DNA from: Eledone cirrhosa
Taxonomy: Eukaryota
Assembly: GCA_964016885.1 (NCBI GenBank)
Contig: OZ024743.1
Location: 259,780,001 to 259,844,000 of the forward strand
Length of the DNA stretch: 64,000 nt
Reading direction: 5' to 3'
The position numbers and the translations under genes were made by a program. Position 1 is the first letter of the stretch. Each line of letters starts with the position of its first letter. The notes under the pieces were generated by a model. That model did no database searches. It saw nothing but the letters and a program-made list of their open reading frames with translations, and had not been told where the DNA came from. Of the stretch, positions 1 through 64,000 are shown piece after piece.

Positions 1-524
1 TTTGAGGGTGTGTGTGTGGGTGAGTTATATAGGTGATTACGTAAGAGGATGGTTGAAAAGTTGGTAAATTCCGAAAATGTTTAGTGGATTGGTTGTTGGT
101 CAATTTCTGCGTGTGGGTATTCCATGAAGCGATGGTCGGAAGAGGAGAGATGTGGGGTGCGCGCGCAACAGGAAGTGGTCAGCAGTGGGAGTGCTGTGGT
201 CTGTTTGTGCTGGGAGGTGGTCAGAGGGCATATCAGCAGTCGGTGGAATGGTAAAGGGGCGAGGATGGGTTGTGTGAAAGTTGGAGTGAGGAGGGTGTGT
301 GTGTGTGTATTAGTAGGGGTGTTAGTGGGATGAGTGAGTGTGGAGCGAGGGTGTGGGTGGAGCGGGGAGAGAAGGATGTGTGTGGTTCTATGGAGGGAGT
401 GTGGTGTACTGGTGTGTGTGTAGTTTGATGAAGAGGTGTTAGTGGGTGTTAGTATACGGAAGGTGGGGAGGGGTTGAATGCAGGTGTGAGTGGGGGTTAG
501 TGGTGGTAGGGTGTGTAGAGTTGG

Positions 525-544
525 TATATATATATATATATCTA

Positions 545-605
<61 letters not shown>

Positions 606-609
606 ATAT

Positions 610-659
<50 letters not shown>
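525..659. repeat. (TA)n microsatellite, one of many such tracts (e.g. 17755-17865, 33165-33235, 36803-36875, 42013-42095, 51450-51640, 52450-52568)
   Basis: Direct dinucleotide repeat; source of the spurious YIYI ORFs. Confidence 0.98.
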
Positions 660-663
<4 letters not shown>

Positions 664-974
664 AATGGCGTCTGCGTGATTGCACATGGGTTACATATGA
701 ATAAAATTAGTTCTTCATCAGTGATCTTCCAGCCTTCATTGGTATTTCTTCGCTTTAAAGATCATATACCTCTGGTTGGTTCGAGCAATAACTAAAGGAA
801 GTTATTGGGACACGTAAAATGGAGTGAAGCGAGTGAGACATGCAAACAAATAAAGATGGTAATGGAACGGAAAGATAGGAAGAGAAACAAGTCCGTGATA
901 TCTGTGAACTTAAGTTATATATATAATACACACACATATATATTAAATATGTAATAATAATGTTATCAATAATA

Positions 975-1140
975 ATAATTGTTTATATTTTAGGCACAAG
1001 GCCAGCAATTACTCCAGTGCATTACTGGACTTTATTTTATCGACCTCGTAAGGATGAAAGGCAAAGTTAGCCTCAGTGAGATTTGAACTCAGACCGTAAA
1101 TGGACGTAATTCTATGTTGCAAAGCATGGCGTCCGACCCT
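975..1140 (-). mobile_element. tRNA-derived SINE, family A (octopus-type), 5'-truncated
   Basis: Reverse complement contains B-box-like GAGTTCAAATC and the body CTTTGCCTTTCATCCTTACG.GGTCGATAAAATAAAGT shared with more than 10 copies in the window; ends in (ATT)n. Confidence 0.88.
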
Positions 1141-1194
1141 ATGATGATGATGATAATAATAATAATAATAATAACTATAATAATAATAAAAAAA

Positions 1195-3200
1195 ATAGAC
1201 CTATCACATGTCTGTCCGTAATGTGGAAACTGTTGACAAGCATTATGTCTGAGGAAATCTACCATCACCTCCACATAAACAACTTGTTACCGGACGAACA
1301 GAAAGGATGCCGAAAGAAGTCCCGTGGTACAAAGGACCAGTTACTTATTGATAAGATGGCAATGAGGAATTGCAAGAAAGAGGAGACACACTGGTCTTGA
1401 CATGGGATGGATAGACTACAAAAAGGCATTTGACATGGTGCCCCATTCTTGGATCACCAAAAGCCTAGAGATCTTCAAGGTGGCAGATAATATCAGACAG
1501 TTGTTGGGCAAAAGTATGAAGTCCTGGAAAACAGTGTTAACATCAGTTGGAGAATCCTTGGAAGGCGTGACGATCAAGAGAGTTATCTTCCAGGGAGATA
1601 GTCTGTCCCCTCTGTTGTTTGTCCTTGCCCTGATGCCCCTGACCATGATACTGCGAAAAGTGAGAGCAGGATACAAGTTGGGAAAGGGAGAGCTTACCAT
1701 CAATCACCTCCTCTTCATGGACGATCTTAAGCTCTTCGGGAAGAGTGAGGAGGAGTTGAATGTGCTTGTTGACACTGTCCGTATTTTCAGCAATGATATA
1801 TGTATGCAATTTGGTATTAGTAAGTGTGGAGTCCTTGTGATGAAGAGGGGATAAATTGAGCAGAAGCAACGGAATCCAGGTACCAACAGGTGAGATGATA
1901 AAGGAAATTGACACTGAAGAAGGATACAAGTATTTGGGTGTTCTGGAGGCTGATGACATCAAGAACAAAAAAATGAAGGAATTTAATAGATTCGGAGAGT
2001 AAGGAGCGTATTAAAGTCACATCTGAACAGTAGGAATGCCATAAGAGCAGTAAATTCCCGAGCTGTGTCTATTATTAGGTACAGTGTGGGAATTCTGAGA
2101 TGGAATGTTGCTGAACAAAAAGAAATGGATAGGAAGACTAGGAAGCTATTGACTATCTACAACATGTTCCACAAGAGGAGTGATGAGATAGACTCTACTT
2201 AAGGAGATCTGAAGGTGGAAGAGGTCTTATCAGCATAGAGGACTGTGTTCAGATGGAGAAAAACAACCACAAATACGTGACTGATAGTAAGGAGCCAATG
2301 CTCAGAATTGTACTGAAGGAGAGAACAATAGACCAGGGGATGTCCAAGGAGGAAATAACAACAAGGAGAAAGAGCAGCCTTCATGAAAAATCCCTTCATA
2401 GTACCTTCTTTGAGAAAACTGAATTCAGAGATCCACAGACATGGAACTGGTTGAAAAGAGGAGATCTTAAAAAGGCTACAGATGGAATGCTAATGGCTGC
2501 GCAAGAGCAGGCCCTCAAAACGAAGTGGCTGAAACACAATATGTACAAGGAGGAGGCTAGCCCACTGTGCAGGATCTGTGGAGAGAGACAGGAGACTGTG
2601 GCTCACATTGTATCCGAGTGTAAACACCTAGCCCAGACTCACTATAAGGGCTGGAGACATGATGTGATGGGCAGGGTGATCCACTGGCACCTATGCAAAG
2701 TAAACAATTTACCACATTCTGAGAAGTGGTATGAGCGTAAGCCAGAGTCGGTGATAGAAAACGATCAGGTGAAGGTGCTTTGGGATTTTAGGATACAGAC
2801 GGACAAGAAACAGACCTGGTGGTTTTGGACAAGGAAAAAAGATCGTGCCTGATTGTGGATGTGGCCTGCCCATTCGACACGAGAGTGAAAGAGAAGTAGA
2901 GGGAGAAAATTAACCGATACCAGGACTTAAAGTGGGAGGTAAAAAGGATTTGGAACTGCCATGAAGTCAAAGTGGTCCCGATTGTCATAGGCGCACTAGG
3001 TACTATCTCAAAAGGTTTCCAGGGATGGTTAAAGAAAATTGGCCCCGCCACGCTTTTTGGAACACTTCAAAAGGCATGCTTGCTGGGAAAAGCAAGAGCC
3101 CTCTGATACGTCCTGAATATCTGAGGCTGCAGGTAGTGGCTTGATATTCATTTCAACAAAATTTCCAGTTAACTAACATCAATGACTGGGACTCAAAGAA
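1195..3200 (+). mobile_element. R4/Dong-type non-LTR retrotransposon (RT, CCHC knuckle, restriction-like endonuclease), 5'-truncated and frameshifted
   Basis: RPITCL, IDYKKAFDMVPHSWI, QGDSLSPLLF and HLLFMDDLKL (RT); CRICGERQETVAHIVSEC (CCHC); WDFRIQTD..DLVV..DVACPFD..KINRYQDLK (RLE). Flanked on both sides by (AAT)n, the known target type of Dong elements. Confidence 0.9.
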
Positions 3201-3480
3201 CAATAATAATAATGATAATAATAATAATAATGCTTTCTTTATTAACCACAAGGGTTTACATAAAGTAGACGTTAAGGACAGTACAAGACAATACAGGACG
3301 GTACAAATGGGCATTTCTGCGTGTAAAAAAAAGGAACAGAGTATGTAATAATAGAACAATGAAAAAATTCCCCAACTGGGGGGAGACTTCCGAGGGAAAT
3401 TTGTGGAGAAAGCCCATTAAAAGGCCACAGTGACCCTGACCACCAGGGCAAGTGCCCTCTCCCAGTTTTCCACCTTTAAT

Positions 3481-6400
3481 TTACAGACACATACTCAGAG
3501 TAGGCCCATTCACTCGGGCCATTCTTGCATCTCTCACCCATCTTTCAACAAAATGCTGGGAAGAAAACACTTCCCTTTCTACCCTGACTTTCCTTTTCAA
3601 ATGAAATTTGAAAAAGTTAATCAGGGCATCACCGAAGAGGTAAGTGCTCGTCTTCAGCCCTTTCAAACGTGTCCACCAAACTATCTCTTTCGCCATGGCC
3701 ACCAAACAGATAAAAACTGCCTGCCCTTCGCGGCTAAAGGAAGAGGGCGGGGCAATCCTCACGATGGACTCAGATGATAGCTGGATCCGTCCCACACGTG
3801 ACAGCAGGTTTTCGACATAAACCCACAAGTCAGGAATGCTCGGACACTGGACGAGAGGCGTGCAGGACGGTTTCCTCGCCTTGCGCGCATCTCCGACATG
3901 CCCGGCTGACGGCACCTCCATGCCTGTAGAGTTTATCCCGAACTGGCAAAGCTCCTCGGTAGCACTGCCAGGCCAAGGATTTCTGGAAGTTGTCCATAGG
4001 TCCCGGCCCGAAAGTTCTTCCGAAGAGATTGGCTAGTTGATTTTCGTCGACGCCTAGAGTTTCCCCAAGTACGTCGTCGCTCATTCCCTCCACTAATCCT
4101 CTATAGAACGCCAAGGTGGAGTTTCCATCGATCACATTGCCCGATTGGTCGAGGACTGTGAGCGCCTGAACATTCCAGTCTCCAAGCGCTCCCTCTCGGT
4201 CTTCGCTTGACCCAGGACTGCAGCTCCGTCAAGGAGACGAGCTGGGGAAAGACGCGTCTAGCAAACGGCGACCACACCTGATCACCGTCGAGGAAGAGGT
4301 GGAGATGTAGCCTGAGCGCGTGTCTGCGCATCATCTGCCACGGCATACTCAGCCCTCCACGTAGCGGGTTTTGACAGCAGATGGACTTCCTGACCATAGG
4401 AGCGCGTCCCTTCCACAAAAAAAAGAAAGAGCAAACGCTCCAGTGCAGTCAGGCGAGGCTTAGGACAAGGCACGACGGTCAGGCGGTAGTAGATGACGGA
4501 CGCGATATATGCCACCTCCGCTCGACCTTTCAGAGATAGCTTCCTCTCCGCCCATTTCTGGGTGAGAGAAGCCACCCTGCACGTCACCTCGTCCCAGTTT
4601 TTGTCAGTCTGGAGGTCCGGACCGAACCAGACCCCTAGCAATTTAACCGGTCCCTCCGTCCAGCGCCCGATGACGCTGTTGGACAGCATGGTCCTACCTC
4701 TCCAGGTGCTGAGCTGCAGGCCCAACGACTTTTCCTGGTTGATCATTGGTCCTGTCAGCGCTTCGCATTCTCTTAGTCTAGTGCCGATCGCCTCGATGTG
4801 TTTGGCGATCGACACCACTACGGTGACATCGTCCGCATATGCTGACACGGATCTTCCGCATCCTAGTTCGCGTGGGACCCTCCTCGACGACTCCAGTTTG
4901 TGCAGTAATGGTTCGAGAGTCATTTTGTACGAGAGGGACGAAAGGGGAGATCCTTGGCGGACCGAGCGCATGATGTTGAATGGTTCCGAAAGGTGACCGA
5001 TGACTCTCACGACAGAGCAGATGTCGCTGTGCTTGGCAGCGATCCAGTCTCTGAAGACGGGCCCAAAGCCAGCCGCCTTCAGGACTGCCGCTAGATAATG
5101 ATGGTCGACTCTATCGAAATCTTTCGACTGATCTAAATTGATCAAGGACCCACCCGTGCCAGATTCCCTAGCTACCATCTCCACGATGTATCGCATGAGG
5201 TGGAAGTTGTCGTGGATGGATCTGTCGGCAATGGTGCATGTCTGCGCCTCTCCCACCAGACCACCAACGACAAGCGCCAACCTCTTTGCTAGCACCTTGG
5301 CCAAAAATCTTGAACTCTGTGTTTAGCAGATTTATGGGCCTGAAATTATCTATATTATCCCCCTTGTTCGGATACTTTACCTGCAGCGCCACCGCTCCTC
5401 AGCTCACAGAGCTGGCAATTCTCCCGTTCCTTTGCCAGTTGCAGTAAATGTCCGCCAAGAGGCCTCCGAACAGTCTGGCATCTGTACGTTAAGTTCATAG
5501 GGCAGACCATCCAAACCAGGTGATTTACCCCTTGTTTAGCCAGTCATTGCCTCCCGTACTTCAGCTGATGTTATCGGTTTTCCGCACCACTCCGCCTCAG
5601 TGGCTGAGAGCCGCAGCAGTCAGTCGAAATAAACACTAAAGTCCATCCCTCCATCCGGCCCGCCGCTGCCCCCGAACAGCTGAGCGAAATGTCGCTGAAC
5701 AGCTTCACACATTTGCCCGGGATCGAGTAGCATGCGCCCGTCGTGGTCCACCAAATACCGGATTGTGGCTTTGTTGCTACGACGCGCCTCCGCCACTCCG
5801 GCCCATTGAACGGCTTTCGTCCCCTCGTGTCTGAGAGCACGCACCCTAGCTCTGACAACGCAGCCTTCGTGCTTTGCATTGAAGAATTGGTAAAGGGCCA
5901 ATTTCGCCGCAAGTACGTCGGTCGCGATGCCTTTGCTAAGCGCCTCGTCTAATTTTCTAACTAGTTCTCCCTCTGCTCTATTTTTCTCTATTGCTAAAGC
6001 CTTACTAAACCTAATGGACTCTATTCTAATCGCTCATTTCAGAGCAAACCCCCACTTGTTGTTGTCGATGGCCCCCGTCAACGCCCGCTCAACTAGTTCG
6101 CTAATCCGGTCTCTATAGGACTTGCGGCCTGGTAATGACGCGTTTACCTTCCAGTAGCCAGGTCCTTGTCTATGAAGCCTATCTAAGTCAACCACACAGA
6201 TCACGAATTTGTGGTCCGTGTAGCTGACTATTTTGAATTGTGGACAGCCTATGCTAGACCTATCTATTTCCCTACAAAATGCTCTATGTAGATATGATCT
6301 GGATGACCCGATTCGGTTTGTCCAAGTCCACATTGGCACATTCGGGAAATCCAATCGGTACCTGTCAGACAGTTCAAAACGCCTGAGCAGGTTGGTGAGG

Positions 6401-6891
6401 CTCTTGCACCCTCCTCCCCTACCCGCTAATCCCACACAGTCTCAGCGTGCATCTAAGGATCTCGTTCCAGTCGCCCAACAAAACTAGAGAGCGGGACGTT
6501 CCAAGAAAGGTCTCCAGACGCCGGAAGAAATCAGGCCGCCCTGCTCCTGTCGGGGAATAGACGGCCACTAGCCTGAAAGCTTGCCCATCTCCGCTGGTCA
6601 CGTCCAGCACCACCAACTTACCGTCTGGGTCCAGGAAGATGGCCCGTATAGCGAGATCCAAACACTCCGAAAAAGCACAGCAACTACTTCCCCCGATCCA
6701 GGACGGCTGGGAGATGCGTACACATCGTAGCCGCCGAAGATCGGTGCGAAGGCCCGTGCTTCGGAGATTCTGGTCTCGCTGATTGCCACTACATCTATGT
6801 TTAGTGACCTGAGGATGTTGAGCAGGTGGCCCTGCTACCATGACGACCCCAATCCACGCGCATTTATGCTGCATATTCTGAGGGAGGTCAT
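3481..6891 (-). pseudogene. LINE ORF2 (AP endonuclease + reverse transcriptase + C-terminal Cys motif), several frameshifts and stops
   Basis: Starts MTSLRICSINARGL; AISETR, LVLLGDWN, SYTDHK, GPGYWKVN (APE); FRPINLLNTEFKI, LDQSKDFDRVDH, SVRQGSPLS, SAYADDVTV (RT); CRRCAQGEETVLHA. Confidence 0.92.
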
Positions 6892-6930
6892 GTTGAAAAG
6901 GAGTAGAAAAGATGGGAAAAACCACTTACC

Positions 6931-8389
6931 TTACTTTTCGTAGAGGAAGGATGGAGAAACCATCCTTCTCACAGCTTGTGGCCTCCTCCGGAAGGATGTC
7001 CTTATAAATCCTCCTGGAGAGTGCTTGTCGGAAGTCTCCGATGTCTTTGGGGAATTTTTGCTTTAGTGTCGTCTACGTTTTCTGTGTGATGCGAGTGATT
7101 TGTATGTGTGGAGGTGGTGTGAACTTTTGGGTTGTTGTGTAGTCTTTTTCTGTGATGCTGGTGTTGTGTTGGATGTAGTGTAATAATTGCTTGTTGTTCA
7201 AATTTAATGCTGTGTAGTGTGTATCGTTTTGGTTGTTTTGTTTTGTTTGCGTTTGCGTTTGTTGTGGGTTTGTTTCTGTTGAGCTTTTTGGTGATTTTTG
7301 TGGTGTTGGGGTTAATGATGGTGATGGTGTTGGTGTTTGTGGTGATGGTGTTGGTGATGCTGGTGTGGATGGTGGCATAGCTGTCCTAGCTTTTTTGTTT
7401 GTTAGTTTATTTGTTTCCCCCTGTATTTTGTTTTGGGAGGGGAAGGAAGAGGATTTTTTTTCTTTTTTGGGGTTCTTTTTCTTTTTTGCTTTTTTCCTGA
7501 TAGTTTCCCACTCCTCGTCGTCGTCACAATCTGTCTCCAGTTGCGATAGGTCGAGGAGTGGAAAATCCTCCACAGGCGTTGGTTTTTGTTGTGGTGTGGT
7601 GGATGGTGGAGGCGCTGGTGCTAGTTCTGGCGCGATGGGTGTTGGTGGTTTGGTTTTGTTACTGTTGCTGGGGTTGTTGCTGGGGTTGTTGCTGCTACAG
7701 TTGCTTCTGTTGTTGCTGCTACAGTTGTTGCTGCCATTTCTGCTGCTGATGGTGTTGATGGTTGAGTCACTGGGGTGGGTAAGAGAGGTGGCCTCAACTT
7801 TTTAGCCTGAGGACAAACAACACACCTAGGTCTTCTACCCTCAACGATTATGGTGAGGTGGCTTCCGTCAGTGAGGTCTATCACCTCTGGAATTTCCTAA
7901 ACGCTTTTTTGGTCCGGTTGGATCAGGAGGTTCATTCCAGATCCGGACCAATTCTCCTGCTTTTCTTTTGTTAATTTCAATTATTTTCGTGTTGACCTCG
8001 ATGCCGGCGAGGACGGCAGCCATTAGCCAGAGAATTTCGATGGCTGGTGGAACGTCGGTCACCCTGATCTTCACGAGTCTCTGGCCACAATAGCTTGGGA
8101 CGAGTGTGAAGTCGTCGCTTCTTAATGAGGCCATGGAGTGCTCTCTGGCTTCCTGTGGTGTTCCAAAGAACACGTCCACGGTTCCATATTTCTGCCCACG
8201 TATGATGTGGGTTTTGTTCACCCACACATGTCCCAAAGCTTTTTGTATTTGGGACTCGGATGCCCGTTCCACTCGGCGTGATTTTCTGTTTATCGTCCGA
8301 TAAGAGACGGTGCATAGGCGCCGATGCTCCATTTTATTGGTGTATGTGTGTGTGTGTGTGTGGGGGGGGGGGGTTGGCCTTGTACCCAT
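6931..8389 (-). pseudogene. LINE ORF1-like (gag/RRM-like, Cys knuckle remnant, Thr/Pro-rich tail), frameshifted
   Basis: Consecutive minus-strand ORF pieces 7868-8389, 7621-7884 (IIVEGRRPRCVVC) and 7073-7573, ending about 40 nt before the ORF2 ATG. Confidence 0.6.
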
Positions 8390-9109
8390 ATTTTTTTTAC
8401 CATTCTCTTGGCTTCATTTAATTCATCCTGGCTTACCTCGATTGTTTCTTGGCTGCTTTGGCAAATTACACATTTTGCTTCGCGGTGGTGTTGATGTTGT
8501 TATTCTCAGTGTTGTTGTTGTTGCTGTTGTTGTTATTGTTATTTTTAGTTTCAGTTGTGGTGGAGGTGGTGTTGGTGTCAGTGGTGTTCCGCGTGGAAGA
8601 GTCGATTCTGGGTGAATCCATTTCGATGTCACGAGATAATAATTTATTTTGGGGGGTTTCTGTCGCTGTGGTGGCGGCTTTAACACCTGCAGTTATTGGC
8701 AATAGCGGGAAATCCATGTCTTTATGCGGCAATTCTAAATAATTCAAACTGCTATTAATTATATTTTCAGTGTTGGGAACCGTAGCAAGGCTTACAATGG
8801 TGTTGGTGTTGGTGATGGTGGGGGAGTGTGTGTGTGTGTGGGGGGGGGGTCTGTTAAAAACAGTAAATATGTCGTCCATGTTTTTTTTTTCAAAGAAATA
8901 TTTTGTTTGATAAATAAAAAGTTTAAGTTTTGGGCTTAAGGCCCCAATATTTTTTTGTGTCCTTTTCAGAAAGCAATATATGTGAACTTATAAACACTTA
9001 ACATCAACAATTTGCCATAACTGGCAATTTGAAACAATTGAAAACAACAAACCTTTGCGGAGCTCACGATAATACGATTTCCTACGTAGGCCGCCAATAA
9101 TAATAATAA

Positions 9110-10695
9110 TATTTTTACATTGGCCACAATGTCAGACATATAGGGCACAATACAAAAACAAGGATAATGGAGGTTTACATGAAGATGAGCAAAAAGAAAC
9201 CAGATAACAATAAAATTATAGCAATGAAAATTCCCCAATAGGAGGAGTACCACCCAGCTAACTTAAACTACCCTAGTCCCCAAGAGAACCCTAGAAGGGC
9301 ATCCATTTCCTCTCAAAAAATTCCTGTCTAATATTGCATGGTCAGTAACACGGGCTATCCCCGCTACATTCACCCACCTTTTAACAAATGTACTGAGGAC
9401 AACGCTTCGCTCTCCACCCTCACATTCCTTTCGAAGAAGGCTTGGCCGAAGAGGAAAGTGTCTTTATTCAGTCATTTCAGCCGCGTCTATCGCACAACCT
9501 CTTTTGCTACAGCCACATGCAGAGGAAAACTACCTGCCTTTCCAGACCAAAAAGAAGGCGACGATGTTGTCTTCACGGCGGAGTCGGTTGACAGCTGAAT
9601 CCGTCGTACACACGATAATAGCAGTTCGTCAAAACTCCACAAGTCAGTAATGCACGGACACTGGATGAGTGCGAGAAGAACGGTTTCGTCGGTCTGCATG
9701 CATCTCGGACAAGTCCGTCTGACCGCACTTCCGTGTTTCTAGAGAGTATCTAGAGCCAACAGTGCTCCTTGGCAGCACTGCCAAGCCAGGGATTTCTGGA
9801 AGTTTTGCATAGTCCCTGGCTCGAAAGTTCTTCGTCGATACACAGAACCTCACCGAGAAAGTCGTCGCACTTGTCTACCCCCCATTCTTGTGTAGAAAGA
9901 GCTCCAGTGCAAGTTACACTGACTGCATTGCCCGACTTGTAGAGAGCAGTGAGCATCTAGCAACATTCCAGAAGCTAGTCGCCCAGTTTCAGTCTTCTTT
10001 TAACCCATGACTGCAGCTCAGTCAAAGAGACGAGCTATGGAAAGACGTTTTTACACAAACAGCGACCACACTTGTTCAACGTTTACGAATATCTGGAGAT
10101 GCCGCAGTCTCAGCCCAAGGTTTGCGCATCATCAGCCAAGCCCTCCAATTAGAGAGTGGCGCCAGCTGATTGCTGACTCACCGATGGATTCTGCTCCTTC
10201 CACATGAAGTTGAAGAGCGGGTGCTCTCATCTGGTGAGGTGTAAAATGACTCAAGGCACGACGCACAGGCGGTAATAGATGACGGATGAGATTTACGCGT
10301 TCTCAACCCGTCACCCGACATTTCAGGGTTAGCTGGCTGTCGGCCCATTTCTAGGTGAGTGTGGCCACCCTGCTCGGTACCTAGTCCCAGTTCTTAGCCA
10401 CCGATGACATTGTTGAACGGTATGAATCTGCCTTTCCATGTGCCGAGCTGCAAACTCATTGACTTTTACGGGTTGATATTTGCTTGCATCAACCTTTCAT
10501 TTTCATCTAAGAAAGAAGTTGGTGACACCATCTTTCCAAACTGGTCGTCACCATCAGAGTGACGTTGTCGGCATGGACCGAGGCAGCCCGTCTAACTCCC
10601 GGTTCGAGAAGGATGCCCTGCAACAGCTCCCCGTTCCCCAGTAATGGTTCAAGTATCAATGCGTACAGAAGAGAAGAGAGAGGACATCCTTGATA
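9110..10695 (-). mobile_element. Second, older Tx1/L1-type LINE fragment (RT C-terminal part and 3' end)
   Basis: QGCPLSSLLYALILEPLL, VHADNVT and CMQTDETVLLALIQCP; colinear with 3300-4960; ends at (AAT)n 9096-9110. Confidence 0.85.
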
Positions 10696-11697
10696 TCTAA
10701 TACTGTGTATGCCTTCTTTCATTATGTTTGGTTTGTTTATGCCTCTATCACTATGTTTGGTTTGTTGTGTTTGCATTTTATTGGGGGATTTGGCTGGAAC
10801 ATTCCACATTGCTGTAACGTTTTTGTTTATTGTCGGGGCTATCCTTTCTACGGACTGCATCGTATAGTGTTTTGGACACATAATGCCTTATACGTAGTTA
10901 GTACTGTATTAACATCATAAACGTATGTGTGTATGAATTCTGTCTGTGTTGATTTTGTTGTTGCTGTTGTTCTTTTTGTTTAAGCCTAGGTCATCTCTAC
11001 TCGAGCAATCCTATGAATCAAATATTTGCCAGAGTCAACAATTATACATATACGGAAGGGTGGGTTTCATAAAGATTTGCTTGCTATTTATAACAGATCA
11101 AATGACCACGTACAATAGAATTTACCCCATTTGCTTTGGTGTTTAGCATATTGCAGGCCTCGGTAGTAGCACGACAGTTTCTCTTCAACGCTTGTTTCCT
11201 GTAACATGTGGCCATATATGGCGTTTAGGTCTATTGAAATTATTTATTAAGATGCAGCTGCCTTACCTTGTATAGTATTCTTATGTTTGTCAGAAATGAG
11301 TGGGAGAAACAGTGTGTAGGAATTGAATGTATGCTTGGTTGTTTCCTCTCGATATGTTGTGAAATATTTGTGGTGAGAATATTGTTATGTAAATTTCTAG
11401 TGTATTTGTCTTCTGTGTGTGTGCATGTGTGTATATTCGTGTGTGTGTGTGTATTTATGTGTACATGTGTGTGTACGTGCGTGTTTGTGCATTCTGTTTA
11501 GTGAGGTGCTTGATAATGTTTGGTTTATTATACTTTTCTGGTATGAACATGGATTTTGTCTCTACTACTTCAGTCAATTTCTTTGGAAACAGAATTTAAG
11601 TAACTGGTGTAGTCAGGACTGGCGCTACGATTAAGGCCAATTAGGGAGTCACTAAAAGCGAACACTTCAGTGAGGCGCATTACTGAACATTAAATGA

Positions 11698-11886
11698 GCG
11701 GTGGATTGGCAGTATCGGTAGAGGGTCGGATGCCATGCTTTGAAGCATAGAGTTACCTCCCTGTATGATTTGAGTTCAAATCTCGTCGAGGTTAACTTTG
11801 CCTTTCATCCTTCCGGGGTCGATAGAATGAAGTACCAGTAATGCACTGGGTAATTGCTGGCCTTGTGCCAAAAGTAGAAACAATTA
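11698..11886 (+). mobile_element. SINE family A, full length
   Basis: GCGGTGGATTGGCAGTATCGGTAG head, GAGTTCAAATC B-box, tail GGCCTTGTGCCAAAAGTAGAAACAATT. Confidence 0.9.
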
Positions 11887-12134
11887 AATTATCATAGTTT
11901 TATGCATATCTGTATAATTAACTTAAATATATAATAATTTCCTGTTATCAATACATAAATCGTTTAAAGCCTTTGCCGCGTAGCAGCGTTGTGAAAATAT
12001 TCGAAGCAGTGAAGAGGAGCGTATAATGTTATGACTGGTCACATGATTTAGTATGGGTGAGAAGGGGAGAATGAAATGTATTATGAGGAGGAGACGCACA
12101 TTGTAAAGTTAGTCTAAAATCTCTAAAGTCTCTC

Positions 12135-12380
12135 TCAAGCCCGTGGCTCATTAGGTTGTTACTTATCCAGGTTTCCCTGGTGTTAAACGACTGAGATTAT
12201 ATGACACCCTTGGTGATGATGCTAGTTCATCGCAGGTTTAAGCCGCCCATTTACTGCTGGTTTTATTTTTCGTTGAGTGTACTGGAGCAACGTGAAATTA
12301 ACTGTTTTGCCCAAGAATACGATGAAAACCCAGAGCCATGAATCGAACCTGCAACATTGTGATCATAAGCTCAGCACTGT
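12135..12380 (-). mobile_element. tRNA-derived SINE family B, degenerate
   Basis: Shares CTGGAGCAACGTGAAAT.A..TGT.TTGC.CAAG.A.AC with 54540-54580; GGTTCGATTC B-box on the minus strand near 12340-12350. Confidence 0.65.
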
Positions 12381-13680
12381 TCCTCGGTGTTGAATACCTA
12401 AGTGCCGACTGTGGATGTAGGATTATATAGTTAAGTTTGGGTAATAATGACTGCGTGTGACTAGGACGTTATCTGTGACTGTTAACGTGCATATATGTAA
12501 TGTGGAGCTCGTGTAGGTACAATGAATGAGAGGACGAGTCCCTAACGTATTCTATTTCTCTACTATAGTTAAACTTAGTGACCTTAGTCTTAGTGAGTTG
12601 GCCAATGTTTGATGCTATTCCTTAATAAGCTCTTTAGGATTTTGTGAACAGTGTTGAGGGGAATTGAAACATTTATTGAATATGAATAGCGGTTGCATTG
12701 GATTTTCTAGTGACCAACAGTGTGGTACTTGCGCATATTATGTGAATAGTTATTTGATTGACTATAGAGATTTGAAATAATGTTGAATGCTAGAAAGGGG
12801 AATATATGTCTTCTGAGGATTACATCGTGTCTTTCAAGGAGTTTTGATAGATTGCATAACATAATTTAAATTCGCCGACTTTTTGTTATTATTGTCATTA
12901 TTTTGCCGTTTCAGAGAGGTATAGCAATGATTTTATGTAGTTAATTGTGGATATAATAATTATTTCTAATCCTATGTGTTTTAAGTGTGTGTGTCATATT
13001 GCTAGGCCCTTGAAGCATTGAGTTTTAATATTCCTACATTTTTTTTGTTCTGTTCTCTCGTGGCAGGATTCGCCTAGCTAGCGTTTTATATTTCCATCTC
13101 TTTTGACAACAGATTTTTTAAGAGAATTTGATAAGTGAGTTGCTTGTTATTGGATCGAGAACAATCGTTAAGCTGTTAAGCAGAGTAATGGGTTGTAAAC
13201 AGGTCTTAAGCTGTTAAGTAAAATGCCTTGTGGTTATTTCTTTGGAATGATTGATGACATTTTTGATCTATCGTGATTTAATCGATGTCTTAGATGCTAT
13301 TGTTTTGTATCAGTAGTTTTGTTTCTTAAATAATTGAACATATGATTACTGTAAACTGTGATAAATAGTTTAATTCGATGAAAGCGATTTTATGCGCTTC
13401 TGTTGAACAAGACATTCGGTTTTTGTGTTAATGTATTCGGTTTTGTGAGGCTTCAGAAGGAAATAATGGTGTTTTCACCTGTTTCCTATGTTTTGTTACG
13501 TTCTTTGTTTCTTCAGAGCATATTTGATTTAATTTTTATTGGTTTTCGTTGTTTTATGTTACTGTGATTTGGGCAATCTTCAGGATGTTTCACCTGTTAG
13601 TTTGTGTGGCTAGTGCTAAAATTTCTATCGTTAAAATACTTGCATTGTAGCTTTTCAGATGTTGAGATGATATTTCATTT
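12380..13680 (-). pseudogene. Highly degenerate LINE reverse-transcriptase remnant
   Basis: Minus strand near 13190 reads QPITLLNSLTIVL (RPITLLN-like); weak QGD/SP-LFN-like remnants near 12790-12825; no long ORF. Confidence 0.4.
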
Positions 13681-14339
13681 TCAAGCCTAATTTAACAAAT
13701 TGACTTCGGCAATATTGGACCATTTTCGAAATGGTGGAGATATATTTGGATGGCATTGCTTCAAAAACTCAAAGATGCTATATCCCCTTCATTTAATTTC
13801 TACAAAACAAATTACAACCAAACGAAACAAACCCTCGAGTTACAATGAAGATGATTCCTCATTAATTTCGTTGGTAAAGGTGGAAGAATGTGTTGCAGTA
13901 TTTGCTACAGTTCTTTGTTATTAGTTCAAATCATTTAACCGGGGTCAATTTTTATCTTTCATCATTGCAGTGTCGATCACAAATTAACAGTCAAGTACTG
14001 ATTGTTATTTAAGCTATTTTCTCATTAAAAAATTCTGGCCTTGTGTCAAAGTTAGAAGCCATTAAATTTTGGTGATTCATTTAAGCCACCACTCGTTTGA
14101 AAGTATTCGAGCCACGGTGGGGGAACACGCATCCGGTCAAGAAGGGGTTAGGTTGAAATCTATCTGTCCCTCGCCAGACGCCCGTGATGGCACGAAGTCG
14201 GGAGTCGCAGAACAAGTGACCGCCGTGCACCTTCTTTGCTTACAGAAAGCTCACTCTCCCGTATTTTGAAAGGTCGTTTATAAGAGGGCAGTTGTGGTGC
14301 GGTTGTACTGACACGGCGGTATTGGTGCAGTGTCGTTGG

Positions 14340-14805
14340 CGCGGTGGTGGTGGTGGTGGTGGTGATGGTGGTGATGGTGGTGGTGGTGATGGGGGTGATG
14401 TAGTGGTGGTGGTGGTGATGGTGATGATGGTGGTGGTGGTGCCGCTGCTGCTGCTGGTTCTGGTGCTTGTGCTATGGTGGTGGTGGTGGTGATGGTTGTG
14501 GTGGTAGTGATGGTTGTGGTGATGCTTGTGGTGATGGTGATGTTGGTGGTGGTGCTGATGGTGCTGGTGGTGCTGGTGGTGGTGGTGCTGGTGCTGGTGG
14601 TGCTGGTAGTGGTGGTGGTAGTGGTGGTGGTGGTAGTGGTGGTGGTGCTGGTGATGGTTGTGGTGATGGTGATGTTGGTGGTGGTGCTGGTGCTGGTGGT
14701 GCTGGTAGTGGCGGTGCTGGTGTTGGTGGTGTTTGTAGTGGTGGTGGTGGTGGTGCTGGTGGTGCTGGTGGTGCTGGTGCGGTGGTGCTGAAGCAGTGGT
14801 GCTGA
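14340..14805. repeat. (GGT/GAT/GCT)n trinucleotide low-complexity tract
   Basis: Directly visible; explains the poly-Gly, poly-Val and poly-Pro ORFs. Confidence 0.92.
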
Positions 14806-15328
14806 AGCAGTGGAGCTGGCGCGATGGTGTCGTTGCGGCAGGTACGATGATGCTGGCTCGGTGTTGCTGGCGAGGTCATGTTAGCGCGGTCATAGTCGGC
14901 CGGCGTCGTTCTGTAAATCAGCAAACAACTGCAAAGCGTTCGTGTCAACTAACGAATACAGCGCCTTCTTTGCAAAACACTGCCCTCGATTCGGACGCGA
15001 CTACGCACCGAACTTAAGCAAATCGGTAGATGGAGGGAAAGAAACAAATCGGGATTTACTTAGTAAGGGCGAATGAACCTGGAGCAGCTCAACGCTGAAT
15101 CTCGTCGTCTGCGAACAGATCACCGTGATTTGTGGCGCAAGAGTTGTATACAGTCGTTCGTTTTTCCCAGCTAGATTCGGAGTCTCATTGATCAGAGATG
15201 TCCAAAATATTTGACAACGGCTCCGGTTTGAGAAAATCTTTTTTTCCTCCGGTGAATCACGAAGATCATGGACAAAGTCTTCGATCTCGTATTCCCACAC
15301 CTTAGAGACAAAACATTTTAAAAATAAT

Positions 15329-15513
15329 TGTTTCTACTTTTGGCACAAGGCCAGCAATTATCCCAGTGTATTACTGATACTTTATTTTATCGACCCCGTA
15401 AGGATGAAAGGCAAAGTTAACCTCGGCGGGATTTGAACTTAGACCATAAAGGGCCGTAACTCTTTGCTGCAAAGCATGGCGTCCGACCCTCTAGCGATAC
15501 TGCCAATCCACCA
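15329..15513 (-). mobile_element. SINE family A with 11-bp target-site duplication
   Basis: TTAAAAATAAT at 15318-15328 and 15514-15524 flanks a full SINE. Confidence 0.92.
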
Positions 15514-17784
15514 TTAAAAATAATGGGAGCTATACATTTAGTAATCATATTTTTCTTTTCTATTCGTTTTTGTTTCATCACCGTACGTTTCCCCATTCTT
15601 AACTCTAAACATCATACACAGATTTAGTATAAAATGTCTAAAAACGGGCTTTGTTAATTCAAATATTTATATTAACTTTACATTTTCTCAGAACGTTGGG
15701 AAAGTGTCTATTATTGGAGTTAAACAATTAGCGTTTTGAATTCAATTATACTCAAATTAACGTTCCATGTGCATAGTAGTTAATTTATTGCATAATATTT
15801 AGAGGTATCTCTTACATTATAAAGTATAATACTGTTGTGTACTTTCAGAAAACGCCTTGCAGCTACAGTTTTCGCATCGTGCAGAACTTTATAAGTTTAA
15901 CTACTTTATGGTCATTTCTTCTTTATTTTCACTTTCACCTATTTTTTTTATTTGACGTATTTCTGTTTACTTCTTGGGTCTCCTGACTGTTGCTTTTGCC
16001 GTAAAATCAGTCCATTGATTCTGTTCTTAGACATTCTAACCACATCTCCGTATTATCGGAGCTGTGACATCTCATTTAGGAAAAGTAGCGGCTCTACTTG
16101 GTGCGATTCCCCGATCTCCGAGTTACACCCCATTTCAGTCGCTTGTATTCTCACTCGGGCCAATTCATGACAAATAAAACGATACGATCCTCTCCGATCG
16201 CATATTTATAGATGGTAGTGGGGGTTGTGGTGGTTATGGGCGTGGTTTTGGTATTATATTTGAAGGCAGTAAACCACATTTCACATATTACATTTTCTCA
16301 TCGCTCATATTAAATAGTTAACTTTCTCTCTCTTGTTTTCTTCTTTCATTTCGTTCCCATTTCCTGATTTTTTCATTGTAACTCATTTTGTTTCCTTCTC
16401 TCTTTCTACCTATCTATCTCAATCACGTCATCGCTCTCTTGAACGTTTCTACAAACATCAACATCGATTCATCTTCACCATTACCTACATTCCTTCTCAA
16501 TTTCCGATGTATGGCTTTTAGAAATAATTTCCTACTTTTCTCTTACTATTTCCCTTCACCTGTAGTTATTTTCTGCATCAAATTCTGATTATCACATTTC
16601 ATACTCGACCTGCCACGGTCTTCTAAATCTTCACTCTTTAGAGTTATAATTTAATACGACTGTAGTTATTCAGTCGCTAGGCATTTTTCATGTTATTGCA
16701 TTGCAACCATTCTCAACTTATTTCCCTGTATCAAAATATGCTTGGAAGAGTTGAGTTAGCAGTGCCATTGATCATTATCATTAGCCCCAGAATGAATGAA
16801 TGAACAAAAGAAACAATAACAAAAAAAAATGAATGAAGAAAAGGAAAACCAAATGGTTGCCTATGGTTTTCTCCATTCTTCTTTTCCTTCTTTAGATTAG
16901 TGGGCTGCATGAATTGTTGAATGCCACGTGATAAAATTCTCCACGGCTACAAATAAATACGAACTTCATAGAGTTTCTCTTTCGGTATCTTGCATTGATA
17001 CAGTCTCGTTAATAATGTTTGAACAATGGATTCGCTGTTTAGAGACATCAGAGACAAATGAAATTATTGATATATTCAATTGTGTTAAACTAGATTTACA
17101 ATGTTACCAACATTACATTTCACTTTTCTATCTGTTGATTAAATGCGATGCGAAAAGAAACCTTATTCCTATTACAATTTTAGTTTTCTTAAACTTCTCA
17201 ACAATTCACATTTTAACGAAACAATTAACAGCAAAATACGAAATTGTATTCGTTTGGAGAGAAACCATTTATCTGGAAGCCATGTCTTAGCGTTCATTGT
17301 TGTCAATTGATGAATAATTATCGTGGCAGAATTCATAAATACTTTGTTTTTAACTTCATCCGATCTTCTTAAGCAGTTAGACAAGCTTGAAAGATTTCTA
17401 TCCTGGCCATCCAAAGAAACACTATAATCATTACTATTTTAACCAAACATCTAGTTGAAGATTAGCGTAGGCAGGCTTTATTATTCTTTCTTTTACTTTT
17501 TCATTTGACTGGTTTCAGTCATTAGACTGCGGCATTGATTTATTTGACCATATCGATCCCAATGCTTTTTTTGTCGAACCGTTAAGTTACGGTGCATCGA
17601 TAGACATAAACATAGATACCGACTTGCACATGCAAACGTACACACACACAAACATATATTCACACAAACATGCGCGCGCTCACACACATACAGACACACA
17701 CACACATACACATACTTGCATACAGACAGACAGACACACACACACACAAACACATATATATATATATATGTATATACATATATA

Positions 17785-17868
<84 letters not shown>

Positions 17869-17927
17869 AGATATCATTCGATCGAATGAAACAATTGTAG
17901 TCCTGTAGAAGTCATTTCTATGTAATT

Positions 17928-17956
<29 letters not shown>

Positions 17957-17962
<6 letters not shown>

Positions 17963-18512
17963 GGATATACGTTCCTTCACGCACAAGGCGCCAAGGTACG
18001 CATGTATTGTCCAACCAAATGCCAGTGTGGTTCAATGGCGGGTTAATAAATTAACGAGCCAGAACAAATATAAACAAGGTTTAGCAAATAATGAAAAAGT
18101 TTCAAAATAAATTTTAAAAAAATTGACTTTACCTACTATAGTTACCTTTACCTCCACTAATGTTGAGAACAAAATTGGTCGTTCCGACTGCTGCTAGCAA
18201 TAGCTGTGGCTAGTTTGACCTACCTCCTTTTGCCTCTATCTTTGCTACGGCCCTTGATAAACCTGTTTCTTCATCCACTCTCATCCCAGGAACAGTTTTG
18301 ATAGCGCTAGTTTGTGATTTAAATTCAGGAATTTTATATTCTTTGAATGAAAAGAACCTTCTGACGAGAATCTTTCTTTGCAACGAAGGCCGTATGGTCT
18401 CCGTTTTATTTTTGGGATTCGAAACCGATCGGTAAAGGTAACTATAGTAGGTAAAGTCAATTTTTTTAAAATTTATTTTGAAACTTTTTCATTATTTTCT
18501 AAACCTTGTTTA
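17957..18512. mobile_element. HHR-bearing non-coding retroelement (483-nt family), 5'-inverted insertion in (TA)n
   Basis: 17957-18152 is the reverse complement of about 50887-51080; 18150-18512 matches about 51090-51450. Confidence 0.85.
18356..18439 (+). ncRNA. Type I hammerhead ribozyme
   Basis: ACCTT-CTGACGA-GAATCT..GGATTC-GAAA-CCGATCGG-TA-AAGGT: complete core, stems I, II and III pair, GUA cleavage after 18434. Confidence 0.88.
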
Positions 18513-18700
18513 TATATATATATATATAGAGAGAGAGGATAACAATATATCGTTAAAGGTGATCCGATAAGAGGTTGTGAAAACTACTTATTATGTATAG
18601 TTTAAGCGTACGGTGCTGTGTGACTCAACAAGAGGTTTACGTGGATGACGAGTTTATGACTTCACTTGTATTCCTATGTAAATATATCTTGGAGTAATAA

Positions 18701-19057
18701 AATTGAAAAAGTGAAGAATGATATGATCAACAGTACAAACAAGGAAATTTATTTACAGTCTAACAATTGTTTCTATGATAGAGTTGTCTAAAAATTGCTA
18801 AACACTGAAATTAGTGGTACTCAATTTAAAATACATGGTACCTCCATCATCTCATCAGAAATATTAAAATACATGCTACCTCCATCATTTCATCAGTTTC
18901 TGATGAAATGATGAAGGTAGCATGTATTTTAAATTGAGTGCCACTAACTTCAGTGTTTAGAAATTTTTAGACAACTCTATCATAGAAACAATTGTTAGAC
19001 TGTAAATAAATTTCCTTGTTTGTACTGTTGACCATGTTATTCTTCACTTTTTCAATT
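18701..19057. repeat. Long inverted repeat (axis about 18898) ending in (TA)n
   Basis: 18701-18896 versus 18900-19057 are reverse complements; a short tandem duplication (about 38-bp period) lies next to the axis in the left arm. Confidence 0.9.
18894..19002 (+). ncRNA. Type I hammerhead ribozyme with long stem II (antisense copy at 18756-18861)
   Basis: CAGTTT-CTGATGA-aATGAT..ATCATa-GAAA-CAATTG-TT-AGACTG; GUU site; mismatch at the base of stem II. Confidence 0.7.
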
Positions 19058-19125
19058 ATATATATATATATATAGTGAAACATAAGTGAATTTCTGTCTT
19101 GGTACAGTAAGATTTATTTGAAAAA

Positions 19126-19374
19126 GAAGAATGATTTCACTGGTAGATGGTATGTTTTAATAATCCAATGTTTCACAACGAACCATTTTTGGTATTATTC
19201 ATTGAAAGTCCTTCTTACCTTCAGTGGCGAATTTCCTGCAATAACAATCGCCACCGAATGCGTGAAAACCCCCGACAGAAGTTAACAATGACATAAAAGG
19301 ACTAATAACAAAAGTGACTCATTGTAAAACATTAGATTAATAAAGCATACCAACAACCAGTAAAGTGATTCTTC
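19126..19374. repeat. Diverged inverted repeat (arms 19126-19181 and 19319-19374); related copy at about 53040-53125
   Basis: Arms are imperfect reverse complements. Confidence 0.65.
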
Positions 19375-19438
19375 ATATAAATATACATGCACGCGCATAC
19401 ATACACCCGCACATTATATATATATATATATATATATA

Positions 19439-19658
19439 ACAAAAAAGTGGGGTAAGAAACCAGGTGGACCATAACGCACCAGAGTACTCTATACTTAGGG
19501 TAGTAGAGTGGGTAATAGGAAAAGAGTCAGGACCCCGATGGCTGAGCTCCGGCCGTTTCGACAGCTAGATCCGAACTAAGCCAGCAGTATGGCTTAGTTC
19601 GGATCTAGCTGTCGAAACGGCCGGAGCACAGCCGTCGGAGTCCTGACTCTTTTCCTAT
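19439..19658. mobile_element. Hairpin insertion carrying the 3' half of an HHR; relative of the 50381 and 60392 elements
   Basis: Arms 19515-19583 and 19590-19658 with a 6-nt loop; contains GAAA-CGGC..GCCG-TC-GG; flanked by (TA)n. Confidence 0.8.
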
Positions 19659-20239
19659 GTATATATATATACATGAAGTGCTTCTGAAGACTTCCGTGGT
19701 AACAGATACTGTGTGTGTCGTAGTGATAGTTGTAGGAACTGATTGCTTTCATGATATCAGTGATAACTAGAATAAATTGATGGGCAACAGAACCGGCACC
19801 CAGTTTTTAGCACCCTAGGCTTGTTGTTCAATGTACGCCCCTTCTCCTAGTCATGCCCCATACTGTCATAAAATCATTCCAACTTACAGTTTGACAAGCT
19901 GAGAAACCTAGTGTTTGACACTTCTTGATCTGACCACATAGAAAAATTACTAAATCTGTATTTTCTACTACACAGTGTGCTGTGTAGTAGCACACTGTGT
20001 AACTGGCCATACCACTGTTCGACACTCTCCCTAGCTTAGAATATTTCCCCAATCTGCCACGTGGCAAAAATGTTTAGCGATTTATTTATTGATCGTTAGA
20101 ATAAAACTGGGATTTGGTAGAGATCAGTAATGTGTTTCTCTGAGGTCTGCAGCCTTGATGACTGATTAGTCAACATTAATGGTGGCGTTGACTCTACATA
20201 GTAACAACAACGAGCGCAACAACACGAGTAATACATTTA

Positions 20240-20275
<36 letters not shown>

Positions 20276-20283
20276 GACTGGCA

Positions 20284-20470
20284 GCGGTGGATTGGCAGTA
20301 TCAGTAGAGGGTCGGACGCCATGCTTTCCAACATAGTTACGTCCCTTTACGATCTGAGTTCAAATCCCGCGGAGGTTGACTTTGCCTTTCATCCTTACGG
20401 GGTCGATAAAATAAAGTACCAGTAATGCACTGGGTAATTGCTGGCCTTGTGCCTAAAGTAGAAACAATTA
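20284..20470 (+). mobile_element. SINE family A inside (ATT)n
   Basis: Full consensus match; (ATT)n on both sides. Confidence 0.92.
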
Positions 20471-20689
20471 TTATTATTATTATTATTATTAAAGATTCAT
20501 TAGAGCGCCGGAGAAAATATTTTCAGTCATTTAACTGCATCACTTGATATGCTGAGTACAAATCCTTCAGATGTTAACATTGTGATTCATCCTTCTACAG
20601 CTGATAAAATAATGTACTGGTCAAATATTGGGATTGATTCTATAAGCTTTGCTCTTCACCTAAATTGCTGATCTCGAGCCTAGAGTAGA

Positions 20690-22983
20690 AAGTCTTATTT
20701 TTCATAAAGCAGTAGCAATATAAAAAAAAAGTGCAGAGTGTGGGTGTAGTATTTAAAGTAGAAAAGGCGATTGGTAGTAGTTTGCAGCCGATGTGCTGAC
20801 TGCGAGAATGACGCTCCACAATTTCTTCAATATGAAACACGAATGTTGCATTGTCAAAGTTAAGACACGAAGGAACGAAAGGTGGTTTTCGATGGGCCTG
20901 TGTGGCAAAGGTACAGTGTAGTAATACAGCCAAAATACGGTCTTTAACGAACCGAAATGGGTGAGCGCTGCTGGAATCCAATTAGATGTGTACGGTTTTT
21001 CAGCGGCAATTTGCACAGCTATTCGGAGCAAGCAGCGTTATGGATAGTGGTGCACTATATTTCCAACTTCTGCGGCCTTCCACGACTCTCAAAGGAAGAT
21101 GCGAAGTACTGAAAAAAGCCGATAACAGCAGCCGAGATACAGGAAGACCTAAGTGTTTGTATGAGACGCAAATCGCCCAGTTTGGATGGTCTACTTGAAG
21201 CGTTTTACGTAGACATGCCAGACATGTTCTCCGATGTCCCGGAAGTTGTATATTGCAACTGGAAACCAGATGAGAGAATTCCCAGCTAAGTCATTCAGAT
21301 TGAAGTAACACTGATGAGGAAAGACGAAAACAAGGGGAATGTTATCGATAAGTTCCGGCCCATAGCTTTGCTCAACACAGAGTTTAAGTTTTTGGTCAAG
21401 GTAATAGCAGTGTGGTTGGCATCTTCATCAAACGTCTGGTAGGGCAATCGCATGGGGGTGTCAAACACTTCAATAATCGAGGTTGTCGGCAACTTCTTCG
21501 AGGAATATGAATCGTTGACGGGAGCAAAAGTCAAACCAGGTAAGTGGGTGTGTTTGTAGCTAGGCACCTGGAGACACAAATCCATGCCGTTTAACAGCAA
21601 CGTTGGACGCCTGATGGACGTTTACTCGGAGTCTGGTTCGGTCTGGACATCCAGGTGGATAATAACTAGGACGAGATAACGAGCAGATTGTTCACTGCTA
21701 CGCAAAAATGGGTTGAAAGAAAGCTATTCCAGAAAGGTCAACTATTATCTCCTGGCCGTTATGCTTTGCCCCTGTCCACGCATCACTAGATTGGACCACC
21801 TGCTCTTTCACTTTTTGTGGAAGGGACAGGTTCCCTGGTCAGGTAGTCCACCTGTTGTGCACACCATATGCACCGAGAACTTGGACTATCGTGTCTAATG
21901 CGCAAATATGCGCTGAAGCTACGTCATCTCCAGATATTCCTAAACGGTGAACAAGTGTGGTTACCCTTTGCCAGGCACATCTTTCCGCAGCTCATCACTT
22001 TGTCTGAGCTGCAGTCCTTGGTCTAGCGAAGGCCAAGATAGAGCGCGTGGATCTGGAATGTTGTCAGGCACTCACATCTCTCAACCAATCGGGGATTGCG
22101 GTCAGTGGAAATTCCATTTTAGCGTTCTGAACAACACTAAAGCCCGGCAAATTGCGATGACTTTCTTACGGAGACTCTAGGCATTGACGTAAAGGAACTA
22201 ACCATCCAGTTCTGGAGGATTTTCGGTCCGAAGAGTATAGTTAATGTCCAGAAATCCTGGTCTGGCAGTGTACCAGGGGGATCTGCCAGTTCAAAATAAA
22301 CTCTACATCAACGGAAGTGCTGACAGGCGGACCTGTTCTGCACGCACTCGTCCAGTGTCTTGGCATTGCTAACTTGTGGAGTTTTGTCGAGCAGCTGTTG
22401 TCTTGTGTAGGACTGATAGGGCTATCGGCCGACTTCATCGTGGAGATCACCTCACCATCTTTTTGCCGAGGAGGACAAGCAGTTTTCCTCTGTTTGGTGG
22501 CTGTCTCTAAAGCGGTTGTACGGTGCACGGGACTGAAAGGACTGAAGACCGTCATTGTCCTCTTTCGTCAAGCCCTAATCAACTTTTTCAAGTTCCACTT
22601 GAAAAGGAATATGAAGGAGGAGATGGAAGTGCTACCCCCCAGCCCGTTTGTTAAAAGGTGGATGAATGTAGCGAGGATGACCTAATTAGGCCTACTCTGA
22701 GTATCCGCTTGTAGGCAGGAAAGTTCAGAGAAAAGCGGGCACGTTTATTAAACCTTTACTATGGAGCTCTTGGTGATTAGGGTGTTTTCGGATCTGTGGG
22801 ATTCTTAACCACCCATAGTCTATGCTCGCCCCTCCCCCATATTGGTGAATTTTGTTTTTATTTTTATTTTGTTATAAGTTTTCTTTGTTTACACGATTAA
22901 TTATATAAAATCCCACTGTCTTTGCCCATTTGTGTTTTCCTACCTTTTGACCCGAGTAGAAAATAAAAGAAAACATTATTATT
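20690..22983 (+). mobile_element. Third Tx1/L1-type LINE fragment, internally deleted
   Basis: DKFRPIALLNTEFKFL and VLHALVQCLGIANLWSFVEQLLS..FFKFHLKR; colinear with ORF2 of 3231-8960; ends AATAAAAGAAAAC(ATT)n. Confidence 0.85.
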
Positions 22984-23989
22984 GCTAGTGGCATCATGCA
23001 GGCACAATAACAACATAGTTACAATAGCTACAGCTGCTAAGACAGAAGCAGCTATAGCAACATTTGCAATAATTGCAGCAGTAGCAATAATGGTAACCAT
23101 GGCAACAAAATATCTAACGTACTAACAATTAAACCCCTACGTGATTTCGAAACATGTTATAAATAGCAGTCAGATACTACTAATATAACACGAATGCTAC
23201 TAAAGCTTAAAGATTAATTGGATAATATAGCCTAAGACACGTTCTGTATCTGAAAAATAAATGACGATATGTTCAAAGCTGGAGCGCCTTTAAACATAGG
23301 TCTGTTCGACCCGAGGTTATCTGGAGATAAACAACACTACATTTGTAACAATAACAATAACGATAGAATGACGGCCTGAAGTGATAACTGTAGAAGTATC
23401 AACTCTTTTAACAGTTACAGCAACGATAGCAACACTACATATCGTGACCAATAATGTTATAATGTTATATTATTTCTAACAACATTTAGCAACTACGATA
23501 GCAACGCTGTCAGACTAGGACCACTATGGTAAATATTGACTGTAACAACATAAACAAAAACGATAGCAACAGTTCTTTTAGACACATGTATTAGTTACAT
23601 CAACTGTAATAGCCACGACTTCAACAAAAGCACTTACATGCTTTATCACCCAGAGGTACACCAAGTGTAATAAATAGCTTTACCAACAAAACTAGCAACA
23701 CTGCATGCTGAATCAAATATAGTCGCATCAACTGCAATAACAGTATCAACAACAATAGCAACGCTACATACACTGGCTACTCTTACCATATCACTTCAAA
23801 TAGCTTTACTAACAACATCAACACTACATACAGTAACAAGTTTAGCTACATAAATTGTTATAATTTTAACAACGATAGCAACAATGCAAACAGTCACCGC
23901 AGTATTTATACAACCTACACTATCTGTTACAATAACAATAGATCGTATAAAACTCAGGTGTGTTCAATTGTTTCCCACTGGGACATAAC

Positions 23990-24510
23990 AACAGTATCAA
24001 TAACTGTAATATCATAGGAACAAAAGCTGTAATATAACAACTTTAAAATTGCAACAACGGTTGTAATGTCGCCTCAACAACTGTAATACCACAATTGTAA
24101 TATCATCACAAGAACTGTAATATCATCACAACTGTAATATCACTATCGAAATATCATCACAACGACTGTAATATCCTCATCACAACTGTATATCACAGCA
24201 ACAGATATAATATCATCACAATTGTTGTATCACAACAACCTTAATATCTCAACAACTGTAGTATCACAGCACAAACTGTAGTAGCATCACATCAGCAGTA
24301 ATACGACAAAAACCGTAATATGACAACAACTGTAATATCACAACAATCGTAATATCACAGCAACTGTAATATCACCACTGTAATATCATCGCAACAACTA
24401 TAATACCATCATAACAACAGCCGTAATATCACAACAATTGTAATATCTTCACAACTGTAATACCATCAGAACAAAAACTGAAATATCAGCAGAAATATCA
24501 GCAGAATAAC
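23990..24510. repeat. Imperfect minisatellite, about 15-21 bp unit (ACAACTGTAATATC core); more decayed CAA-rich repeats from about 23340
   Basis: More than 20 recurrences of CTGTAATATC variants. Confidence 0.85.
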
Positions 24511-24519
24511 CGCAAAATC

Positions 24520-25235
24520 AATTACATGGATCCTCCATCGACTTCGACGCTTTGTTTTCAGATTTTGAAAAGTTGAAGGACCAGTTGTTTGTTATATATC
24601 TTTTCTGGATGGAGCAGTGCAATGATCCATGTCATCACCCATTCTGTTTAACGTATTCCTACCCAGCCTTCAGCATCCTGACAAATATACGCAAATGGTT
24701 TTTCAGTTAATTCCTGTCGTCATTCCTGGTCTATAACTACACAAATATTCCAGACCTGTGGTAATCTGCTAGCATAGTGTTCTTAAATCAGCTCAAAGTG
24801 TTTCCTACCAAGTACACACGTTGCTCCTTTTCATTAGTTTGGATAAGTGAAAAGTGCTGTATTCAGGACCTACACAGAACCTCACAGACCGATATGAGCA
24901 TTGCTGTACATTTTCCGTTTAAACAGTTGAAAGTGAACATGTACAGCTGTGGGAGGAACATGTACAGAGTCGGAATTACAAGGATTTTAGATGAATTATG
25001 GGTGATAGGTGGACGGTAGAAGAGTGGGTGAAGAGAGCTTGAGTGGAAGTGGTGTGATATAAGCCTGGTCTGAATAGCAGCGACCCTTCTTAGTTGAGAT
25101 AGAAAACACAGGGAGAGGGATCTTAATGTGATCTACTATGCATGATATGGGAGCAGCAATCTTTCACTTTGTAAAGGATTATCAGCTGTTGATGACTGAA
25201 ATATTGTCTTGTTCTATATGTTCCAGCACCTGCGA
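24520..25235 (-). pseudogene. Degenerate CR1/Jockey-group LINE 3' end
   Basis: Minus strand reads RTRQYFSHQQLIILYK..CCSHI, resembling the R.R.YF...QL..LYK..YCSHIW thumb region; many stops. Confidence 0.45.
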
Positions 25236-25734
25236 AACATTAGACATATCAACAACAATCTGAAACAAAATTGAGTAATCCTCAACGCTGTAAAAACAAC
25301 AAAACGAAAATACACAAAAATAACAGCATTATCAATATTATCATTAGCATCAACCATCAATCATTGCTAAGATGAACACTATCAGTTCTGAAATTCCTGT
25401 GTTCTAACAAAATACAACTTGCCTGCCACTCTTGTACATTTGTGGCTACTAGGAGGCCATAGTCATATACAACGAAACCCAGGATTGAAGAAACTGTAGC
25501 CGGTCTAGCCTAATAACAGCACTTAATTCTGTAGCATACACTACATCATGGTAAAGTACCTAATATGATTGATCATCAACTAATCTGTAGTGGATAAATG
25601 CAGTATGTCATCTTGTTTGAAACATTATCTAGAAACAATAGGTCAACCCAGTCAGAATTAATTAGGGCTACACGACAACAATTTCTACAACAATAACAGC
25701 AATCAATGTATCCCCATAGTCAGTAAAACTATCA

Positions 25735-25985
25735 TCAGATAGAATGTTTTGCGGTATTCGTTCCGGCTCTCTGCTCTCTGAGTTCAAATCTCACCGAGGT
25801 CAACTTTGCTTTTCATCTTTTCGAGGTCGATAAAATAGTTATTTCTATTTTTTGGCACAAGGCCAGCAATTTTCAGTAGATTACTGGTACTTTATTTTAT
25901 CGACCCTGTAAGGATGAAAGGCAAAGTTAACCTCGACGGGATTTGGTTAACTTTGCCTAAAATAGTACCAGTCGAATACTGGGCT
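25735..25985. mobile_element. Nested SINE family A fragments in both orientations
   Basis: Plus fragment 25735-25838, minus fragment 25839-25945, short plus remnant to 25985. Confidence 0.8.
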
Positions 25986-26647
25986 GTTTCTTCTTTTATT
26001 ATCTCTTTCTCACTTCTCTCCACTAATCTCTTTCACACTTCCTATGGAAGAAATAGGCTGTGTTCCGACCTGGAGAGGAAATGGGCTCTACCGGGCGTAG
26101 AAAATGCGCAAGCAACGCTGTAGGAGACTACAACACCCCTACGACTCCACTAGGAGTTATGGGTTCATACATACATACACACACCAGTCTGATTACTAGA
26201 AGCCATTTTATTTTAATCCAGGGTTATCATAAACATGAAAGAAGGTCCTAAACTTTAGAAATTTTGAGTCTTCCTCACGTTACGTTACATGTCAAGGAGA
26301 AAATATTTTTTTTCTGTGGCCAGCATATTTACTAATAATTAGCAGAGGTGTAACTGAAAAAATATGCAACTCTTCGATGAATCACGCTATGTTCCGGCTA
26401 CGGCTGATCAATAATAGTTTCGTTGTCGCAAAGAACTGAACTCAATCTCCGTGACGGTTACATCAGAGTAAAATGTATTGTATCAGATGTAGCCTTTGCC
26501 TGCCTGCAGTGGTCAACTTTGTACATGTACCAAACATTATACACCAATGACTGAAATTTTGATATTGAGATGCCTGTACTAAGATGGATCAGAGAGATTC
26601 CAGTTTAGTTATGTTATTCATTCTAAGAATATAACAATATAATCAGT

Positions 26648-26685
<38 letters not shown>

Positions 26686-28056
26686 AACAAAGCAAAGATA
26701 AACAGAATAAAGTTGCGAAATCACCAACAATGGCAATTTTAGAAACATCAGTGGGATAAACATGAAAAAGCCACAACAATGGAAGTTTTCAAAGCCGTAT
26801 ATAATTCGGCTTAATGTCAATCTTCATGCTAGAATAACTGTCATGGAAATGTCAATATTATTATTTCATAGATCAGAAGAATTATACTTTCTTTTACTTA
26901 TTCTCTCGTTTCCCTCAGGGCTGTATCTGATCGAATCCATTAATTAAATTTTTGGACTAGCAGCCAAACCCTTGTTTCTCGCCAACAAGCCGGCACGGTG
27001 CTATATCTATTCCTAGGTTTTAAATAGTTAGATGATGCAGTCTCCATTTCTGTAAATATGCACAATAGGATATTTACTAGAAGTAGTGGAAGCTCTATAT
27101 AATTAATAATTTTGTTCCTTTGGTTCCTTTCTGAGGCAAATTCTTCGACTAGGCAATATTCTAATATTATAATAAAGAACATCTTTATGAGACATCACTA
27201 CAAACTGTTGGATTACAACTAGAGTCAATAGGAAAGAATCTATTCTGTTGCAGAACCTGCTTGAAAGACCAATCAACTATTTTAATTTACAAGCAACTTG
27301 TAAAGTCGTTGGGGCGCTGTAGTGACATACAACGTTCTTGAGCATTTTTTAAAAATCTGGCAGAGCCCACCTTCTCTCCATTTCTGAACACAGCAGATTT
27401 CTCCCAGAAAACGATAGAAAGTAAGAGAAGGGAATTGAGAAAGATTTGACCCCAATACTAGACTGGTACTTTTTTATCGACCGTAAATGACGAAAGGAAA
27501 ATTCACATACTAACATCTTTTAAAAGGATAGATCGTATATTATCGGCCTAGATACAGTTTGTCTGAATAAAGAAGTGAATGGTCAAGACTGTAACGTCAG
27601 GAATCATAGGCTTGTTCCATCAAGACTGATATGGTGTTAAACAACAACAGTAACAACAATTAGATTGTGACTAGTCATTCAACAAATGGGGTTACTTCAT
27701 CATTATTCGAAATACCACAAATAGCAATCAAATCTTATCCCCGTGTCGTGGGGGTCGGGGTATGCTGTGACTGACTGACAAAACAAAAGAAACAATCACA
27801 ACATTGTGTAGCAATATGTCTTTAGTCAAGACATTTGCATCTTACATTCTCCAGTTGGCCAAGATGTAAACTGGTACGATGCTGAACGTACGAAATACTG
27901 CAAAAGCATATATTTCATCGCCGACAAGAGTTTTGTGAGTGAGAATGCGACTCACTCTAAATACTGTCTCAGTGACAGTGTGGTATTCTATTATTGTGTC
28001 ATTATTCTGTTATTTCTGTCGTTTATTACATTACAATTTGCTTATTTTGTTATATA

Positions 28057-28156
28057 AAGGGTGTCCCAAAAAATGTATATACACTTTGATTACCTGTACA
28101 GGCAATATTTATTAGAATGCTGTTGAATTGTGTTTACATTTTTGGAGGACACTTTG
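28057..28156. mobile_element. 100-bp Tc1/mariner-type MITE
   Basis: Imperfect terminal inverted repeats AAGGGTGTCCCAAAAAATGTA and TACATTTTTGGAGGACACTTTG, with TA on both sides. Confidence 0.7.
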
Positions 28157-28422
28157 TATATCTGATGAAATTTGTTGCATTTATCCTATAATGGAAGGAG
28201 CGAAGATGGATACAAAATTCCAAATCAAACCATATTAAAATGGAAAATAATTGTTAAAGCGGTAGATAAAAAAACTTGCGATATTCGTTGCAGTTTTTTG
28301 TAATATTGAAATCTTGAAATCTTGCTGATGTTTGTTTTGCCTTTCATTATCTTGGAATTATGGTGTCAATATATAAGGTAGCAGTCCTGTCTCGTGCTGT
28401 TGTCTCTCCCTCTCTCTCTCTA

Positions 28423-28540
<118 letters not shown>

Positions 28541-31500
28541 GTGAGTGAGAGAGTGAGAGAGAGAGAGAGAGAGAGTGAGAGAGAGAGAGAATGGAAAACG
28601 AAAAATCAGTGATGCATCGAAACTCAATTTATTGTGTGTTACAATTGTTTCCCCGGTGAACAGCTCGAGGTGCGATCTGTGTGTGGATCGACCTGACTCT
28701 GGACTCGCAGGTTCCTCGGATACGTCTATTGATTTCGGAGCATATCCTATATATATATATTTTCACATGTTTGGTGTTTTTATAAAGTATTCTGTCGACT
28801 CGTGCTGAGAACTGCGTTAAGGTTACACTTGTTTGTTGGGATACTCAGTTACTTTTACGTTAATTTCACAAGTTGGAACTCAGTTGGTCAAACAATTGAG
28901 AATGTTCATAAACAATTCTGACTGAGAATTCAACATACAGGCTAAAAATTTGGAATCTAATTAACTAGAAAACGAGATAAAATACCTAAACTTAAGAAAA
29001 TAAAAAAAGTAAAGGAGCTGATCGTCAGGTCAAACAAAAGAACCGAGAACTCTATTAGTCTTTCCACTGTCGATTCTATCTGCCGGTCACTATTCCTGCG
29101 ACCAAAATATGAAAACATGGCCTTCAAGATTGAAGAGTTACTAGGGGGAAACCGAAGAAATAGAATAAATGAAATTATACTTTTCTTCACTATGTATATA
29201 CTAAGAAATCATTGTATTTAGAGACTTTTGTTTTGTCGAAAAACTCTGATGGATGAAAATCCATTTCGATTCCGGTGTGATACGGAATCGGAAAAAAAAG
29301 CAATGGATTATACCTTGAATATAACCATGATCTCTACTAAGATGAAAATCTCTTTAAGCATGATAAACCACTGGAGTTAATTGGCTCTGGCTTATCTATA
29401 GAAACAAATGATACCTTGAACAATATCTATAATTAAATATATTTTTAAGCAGAAGAATCCAGAAAAAATAACGTTATAAATGAAGATTGATTACTTATAG
29501 TTTATCAAGGAAGTGAAATGATAATTGTTTCATCTTGATGGATATCTCAGTGCTATCAGAGGTAAGTGAAATGAAATTAGCTTTCTGGAATTTTGAAACA
29601 TAACTGTACGGCGTCCGCATGTTACGTATTTAGATTTGATTGAAAGAAGAACACTAGAAACACAAAGCTATTTGTTTTAAAAATGGACATCTTTAGAGAT
29701 CGTTAAAAGTAGTATTTGTTGTGAAGAGAATTTTCTATCTAACCCGCGGCAAATGTTTAACATTTTAAGAATTTTATAATTAATATTCGACATCTGGTGT
29801 CAGTTAAAGGGAAGTCTTGAACCAGTAGTATGATTTAAATAGCTGTTCAGTTAAATTTAGATTTGCTGTTGATGCTGTTAAATATCAGACAAAGACAATA
29901 ACTTAATATATTCTATTTGTAATGGACAATTAGAGGTATGTTTATTGCAATTTTTATTCAAATGATAATTAAATTCAAAATATTTTGTTTGAAAGCTATA
30001 CAATAATTGTAGCCTTAACACTATACATAGCATTACAGCCAGGAAGTCTCTGTGCACATTATATCATGTGCTATCTACAATTGCTTTACTGCAGATCTAA
30101 TGTGTCTCTACGAAGTTCAGGACAACACAGTGTACTTGGGTACGCAGATAAGGATGGAACTCTAGCATGTAATAGCTTAAATCTAAATGAGATAACACTC
30201 GGCTGATATTTTCCAAATTACATGGTCTGGTAGTTCTGACATTTGTGATATTTTATTGACTAATAAAATCAGATTGTTTATCTAATTATATATATATGTG
30301 TGTTAAGCAAATCGAAAATATGTTTCTGTAAAATTGTGTTTGTGTAACAGTCTATGAGCCTGGTTTACATAGATTAAATAAAATAAAGAACGAAATAACA
30401 TCACTAATCGAAACATGTAGAGAAAATTAAAAGAGTTTTCGTAAATACAACAATAAACTATATGTAACCTATCCTTTCAACAAAAATGTATTGATGGTAA
30501 AATAAGGAAATGATAATTACTCTGCTCGTGGTTTGTAAATATAGAATATAATAGAACTGAATTTAGGCAAAATATAACCAATTTTAATTTACATCTCCTA
30601 ACGTAAAAGTTTAAAGATATGTATGTGAATGTAAATAAATGTGTTTTCGTTTTGCAAAGTTAAATAGGATAATTATTGTGTCATTGGAATACACGTGATT
30701 TGAGAAAATAGGTTAAAATAGGATAAATTCAAAAATAGTAAATACAACATATTAATTTGAAACAATCATGGAAAGCTTACATAAATCTGAGAGCAAGAAT
30801 ATACAGTTATTTTTTGTGTTTCGCAAAGTCAACTGTATGTGTGTAAAATATATTCATACATAATAATTTCTTAATAATAAAGTCAAGGTTGAGTGGATAA
30901 CGTTTCTTTTCATTAAACAATATATATTATATTAAACCAAAGAGAATATGTGATTAAAATAGTACAATATAAACGGCAATAAGGAAATGAAAAATAAAGG
31001 GAATTAAAAGAAGAAAAGAAAAGAAATTGAGCAATGAAAGAAAGCGGAAGAAGATGGAATGAAGCAACAGACTATACACCACAGCTTCAGTGGTATGTTT
31101 CGGCTGCGCCCCGCAGCCACAGTGGCGAAGGCATTGTTGCGAGGAATGGTCAGCGGCACACGCTACAATACCCCCACCCTTACACACACACTTTACGGGC
31201 CTGCTTTCTCCGGTGAGCAGCTGTCTTTATGATTTTACAGAGGAAAACATCAGTGGATAAATAACTATTATCCTTTCTAGCTAAGGATGAAATTCGACTG
31301 CCAACATGAAACAATGAAACGGGAGAACAAAGTAACAACTTATGCATGCTTGTTGAACACCGAAAAACCTGTCTTCTCTTAAATATCCAAAACATGGCTC
31401 AACCGACTACTAGTTTCTAATTGGCCGAAATTACGTACTTGGAAACAGTGAAATAAAAGTTTCGTTTACGCGAATTCACAATAAATGCATGTTATATATA

Positions 31501-31600
31501 CAGAAGAAATATGATTTTAAAGTAGCAACAAATGTATATGACCAAATGTTACTTAATCATCAGAGATTACGTATGAACAAAATAATTTATTTATAAATCC

Positions 31601-31632
<32 letters not shown>

Positions 31633-31637
<5 letters not shown>

Positions 31638-32296
31638 AATATAATTTCAGCGAGATCGTATTTCGGCTGTGGTAAAAAACAAAGCGAAACGCAATTTTCG
31701 AGATATGCGGCAAGTGGTCAATGGACTAAAAGAAGACCAGAGCAATTAACATACGTTATAGAGGCCAGACAAACTGAAAACGGCGGTCATGAAGCTATCA
31801 ACCACAGGAGCCAAAAGAACGAAGCAAGCTAAACAGGTTAACAAAAGAATTTACCCGGACCTCCTGGAAATTGATGGTATAATCCAGTGGGAGGTTTCTA
31901 TGACATCTAAATCAATTATACGGCCTGCTTTCATTGTAAGCTTTTGGTATAATGATCGAACAAGGCTGCCAATTCGTCAACAGGTATTTTGTTCTCAGCC
32001 GGTGAGAGGGTTCCAATGCATTAGTAGTGTTCGAGTGCTTACCCCACGTGTTTACCCTGCAAGGGAGGTAACCCCGCTTTTTGGTGGATGCATTCAGAAT
32101 GTGTAAAATTATTGCAAGAATTGCAAAATACTGCACAAATCGAATTAAGTTCACGACCGGGTTGTTTTTAAATAAACTTAAGCAATTAATTAGTCAATAG
32201 AATTGTCTAATAGAATTAACTAATTAATTGCTAGGCCCGGGAGATTAATACAAATATAATTTCAGCGATATCGTATTTCGGCTGTGGTCAAGAAAA

Positions 32297-32335
<39 letters not shown>

Positions 32336-32414
32336 ATTTTTTTATTTTTTTTATTTTTTTATTTTTTTTTTTACCACAGCCGAAATACGATCTTGCTGAA
32401 ATTATATTTGTATT
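31633..32414. mobile_element. Non-coding element with 41-bp direct terminal repeats (615-bp period) plus a third inverted copy, in (TA)n
   Basis: ATACAAATATAATTTCAGCGA.ATCGTATTTCGGCTGTGGT at 31633-31673 and 32248-32288; reverse complement at 32373-32414. Confidence 0.75.
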
Positions 32415-33160
32415 ATGAAAGAAAACACTTTTTTCGCTCTACATGGCTGAATACAATAAATGTATTCTGAGTTTTTCGAATATTAATAATTGTTTCTACT
32501 TAAGGCACAAGGACAGCAATGCCCAGTACATTACTGATACTTTATTTTATCGACCCCGTAAGGATGAAAGGCAAAGTCAACCTCGGCGGGATTAGAACTC
32601 AGATCGTAAAGGGACGTAACTATGCTGGAAAGCATGGCGTCCGACACTCTACCGATACTGCCAATCCACTCGAATATTAATAACATTCGATTCGTTTGCA
32701 ATTATGCAAACAAGCCTCAATTTTATAGCCATGTCAGTAGAATAAACCCTTCATTCTTTCTCTTGTGTTGGCATGTGAACAGAATTGCAGACACTAATGA
32801 TTCTGTGTATCACCGTACATCAGTACAGCTCATTGTTCAACTGCCAAACTATCAGAGCTAGTGAAAACATATGCTAGTTTCAAAAATACACAGTGACTGA
32901 TTGGCCTGATTTGCATATTAGCAGACTGACAGTTTGCCAGGTGAATAGTGAGCTGTACTAATGAAGTGTGATACCCAGAAACATTAGTTTCTGCAATTCT
33001 GTTCACATGTCAACACAAGAGAAAGAATGAAGGGTTCATTCTACTTACATGGCTATAAAATTGAGGCTTGTTTGCATAATTGCAAACGAATCGAAGGTTA
33101 TTATTAATATTCGTTAAACTCATTTATTGTATTCAGCCATGTAGAGCGAAAAAAGTTTTC

Positions 33161-33167
<7 letters not shown>
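32414..33167. repeat. Inverted-repeat element with decayed HHRs in both arms; left arm interrupted by a SINE
   Basis: Arms about 32414-32870 (minus the SINE) and 32915-33167. Two-arm consensus TGTA-CTGATGA..GAAA-CATTAGTG-TC-TGCA at 32954-32995 (+) and 32786-32827 (-). Confidence 0.8.
32490..32669 (-). mobile_element. SINE family A with 14-bp target-site duplication
   Basis: TCGAATATTAATAA at 32476-32489 and 32670-32683; the opposite arm of the hairpin shows the empty site. Confidence 0.93.
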
Positions 33168-33231
<64 letters not shown>

Positions 33232-33404
33232 TATACGATATATTAACAAATGGAAACTATATTTATAAAACCATATTTATTTCCTTATACATATTTCAAG
33301 GACACCAAGTTAAATTATGGTGTGCTTTCATCAGATAAAATATAATATAGATCAGTTTTATAAATAAATATTGACATACCCTTAAAGAATGCGACCATTT
33401 CTGG

Positions 33405-33502
<98 letters not shown>

Positions 33503-33528
33503 GTATATGTATATTTACAGAGAGAGAG

Positions 33529-33822
33529 AAGACGCGTGGCTTAACGGTTGGTGTGTTTAGCTCAGGGTTGTAAGGTTGTGTGTTTGGTCCACCAGTAAGA
33601 AATTTTATTTTATATTCTCCCAGTCCCTTCATCTAGCAAAAATGAATTTCACCTTTAATTCAAAGACCCACCCATAACACATTCTCCAATGCTGATTCTC
33701 CCTGAGAGCTATATTAAAAGTACACGTATGTGTAGAATGCTCAGCCTTACGCACATTAATTTCACAACCAGGCTAGTACGTTGGTCGAACAACAACACTC
33801 ATCGTCGGAACTGACGGAGATC
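33529..33822 (+). mobile_element. Degenerate tRNA-derived SINE (GCGTGGCTTA..GGTT head)
   Basis: A-box-like head; tail resembles an octopus SINE as recalled, not searched. Confidence 0.55.
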
Positions 33823-34889
33823 CAAAACACATATTTGTTGCGTACTTGTGTCGAGAGAATGAGAGAGAAATAGAAACTAGCTAAATACATTTAAACATTG
33901 AAATTCATATTATACAATAAATGATTCTATTTCATCAAATAATGAAACATGGATGATAATGGTTATGCAAAATAACTTCTGTGCTATCAATAATTATCTG
34001 CCAAACCTCATATAATTCAACATTTATGTTTCAAATTTTTTATTCAATTTTTAAGAAATTGCCTTTAGAAATATTTAAAAAATATTCCTCACCAATAAAT
34101 TGTCGATATAACTCCATCAAAATAAGCCCCTCCTCATAATTGTGAATTATTATTTTTACTAAAGAAATTAGCTTTTTTCTATCCATATTTGATAATTACA
34201 TTATTATTAATTAGAACAAGATATCGCTGATTATTTGCCTTAGCTTGCGATACAGGTTTTCTATTTTAATAGATCAATAACTGGTAATCATATTACCTCA
34301 GAAAATTGGATTTCGAAATAAGTATTAAAAGGAATCATTGAGCACTGACATGCTAATATCGAGAGAAATTACAATAAATTGAGAGGTGTCATAAATTAAT
34401 GGATTAGATGTTGGCATGTGAAATAATAGCGCAAATACATACTACAGCGAGGTCAGCCTTCTCCTACTTTTGTTAATAACCAAAGTCGTCAACCAATCCA
34501 GATAAAATTTAATGGTGTATCCACAACGAGATTTCTCATGTTCCTGATTAGAACCACTTACTTGGCACATATAAAAACATACATTTTGATTCTGTATTTT
34601 GACAAAATAATTGTAAAGCTGTAGAAGGATGTGGCATCGAGTTGTTTTTTTGTTTTAATCGACCCTGCTACCACCATTATCACACTACCTCGAACGACTG
34701 ATTAGGTCGATATTTACAGATGAAATTGACAGTGATATGCAAGAGTATATAGATGGGCTTGTACCTGCTAAAGAATCGAACGTAATTAAAACAACATAGT
34801 AATAAAAGAAAATCAAAATAAAAGAACATTCTCGTGTCTATATATAATTATAAGCTTACAAAATAATACTAAACGTAATGATGGTGAAT

Positions 34890-35035
34890 TTGCAAAGCCG
34901 TCAGAACGTCAGATAGAATGCTTTGCGGAATCCGTTCGAGCTTCCTGCGCTCTGAGTTCAAATCCCGCCAAGGTCAGCTTTGCCTTCCATCTTTTCGGAA
35001 TCAAAAAATAAAGTAGTAGCCCATTACTGGGATCA
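34890..35035 (+). mobile_element. Older SINE family A relative (similar remnants at 13915-14062, 27430-27505, 42997-43125)
   Basis: CTGAGTTCAAATCCCGCCAAGGTCAGCTTTGCCTTCCATC. Confidence 0.75.
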
Positions 35036-35334
35036 ATTCATTCTTCATCACTTTTATCGGCTCACTTTCTTCAGAGGGAAGCAACTATGTTCAGATCTGG
35101 AGAGGGGTGGAGCCAAATATAGATGCTCAAGACACGTCTTCCATATATCACTACAAGCGATCAAACTGGTCATTTACACTATAACGTGTGTCCTACTTGA
35201 TCAATTAAACTCAAGCGTCCAGTTTACCAGTACATTAACAGTTCGGGGTGTATTTTACCGCAACCATCAAGCCATTGACTAAAAACAAAATGATAAAACA
35301 CACGTAAAACGTTCATTGAATGAAAGATCACAAA

Positions 35335-36320
35335 CCAACGCCACTGAGGTCTCAGTAGAGAGGTCATTGCATCACAACATAAGCTCAGGCCACAGTAGAG
35401 TGGTCATGTCATTACATCACAACATCAGCCGAGGTCACAGTAAAGAGGTCATGAGGTCACATCATTACATCACAACATCAGTTGAGGTTTCAGTAATGAG
35501 GTCAGGTCATTACACCACGTCATCAGCTCAGGTCACTGTAGAGAGGCCAGTAGGTATTTACACAACATTAGCTGAGGTCACAGTAGAAAGGTCATGTCAT
35601 TACATGACAACATCCACTGAGGTCACAGTAGAAAATTTAGGTCATTACATCACAACATAAGCTAAGTTCTCAGTAGTGACGTCAGGTCATTACATCACAT
35701 CAGCTGAGGTCACAGTAGAGCGGTCAGGTCATTACATCACATCAGCTGAGGTCACAGTAGAGTGATCAGATCGTTACACCACATCATCAGCTGAGGTCAC
35801 ACTAGAGAGGTCATGTCATTACACCACAACATCATCTGAAATCGCAGTAGGAAGTTTGGGTCATTATATCGCAACATAAGCTAAGGTCTCAGTAGTGACG
35901 TCAGATCATTACATCACAACATCAGCATAGGTCACAATAGAGAGGTCAAGTCAGGTCATTACATCACGACATCAGCTGAAGTCCCAGTAGAGAGGTTAGG
36001 TCATTGCATCACAACATCAGGTGAGGTCACACTAGAGAGGTCAGGTCATTACATGATAACATCAACTCAGGTCACAGTAGAGAGAGGTCAGTAGGTATTT
36101 ACAACACATTAGCTGAGGTCACAGTCGAGAGGTCAGGAGTTAATTACATTACAGCGTCAACTGAGGTCACAGTAGAGAGGTCAGGAGTTAATTACATTAC
36201 AACATCAACTGAAGTCACAGTAGAGAGGTCAAGAGGTCATTACACAAAAATGTAGAGAGATCATGAGCTCATAACACCAAAACAGCAGCTGATATCTTCG
36301 TTGATAGATCAGGTCATTAG
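35335..36320. repeat. Minisatellite, about 42-48 bp unit (CATCACAACATCAGCTGAGGTCACAGTAGAGAGGTCAGGTCATTA), about 21 copies
   Basis: Contiguous imperfect tandem units with no unique spacers. Confidence 0.93.
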
Positions 36321-36770
36321 ACATAGTAGACAAAGGACAATGGAGTAAACCACACGCTTAATTATCCCCATCCCCACCCCCACCACTGCAAGAAGATAGA
36401 ATGTCAGATTAAATCTCCTGAAGTTGTTGGTTTCCTCTATTTTAAGTTCCATGTTCATATCTCGATAAATTTGTAACTTTCATTCAAGCGGAATAAATAC
36501 AACAATAGTCACTACCACGGGTGATTTTATCGATTTTAACTCGGACTCTATAAGTTGATGTTTTGTTCCAAAGTGAAAAATCAATCTTCTTGTAAGAAGA
36601 AAGAAAAAGAAATCGGAAGAAACGATTAAGTTAATTTGCTCCTGTTTTTCACTCTGTATGTTTCGATTCTGATAGTGAAAAATCTAATGTGTCTAGAGTT
36701 GTCTGCACCTGCACATTGTGTTTATACATATCTATCTGTCTATCTATCTAACCATCTCTCTCTCACTCTC

Positions 36771-36883
<113 letters not shown>

Positions 36884-37044
36884 AATTGGTGCTCTGAAAT
36901 AGCGATATATATATGAATGTATATATAGTGTATTTTGCAATACACTGTATGCTTAATTAAAAGCATTTTGAAGACCTTACGCTATTGTTTTAGAGTAGTG
37001 ACAGTTTCACTTACTTTAAATTTTCAGCAAACAGGGGGAGATAA

Positions 37045-37089
37045 AGCTGACAGAGCTCTGTTTCGTACTATTTGGTACTTATCAAAGCT
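37045..37089 (-). ncRNA. Type I hammerhead ribozyme, U3-A8 core
   Basis: Minus strand AGCT-TTGATAA-GTAC caaata GTAC-GAAA-CAGAGCTCTG-TC-AGCT; stem I extends past an internal loop (CAGGTGGAG / CTCCCCCTG). Confidence 0.88.
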
Positions 37090-37318
37090 AAGTACTCCAC
37101 CTGCCTGCTGAAAATCATGAATGTTTGATTCTTATAGAATTCTAGTAATAATCAGGAACTGATTATACATTCATATATATATCGCTATTTCAGAGCACCA
37201 ATTCTAATTTTCAATTTCTGCATGACCGGCAACCGCTCTATATAATCAGTTCCTCATTATTACTAGAATTCTATAAGAATCAAACATTCATGATTTTCAG
37301 CAGACAGGTGGAGTACTT

Positions 37319-37363
37319 AGCTTTGATAAGTACCAAATAGTATGAAACAGAGCTCTGTCAGCT
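37319..37363 (+). ncRNA. Type I hammerhead ribozyme, U3-A8 core (other arm)
   Basis: AGCT-TTGATAA-GTAC caaata GTAT-GAAA-CAGAGCTCTG-TC-AGCT; GUC cleavage after 37359. Confidence 0.85.
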
Positions 37364-37476
37364 TTATCTCCCCCTGTTTGCTGAAAATTTAAAGTAAGTG
37401 AGACTGTCACTACTCTAAAATAATAGCCTAAGGTCTTCAAATGCTTTTAATTAAGCATACAGTGTATTGCAAAATA

Positions 37477-37545
<69 letters not shown>

Positions 37546-37556
37546 TAACAGATTAA

Positions 37557-37607
37557 AGTTTAAGCAAAGAATCGCTGCTTTCACCCTTAACGGGATCTTC
37601 TGAAACT
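37557..37607 (-). ncRNA. Hammerhead-like motif with CAGAAGA core; 72-bp solo insertion from the 3' end of the 46.5-48.8 kb Penelope family
   Basis: Minus strand AGTTT-CAGAAGA-tCCC gttaa GGGt-GAAA-GCAG cgattct TTGC-TT-AAACT; matches 46518-46593. Confidence 0.65.
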
Positions 37608-37624
37608 AACAATATATATATATA

Positions 37625-37944
37625 TGTGTGTTTTGCATTGTTTTTTTATATGAAATCATGTGTCGAAACAGATATTGTTATACTTGAGGAAGGTCATATT
37701 GTTGTAATAATATTGCCAGAAATAATAACAGAACACACTCACTATTTGGTTGGTTTTCGCTTCTGTATCACCATAGGTAATTTATTTGGCAATCAACTTT
37801 TATCATTTATTGACCAACGGTTAAAAATACAGATATAAATATATATATATATAGTCTATCAAAGTTGTTTCGTTGCTCATCAGCAACTATCATGTTCCCT
37901 CCTATTGTATTGTATTGCATTGTAATGTCTACGCCATTTTTATT

Positions 37945-37987
<43 letters not shown>

Positions 37988-40801
37988 TTCTTGTCTCCGT
38001 CTCAGCGCATGCGTTTGCATGTGTGTATAATGTTTGGTGCGTGTGTTCGCGTTTGAGTGTATGTGTTTTGGTTTTTGCATTCTATCTTTGTTTACTAGTG
38101 TGTGTTTATATGTGTTTGTTGTTATTGTACTTGTGTATATATTTATTTATTTATGTTTCCCTTAAGTCAGTATTGTTTGTTTGAGTATGGGTGTTGTTGT
38201 TATTCCATTCGTTTTTTTTCTGTTTAACTTTGGTTTTCTAAGCTCCATTTCACCTGCTTCTCTGATTTGCTTACCTTTAGAGTCATTTCTATGTTTAGAT
38301 ATTATTTTAATTTCTATGTTGCTATATTACCGTTATGTCTTTGTCTGGCGTGTTCGTATAGTACTGGACCGTTTTTTTTTTGTCCTTTTAATTCCCCCCA
38401 CAGTATTGGTCTATTCTTTCTCCTATACTTCGAGCTGTCTCAACTATGTATGTCGTTGTCATGTTTCTGCACATACCCTCTGTACATCTTATGCTATAGA
38501 CTACATTTCTAGTTTTATAGTTTATTTGGGGGTACACTTTACATATTACACATTTCTTATCAGTACAGTGGATTTTCTTAAAGGGGTATGTTTTGCTGAT
38601 CAGGGATTTTATGGTAGTTCCTGGATTTTCTACCACTTTAATCTTTAAGTGGGTCTTTCTTAGGGCCTTTCTACATTGGTTAGCTAATTTCCCCCACAGG
38701 GGTAGCATCCACGAACATGACACTCTGGTGTCTTTGGTTGTCGTGCCCTGAAGTGGCTTTTCCTATCTTATGTTTAGTCCTATCTAAGCTATTCCATGAT
38801 TTGCTCCTGTATAATGGGAAAATTCCTTTCGTGTCCATTTCTATGAGGGTCTTATACTTCTCCGTGGCTCCTTCGTATACTCTGATTCTGTCTCTTTGGT
38901 TGTAGCCAGAGAACTGCATGAAGTGTTGGCTGTGTCTTTCCATTTCATTTGAGTCGCACATGTGGGACACGTTCTTCATCACTCGTACCAAGTCTGCGAT
39001 CAGAATATTAAACTTAGCACTACTGGACATTGCTGAGCTTTTGAGTATCAGGTATTTGGAGGCCATGGGTTTAGCATAGTGTGAGTGGAGAATTTGGGCC
39101 CTCTCGTCTATCGTGTTAATCCAGAGTTCCGTGTCTAATACTGATAGTCTATTGTTAGGGAGCTTGGAAGGGTAGTCAACAGTTACGGTTATACTCTGGT
39201 GTAATGAGTTAGCTAGCTATCTGCTGGGTGCTTTCCATTGTGCTATTTTCTAAATCATGTTCATTAGTACTCTCTTGTGGGGGTGTTCTTATTACTATAT
39301 TAATATCGTCTACGTAACGAGAGTACATGACGAGGTCTATGGAGCTCTCTTCGAGGAGTTCTTTGAGTCTCCTATCCCACCATACCATAAATAGATTGAC
39401 AACATCACCAGCTATGCTGACGCAAATAGCTGCTCTCTCATTCTGAGCGTAGATCTTTTCGTTAAATTTAAACATATGGTCTTTTAGTTTTGTTTTAACA
39501 CTAGCCCATATTGCATGTGCGACCATTTTCTCACCTGATCATTGTTTTGGGGTGTCTGTATGGCTTTGGTCCATCCATTCCATCTTCCCATGGGAGTCTT
39601 TTTATCCATTAAGGTTATGGCGGGTCTACCTCTTCTGGGTCTACTGGGGCAGAAACAGCTAAGGTCGTGGTCATCTAGGTATTCGGTGTCATAAGTAAGT
39701 CTAAGTAGGAGGCCCAGTTCATCTGTCTCAACGTCGCAGAACTCCACTTCGCTCTCACTGATTATTTCCACACATTTTTCCACAGCAAAATCAATGTTAA
39801 TGGATGGGTACAGTGATCCATACAGCCTATTATGCAGTTAGTTAAGTTTTTTTGTTTTTGTTGCACGCATTGATTCCGCTGAGAAGGTCCTCTTCACTGT
39901 CACATATATAATTCTCCACTCACACTATGCTAAACCCATGACCTCCAAATAACTGATACTCAAAAGCTCAGCAATGTACAGAGGGTATGTGTAGAAACAT
40001 GACAACGGCATACATAGTTGAGACAGCTCGGAACATAGGAGAAAGAATAGACCAATACCGGGGGGAATTAAAAGTACAAGAAAAAACGGTTCAGTAGTAT
40101 ACGAACACGCCATACAAAGACATAACGGTAATATAGACAACATAGAAATTAAAATAATATCTAAACATAGAAATGACTCTACAGGTAGGCAAATCAGAGA
40201 AGCAGGTGAAATAGAGCTTAGAAGACCAAAGTTAAACAGAACAAAACGAATGGAATAACAACAACAACCATACCCAAACAAACAATACTGACTTAAGGAA
40301 AACATAAATAAATAAATAAATATATACACAAGTACAATAACAGCAAACACATATAAACACACACTAGTAAACAAAGATAGAATGCATAAACCAAAACACA
40401 TACACTCAAACGCGAACACACACACACACACCAAACATTATACACACATGCAAACGCATGCACAGAGACGGAGACAAGAAGAAATAAATAAATAAATAGA
40501 ATAAAAATGGCGTAGACATTACAATACAATACAATACAATACAATAGGAGGGAGCATAATAATAGTACCACTGATGATGTTGCCGATGTGCAACGGAAGA
40601 ACTTTTATAGACTATATATATATATATATATACTTATATCTGTATTTTTAACCGTTGGTCAATCAATGATAAACGTTGATTGCCAAATAAATTAACTATG
40701 GAACTATAAAAGATACAAAAGCAAAAACCAACCAAACAGTGAGTGTGTTCTGTTATTTTTTCTGGCAATATTATTACAACAATATGACCCTCCCCATGTA
40801 T

Positions 40802-40809
<8 letters not shown>
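37625..40809 (-). mobile_element. Penelope-like element 1: 5'-truncated RT-GIY-YIG copy with an inverted copy of its 3' region
   Basis: Coding part 38390-39820; 39975-40809 is the reverse complement of 37672-38487; bounded by (TA)n; decayed HHR-like motifs at 37851-37890 (-) and 40562-40615 (+). Confidence 0.9.
38388..39820 (-). pseudogene. Penelope-like RT + GIY-YIG endonuclease, frameshifted
   Basis: GSLYPSI, MYSRYVDDINI, HYAKPMASKYLI, CTDKKCVIC and NVVYSIRC..YIVETARSIGERI. Confidence 0.9.
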
Positions 40810-40834
<25 letters not shown>

Positions 40835-40839
<5 letters not shown>

Positions 40840-42013
40840 CAATAACAGAGATAGTTTAAAGCTAATCTCTGACTGGTAACCATCTCACTCAACAAACATT
40901 AGGTTGTATTTTAATATAAACCCAATTTAAGTGTTTGGGGTGCTAACAATATGTATTATGTGGAAAAGCCAGTTGCATTATTTTATGAGATATAATTAAA
41001 GTTAAAATATATCTCTCTTTCCAAACAATTGTTTCATTATAAGTTTTCTACAAATTCGGAGAATATTTCCAGTTTATGTAGAAGCCTAATATACATTCAT
41101 GTAAGAATATATTTAGGTGGGCACTTATAAATCATCAGTGGAAGCCCATTAAACTTTGATATAAGAAAAACATTTCTTACCATAGTTAAAAATCGTGTCT
41201 GTTAATTTGCTCCCTCCCGCATCGAATGACCGGCAAATTTGAAATTCCAGCAGTTTTTGACTGAGGAAGTATTGTAGCGTCACTAAGCTGGAAGGGGAGA
41301 CAACCAAGATCCACGAAAGGAGGAAAAAAAAATAATATACACGCGGGTTAATTAGTTTTTTCGAAAACATTATTAATCTAACGTGTTAAGAACTCAATTG
41401 AAATTAAATAAATAAATATATGCGTGTATAAATTACACACGCATATAGATATTTTATTAGGCTAAAATCAGAGGTTGTACCTGAATAAGAAACCGCATCT
41501 CGTAACCGTAGTAAATACGGAAAGTTATGGTTTAAAGGGCAAATGGGAATGTAAATCTCCGGCCGAATTAAGAGTAAAATATAAAACACACGCAGGTTAA
41601 TTAGTTATTTCAAAACTAATATCAATTCCTCGTGTAAAGAACTCAATTAATTTTAAAAAATAAATGTATGCATGTAATTATATACATAGACATATATATA
41701 TTTTCCTAGGCTAAAAAACAGAGAAGTTACAACCAATAAAAACCACAATATCGCACAACAGTAATAAATACGGAAGGTCAAATTTATAAGGTACCTGGAA
41801 ATAAACACCTCTGGCCAATCAAGAGTAAAATATTAATACAATAACAGAGATAGTTTAAAGCTAATCTCTGACTGGTAACCATCTCACTCAACAAACATTA
41901 GGTTGTATTTTAATATAAACCCAATTTAAGTGTTTGGGGTGCTAACAATATGTATTATGTGGAAAAGCCAGTTGCATTATTTTATGAGATATAATTAAAG
42001 TTAAAATATATCT
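40835..42013 (-). mobile_element. Non-coding HHR element with apparently identical 180-bp direct terminal repeats (999-bp period), in (TA)n
   Basis: 40835-41014 equals 41834-42013 by eye; diverged internal duplication of about 250 bp (41330-41585 / 41580-41835); no credible ORF. Confidence 0.88.
41019..41143 (-). ncRNA. Type I hammerhead ribozyme with long stem II
   Basis: Minus strand TTCCA-CTGATGA-tTTATAAGT..ACTTATAAt-GAAA-CAATTG-TT-TGGAA; GUU cleavage between 41024 and 41023. Confidence 0.82.
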
Positions 42014-42024
42014 ATATATATATA

Positions 42025-42097
<73 letters not shown>

Positions 42098-42162
42098 TTT
42101 CTCTCTATATATATATATTTCGTTTCTGAATCTTTATTGGCAACATGACCCTCCCAAAGTAT

Positions 42163-42215
<53 letters not shown>

Positions 42216-42353
42216 AGAAAGTGAGGTTTTTTTTACAAATTGAAAAATAACCGAGGTGTCCTACACGAGTGAAAGTATAAAGAAAAAGAGATGAAATCGA
42301 AAATGCAACTGGAGTCTTATTTTTTTTTTTAAATATATATATTTATTTGGTTC

Positions 42354-42394
42354 CTTTACCGGTTTCGCAGTTCAGTTCTTCTGCTTTTCAAAAG
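42354..42394 (-). ncRNA. Minimal type I hammerhead ribozyme, U3-A8 core
   Basis: Minus strand CTT-TTGAAAA-GCAG aagaactgaa CTGC-GAAA-CCGG-TA-AAG, in a short insert between (TA)n tracts. Confidence 0.72.
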
Positions 42395-42434
42395 TACAGT
42401 TGAGATGGAGGGTCTGTGGTTTTATACTATATAT

Positions 42435-42502
<68 letters not shown>

Positions 42503-42631
42503 ATCTATATGTGTGTCTATCTAACTAATTATTTGTGTGTATACTTATATATCAACCCATCAATCACACACACGCACATAAAACCAACCACAGAAACAGA
42601 CACACAGACACATTGACACACAGACGCACAT

Positions 42632-42668
<37 letters not shown>

Positions 42669-42682
42669 CACACACACACACG

Positions 42683-42787
<105 letters not shown>

Positions 42788-43135
42788 TATGAGGATGTTT
42801 GAATATGTATATTTAACTGAAGACACTATTGCACGAGTTGGAACACCAACCGAAAGGGTTATAACTTATGTCACGTAATTAATACCGCTCATGTTCATTC
42901 ACGAATATTCATTATGTCTCTGATGCCTGAGGCAGTCTGAAAATGTATAAACAGATATTGAAGATAGGTCTTTACTAAGTTGGTAAGAAACACCGAAGTG
43001 GCAGGGTCGTTGGGAAGTTGAATAATATGCTTTTCAGTATGTTTCGAATCTCTACTCTCTGAGTTCAAATCTCGCCTAGGTCAACTTTGCTTTCCAAAAT
43101 TTTTCGTGGTCGATAAATAAAGTACTTTTTAAAAA

Positions 43136-43179
<44 letters not shown>

Positions 43180-43926
43180 AAGTCTCTCTTGTTCTCACTT
43201 TGCCATTCGTTATATCTCTTCTGGGTTCTGATCTGACTTTGCCAGATTTAAATGCCCGAGACACGCTATATGCCAAGACAGCCTATCGACGGCTCTATCA
43301 GACTTTAAGGGCCCATGGCTGGCTGGATAGAATTGAAAAGAAGTTTATAGAGTTCAAGGGTTTCAACGGCCACAGGTTAAGCAAGATATAAATGTAGATT
43401 TCAACAACGTTTGTTCTTCAGACTGGTTGATCTTAAATTACTTTTACTGAGACATTACATTTACTCAAACATTTTCGATCCAGAGCATCTTCTTTTCCTC
43501 CTGTAATCATCCATATTGTGTCCCATCCGCTCAAAGACCCTGCACAAACCTCTATCTCCAGCATGTGCTCGCAAGACGTCAGCTTTCTAGAATCAGCGTA
43601 TTACACATGTTATACTTTCCTGTACCCACCGATTACTAACCGTTAACCATCGATTCCACCAGATTCAGAAGGTCTAAAAATGCCATGGGCACTGTCCCGT
43701 GTTTTTGAGTAAACCAATAAAAATAAATAGATAGATAAATAACATGTCTCTTCGTCCAAATTCTACAGATGTTTTGACTATATATCAATGGCATTAATCT
43801 AGTCAGAGAAATCTATCTGAAATCGCTCATAAAAAGAAACAATTGGTTTAGCATAAACCATTATTAAAATGTTATATATAAGTATGTATGTATATATATA
43901 TATATATATATATATGCATGTATATA

Positions 43927-44066
<140 letters not shown>

Positions 44067-44466
44067 TACAGTTTTCCATTGAGACAAATTTGCCGAAGTT
44101 CAGCAAGCTATAGCAATGAAAGTATTATATGTTGCTATTATTCAGCGATTTGTGTGTGATTCGAGTAAACTATAAGCGCCAGGAACAACGTAATATATCG
44201 ACAAATAATTGCCTCTGAAATTATTTATATTTCCAACAAAAATAAACGATAATATACTTGAAAAATCGTATTAAAAGTAGACAAAATTGAATTAAAAAGC
44301 ATCACGTTTAGTATCTCATCTGAAAATCTGAAACTGAGAACGAGAGAAATCAGAGGGAAAGTAAAAGGAAAGACAAACTAAGAGAGGATGGGGTAGCAGG
44401 AGAAACCTAGAGCTGGAGAGAGAGGATAAAGAGAGTGGTGAAGAGAAAGAGAGAGAGAGAAAGGAG

Positions 44467-44505
<39 letters not shown>

Positions 44506-45422
44506 GAGAGAAAGAGAAAGGGAGAGAGGGGGAGAGCAAACACTAATGTCCTCACTATAGAGCTAATTGCTTGTAGCCATTATTTAATTCTTGAAAGCAT
44601 GATGGAAAAAAAATGAGAGATAATCATCAACCAAGTACTGACGTTAATAAAAGTGACTGAGAAATATATCTGTATTTCTTTATATATTGTTGATTTGTTG
44701 TTGTAGTCGTTGGACTTTTGAAATACAGATACACCTCATTTTAGCCAGCTGAGTGGACTGGTAAAACATGACTTGGGGAGATTCTTAGTAAACTCAAGAT
44801 TGCGCTATTTTCTATCGAAACTCTAGGAATTATATAATTCTGTCTTTGACCCAGACTCACTTATTTGATATTTGGAATATGAGGAAGAACCTGGCTCTGT
44901 ATGTAACCGTTCATTTCAGGACATTAAAAGCTTGGTAATTAATCTGCAAGCATCATAAGTTTGATCCTCTTATCTTCACTGCGCCAAACTCACTTAACTC
45001 TTGTTTACCTAGATGGAAATACACACCAAGAAACACAGATAAGTTATAAGCGATAAGTATTTTGTTGCCTTGTTTAAATCACATTAAAAGCCTTATGAGA
45101 GCACTGAAAAACTTTCCCATATAGACTTCTTCAAACGTTGCTGTGTGCGACTGGAGGCGCATTTACACGATCAAACAGTTATAAATAATAGTCAACTTCT
45201 TACAAATTAGACTCAGCCTCATAGGAAATATGGGTATATTGGATAACTAGACCACCCGTGACCCGTTAAGGCACGTTCACTAAAGGTTTTTTAAATCATG
45301 TTCACTTAAAAATAATTTTTAAATAATTAAAATATACACAGACATGTATATAATGTGAAATGAAATTGAAAGGTCCATATATATATAGATAGATATGTGT
45401 GTGCGTGTGTGTGTGCGTGTGT

Positions 45423-45468
<46 letters not shown>

Positions 45469-45546
45469 CCTATATACACTGGTCACAGACACACACACAT
45501 ATATATATACACGAACACACACACACACACATTTATATATATACAT

Positions 45547-46289
45547 AATATCCGTCATCAGTGGTCTACTAGCCATCATAGGTATTTCTTCGCATTACAG
45601 ACCATATACCTCAAGCTAGGGCGATACAATAACTAAATTAAGTTATTGGGATAAAAAGAGTTGGCTGGAGAAAGAGAGACAGATAAACAGACACGAATGA
45701 TGAGGCAACGTGAAGAGAGGAAAACATGAGAAAATCAAGTCAATAATTCATTTTGAACATAAGAACTTGCAAACATTGACGAGAAGGCAAATATACATTT
45801 TGGCCGTACGGATATGAGCGAAGAAAGAATCTCGTACGGTGTGGGACGATGGAGGAAGTGAGAGAGAGGGTGAGTAGCAGAGAGTGAGTGAGTGAAAGTG
45901 TGAGGAAGTAGCTAGTCGAGAGAGGGTGACTAGCAGAGCGGGTGAGTGAAAGTAAGAGGGAGAAGGAGAGAGAAGGGGGAGATAGAAAGAGGATAGCGGT
46001 AAGGGAAGAGAAAAAGACAGGTCACAGCGAAGGGGAAAGCATATATGAATGAAAAATGGCGAGCTGTGTTGTTGCAAATAGAAAATGAATTATTGACTTG
46101 ATTTTCTCATTTCTTCCTCTCTTTACGTTGCCTCACCATTCGTGTTTGTTTACCTGTCTCGCTTTCTCCACCCAACTCTTTTTATCCCAATAACTTAATT
46201 TAGTTATTGTATCGCCCTAGCTTGAGGTATATGGTCTGTAATGCGAAGAAATACCTATGATGGCTAGTAGACCACTGATGACGGATATT
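45547..46289. repeat. Inverted-repeat element (arms 45547-45754 and 46082-46289, GA-rich spacer); diverged relatives at about 710-900 and 53455-53600
   Basis: About 208-bp arms are reverse complements; both end just past a CTGATGA; flanked by TA-rich microsatellites. Confidence 0.85.
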
Positions 46290-46345
46290 CCTGGCTTCTA
46301 TTTCAAATTCTTCATTTATTATATATATATATATACATATATATG

Positions 46346-46426
<81 letters not shown>

Positions 46427-46514
46427 ATAATAATAAATTTGAAGACTAAAATCCAAAGAGGGGTCGATAAGGATAAATATATATCAAATATATAAGAACC
46501 GTAGAGCAAATATT

Positions 46515-48820
46515 TATTAAAATAACAGATTAAAGTGTAAGCAAAGAATCGCTGCTTTCACCCACCCTTAACGGGATCTTCTGAAACTAACAAAGTCAAT
46601 CTGTAAACGCAGAACTGGATATTTCAAAAAACGTTGCAACCGGAGGAAGACAGCAAGACGATACTTTGGTTCGTGGAAACGTTCGCTGGCAAAGAACGGG
46701 AAAAAACGAATAATACGTCATTAATAGGAGCGTCATTAAACAATTACACGCAAAGACAGAACCACGTTTATGGTATAAAAGAGGTCGTAGACTAATGTTG
46801 TCTTAGGTGGTGCATAGAGACGTTCTCTGGCAATGAACGAAAAAACGAAGAAAATACGTCATATGTGGAGCGTGGAGAACAATAGCACGCAAAGACAAAA
46901 CCACGTAAATGGTATATAAATACGTATATAACAAGCGCACACACATACCTACATATAAATACACGAATGTTCGGAGACGTAAGTCAACTAAAACAAGAAG
47001 TACACATATACACACACCCACCATACGTACGAACCTGCATACTCACACAGACGCAAAACTCCCGTATACACATAGCCAAACCCTATGTACCAGAATATAT
47101 AAAATTATACGCCATAGCAATCAAATATACGTACGAGAATTTATACGTACCTTCACAAAACATACGGGTAATATATACTTACCAATGCAAATAAGTAAAG
47201 GAATAAACAAAACATATACTTAGCTCCCACATCAAGACGTAAAATATCCACGTATAGATCGTACTATCCGTTAGGGTATAATGTGGGGCTGTAATACAGG
47301 AAAGTTTTGTGCAATTTATGTTTACAAGCCGAAATTGCCTCAGATTTTTTGTTTAGGATGTGGTCTGTGGCGTAGAGTATTTCCAGGGCCTCAGCGGCGC
47401 AGAGGTCACATGGTCTTTTATTTCCGTTATACGATCTAGCCCTGGCTAGGATCTCCCAGTGTAACTTATATTGGGTGCGGTTGTCTTTTAGACTCCAGAT
47501 ATAAGCTGAAAGTGACGTCATATTCCTTCTTAGAGGGTAACGAAAAGAATGGGTATGCATGTAAACACGCTGCTTGAAACTATTGGCAGTTAACCCTATG
47601 TAGGCCCTATGGGACGTGGGTGTTACAACCTTACATTTGTAGACAATGTTACTAGAGAGGCATTTCCCGGATAGGGGGCAATCAGCCCGATTCCTACAAT
47701 TACAGTTAGTACTAACTACAGGGTTGCACGTGTTCCTACGGCTAGGTAGTTTAGCTAAATTTGAAGCTGTGATGTTATGTGCAAGGTTAGGAGTCGTAGA
47801 GTAAGAAATTTTAATAGTATTTCTATTAAAAATGTTACTATATTTATGTGTAGGGGAAAATGCTTCGTAATAAGGGAAAGAAAGATCTTAGCTAAGGGTG
47901 TGGCCACCTCCATATTATATGGTGGGTTATACCAACAAATCCGACGGGATCTATTTCTTCTAGGTCTATTTTCGTACTCTGTATATGCTACCTTATCGAC
48001 AAATCCACTTCGAGCAAGAGCTTCATTGTAATAATTGGAATGGTCGTTGAAAATACGCTCGTTGGTGGAAAGACGGGAAAGCCTCAACGAAACGTTTCTT
48101 ACCAGGTTCTTGGTTATGCTGGCAGGATGGTTAGAATGCTTACTTATGTAATTAAGCGTATCATTCGGCTTTCTATACGGGTAATACAACCCATTCAATA
48201 AATTGAGGGTAACGTCGAGGTAATTAACGACCGAGAGATTGGCCTCAACCTGTATAGAGAGGTTGAAGCCTTTAAAGAAGGCTGTGAGTTCTTTTCTGAA
48301 CCTGTCGCAAGCACGAGGTCCGCACTTAGTCATGGTCAAAAGACCATCGTCACGGTACAAACCACCGCCCGCGTTGGGGAATTCGTCCTTGATAGAGAAA
48401 AGAAGGAAAAGGCCAATAAGATCAGTAACCTCCGCAGAGTCACTGGCGCCCATATTCATGTCGAATGGGGTACTATTGGATTTTTTAATCCAAATAGAGT
48501 CGTCGAAATTAATCACCGACTTTCGGGCATTGAGGATGACATCAACTTCGAAATCCTTAACCACTGTGAGTGTTTTAGCGAAATTGATAGCTCTAAGGAG
48601 AAGTGGTAAAGTGATGGAGGAGTAGTAATTGTTGATGTCGAATTGGATAAAACGGCAATGTTCCTTGTTACATATGCCGTTGAACCAATCAATCACCGCG
48701 AAAGAATTGTTCCACAGTGCAAGAGGGGCCAAACTTCTAATTTCAGGTATAATTCTATCAAGAATCGTTTTACTAAGTCTACCTAAATCGGACTTCGTAG
48801 GGTTAATAATGCTATAATCG

Positions 48821-48822
<2 letters not shown>
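46515..48822 (-). mobile_element. Penelope-like element 2 (Nematis-like), 5'-truncated, with a long 3' UTR ending in an HHR-like motif at 46525-46604
   Basis: RT-GIY-YIG ORF plus about 750-bp 3' UTR with a 140-bp-period duplication; HHR-like motif in the same orientation as the ORF. Clade label is from recalled motifs only. Confidence 0.9.
47264..48822 (-). pseudogene. Penelope-like RT + GIY-YIG endonuclease, one frameshift near 47855
   Basis: INPTKSDLG, FIQFDINNYYSSI, MGASDSAEV, GLYRDDGL, YRKPND..SNHP, CNCRNRADCP..NIVYKCKV..AYIGLTANSFKQR and CDLCAAE..LNKKSE. Confidence 0.93.
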
Positions 48823-49345
<523 letters not shown>

Positions 49346-49639
49346 AGATAGATAGATATATTCAAAACAAACAAACACCATCAACAGTACCACACTTCCA
49401 CCACCGCCACCCTTTACACCCCAATTACCACCACCACCATATTACTACCAACACCACCACACCACCAGCATCCTCCACCACCACATATTTTAAACTCCTG
49501 TCAAATAATTCAACAAAAGCACACCACCAGAATAAAAAGAAAGATCTCCCCCACACCCCAGGGGTTCAAAAGGTGGGGGAGGGATTGAGAACTTTGTTGT
49601 TCTTTACAGAAGATGAAAACATTTGTTGTTTCAAAGTAA

Positions 49640-50020
49640 AAAATATTGTTGTGGGATATAGAGAGGGAGAGAAAATTTGTCGGTCTAGTGAGAGAGGGGG
49701 AATTGTGAGAGAGAGAGAGAGAGTAGGGTATGTAGTTAGATATAGAGAGCGGTAGAGAATTTGTTGGTTTAGTGACCGAGTATTGTGAGAGTCAGAGAGA
49801 GAGTGAGGTATGTAGTGGTATATAGAGAGGGGCAGAGAGTTTGGCGGCATAGTGTGAGAGAGGTAATTGTGAAAACGATAGAGAGTGAAGCATATAGTGA
49901 GATATAGTGAGCGGGGAGAGCTTGGTGGGCTAGTGAGAAAGTGGGAAATTCTAGAATGATAGAGAGTGAGGTATGTACTGGTATATAGAGAGGGGAGCGA
50001 ATTTGGTCATCTAGTGAAAG
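49640..50020. repeat. GA-rich imperfect minisatellite, about 80-bp unit
   Basis: Recurrent AGTGAG..GAATTGTGAG..AGAGAGTGAGGTATGTAGTGGTATATAGAGAG units. Confidence 0.7.
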
Positions 50021-50394
50021 GTACGAATTTTCCTGGATACCCGCAGAAGAGCACAGGAATTTGTAGCTTTCACCTAATAATCCTTGCGAAACAGATTTAC
50101 ATCTGGCCGGGTATCATAGGCTATTTGCCCGATATAGGTTTGTTATTTTTATTGATTTATTACGTTAAATCGAGTCAGGCAAACCATATTGTTTTAAATT
50201 AGTATTTTTCAACCTAACTAACTTGGTCATTTGCAATTGGAACACATGTATACTTATATCTGTGTTCATCCCTCTCATATATCCAATTATATTACACGGA
50301 TCGGAAATATTCCCTTCTTTGAGCTAATTGTAAAAGACTATTTTGAGTTTCTAACTGAATCTATGATATATATATATATATAGGAAAAAGTATG

Positions 50395-50490
50395 ACCCCG
50401 ACGGCAGAGCTCAAGCCGTTTCGACGGCTATTTCTGGACTAAATTAGAATGTTTAGCCTGGTAAATAAATAGCCGAACTTGTCAAGGGGT
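50395..50490 (-). ncRNA. Type I hammerhead ribozyme, U3-A8 core, within element 50381-50731 between (TA)n tracts
   Basis: Minus strand ACCCC-TTGACAA-G..CGGCTATTT..AAATAGCCG.C-GAAA-CGGC ttgagctct GCCG-TC-GGGGT; GUC site at 50402-50400. Confidence 0.85.
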
Positions 50491-50812
50491 ACTTCCTTAT
50501 ATGGGAAGATTGTAGTTGTTGAGAGGATTGGTCAAAATTTGTTGTAAACACAAATAAGTCTATCGTGGCATTTGGTGGGAGGTAGGGGTGGCTGAACTTG
50601 CCTGTAGAACAATGAGGGAGGGAGTGGAGCCGGTCAAGCGTTGAAAGTGAAATCTATACAGCAGATTCTAAGGATAGTGCCTTTCCTTTCATTTCAGATA
50701 AAGAATCTTGCTAAACAAATTCAGAAACGAAATATATATATATATATATATATATATGTGCCAATGTGGTTCAATGGCAGGTTAATAAATATATATTCTT
50801 CGAATGAAAAGA

Positions 50813-50895
50813 ACCTTCTGACGAGAATCTTTCTTTGCAACGAAGGCCGTATGGTCTCCGTTTAATTTTGGGATTCGAAACCGATCGGTAAAGGT
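50813..50895 (+). ncRNA. Type I hammerhead ribozyme (tandem copy 1)
   Basis: ACCTT-CTGACGA-GAATCT..GGATTC-GAAA-CCGATCGG-TA-AAGGT. Confidence 0.88.
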
Positions 50896-51295
50896 AACTA
50901 TAGTAGGTAAAGTCAATTTTTTAAAATTTATTTTGAAACTTTTTCATTATTTGCTAAACCTTGTGTATATATGTTCTGGCTCGTTAATTTATTAACCTGC
51001 CATTGAACCACATTTGCATTTGGTTGGACAATACATGCGTCCCTTAGCGCCTTGTGCGTGAAGGAACACATATCCTATTATTACTACTCTCCTCTACTGT
51101 TGAGACAAATTGGGTCGTTCCGACTGCTGCTAGTGATAGTTGCGGCCGGTTTGACCTACCTCCCTCTGCCTCTATCTTTACTTCGGCCCTTGAAAAAATT
51201 GTTTCTACATCATTCACTCTCATCCCAGGAACAGTTTTAGATAGCGCTAGTTCGTAATTTAAATTCAAGAATTTTATATTCTTCGAATGAATAGA

Positions 51296-51378
51296 ACCTT
51301 CTGACGAGAATCTTTCTTTGCAACGAAGGCCGTATGGTCTCCGTTTATTTTTGAGATTCGAAACCGATCGGTAAAGGT
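51296..51378 (+). ncRNA. Type I hammerhead ribozyme (tandem copy 2)
   Basis: Same motif; stem II is GAATCT/AGATTC, so a U-G pair becomes U-A and pairing is kept. Confidence 0.88.
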
Positions 51379-51445
51379 AACTATAGTAGGTAAAGTCAAT
51401 TTTTTTTAATTTATTTTGAAACTTTTTCATTATTTGCTAAACCTT

Positions 51446-51491
<46 letters not shown>

Positions 51492-51534
51492 TTAGAGGTG
51501 TGCAATTTTCAACTATAAATATGTATATGTATAT

Positions 51535-51638
<104 letters not shown>

Positions 51639-51672
51639 TTAAAAGAATAGAGGTGTAACACACGAGTTATGA

Positions 51673-52075
<403 letters not shown>

Positions 52076-52445
52076 TTATAGTTGAAAATTGCAAACTTGA
52101 CTGTCACCACACATTGTGAATCTGAAGATTGCCAAAGCATGAAAGTACTTGTTCAATTAACACTTAGCATTTAATATTCTACCATACTATTACATTCTAA
52201 TACCATTATAAATTTTAAAGGATTGTAAATAAAACGAGTAAATAAGACAAAGTTGGAATTCCTTTTATTAATATAATCTTCTATACACAATCATACACAC
52301 CCGTGTATATTTATCTATCTATCTATATATATATATATATTTATATATACATATACATACATATATGCATACATGCATATGTTATTCACCGATTAATGGT
52401 GAAATATATTTCTTTAATGGAATATATACAAAGGAGATTAATCAT

Positions 52446-52570
<125 letters not shown>

Positions 52571-52826
52571 TGGCATGTTTATATATACACAGATATATAG
52601 TTTGGCATATTAAAAATGTGTATATTTATATACACATTGTTGCAATCTTGGTTAAACGCTCTTTATTTATCATGCACTTTGGCTGTTAGCAAACCTCTTA
52701 ATATATATCTTAAGTAATTACAAGCACGAGTGCTAATTAAGTGCAAATTAGTATGTCCATTTCAGAATAATACTAAGAGCGAATGTGTATATATAGGCAT
52801 CAAATTAATGTCTCCTTGTTGTTGAT

Positions 52827-52889
52827 TGGATGATATACGTGATGAGGATCCAATTAGATCCGAAAATCGATTATATGTTTAAACATCCA
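52827..52889 (+). ncRNA. Type I hammerhead ribozyme with a 1-nt core lesion, between diverged direct repeats (284-bp period)
   Basis: TGGATG-ATATA-C(G)TGATGA-GGATC caatta GATCC-GAAA-ATCGAT-TA-TATGT..CATCCA; repeats at 52606-52708 and 52890-53005. Confidence 0.72.
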
Positions 52890-53210
52890 CATATCAAAAA
52901 TGTGTATATTTACATACGCATTCTTGCAGTCTTGGTTAAACATCCTGTGTTTATACATATACACATTTATGATGCACTTCGGCTGCTAGTGCACTTCTTA
53001 ATATATACACATATATATGTATTGAAAAAATGAGGAAACTTTATGGTATAGTAAAATATATTTGAAAAAGAAAGAAGAAATATGTCTTCACTGTTTTTGG
53101 TATGTTTTAATTATCCAATGTTTAATAAAGAAAAATCTGCTAAAGCTACATTCCGAATTTGCATTCGTTAGCTTGGCCGCAACCTAAAGCTTCGTTAATG
53201 CTGTACTAAA

Positions 53211-53280
<70 letters not shown>

Positions 53281-54379
53281 GATATTTATAACGTTTTCTA
53301 ATGTCCGCACTTTTTTCACTATATATATATATATACATACATGCATATATATATATGAAATATATGGACAATAGAAATGGCTGTGTAGTTGCTATTTAAG
53401 AAAACATAAAATGCAGTGTGAATACGAAGAAAGCGAGAACGGGGGAGGGGGGGGGCATTCCTCATCAGTCGTCTACTGGGGGTCTCGGATATTTTGTACG
53501 CTGTAAAGACAATATACCTCACCCAGGGCGTCAACATCTGGATAAGTTATTGGGAAAACAAAGGAAGGACGGAAAAAAAGCAAAAGGGAAGAAAAGAGAA
53601 AACAGTAACAAAACAGCGAAAAAAAAACAATAAACCGAGCAATATGCGACCAATTATAGATAGGAAATCCAAGACCACTCGATAAGAGAACATAAGTTCA
53701 AGACTGTGTGGTCGAGAGGAACAAGACACACGTCCGATCGCCGCAGCAGTTGTATGTGAGAAAAGAACTGCTAAACGGTCAGGATATATATATGGGGGGT
53801 GGAGGGGTTCTGTATGTGTGTGTATGTAAATAAGACCGTTGAACGTCCTAATCCGTAAACAATGTAACCAGGAAATCAAAGCTAGCTATAAACTAAGCCC
53901 CTTTACTAGACCTTGGACATTATCTATATTTCCTGAGCCTTATATTCCGCAGCCCATTCACCAACCGGAACAATTACTAGTATATATATACATATACTCT
54001 AACTAGGCAGGCTTTGATATATGACATAATTACCACAACTGATCGTCAATCTTCGGTCAATGGTCCGAGGTGCTTAATGATTTATTCTGAGATATCTCTA
54101 TTGAACCTCCAGCTCATGATTTATTGTGTGAGTGGTTGAGTATTCCATATTGATGCATACCCATAACAAGTTCCAGGCAGATTCAACGCCACAAAATAAG
54201 GTGACAAAGCTGGGCTTTTGAATTACAGATACAATCCATCTGACGGACTTCCAATTAGTTTCCAAAGAGTTAGCCACTTTAATTTCCAATTCTTTAATCG
54301 ACCCATGAATATCTCTATGGCCCCACTCGGTCACGAATGACCATGGTTTTGCACCTAGAAAGTTCCCCCCCCCCCCCCG

Positions 54380-54660
54380 AGTCACAAGCCTGGGCAAGGT
54401 TTGTTTTGTGGAAGACTAGTAGTCGTCCATGCATAACTGTCTCGCCTCTTCACGCCATCGATGTTGTCCAAGAGAAAGGGAATGACCGATACAGCTTGGC
54501 ACCAGTGACGTCGCAACTCATTTCTACAGCTAAGTAAACTGGAGCAACGTGAAATAAAGTGTCTTGCTCAAGGACACAACGCATCACCCGATCTGAGAAC
54601 GAACTTACAACCTCTAAATTGCAAGCCCAGTGCTCTAACTACTAAGCCATGCGCCTTCAC
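54380..54660 (-). mobile_element. tRNA-derived SINE family B
   Basis: Minus-strand head GAAGGCGCATGGCTTAGTAGTTAGAGC; core shared with 12135-12380. Confidence 0.75.
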
Positions 54661-55347
54661 CCCATGAATATGGTATAAAACAAATAACCCAGTTGCCACG
54701 CAGTGAGATGAAACTCTACACCTCATGGTTGCGAAGTGAACCTTCTAATTATTTGACCAGGTTGTCACCACAAAACTTAACAAATACAGCAAAGTATTGT
54801 TGTCCGACGCTATAACAGTACTGCCAATAAACCGCCTATGTTTATAGATACATTGTAATGTTTAGAGAATAATTTTATCCGAAAAATGAAACATAATAGA
54901 TGAATAAATAAATAAGACGAGAAGTTGACCTTGTGTTACACGCAAAATCTATTAGAATACGAGTCATCAACGTAATTTTCTCGTGGTTACGAACATAATT
55001 TCCGACACAGCCATTATTGCCTTCAGCTATTGTTGACAACAACAACAGCGATGATATCATCTAATACGTGCCGTCGTCATTATTGTCGTAATATCATCTA
55101 CTTCTCACTATCATCACTGTCACCGTGATATCATCTGCTCATCGCCATCATCATCATCGTCATCATCATCACCAGCCTCGTAATGTCTTCTACTTCTAGC
55201 CATCATCAGCATCGTAATATAATTTACTCCTCGTCATCATCATCATTGTAATGTCATCTACTCATCACTATCATCATCGTCGTTGTAATATCTACACATC
55301 GTCATCATCATCGTAGTCATATGCATCACGTTGTATACATCAATAAT

Positions 55348-55533
55348 TGTTTCTACTTTTGGCAAAGGCCAGCAATTACCCAGTGCATTACTGGTACTTT
55401 ATCTTATCGACCCCGTAAGGATGAAAGGCAAAGTCAACCTCGGCGGGATTTAAACTCAGAATGGCAAGGGGCGTAACTATGCTGGAAAGCATGGCGGCGT
55501 CTGACCCTTTACCGATACTGCCAATCCACCGCC
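55348..55533 (-). mobile_element. SINE family A with imperfect target-site duplication and a tandem expansion at its 5' junction
   Basis: CGTTGTATACA.CAATAAT at 55329-55347 and 55602-55620. Confidence 0.9.
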
Positions 55534-55764
55534 CTTCATACACCGTTGTATACACCGTTGTATACACCCTGTATACACCGTTGTATACACCCTGTATACA
55601 CCGTTGTATACACCAATAATAAAGAGAAATAAATGGGTAAACCAACAAACAAACAAACAAAAGATACTGTCACCTCTGAGTTGCTAACATCAGCCACTGC
55701 CACCACTACTGATAGAGTCTCAATCAGCTCCACTTTAACAAAACACTACCTCTATCAATATCCT

Positions 55765-56440
55765 TACCACCACCACCACCACCACCACCACCGACAAAAC
55801 CATTTTTACCGCCATCTCCACCACCACCACCACCGACAAAACCATTTTTACCGCCATCTCCACCACCACCACCACCAACAAAACCTTTTTTACCGCCATC
55901 TCCACCAACACCACCACCACCGACAAAACCATTTTTACCGCCATCTCTACCACCACCACCACCACCACCACCACCGACAAAACCATTTTTACCGCCATCT
56001 CCACCACCACCACCGACAAAACCATTTTTACAGCCATCTCCACCACCACCACATCCGACAAAACCATTTTTACCGCCATCTCCACCACCACCACCGACAA
56101 AACCATTTTTACCGCCATCTCCACCACCACCACCACCACCACCACCGACAAAACCATTTTTACCGCCATCTCCACCACCACCACCGACAAAACCATTTTT
56201 ACCACCATCACCCCACCACCACCATCACCGTGAAAACCACTTTTACCGCCACCACCACCATCACCTCCACCACCACTGTCAAAACCATTTTTACCGCCGT
56301 CTCCACCACGACCACCACCGACAAAACCATTTTTACCGCCATCACCACCACCACCACCACCACCGACAAAACCATTTTTACCACCACCACCACCGTCAAA
56401 ACCATTGTTACCGCCACCACCACCACCACTGCCACCACAT
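55765..56440. repeat. Minisatellite (CAC)n-CGACAAAACCATTTTTACCGCCATCTC, about 15 units
   Basis: Tandem units that vary in CAC number. Confidence 0.93.
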
Positions 56441-56794
56441 CCAAAACTAATACAAAACATTAATAGAACCACCACTACCATCTCTCAACAGCACCTAAAA
56501 TATTATCAGCAACACCAGCACCACCACCAACAACAACAACAATAACAACAATAACAACAACAACAAAAGCAATTTAACTAAAACAACATAAACTTGATAA
56601 TCAATAACAACGACATCACCAATAACACCAAACAACAACAGTAGCATCCCCAGTAGCATGACCCTCTCTACCACCATCGACAACACCAAAACATGGAAAG
56701 AGGTACATCTGCAGCAGCAACAACAATAACAACAAGAACAACAACAAATCTGAAACGCTCATCATCACCACACTTCACTAACATCAAACAAAAC

Positions 56795-56862
56795 CACAAC
56801 AACAACAACTACTATTACTACTACTACACATACTACTACCACCACTGCCGCCACCACTACCA

Positions 56863-56893
<31 letters not shown>

Positions 56894-56909
56894 CGCCGCC
56901 GCCACCACC

Positions 56910-56954
<45 letters not shown>

Positions 56955-56966
56955 GCCACCACTACC

Positions 56967-57043
<77 letters not shown>

Positions 57044-57110
57044 AACTACTACTACTACTACTGCTGCTACTGCTACTACTACTACAACAACAATTATAAC
57101 AACTGGAATA
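56795..57110. repeat. (TAC/CAC)n trinucleotide tract
   Basis: Direct repeat. Confidence 0.95.
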
Positions 57111-57594
57111 ACAGCAAATCTAACACACTCTTCATAATCACCGCCAGCCAGAAAGAAATAACTTTCAGCGCTTGAAAATGTTCAGATATATTTAGCTGGC
57201 ATCAATAAAGGCTGTAACGAACGGCAAGGCAATTAGATACATTATATAGAGTTGTTTTCTATATAATAAGGAACATTTGCTTTGTATATTGATTATTTTT
57301 CCACACCTTTAGCAAATTTTTAATAAAACCCTTGATTGCCATCAAGTGGTGAATTTTTGATTTACCAGTAAACAAACGGAAGCCAGAATTCTATAGCATA
57401 CTTCACATCGCTATCTTCTCTTTTAATGTGCTGTTGCTGCTGCTGTTGTTGTTGTGGGTGTTGTTGTTGTGTTGTATTTTTGTTGTTGCTGTTGTTGGCG
57501 TTATTGTTGTACTTCTTTCCATTCCATTTTATACTCTTTTATGTTTCTCTTACTCTTTTAAACCTTGATGTTTCAATTTCGGATCTGTCACACA

Positions 57595-58520
57595 CGTGAC
57601 AAAAGCTGTTCGACATAAACCTCCAGGTCAGCAATACTCGGGCACTGGAAGAGTGCGTTTAGGACAGTTTCGTCGCATATCAGATATGCTCTGATGATGG
57701 CACTTCCTTACCAGTAGAGTTTATTTCGAACTGGGAACACTCCGTGTTAGCATTGTGAGGCCAGGCATTTCTGTAAGTTATGCATGGTTTCTGGACCGAA
57801 ATTCCGGAAAGAAGTGGCTAGTTGATCAACAAAGTGGAATTTCCACCTATTGGCACAGGGCTTGAAGACATTCCAGCTTCCAGACACTCCCTCTAGGTTC
57901 TCTCTTGACTCAGCACTGGATCTCTGCCAATGACCTGGGGAAACACATGTCTCTCAAACAGCGACTATAGTTGTTTAATGTAAAGGAAGAGCTAGAGATG
58001 ATGTAGTCCCAGCGCAAGTTTACGTAATATCAGCTTCGGTATACCCAGTCCTCCACGAGCAGGTGTTGGCAGCAAGTGGACAGCCTGAACATTGGCACGG
58101 GCCACTTCCACAAAGAGTGAAAAAGAAAACATTTCAGTGTAGTCAGGCGTTGAACATGACAGGCCACAACGGTCAGGTGGTAGGAAATGACGAAGGCGAT
58201 GTACACGTTCGCAACCTCTTCCCGACTTTTCAGGGATAGCTTCCTCTCGGCCCATTTCTGGGTGAGAGTTACAACTCTGCTTGTTACCTCATCCAAGTAT
58301 TTATTCATTTGGAGATTTGGACCTAACCAGACCCCAGCAATTTAACCGGTCCGTCCATCCAGTACTCGACGACTCTATTGGACGGCACAGACCTGCCTCT
58401 CCAAGTGCCGAGTTGTAGGTCCTTTGACTTTTCTGGTTAATTTTAGCTCCTGTTACCGCTTCGTACTCCATGAGAGCGGTGCTGACTATCTCAGTGTATT
58501 TGGTGACGTCGTTGGCATAT
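57595..58520 (-). mobile_element. Fourth Tx1/L1-type LINE fragment
   Basis: DEVTSRVVTLTQKWAERKLSLKSREEVANVYIA and YANDVT; colinear with 3810-4845. Confidence 0.85.
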
Positions 58521-59603
58521 CCAGAGTCTCTTGAGAGTCAATACATTCAAAATAGACGAGTGAATGTGGCCTTGGAGGACTGTGAAGCCTATCAAAATCG
58601 ACTGCACAAAATGGTAATAATATTAGTAATGGTGATAATAACAATAATAAATAGCAACAGCAACAACAGCAACAGTAGCAGCAGTAGCAGTAGCAGCAAC
58701 AGCAGTAGAAGTACTACTACTGCTACTACTGGTAGTAGTAGTACTACTACTACTACTACTACTGCTGTTGCTGTTACTAGTAGTAGTAGTAGTAGTAGTG
58801 GTGATTGTGGTGGTAGCTTATTATTATTATTACTTTGTATCAGTTCTGTTTCTCTTTCAGCGTTTGAATAGGGCCATAGAGGGTAGAATTGAATGTTCTT
58901 AGCCAGTAATAAATATTTCAGCAACCCGTCATTAGTATACAATAATAAAAGTATTTAAAAGATTTGAAATAATAAACTAAAAGAGGGAGAAAATAAAAAG
59001 AAAGGGTACAGAAAGAAGATTTTACTGATAAAAACGGGCAGATGAAAGAGATGGGGGGAAAACTCTATACTTTTAGCTGAGCGGTGCATCTTACAGTGAC
59101 CCGCAAACAAGATGGCTAAAACATTAACGCGGAGAAGAACTAGCGAAACCCGCTACACCAGCCATTCATTTCAACATAAATCAAGACGATGCCCCTGCAC
59201 CCACGCAGTCTAACGAATAAAAGAATAACATTTAAGTCCACTTACGTCTTTATTTCTGCTATAGCACTGATGCTAACCCACTCCATAAGTTTCTCCAATG
59301 AGAAACATCTGAATATCTGTGAAACGTTGTCACCATAATGATTATTAAGATTAATTTATATAATAGAGTCAGTAATAAAAGCATATGATATAAATATTTT
59401 CGTATCATTAAAATTACGAATATACAATTGTGTATAATAAATATGTCTTTTATGCAACGGAGGTGCGACAAAACTGACGATGCATGCCACTCTAGACAAG
59501 CCACTCTCAAAGATTCTGCTGTTGTTGTTTTTTTACCCCGGATCCCCTGATTCAGCAGATCTATTACAAAAATATTCCTGCCATGACCAGTTTACCCCTG
59601 TCA

Positions 59604-59850
59604 CTATCTATATACTAATAAAACTCTGTGATTGTGTGCTTGTCTGTAATTTAATACAGCCACAACTGCGCATAATGGGAAAATACTTTGAAAGGAAGTT
59701 GACCCTGAAAAGGGAATACGTATGGAATAAAACAAGTTTCGCATAAATCGGAGCACGGGTTTCCTAGATACAGGGTTTTTCCTAGTACCTTCATAAAGAG
59801 ACAGAGAGAAAGATAAAGAGAAAGAGATAGTGGTTATCAGACAGTAGTTT

Positions 59851-59923
<73 letters not shown>

Positions 59924-60012
59924 CAGAGAAGGAAAATGGACGAGTGAGAGAGAGAACTGGGGTGTAGTTCAATGAAATTTTAACAGGTGACTTCAAAGAA
60001 TCAAATAAAGCA
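59604..60012 (+). mobile_element. Dispersed repeat, possibly Helitron-like; homolog of 48821-49345
   Basis: Reverse-complement match on both sides of the (GA)n tract. Confidence 0.5.
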
Positions 60013-60139
60013 ATACTGTATCTAACTCGAATTTGGTGACTGAATATGAAGTTATATGTATCATATAAATAGTGTTAGGACAGGATGTATGTTGAGAATA
60101 TTTCCTGCTAAAGAGGAAGGGTTTTTCTAAGTGGGTGTG

Positions 60140-60228
<89 letters not shown>

Positions 60229-60304
60229 GTGTGTGTATATATATATATGTATATGTGTGTATGTGATCTGTGTATATAAGTCACAGGCACCCATATATAT
60301 ATAA

Positions 60305-60335
<31 letters not shown>

Positions 60336-60346
60336 CATATATATAC

Positions 60347-60391
<45 letters not shown>

Positions 60392-60481
60392 GAAGGAATT
60401 GTGGTAAGGAACCAGATGGGCCATAACGCACCAGAGTACTCAATACTTAGGGTAGTAGAGTGGATAATAGGAAAAAGTATG

Positions 60482-60577
60482 ACCCCGAAGGCAGAACTCA
60501 AGCCGTTTCGACGGCTATTTCAGGACTAAATTAACATTTTTAGCCTGGTAAATAAATAGTCGAACTTGTCAAGGGGT
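60482..60577 (-). ncRNA. Second copy of the 50395 U3-A8 hammerhead, slightly decayed (element 60392-60727)
   Basis: ACCCC-TTGACAA..GAAA-CGGC..GCCT-TC-GGGGT; one stem III mismatch. Confidence 0.72.
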
Positions 60578-60860
60578 ACATCCTTGTATGGGAAGATTTT
60601 AGTTGTTGAGAGGATTGGTCAAAATGTGTTGTAAACACAAATAAGTCTATCATGGCATTTGGTGGGAGGTAGGGATGGCTGAACTTGCCTGTAGAACAAT
60701 GAGGGAGAGAGTGGAACCGGTCAAGCGGTTACTCCTTCATTACGTTTATTGGTTGGTGACACGCGTTTCGCTACTGATCAGCTCAAGGTTCGATCTGTAT
60801 CGATCTAGCCCAACTCTGGAATCAAAATCTCGTCGGACCTCTGTGGTATTGATGACAGAA

Positions 60861-60919
<59 letters not shown>

Positions 60920-61184
60920 TTCTTAGTTGGTAGAGCGATCCGTCAGGTTGATTCCAATAACGAACGAGACTCTACCCTGCTAACTAACGCGTCGATTAGT
61001 GCTTTTCCGGTAGCGTGGCGGCGCCGAAACCGTCGTCGGTAAGCTGTCCTGAGTTCGGTTTTTTTCCCTTTTTCTTCGAGCTCGGGCTTCCGTTGCCGTT
61101 GCCGTCATCGTCGTCACCGCGAAACGCGCGTCACCTATCAATAAATGCAATGAAGGAATAATCAATCGTCCTTTTTATCCTTTC

Positions 61185-61275
<91 letters not shown>

Positions 61276-61453
61276 GTGTGTTAGATAAGGTATGAAAATC
61301 TAACGTAACCAGAAAAACAAAAGTTAGATTAAAGAAGCTACAATCTTACTGTATATCTGTGAATCATGGTCGCTGACAATACCTACACCCAAAGCTTAAG
61401 ATGGTTACTGCACACGAATGTTTAGAAGGCTAAGAAAACATCAAACAAAGAAG

Positions 61454-61853
61454 GATCTTCCATTAATGTTTCACAACTACATAATACGTATTTCTATGAC
61501 CGGCTTACAGCATTAGACTATGACGCAAGACAATCGGCGACATCATCAGATGTAATGAACAAAATAATTTGAAAGGTTCAGTTTAGTAAGCTCTATTGGG
61601 TTACAACATAACATAAACAAAGAATTGATACGGTGGTGGCCCAGTTAGTGATGCTATCACTACGACAGACAGCCTCCATATGCTCACACAATCGACAATG
61701 CAATGCATTTAGGGTTAGGTTACAAAATTGAACCTTTTGAATCCTATATGTTCATTACATCTGATGATATTTGCCGGCTGTCATCATGGTCTGATGAAGT
61801 AAGCCGGCTGTAGAATTACGTATTATATAAGTGTACCACATTAAAGGAAGATA
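61454..61853. repeat. Diverged inverted repeat with an HHR in each arm
   Basis: Arms about 61454-61595 and 61715-61853. Confidence 0.75.
61478..61554 (-). ncRNA. Type I hammerhead ribozyme (decayed partner at 61756-61829, +)
   Basis: Minus strand TACAT-CTGATGA-TGT..ATA-GAAA-TACGTA-TT-ATGTA; AUU site; the partner arm shows GCCGGCT/AGCCGGC in stem II. Confidence 0.7.
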
Positions 61854-61998
61854 TTGGAATCCTTGTATTTTCATTGAAGTAGTTAACTCTGTTTCTGTAC
61901 CAACCTTGATACCATGGGATACCATGTGTATGATGGAAGATACGCATATCGTCGAATGCCTTTGATTATTGCATCGCCATATATTTTATGCACACACA

Positions 61999-62072
<74 letters not shown>

Positions 62073-62113
62073 CACACACACACGCACACACACACACACA
62101 CACATACACACAT

Positions 62114-62157
<44 letters not shown>

Positions 62158-62352
62158 ACACACACATATATATATATATATACATACATAAAGGAATTTG
62201 GTAAAAGTGATCAGAATACTTAAATAAAGATGCTTATTTAAACGATTTACAGTGGTTTAAATCAAACCACGCAAAAATCTTTAGTGACTTGGTTTTGTGT
62301 TAGTTACTGTACTTGTTTTTGAAATATGATCTAAAAGACATATTTGTCTTAC

Positions 62353-63069
62353 ATTATTTTCTCATCCTTCCGGGATGGGCGGTGGATTGGCAGTATCGGT
62401 AGAGGGTCAGACACCATGCTTTCCAGCATAGTTACGTCCCTTTACGATCTGAGTTCAAATCCCGCCGAGGTTGACTTTGCCTTTCATCCTTACGAGGTCG
62501 ATAAAATAAAGTACCAGTAATGCACTGGAATAATTGATGGCCTTGTGCCAAAAGTAGAAACAATTATTTTCTCATCCTTCCGGTGAATTGGCAGTATCGG
62601 TAGAGGGTTGGATGCCATGCTTTGATGCATAGAGTTACGGCCCTTGCCATTCTGAGTTCAAATCCCGCCGAGGTTAACTTTGCCTTTCATCCTTACGGGG
62701 TCGATAAAATAAAGTACCAGTAATGCACTGGGTAATTGCTGGCCTTGTGCCAAAAGTAGAAACAATTATTTTCTCATCCTTCCGGTGTCGATAGAATAAA
62801 GTACCAGTAATGCATTGGGTAATTGCTGGCCTTGTGCCAAAAGTAGAAACAATTATTTTCTCTTGTGGCGGTCGATTAGCAGTATCGGTAGAGGGTCGGA
62901 CGCCATGCTTTGACGCATAGAGTTACGGCCCTTGCAATTCTGAGTTCAAATCCCGTCGAGGTTAACTTTGCTTTTCATCCTTACGGGGTCGATAAAATAA
63001 ATTACCAGTAATACACTGGGTAATTGCTGGCCTTGTGCCAAAAGTAGAAACAATTATTTTCTCTTGTGG
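62353..63069 (+). mobile_element. Head-to-tail array of four SINE family A copies with nested target-site duplications
   Basis: SINEs at 62377-62562, 62581-62764, 62773-62851 (partial) and 62867-63052; ATTATTTTCTC at 62353, 62563, 62765, 62852 and 63053. Confidence 0.92.
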
Positions 63070-64000
63070 TTGACAGAATTACTCAAGATACAATTTCAGT
63101 GATGAAGAAACATCTAGGTTAGACGTAATTAACATCTAGGTTAACAGTAAATTAATGTTCCTAGCAGCGGTGTTCAAACAATATAAGATATGGTGTTCGA
63201 AGATAAGGCAATAACAATACGCGGTAAGTCAATCTGATATATATTACGTCCGCGCAAATAACTATAAAAAGCAAAATATATATAACAGCGTATTAAGCTG
63301 GCTTAGGTTAATGGAAATCTAACGGTGGTATATATATATATATATATATATATACAGACGCAGTTCACAGCTCTGCACCACGTTTCGTACAATACTTACA
63401 CTTTATTTCAACTCCAAACTTCATCTCACAGTATTATTAGACTAGAACTCCACGTGACTGCTGGTGCCATTTCAGTCAATATTATCGATCGAAATATTTA
63501 TATCCTGAAAGATAACAATACTTGTATTTTCCATATCTTATAAGATAATTCTCTTTACTACATTACTATCATCCTTATCATCACCCCACCACCATCACCA
63601 CTGTCATCACCTTCCTCCACCACCACCACCATCATCACCACCAACACCACCAACAGTATCGCCAACGACATCACCACCACCAAAAACAACAACACCAAAG
63701 CTGCTGTCACTATCACCATTAATATTACAACTAAAACAACTACCACATTGAGCTCAAGAAAAGATAATCGTTGGTAATACACCCAATTACACTTGACTTC
63801 TAAGATATCGCTATTTCTAGCCTGAAGTCATTTATCTTCACAATGAAATTCATAGCAATGATTTTTTAGAGGCGAGAGTTCTGATATAACTTGCGGCAAT
63901 AAAGTATTGATGACAGCATGGGACATGTATGATAAAACAGCGAAGATTATAGACAACCATAGAATATTCTTTTCAGTCATTCTTTGCATGTTTCATCAAC

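Follow-up and report, generated by a model that had tools for sequence, protein, structure and literature searches.

We found that an inverted element in the 64,000-nt stretch of Eledone cirrhosa DNA analysed here (the window) is an ordinary two-armed insertion within its family, a new family of non-LTR retrozymes that carries the integration signature of Penelope-like elements (PLEs). The single copy was probably made when a Neptune-type PLE primed cDNAs from two fixed start sites of the retrozyme, ~80 and ~190 nt downstream of the predicted hammerhead cleavage site, inside a (TA)n microsatellite and joined the two arms through 4 nt of microhomology. Unit positions are given relative to a 483-nt reference unit at 50891–51373 in the window, with +1 as the first base 3′ of the cut. 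On this numbering the flagged copy reads antisense from unit 191 to 1, then sense from ~195 to 483 and on through 1–80, flanked by (TA)n. Its features, and the other copy of the family in the window, are as follows.

17928–17959, no strand: left (TA)n target microsatellite
17957–18148, minus strand: left arm, unit 191 to 1, 95% identity to the reference unit
18149–18152, no strand: inner junction, 4-nt microhomology common to both arms
18153–18512, plus strand: right arm, ~unit 199–483 followed by 1–78, ending at the first fixed start site (~+76 to +80)
18356–18439, plus strand: type I hammerhead motif, based on a motif scan and on folding copy B's homologous motif under constraints
18511–18528, no strand: right (TA)n target microsatellite
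50759–51455, plus strand: copy B, the second family copy in the window, containing the reference unit 50891–51373

Alignment to the reference unit bore out the two-armed geometry proposed by the first-pass annotation, with 90% identity over 18152–18434 (unit 199–483) and 96% over 18435–18517 (unit 1–82) in addition to the 95% of the left arm, which starts at the second fixed start site of the family (~+190 from the cut); both outer ends do merge into (TA)n, as had been noted. The left arm had also been described as stopping within a few nucleotides of the ribozyme cut. It does end close to the cut, but its exact end is ambiguous between −4 and +1, because the junction bases TACC are at once the antisense of cut positions −4 to −1 and the sense of ~unit 195–198. 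All 15 other occurrences of the right-arm seed (overlapping loci not merged) read TACC at ~unit 195–198, so these letters are normal for the right arm in this subfamily and the junction is a 4-nt microhomology with no gap. A contig from the sequencing runs has a loose end at 18149, agreeing with the junction position, and none of the contigs of four sequencing runs of unknown kind spans the flagged locus. Copy B combines a short inverted arm (unit 128 to 97, from a minor start site) with a sense arm that runs from ~385 through one full unit to +80.

The right arm carries an intact hammerhead, as claimed earlier, with stem I, a CUGACGA core (at 18361), a long stem II, GAAA and a 3-bp palindromic stem III, and with a predicted cut after GUA at 18434; the core numbering and the cut rule follow the conventions of this ribozyme family. 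The hammerhead fold is predicted at −23.5 kcal/mol, against −25.6 kcal/mol for the best fold, and Rfam at its gathering score returned 0 matches in the window. Genome-wide, the 27-mer spanning the uncut site is present in 1170 exact copies, so the structure is not a product of chance, and the 18-mer just 3′ of the cut in 1341. Exact patterns detected at least 574 ends entering (TA)n at ~+80 and at least 174 at ~+190 in this 3.0-Gb genome, which is rich in TA microsatellites. Units measure 483–485 nt, number from 1 to ~10 per arm and differ within arrays by 0–1.3 bases on average (8 arrays). The only frame of at least 120 codons was an antisense one of 130 codons, stop to stop, in copy B; the flagged copy has none. 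The unit thus shows the retrozyme features examined, namely a type I hammerhead in each unit, a short dispersed tandem organization and no protein-coding capacity and, with no reverse transcriptase (RT) or GIY-YIG frame of its own, acts like a passenger of PLEs rather than an autonomous PLE. A search for conserved stem-loops ahead of the start sites led to a hairpin predicted at ~unit 11–67, which changed on both sides in only 1 of 51 pairs, giving it no covariation support.

These properties match those that the available text of two sources (PMC7229834; bioRxiv 10.64898/2026.07.22.740005) gives for animal non-LTR retrozymes: short units in tandem, each with a single type I hammerhead, no long coding frame, dispersal as monomers to multimers and a proposed dependence on PLEs. 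Animal retrozymes are reported there as linear, multimeric and circular RNA (PMC7229834), and have been proposed to be non-autonomous PLE derivatives on the grounds of distribution and phylogeny (bioRxiv 10.64898/2026.07.22.740005). For known retrozymes, the parts of these sources that are accessible thus link the two by co-occurrence and phylogeny and leave insertion junctions undescribed, whereas the present family displays two fixed start sites and head-to-head arms. A search of openly accessible papers and preprints found no paper on retrozyme insertion junctions.

We sampled insertions by one outer end alone, taking 90 of 100 listed +80 ends and 90 of 100 listed +190 ends; after removal of 2 loci without a usable anchor and 6 duplicates, 172 independent insertions remained. 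Of these, 108 have two head-to-head arms, 55 have a single arm, 7 contain a same-strand break (excluded from end counts) and 2 run off the locus. Both outer ends can be seen in 105 of the two-armed insertions; 98 of them combine arms from the +80 and +190 sites, one has two +80 arms and six used other sites, so the outer ends of the flagged copy are standard family start sites rather than specific to one event. The second outer end fell at 184–197 in 98/105, and the second start site, seen as a tail of ~110 nt, was present at one end only in 98/105. Anchor ends had been selected for TA. Among the other ends, a TA repeat adjoins the partner outer end in 97/105 two-armed insertions, upholding the earlier proposal of priming from both target strands at AT-rich sites of the element, and the 5′ flank is TA-rich in 38/55 one-armed insertions. 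That TA-like microhomology alone picks the start is not supported, as the unit's remaining TA-like stretches seldom serve as starts. That two separate insertions, or a later rearrangement, came to lie back to back in one microsatellite is extremely improbable given the strict 80/190 pairing with 63% of insertions two-armed, the absence of a TA spacer at most junctions and the rare variants common to both arms, even though (TA)n runs are hit repeatedly and two loci (L072 and L140) each hold two separate insertions.

The first-pass annotation had read the inversion as the twin-priming signature of L1, in which the mRNA being copied is primed again at an internal site, yielding an inversion with an internal deletion (PMC2837659, available text). 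The retrozyme insertions resemble L1 twin priming, and the dual priming postulated in the same source, in that two cDNAs of opposite orientation appear to start one from each target strand and to meet at an internal junction. For the most part the L1 reading does not hold. Twin priming has a second primer at a variable RNA site and fragments that do not overlap, the first cDNA stopping at or before that primer, whereas each retrozyme start is a fixed site and overlap between arms is unrestricted: only 4 of the 98 +80/+190 pairs have a +80 arm that stops 15 nt or less from site 190 (3.2 expected), and both arms cross a cut site in 41/98. The layout is closer to dual priming, which the available text of PMC2837659 only postulates.

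The lengths of the arms bear on the template. At least one cut site is read through in 184/264 arms, arm lengths in +80/+190 pairs are uncorrelated (rho −0.02) and the summed arm length exceeds 483 in 65/98 pairs. Since arms copied from a template cut at both ends could not exceed 80 and 190 nt, the usual template would be a circle or an uncut multimer. Ends do not accumulate at the points where a polymerase would run into the opposite primer (2 vs 6.3 and 4 vs 2.6).

Inner ends, which favour A/T-rich positions, are scattered over the whole unit in the 172-insertion sample. The first-pass annotation had expected breakpoints to peak at the cleavage site rather than spread uniformly, and a peak is present: 14 of 269 inner ends lie at −7 to +1 of the predicted cut against 5.6 expected from the arms at risk, with P = 0.002 for this pre-named window and 0.09 after correction for scanning all windows. 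The excess is 2.5-fold overall and 5-fold in +190 arms, where 9 of 102 inner ends in two-armed insertions fall in the window (1.7 expected, P = 8e-5) and the first cut site alone accounts for 7 ends (2.5 expected, P = 0.013). Base composition does not remove it (adjusted expectation 5.5). A second cluster, mostly of +80 arms, lies at unit 289–296 (window ~51179–51186; 9 vs 2.9 expected), where the sequence is GC-rich and, in the predicted circular fold, pairs close to the ribozyme. A genome-wide pattern for ends at −7 to +6 gave 53 matches, 51 of which we examined, setting aside 10 internal duplications or lesions and retaining 41 true ends; the resulting ~41–43 true ends compare with ~29–30, judged by eye from 34 matches, in a control window of like design, AT-rich and placed 20 nt upstream, whose denominator in the sample is similar (191 vs 187). 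A GC-rich control window gave, as a raw count, 8 true ends of 15 matches. The excess near the cut is real but modest and broad, and is not a stop at +1.

These counts bear on whether the template was what the first-pass annotation took it to be, an RNA beginning at the hammerhead cut. In its full form, one linear RNA starting at the cut would be primed twice, the +190 cDNA running off the 5′-OH end and the +80 cDNA stopping at the +190 primer. The flagged copy fits such a scheme, and one independent insertion, L208, repeats its full geometry where ~0.2 are expected under independence (an estimate from marginals); the fivefold excess of near-cut ends in +190 arms points the same way. Genome-wide, 31 near-cut ends reach +1 or further (33 counted by script, corrected by hand by removing L085 and one L279 row, with the flagged copy moved to the compatible group), and once microhomology is given to the partner arm 13 of them are compatible with an end at or just after +1 and one needs −1. 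Against it, the other 17 must extend 2 nt or more past the cut and just 3 ends appear to stop exactly at +1, the scan-corrected P and the similar peak at 289–296 weaken the case for a special position, as does the sizeable count in the AT-rich control, and the partners of near-cut +190 arms end at ~190 in only 1/10. Moreover, the 4-nt shared junction of the flagged copy is simplest if the cDNA went 4 nt past the cut; the shared junction letters favour a join of the L208 type. With 95% of inner ends elsewhere and the read-through noted above, we consider a linear template cut at the hammerhead unlikely, and the near-cut end of the flagged copy most likely reflects joining by microhomology within a region where inner ends are slightly favoured. 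Where +190 arms stop near the hammerhead core, synthesis may have stalled there or a minority of templates may have been cleaved; run-off from cleaved RNA could account for a few percent of these +190 arms. At the cut site itself, four loci (L108, L109, L279 and L280) contain short tandem duplications of unit 1–19 bounded by repeated GGTAAAG, which are likely template slips.

Junctions between arms (n = 108) comprised 55 with microhomology, 20 blunt and 33 with inserted bases. Rare variants were common to both arms in 21 of 52 testable insertions; in 34/52 no other copy was closer than the partner arm, and in 18/52 some other copy was. Together with the low divergence within arrays, the shared variants fit one template, or two copies from one source. 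They would also be produced by fold-back or self-priming, proposed for PLE inversions in the available text of PMC3846280, in which a single target-primed cDNA is extended into its own fold-back copy. Palindrome-like junctions (14/98 vs 5 expected) hint at some fold-back or hairpin-guided joins, and 48/98 pairs are geometrically compatible with such copying; the remaining 50/98 are geometrically impossible as fold-back copies, and a fold-back copy would not end at a second fixed site as 98/105 do. These two counts exclude fold-back as a general route, and we regard it as very unlikely to have produced the flagged copy.

A candidate mobiliser is present in the same genome. GIY-YIG domains are many (150 scored of 10596 first-look candidates), and we compared the unit with 50 GIY-YIG loci out of those 10596. 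One autonomous element (L311), with a PLE protein of 938 codons, encodes RT, a CX4CxxC motif and GIY-YIG, and was assigned to the Neptune type by its linker motif alone. Its terminal repeat holds a hammerhead-like motif with a U3/A8 core variant and shares with the retrozyme the junction CGGTA^AAGG across the cut. Its first end lies at +76 (retrozyme +75/76) with a similar TTTATA ending, its second at ~+143, and all three two-armed copies seen (L316, L319 and L321) pair the two ends; a second PLE family has a like layout with other distances. The retrozyme unit and the Neptune-type terminal repeat share no primary-sequence homology (539 of 1000 shuffles score as well), and direct comparison with the 50 GIY-YIG loci returned short or TA-driven matches only, so we infer the partnership from geometry. 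Hammerhead-like motifs with U3/A8 in place of C3/G8 are predicted in PLEs at L311 (1423 and 6402), L291, L304, L317 and L324, and in one PLE family GCAA appears to replace GAAA. Within the window, a minus-strand fragment of the L311 terminal repeat (42208–42421) has the U3/A8 hammerhead-like motif and ends in (TA)n at the second site, and an inverted-arm insertion adjoining copy B (51676–51970), with a degenerate hammerhead-like motif and (TA)n at +115, resembles by eye the terminal repeat that flanks a GIY-YIG gene of L296.

An inverted 5′-truncated copy and a 30–40 bp tail at one end are standard features of PLEs (available text of PMC8557442 and PMC3846280). As in those PLE insertions, including the Neptune clade, the retrozyme has a head-to-head inverted 5′-truncated arm and an extension at one end only, targets microsatellites, carries a hammerhead upstream of its 3′ ends and joins by microhomology. 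It differs in being a non-coding tandem unit rather than an RT–endonuclease gene, and in a tail of ~110 nt rather than 30–40, which by our count sits on the opposite arm in 98/105. The Poseidon PAc protein, as far as the accessible text of PMC11167929 describes, cleaves and extends both strands in vitro from two internal RNA start sites, with hammerhead cleavage dispensable. The retrozyme likewise has two internal start sites downstream of the hammerhead, AT-rich targets and both strands extended; in the same text PAc showed no strand difference in start site, whereas the two retrozyme sites are almost always on opposite strands.

In the dual-priming mechanism that we favour, a Neptune-type Penelope-like protein would nick both target strands, one cDNA would be primed from each fixed site (~+80 and ~+190) on RNA that is likely circular or an uncut multimer, and the two 5′-truncated cDNAs would then join through 4-nt microhomology. 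Several observations run against it: it does not predict the near-cut excess of +190 arms, for which a further cause has to be sought, and the pairing implies a strand difference in start site of which the available in vitro results in PMC11167929 give no sign. The lack of homology to the PLE terminal repeat, the surplus of palindrome-like junctions and the 18/52 insertions with a closer copy elsewhere also count against it. More specifically, a Neptune RT dimer might copy a circular retrozyme RNA by rolling circle, its subunits starting at different fixed sites on opposite strands; this version is possible, though we lean against it. If true, it would explain the one-sided tail and head-to-head inversion of PLEs as true dual priming and prove, from the junctions themselves, the mobilisation of retrozymes by PLEs; a few percent of +190 arms would then be traces of run-off at 5′ ends made by the ribozyme. 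The available text of PMC8557442, PMC11167929 and bioRxiv 10.64898/2026.07.22.740005 states the mechanism of tandem and inverted PLE insertions and the mobilisation of retrozymes by PLEs as open. In this young, abundant family the junctions can be counted: start sites are used on opposite strands, arms read across the ribozyme site, and an autonomous element matches. Dual priming and retrozyme mobilisation become testable because the two start sites nearly always pair on opposite strands, as they do in that element, and the retrozyme itself is small and well defined enough to serve as an in vitro substrate.

Four further head-to-head inverted-arm elements of other families lie in the window, mostly beside (TA)n (18697–19061, 32675–33106, 36877–37480 and 45547–46289), the third having a hammerhead-like motif and a one-sided extension. 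Elsewhere in the genome, hammerhead-bearing repeats at L312 (7510–8419), L289 (near 3190), L316 (533) and L324 (7462), one of them a tandem of ~460 nt, are by their motifs further putative retrozyme-like families. The window also contains a reverse-transcriptase frame on the minus strand (4282–5319; RVT_1, E = 7.6e-18) and a weak zf-RVT match on the plus strand (2187–2849), both probably LINE remnants, the former left unconnected with the retrozyme family, and tandem repeats at 62380–63063 (periods 87–288 nt) and 35361–36244 (periods 45–140 nt).

Follow-up and report, generated by a model that had tools for sequence, protein, structure and literature searches.

A non-coding hammerhead element of Eledone cirrhosa with Penelope-type insertions and its fusions to a second family at predicted ribozyme cut sites

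At three loci of the Eledone cirrhosa genome a complete unit of a non-coding element (family A), opened exactly at the predicted cut site of its own hammerhead ribozyme, is joined to the predicted hammerhead cut site of an unrelated, autonomous Penelope-like element (PLE), family B. These fusions are likely a germ-line record of ribozyme cutting and of the joining of its products. Our preferred reading, to which we assign a probability of roughly 0.6, is that A is a non-coding hammerhead parasite of PLEs, its RNA being cut in vivo, its ends rejoined, and the product copied into (TA)n by an RT-endonuclease helper. The helper would start at one fixed internal site of A RNA, a Penelope-type RT start 189 nt downstream of the cut and targeted to (TA)n, on a template that A's own predicted hammerhead would have cut in vivo and whose cut ends would have been rejoined. 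The copy described here, in the 64,000-nt stretch of DNA that was analysed (the window; Table 1), would be one 1.18-unit product of such copying.

Table 1. Features of family A, its flanks and associated Penelope-like elements (window coordinates)
Feature	Position	Strand	Remarks
(TA)n target, left flank	40807..40834	.	
Family A full unit, 999 nt, non-coding	40835..41833	-	RNA sense = minus strand; genomic copies 93-98% identical
Post-cut tail, 189 nt, up to the fixed end	40835..41023	-	inferred RT initiation site 40835; fixed end and TA flank in 78/80 sampled loci
Minimal type I hammerhead, predicted	41017..41144	-	predicted cut 41024|41023
Hammerhead stem I, 5 bp	41143-41139/41023-41019	-	
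Hammerhead CUGAUGA box	41138-41132	-	
Hammerhead stem II, 7 bp	41130-41124/41043-41037	-	closes a branched ~80-nt loop
Palindromic stem III	41035-41024	-	GAAAC-AAUU-GUU
Internal ~250-nt duplication	41327..41836 (41327-41585 / 41576-41836)	-	74%; absent from older ~745-nt-unit subfamilies
Hairpin/palindrome, AT-rich, within the unit	41410..41454	.	self-inverted match
Unit-junction motif around the RT start, resembling the H1 3' end	41822..41892	-	local score 43 vs shuffle mean 26.3; 1/2000 shuffles
Partial second unit, 180 nt, = 40835-41014	41834..42013	-	variable 5'-truncated insertion end; same two rare alleles as unit 1
(TA)n target, right flank	42014..42097	.	no target-site duplication discernible
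Hydra-type PLE, family H1, 5'-truncated, frameshifted; candidate helper	46424..48825	-	RT, CxCX5C linker, C-terminal EN, ~1-kb 3' UTR, 90-nt tail
Family B (autonomous PLE) stub, carrying a predicted minimal hammerhead of its own	52080..52315	+	core from 52122, predicted cut 52150|52151; B is the fusion partner elsewhere

The terminal repeats of the window copy, which an earlier note on this DNA had called identical over 180 bp, agree at all 180 positions (40835-41014 = 41834-42013, 180/180 nt) at an offset of 999, giving a 999-nt unit. Numbering the unit from 40835 as position 1 places the predicted cut between unit positions 190 and 189. The absence of an ORF, also stated in that note, is borne out: the longest stop-free frame is 78 aa in a scan that included the unit junction, and tblastn with six PLE peptides from the same genome found no protein remnant in the unit below E 0.27. 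The unit has no LTR, PBS or PPT, the terminal repeat being a variable partial unit; GC content is 0.31 over window positions 40001-42000, and the unit folds better than 20/20 shuffles (z -5.7). Any target-site duplication would be masked by the (TA)n flanks.

The TA tract into which the window copy is inserted borders a decayed PLE (37672-40809) with an RT fragment (38680-39216, minus strand) and an inverted copy of its own 3' region (39910-40809), and a 71-nt stub of the H1 3' end lies in a TA tract at 37541-37611. Large inverted-repeat elements flanked by TA or simple repeats occur at 36928-37479, 45552-46284 and 32671-33113, the 200-bp arms of the first two being 96-97% identical. The window also carries an abundant SINE-like repeat of ~190 nt (85-94% identical; 989-1148, 11694-11895, 15319-15512, 20283-20480, 32482-32669, 55339-55537 and 62353-63069), tandem near 62.4-63.1 kb.

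Across the 3.0-Gb assembly the unit occurs in many copies. The left-end 35-mer has 413 exact matches and the exact tandem junction 132, which sets aside the possibility raised in the earlier note that the repeat is an assembly duplication, while the 3' half of the hammerhead has 2,271 motif matches that include older subfamilies. The latter, sampled at 25 loci from the hammerhead matches, are 77-90% identical, some with a ~745-nt unit without the internal duplication. For insertion ends we took as unbiased the first 100 of the 413 left-end hits, drawn from contig C1 and a portion of C2 and corresponding to 80 loci. By script, 78/80 of them have their left end fixed at position 1 beside TA, and the other end varies from 36 nt to ~3 units, 26 of 83 ends lying beyond one unit. 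Among these 26 multi-unit copies 13 carry two full hammerheads and the remainder, like the window copy, one. Two dispersed inserts (L153, L154) reach 3.2-3.4 units, inverted 5' forms occur at L051, L108 and L269, and an array on contig C13 (G000:C13:23,778,400-23,804,100; L151, L152, L271) holds ~25 A units and hammerheads at a mean pairwise divergence of 2.0%, with a recurring 548-to-34 deletion whose periodicity suggests later unequal crossover. In 80 end, 25 hammerhead-selected and 55 junction loci, out of ~2,000 copies, none extends into an RT and GIY-YIG ORF, so that in these samples A does not look like the plain pseudo-LTR tandem of a coding element that the earlier note had considered as a refutation. 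A fixed point of RT initiation together with 5' truncation, partial tandems and some inverted copies is the pattern known from PLEs (PMC8557442, PMC3846280), and by its testable features A is a non-autonomous Penelope-like element or animal non-LTR retrozyme. The young, non-coding hammerhead retroelement proposed in the earlier note is supported; both the fixed RT-start end in (TA)n and the cut-site chimeras at other loci had escaped that note.

The predicted minus-strand cleavage at 41024/41023 was reproduced as that of a minimal type I hammerhead. Folded in isolation the motif forms stems I and II, the hammerhead-constrained fold reaching -27.1 kcal/mol vs -29.4 kcal/mol unconstrained; a fold predicted for the complete circle lacks the hammerhead. 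An intermolecular duplex of the palindromic stem III is predicted at -8.2 kcal/mol, and the palindrome suggests dimeric cleavage of the kind proposed for PLE hammerheads in the available part of PMC4209133, which also describes GUU sites and minimal PLE hammerheads as weak in vitro. Rfam gave 0 matches at the gathering score and no hammerhead among 17 weak matches, plausibly owing to the branched ~80-nt loop II. Between 22 older-subfamily copies and the window unit the stems and GAAAC box diverge by 0-0.6% and the rest by 12-19%, a low hammerhead divergence that is partly imposed by the search pattern; not set by the pattern were stem II's 5' strand, at 0.6%, and the CUGANGA box, whose changes fall at N7. 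The exceptions in the same 22 copies are the core (5.8%, at N7) and the outer pair of stem I (11%). At L078 (U16.1 changed) and L090 (G12 changed) both hammerheads carry a predicted inactivating change; therefore either cutting is not obligatory or the units have been homogenised by gene conversion. The window holds more minimal hammerhead families with a palindromic stem III (18361, 50818 and 51301 on the plus strand; 18858/18896 on the minus strand), and the fetched loci hold at least 12 different stem III palindromes, that of A being common to several unrelated families.

The chimeras (L270/L183, L269 and L268) join unit positions 189..1,999..190 to the post-cut tail of B without added bases. 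Their junctions are at G000:C2:377,422,600-377,423,700, C2:399,521,400-399,522,600 and C4:146,105,500. The monomer in L183 begins at 190 and ends at 189, exactly cut to cut, and its 3' neighbour is a family B tail whose fusion point is the predicted B cut; pattern searches yielded the two further A-B loci. In L269 a fold-back marks the start of the monomer at 189. At L268 it lies within a full-length, frameshifted autonomous B (RVT_1, E 6e-7; GIY-YIG, E 1e-6) with both junctions on predicted cut sites, the order being B as far as its cut, then A running from 189 around to 190, then B onward from its cut, again with no bases added. We take the linker of this B to be Neptune-like from its CX4CxxC motif. 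The A-B junction is repeated in inverted copies at L268 and L269, and bases are added in none of the A-to-B junction sightings (clean in 5/5) nor in the one B-to-A junction. Before the cut A and B have only two U's in common, and with these 2 nt of homology the chance that a fusion hits both RNA cut sites is at most ~5e-5 per event. The three monomers are 90.5-96% identical to one another, each is nearer to ordinary copies than to the other two, and they occupy three places in the tree, which points to independent events, at least two and likely three as judged from this divergence.

Family B carries a mark of its own cut as well. Its 5' ends fall at the predicted cut in 38 cases, vs 5 at a control position lying 14 nt upstream (7 vs 1 when only TA-flanked ends are counted), the 38 being the ends and rearrangements among 57 matches sorted by eye with 30 loci inspected, beside 14 intact B copies with a mutated core and 5 A-B junctions. 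Copies of B folded back at or beside the predicted cut form palindromic stubs at L238, L239, L242, L249, L255 and L259; the palindrome beside the B cut may favour such fold-backs.

Searches for other partners used exact patterns that miss any partner with an 8-nt stem III segment, and the counts are lower bounds. Another hammerhead followed by the A post-cut tail gave 11 + 5 matches, with one fusion only (to B, L220 = the L268 locus); besides it there were variants of A, unrelated matches and a single TA-flanked end at 189, the 5 being judged from the matched letters only. The A pre-cut end followed by other sequence gave 6 + 9 matches, of which 4 junctions at 3 loci are with B, and the remainder are A deletions from the cut (L211, L233, L215), point variants or other families with the same palindrome. 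A hammerhead survey over all fetched loci revealed no further clear cross-family fusion. In the literature covered, main texts with few subscription papers among them, we found no description of cut-site chimeras.

It is very probable that both the A and the B hammerheads cleave in vivo, because no process acting on DNA could recognise an RNA cut site in two families simultaneously. Their joining likely proceeded by RNA ligation of cyclic-phosphate and 5'-OH ends; the rival, in which the RT jumps from template to template end to end, would be expected to leave the same junctions. Ligation is favoured because all junctions are clean and L268 is simplest as a two-member circle or as a monomer sealed into the B cut. 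If ligation did occur between molecules, self-circularisation of an A monomer is therefore likely. We infer such a monomer circle as the template, for which a read-through RNA may also have served. In reports available in part, RtcB circularises retrozyme monomers in vitro (PMC7229834), and RtcB-made U6/L1 chimeras retrotranspose (PMC6789731).

The variable insertion ends carry a further trace of the cut. Among 146 such ends from 142 loci (80 unbiased and 62 picked for a tandem junction), 13 lie at unit positions 179-191 vs 4 in the mirror window 192-204, a modest contrast (p 0.025). Positions 179-191 are the top 13-nt window without TA microhomology (mean 1.5 overall and 2.5 in TA-free windows at positions 37-400). 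Four ends lie exactly at 189 (L066, L183, L225, L274), and L269 is a perfect fold-back at the cut. Some templates therefore had their 5' end at the cut, while most RT runs pass through it: the cut site is traversed in ~90% of RT passes and 133/146 ends lie elsewhere, so cutting is partial or mostly resealed. The earlier proposal that self-cleavage defines the element start thus survives as an enrichment of ends just inside the cut and fails as a rule. The window copy, which starts 9 nt inside the cut, does fall in the 179-191 cluster, but TA microhomology with the flank leaves its actual end uncertain, from unit position 178 to 180, and alone it proves little. A second cluster of 9/146 ends lies at unit positions 630-642 (window 41464-41476), without strong TA microhomology and just past an internal hairpin; an RT stall or a transcription start is possible there. 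Deletions or jumps that start exactly at the hammerhead cut and resume further along A occur at L211, L233, L179 and L215, observations that have no control set.

Comparison of units within insertions bears on the template. In 64 multi-unit insertions units 1 and 2 differ at 387 of 23,439 sites (1.65%), vs 2.94% between insertions, and family-segregating sites account for 19/387 of the within-insertion differences vs 33% of those between insertions. Minor (lineage) alleles of unit 1 are found again in unit 2 in 123/145 cases, insertion-private alleles are present in both units in 37/176, and the window copy repeats both of its rare alleles in its second unit. These counts fit units of one insertion that come from one template sequence read more than once, and to that extent uphold the earlier note's view of a circular or read-through template. 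The doubled alleles would fit a circle, or an RT that jumped back to the molecule just copied; they may also reflect a young homogeneous tandem source or gene conversion. Of the 26 inserts that pass one unit only 2 pass a second (2/26), below the expectation for a memoryless circle (p 0.005), and in L020 and L154 the first unit is more unlike the other units than those are among themselves. Full small-RNA sequences adjoin variable A ends at L195 (1646-1833), L117 (2430-2501) and L186 (1979-2053), being U2 snRNA, tRNA-Asp and tRNA-Ala, respectively; they are likely template captures or neighbouring small-RNA retrocopies.

The likely helper of A is H1 or a sister family, because the two share a ~70-nt likeness, Hydra elements target (TA)n (PMC8557442) and the C13 array begins with the H1 3' end, followed by an inversion and then a switch into A. 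The match is short, confined to ~70 nt around the A start site with no longer match found, and pattern searches of the H1 3' UTRs and the L267 tandem revealed no canonical hammerhead. A near-complete H1 copy (L267) has a 698-aa frame with RWR, DKT and CNCRNRTDC (CxCX5C) motifs, and H1 bears the marks of the Hydra clade, namely a C-terminal EN, RWK-like and DKT motifs, the CxCX5C linker and (TA)n insertion (motifs compared with those given in PMC8557442). Pfam returned nothing significant for the window PLE peptides or H1. No autonomous parent of A was found, nor any autonomous element with more than ~70 nt in common with it, and family B was rejected as its regular helper, because its ends do not resemble those of A (score 21 against a shuffle mean of 21.8).

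Three other accounts must be weighed against cutting followed by rejoining. The most serious, although clearly a minority reading, is cleavage without ligation, in which the PLE RT jumps from the 5' end of a cut RNA to the next 3' end, on the same molecule or one of another family, producing copies of more than one unit and chimeras without circles. Such jumping accounts for the exact cut-site junctions, for run-off ends at 189 and 999+189, for the drop in survival after one round and for the unequal units in L020 and L154. Captured U2 and tRNA sequences at copy ends imply that template switching does occur, and the R2 RT is known to jump templates (PMC11194090). RT template jumps, however, often add untemplated nucleotides. 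None are present at the A-to-B (5/5) or single B-to-A junctions, L268 would require two precise jumps in succession, and read-through of ~90% at the cut would demand very efficient jumping.

We regard as unlikely, and less probable than jumping, that A is copied mostly from uncut linear transcripts of tandem sources or arrays, as a pseudo-LTR non-autonomous PLE in which occasional cuts give rise to chimeras as rare by-products without a role in spread. L078 and L090, where neither unit has a hammerhead predicted to be active, favour such read-through, long arrays are available as its sources, and the presence of two full hammerheads in half of the multi-unit copies counts towards it; like units could also stem from young homogeneous sources or gene conversion. 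In the Anolis PLE PAc cleavage is dispensable for insertion in vitro, and the accessible part of that study reports no RNA reads ending at the cut (PMC11167929). Against this, the core and stems are near-invariant across subfamilies 77-90% identical, including the half outside the search pattern, private alleles of an insertion are doubled in both units, and the chimeras demand in vivo cutting even if read-through prevails. That tandem duplication, recombination or mis-assembly of DNA made both the 1.18 unit and the chimeras, with an inert hammerhead, is very improbable. The genome is repeat-rich, the periodic deletions of the C13 array speak for later unequal crossover, and among the contigs and reads listed for four public runs none bridges the L183 junction, the runs being from other samples and uninformative; yet hundreds of dispersed A copies share one fixed end, and the fusions sit on both RNA cut sites at three unrelated loci and recur in inverted copies at two.

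Beyond the cutting and rejoining of A itself, a broader proposal, which we advance tentatively and at somewhat below even odds, is that passage through RNA circles, cut by hammerheads and ligated by the host, is routine for PLEs and for the non-coding elements that parasitise them. Because the elements have 5'-OH and cyclic-phosphate ends in common, the cut site would then act as a homology-free port for RNA recombination, at which whole elements are spliced into each other and then retrotransposed. The role of the minimal PLE hammerheads is an open question (PMC4209133, PMC8557442, PMC11167929), and if true this reading would answer what they are for and give parasites a route to swap helpers. 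The signature, a hammerhead whose stem I strands come from different families, is cheap to seek in any genome and testable across animals without RNA work. Family A moreover connects a unit of retrozyme type with the insertion marks of PLEs and with a candidate helper of the Hydra type. Without the chimeras, element A would be an ordinary addition to the known retrozymes and PLEs; they, not the window copy, are the new part.

The closest relatives of A among known systems are the animal non-LTR retrozymes (PMC7229834; Li, Clavereau and Pollet 2026, 10.64898/2026.07.22.740005), which in the accessible text likewise consist of non-coding tandem units of low GC, each with a type I hammerhead, occur as monomers, dimers and arrays, and have PLEs proposed as helpers; the 2026 preprint argues that retrozymes are non-autonomous PLE derivatives. 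A unit of ~1 kb, which the earlier note had thought unusually large, is not out of keeping with families of 51-972 bp (Li et al. 2026) or sizes of '150 to >1000 nt' (PMC7229834). The hammerhead of A differs in belonging to the minimal PLE type, its stem II region spanning ~96 nt, and A shows 5' truncation, a fixed RT start and a (TA)n target. In the portions available of the two retrozyme sources we found no fusions between families at cut sites, and circRNA expression has been demonstrated for animal retrozymes whereas A is known here from genome sequence alone.

The Chlamydomonas MRC1, a non-autonomous PLE, and the Hydra-clade PLEs (PMC8557442) resemble A in their pseudo-LTR partial tandems, head-to-tail multicopy inserts, a 3' end resembling that of an autonomous family, 5' truncation and inverted 5' copies, with (TA)n targeting by Hydra. 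A differs in lacking an ORF, in a unit closed on itself with one fixed junction and in a helper likeness of only ~70 nt, while the canonical hammerhead reported for Hydra was not found in H1. PAc, a Poseidon PLE (Frangieh et al. 2024, PMC11167929), similarly has a fixed internal RT start downstream of its hammerhead and an AT-rich target; what is accessible of that report gives no sign of in vivo cleavage, whereas here genomic ends and fusions lie at the cut. Finally, the RtcB-made U6/LINE-1 chimeras (Moldovan et al. 2019, PMC6789731) also record a retrotransposed junction between a 2',3'-cyclic-phosphate end and another RNA, but in the A-B fusions the ends on either side would be made by ribozymes belonging to two mobile elements, one of which sits complete in the cut site of the other.
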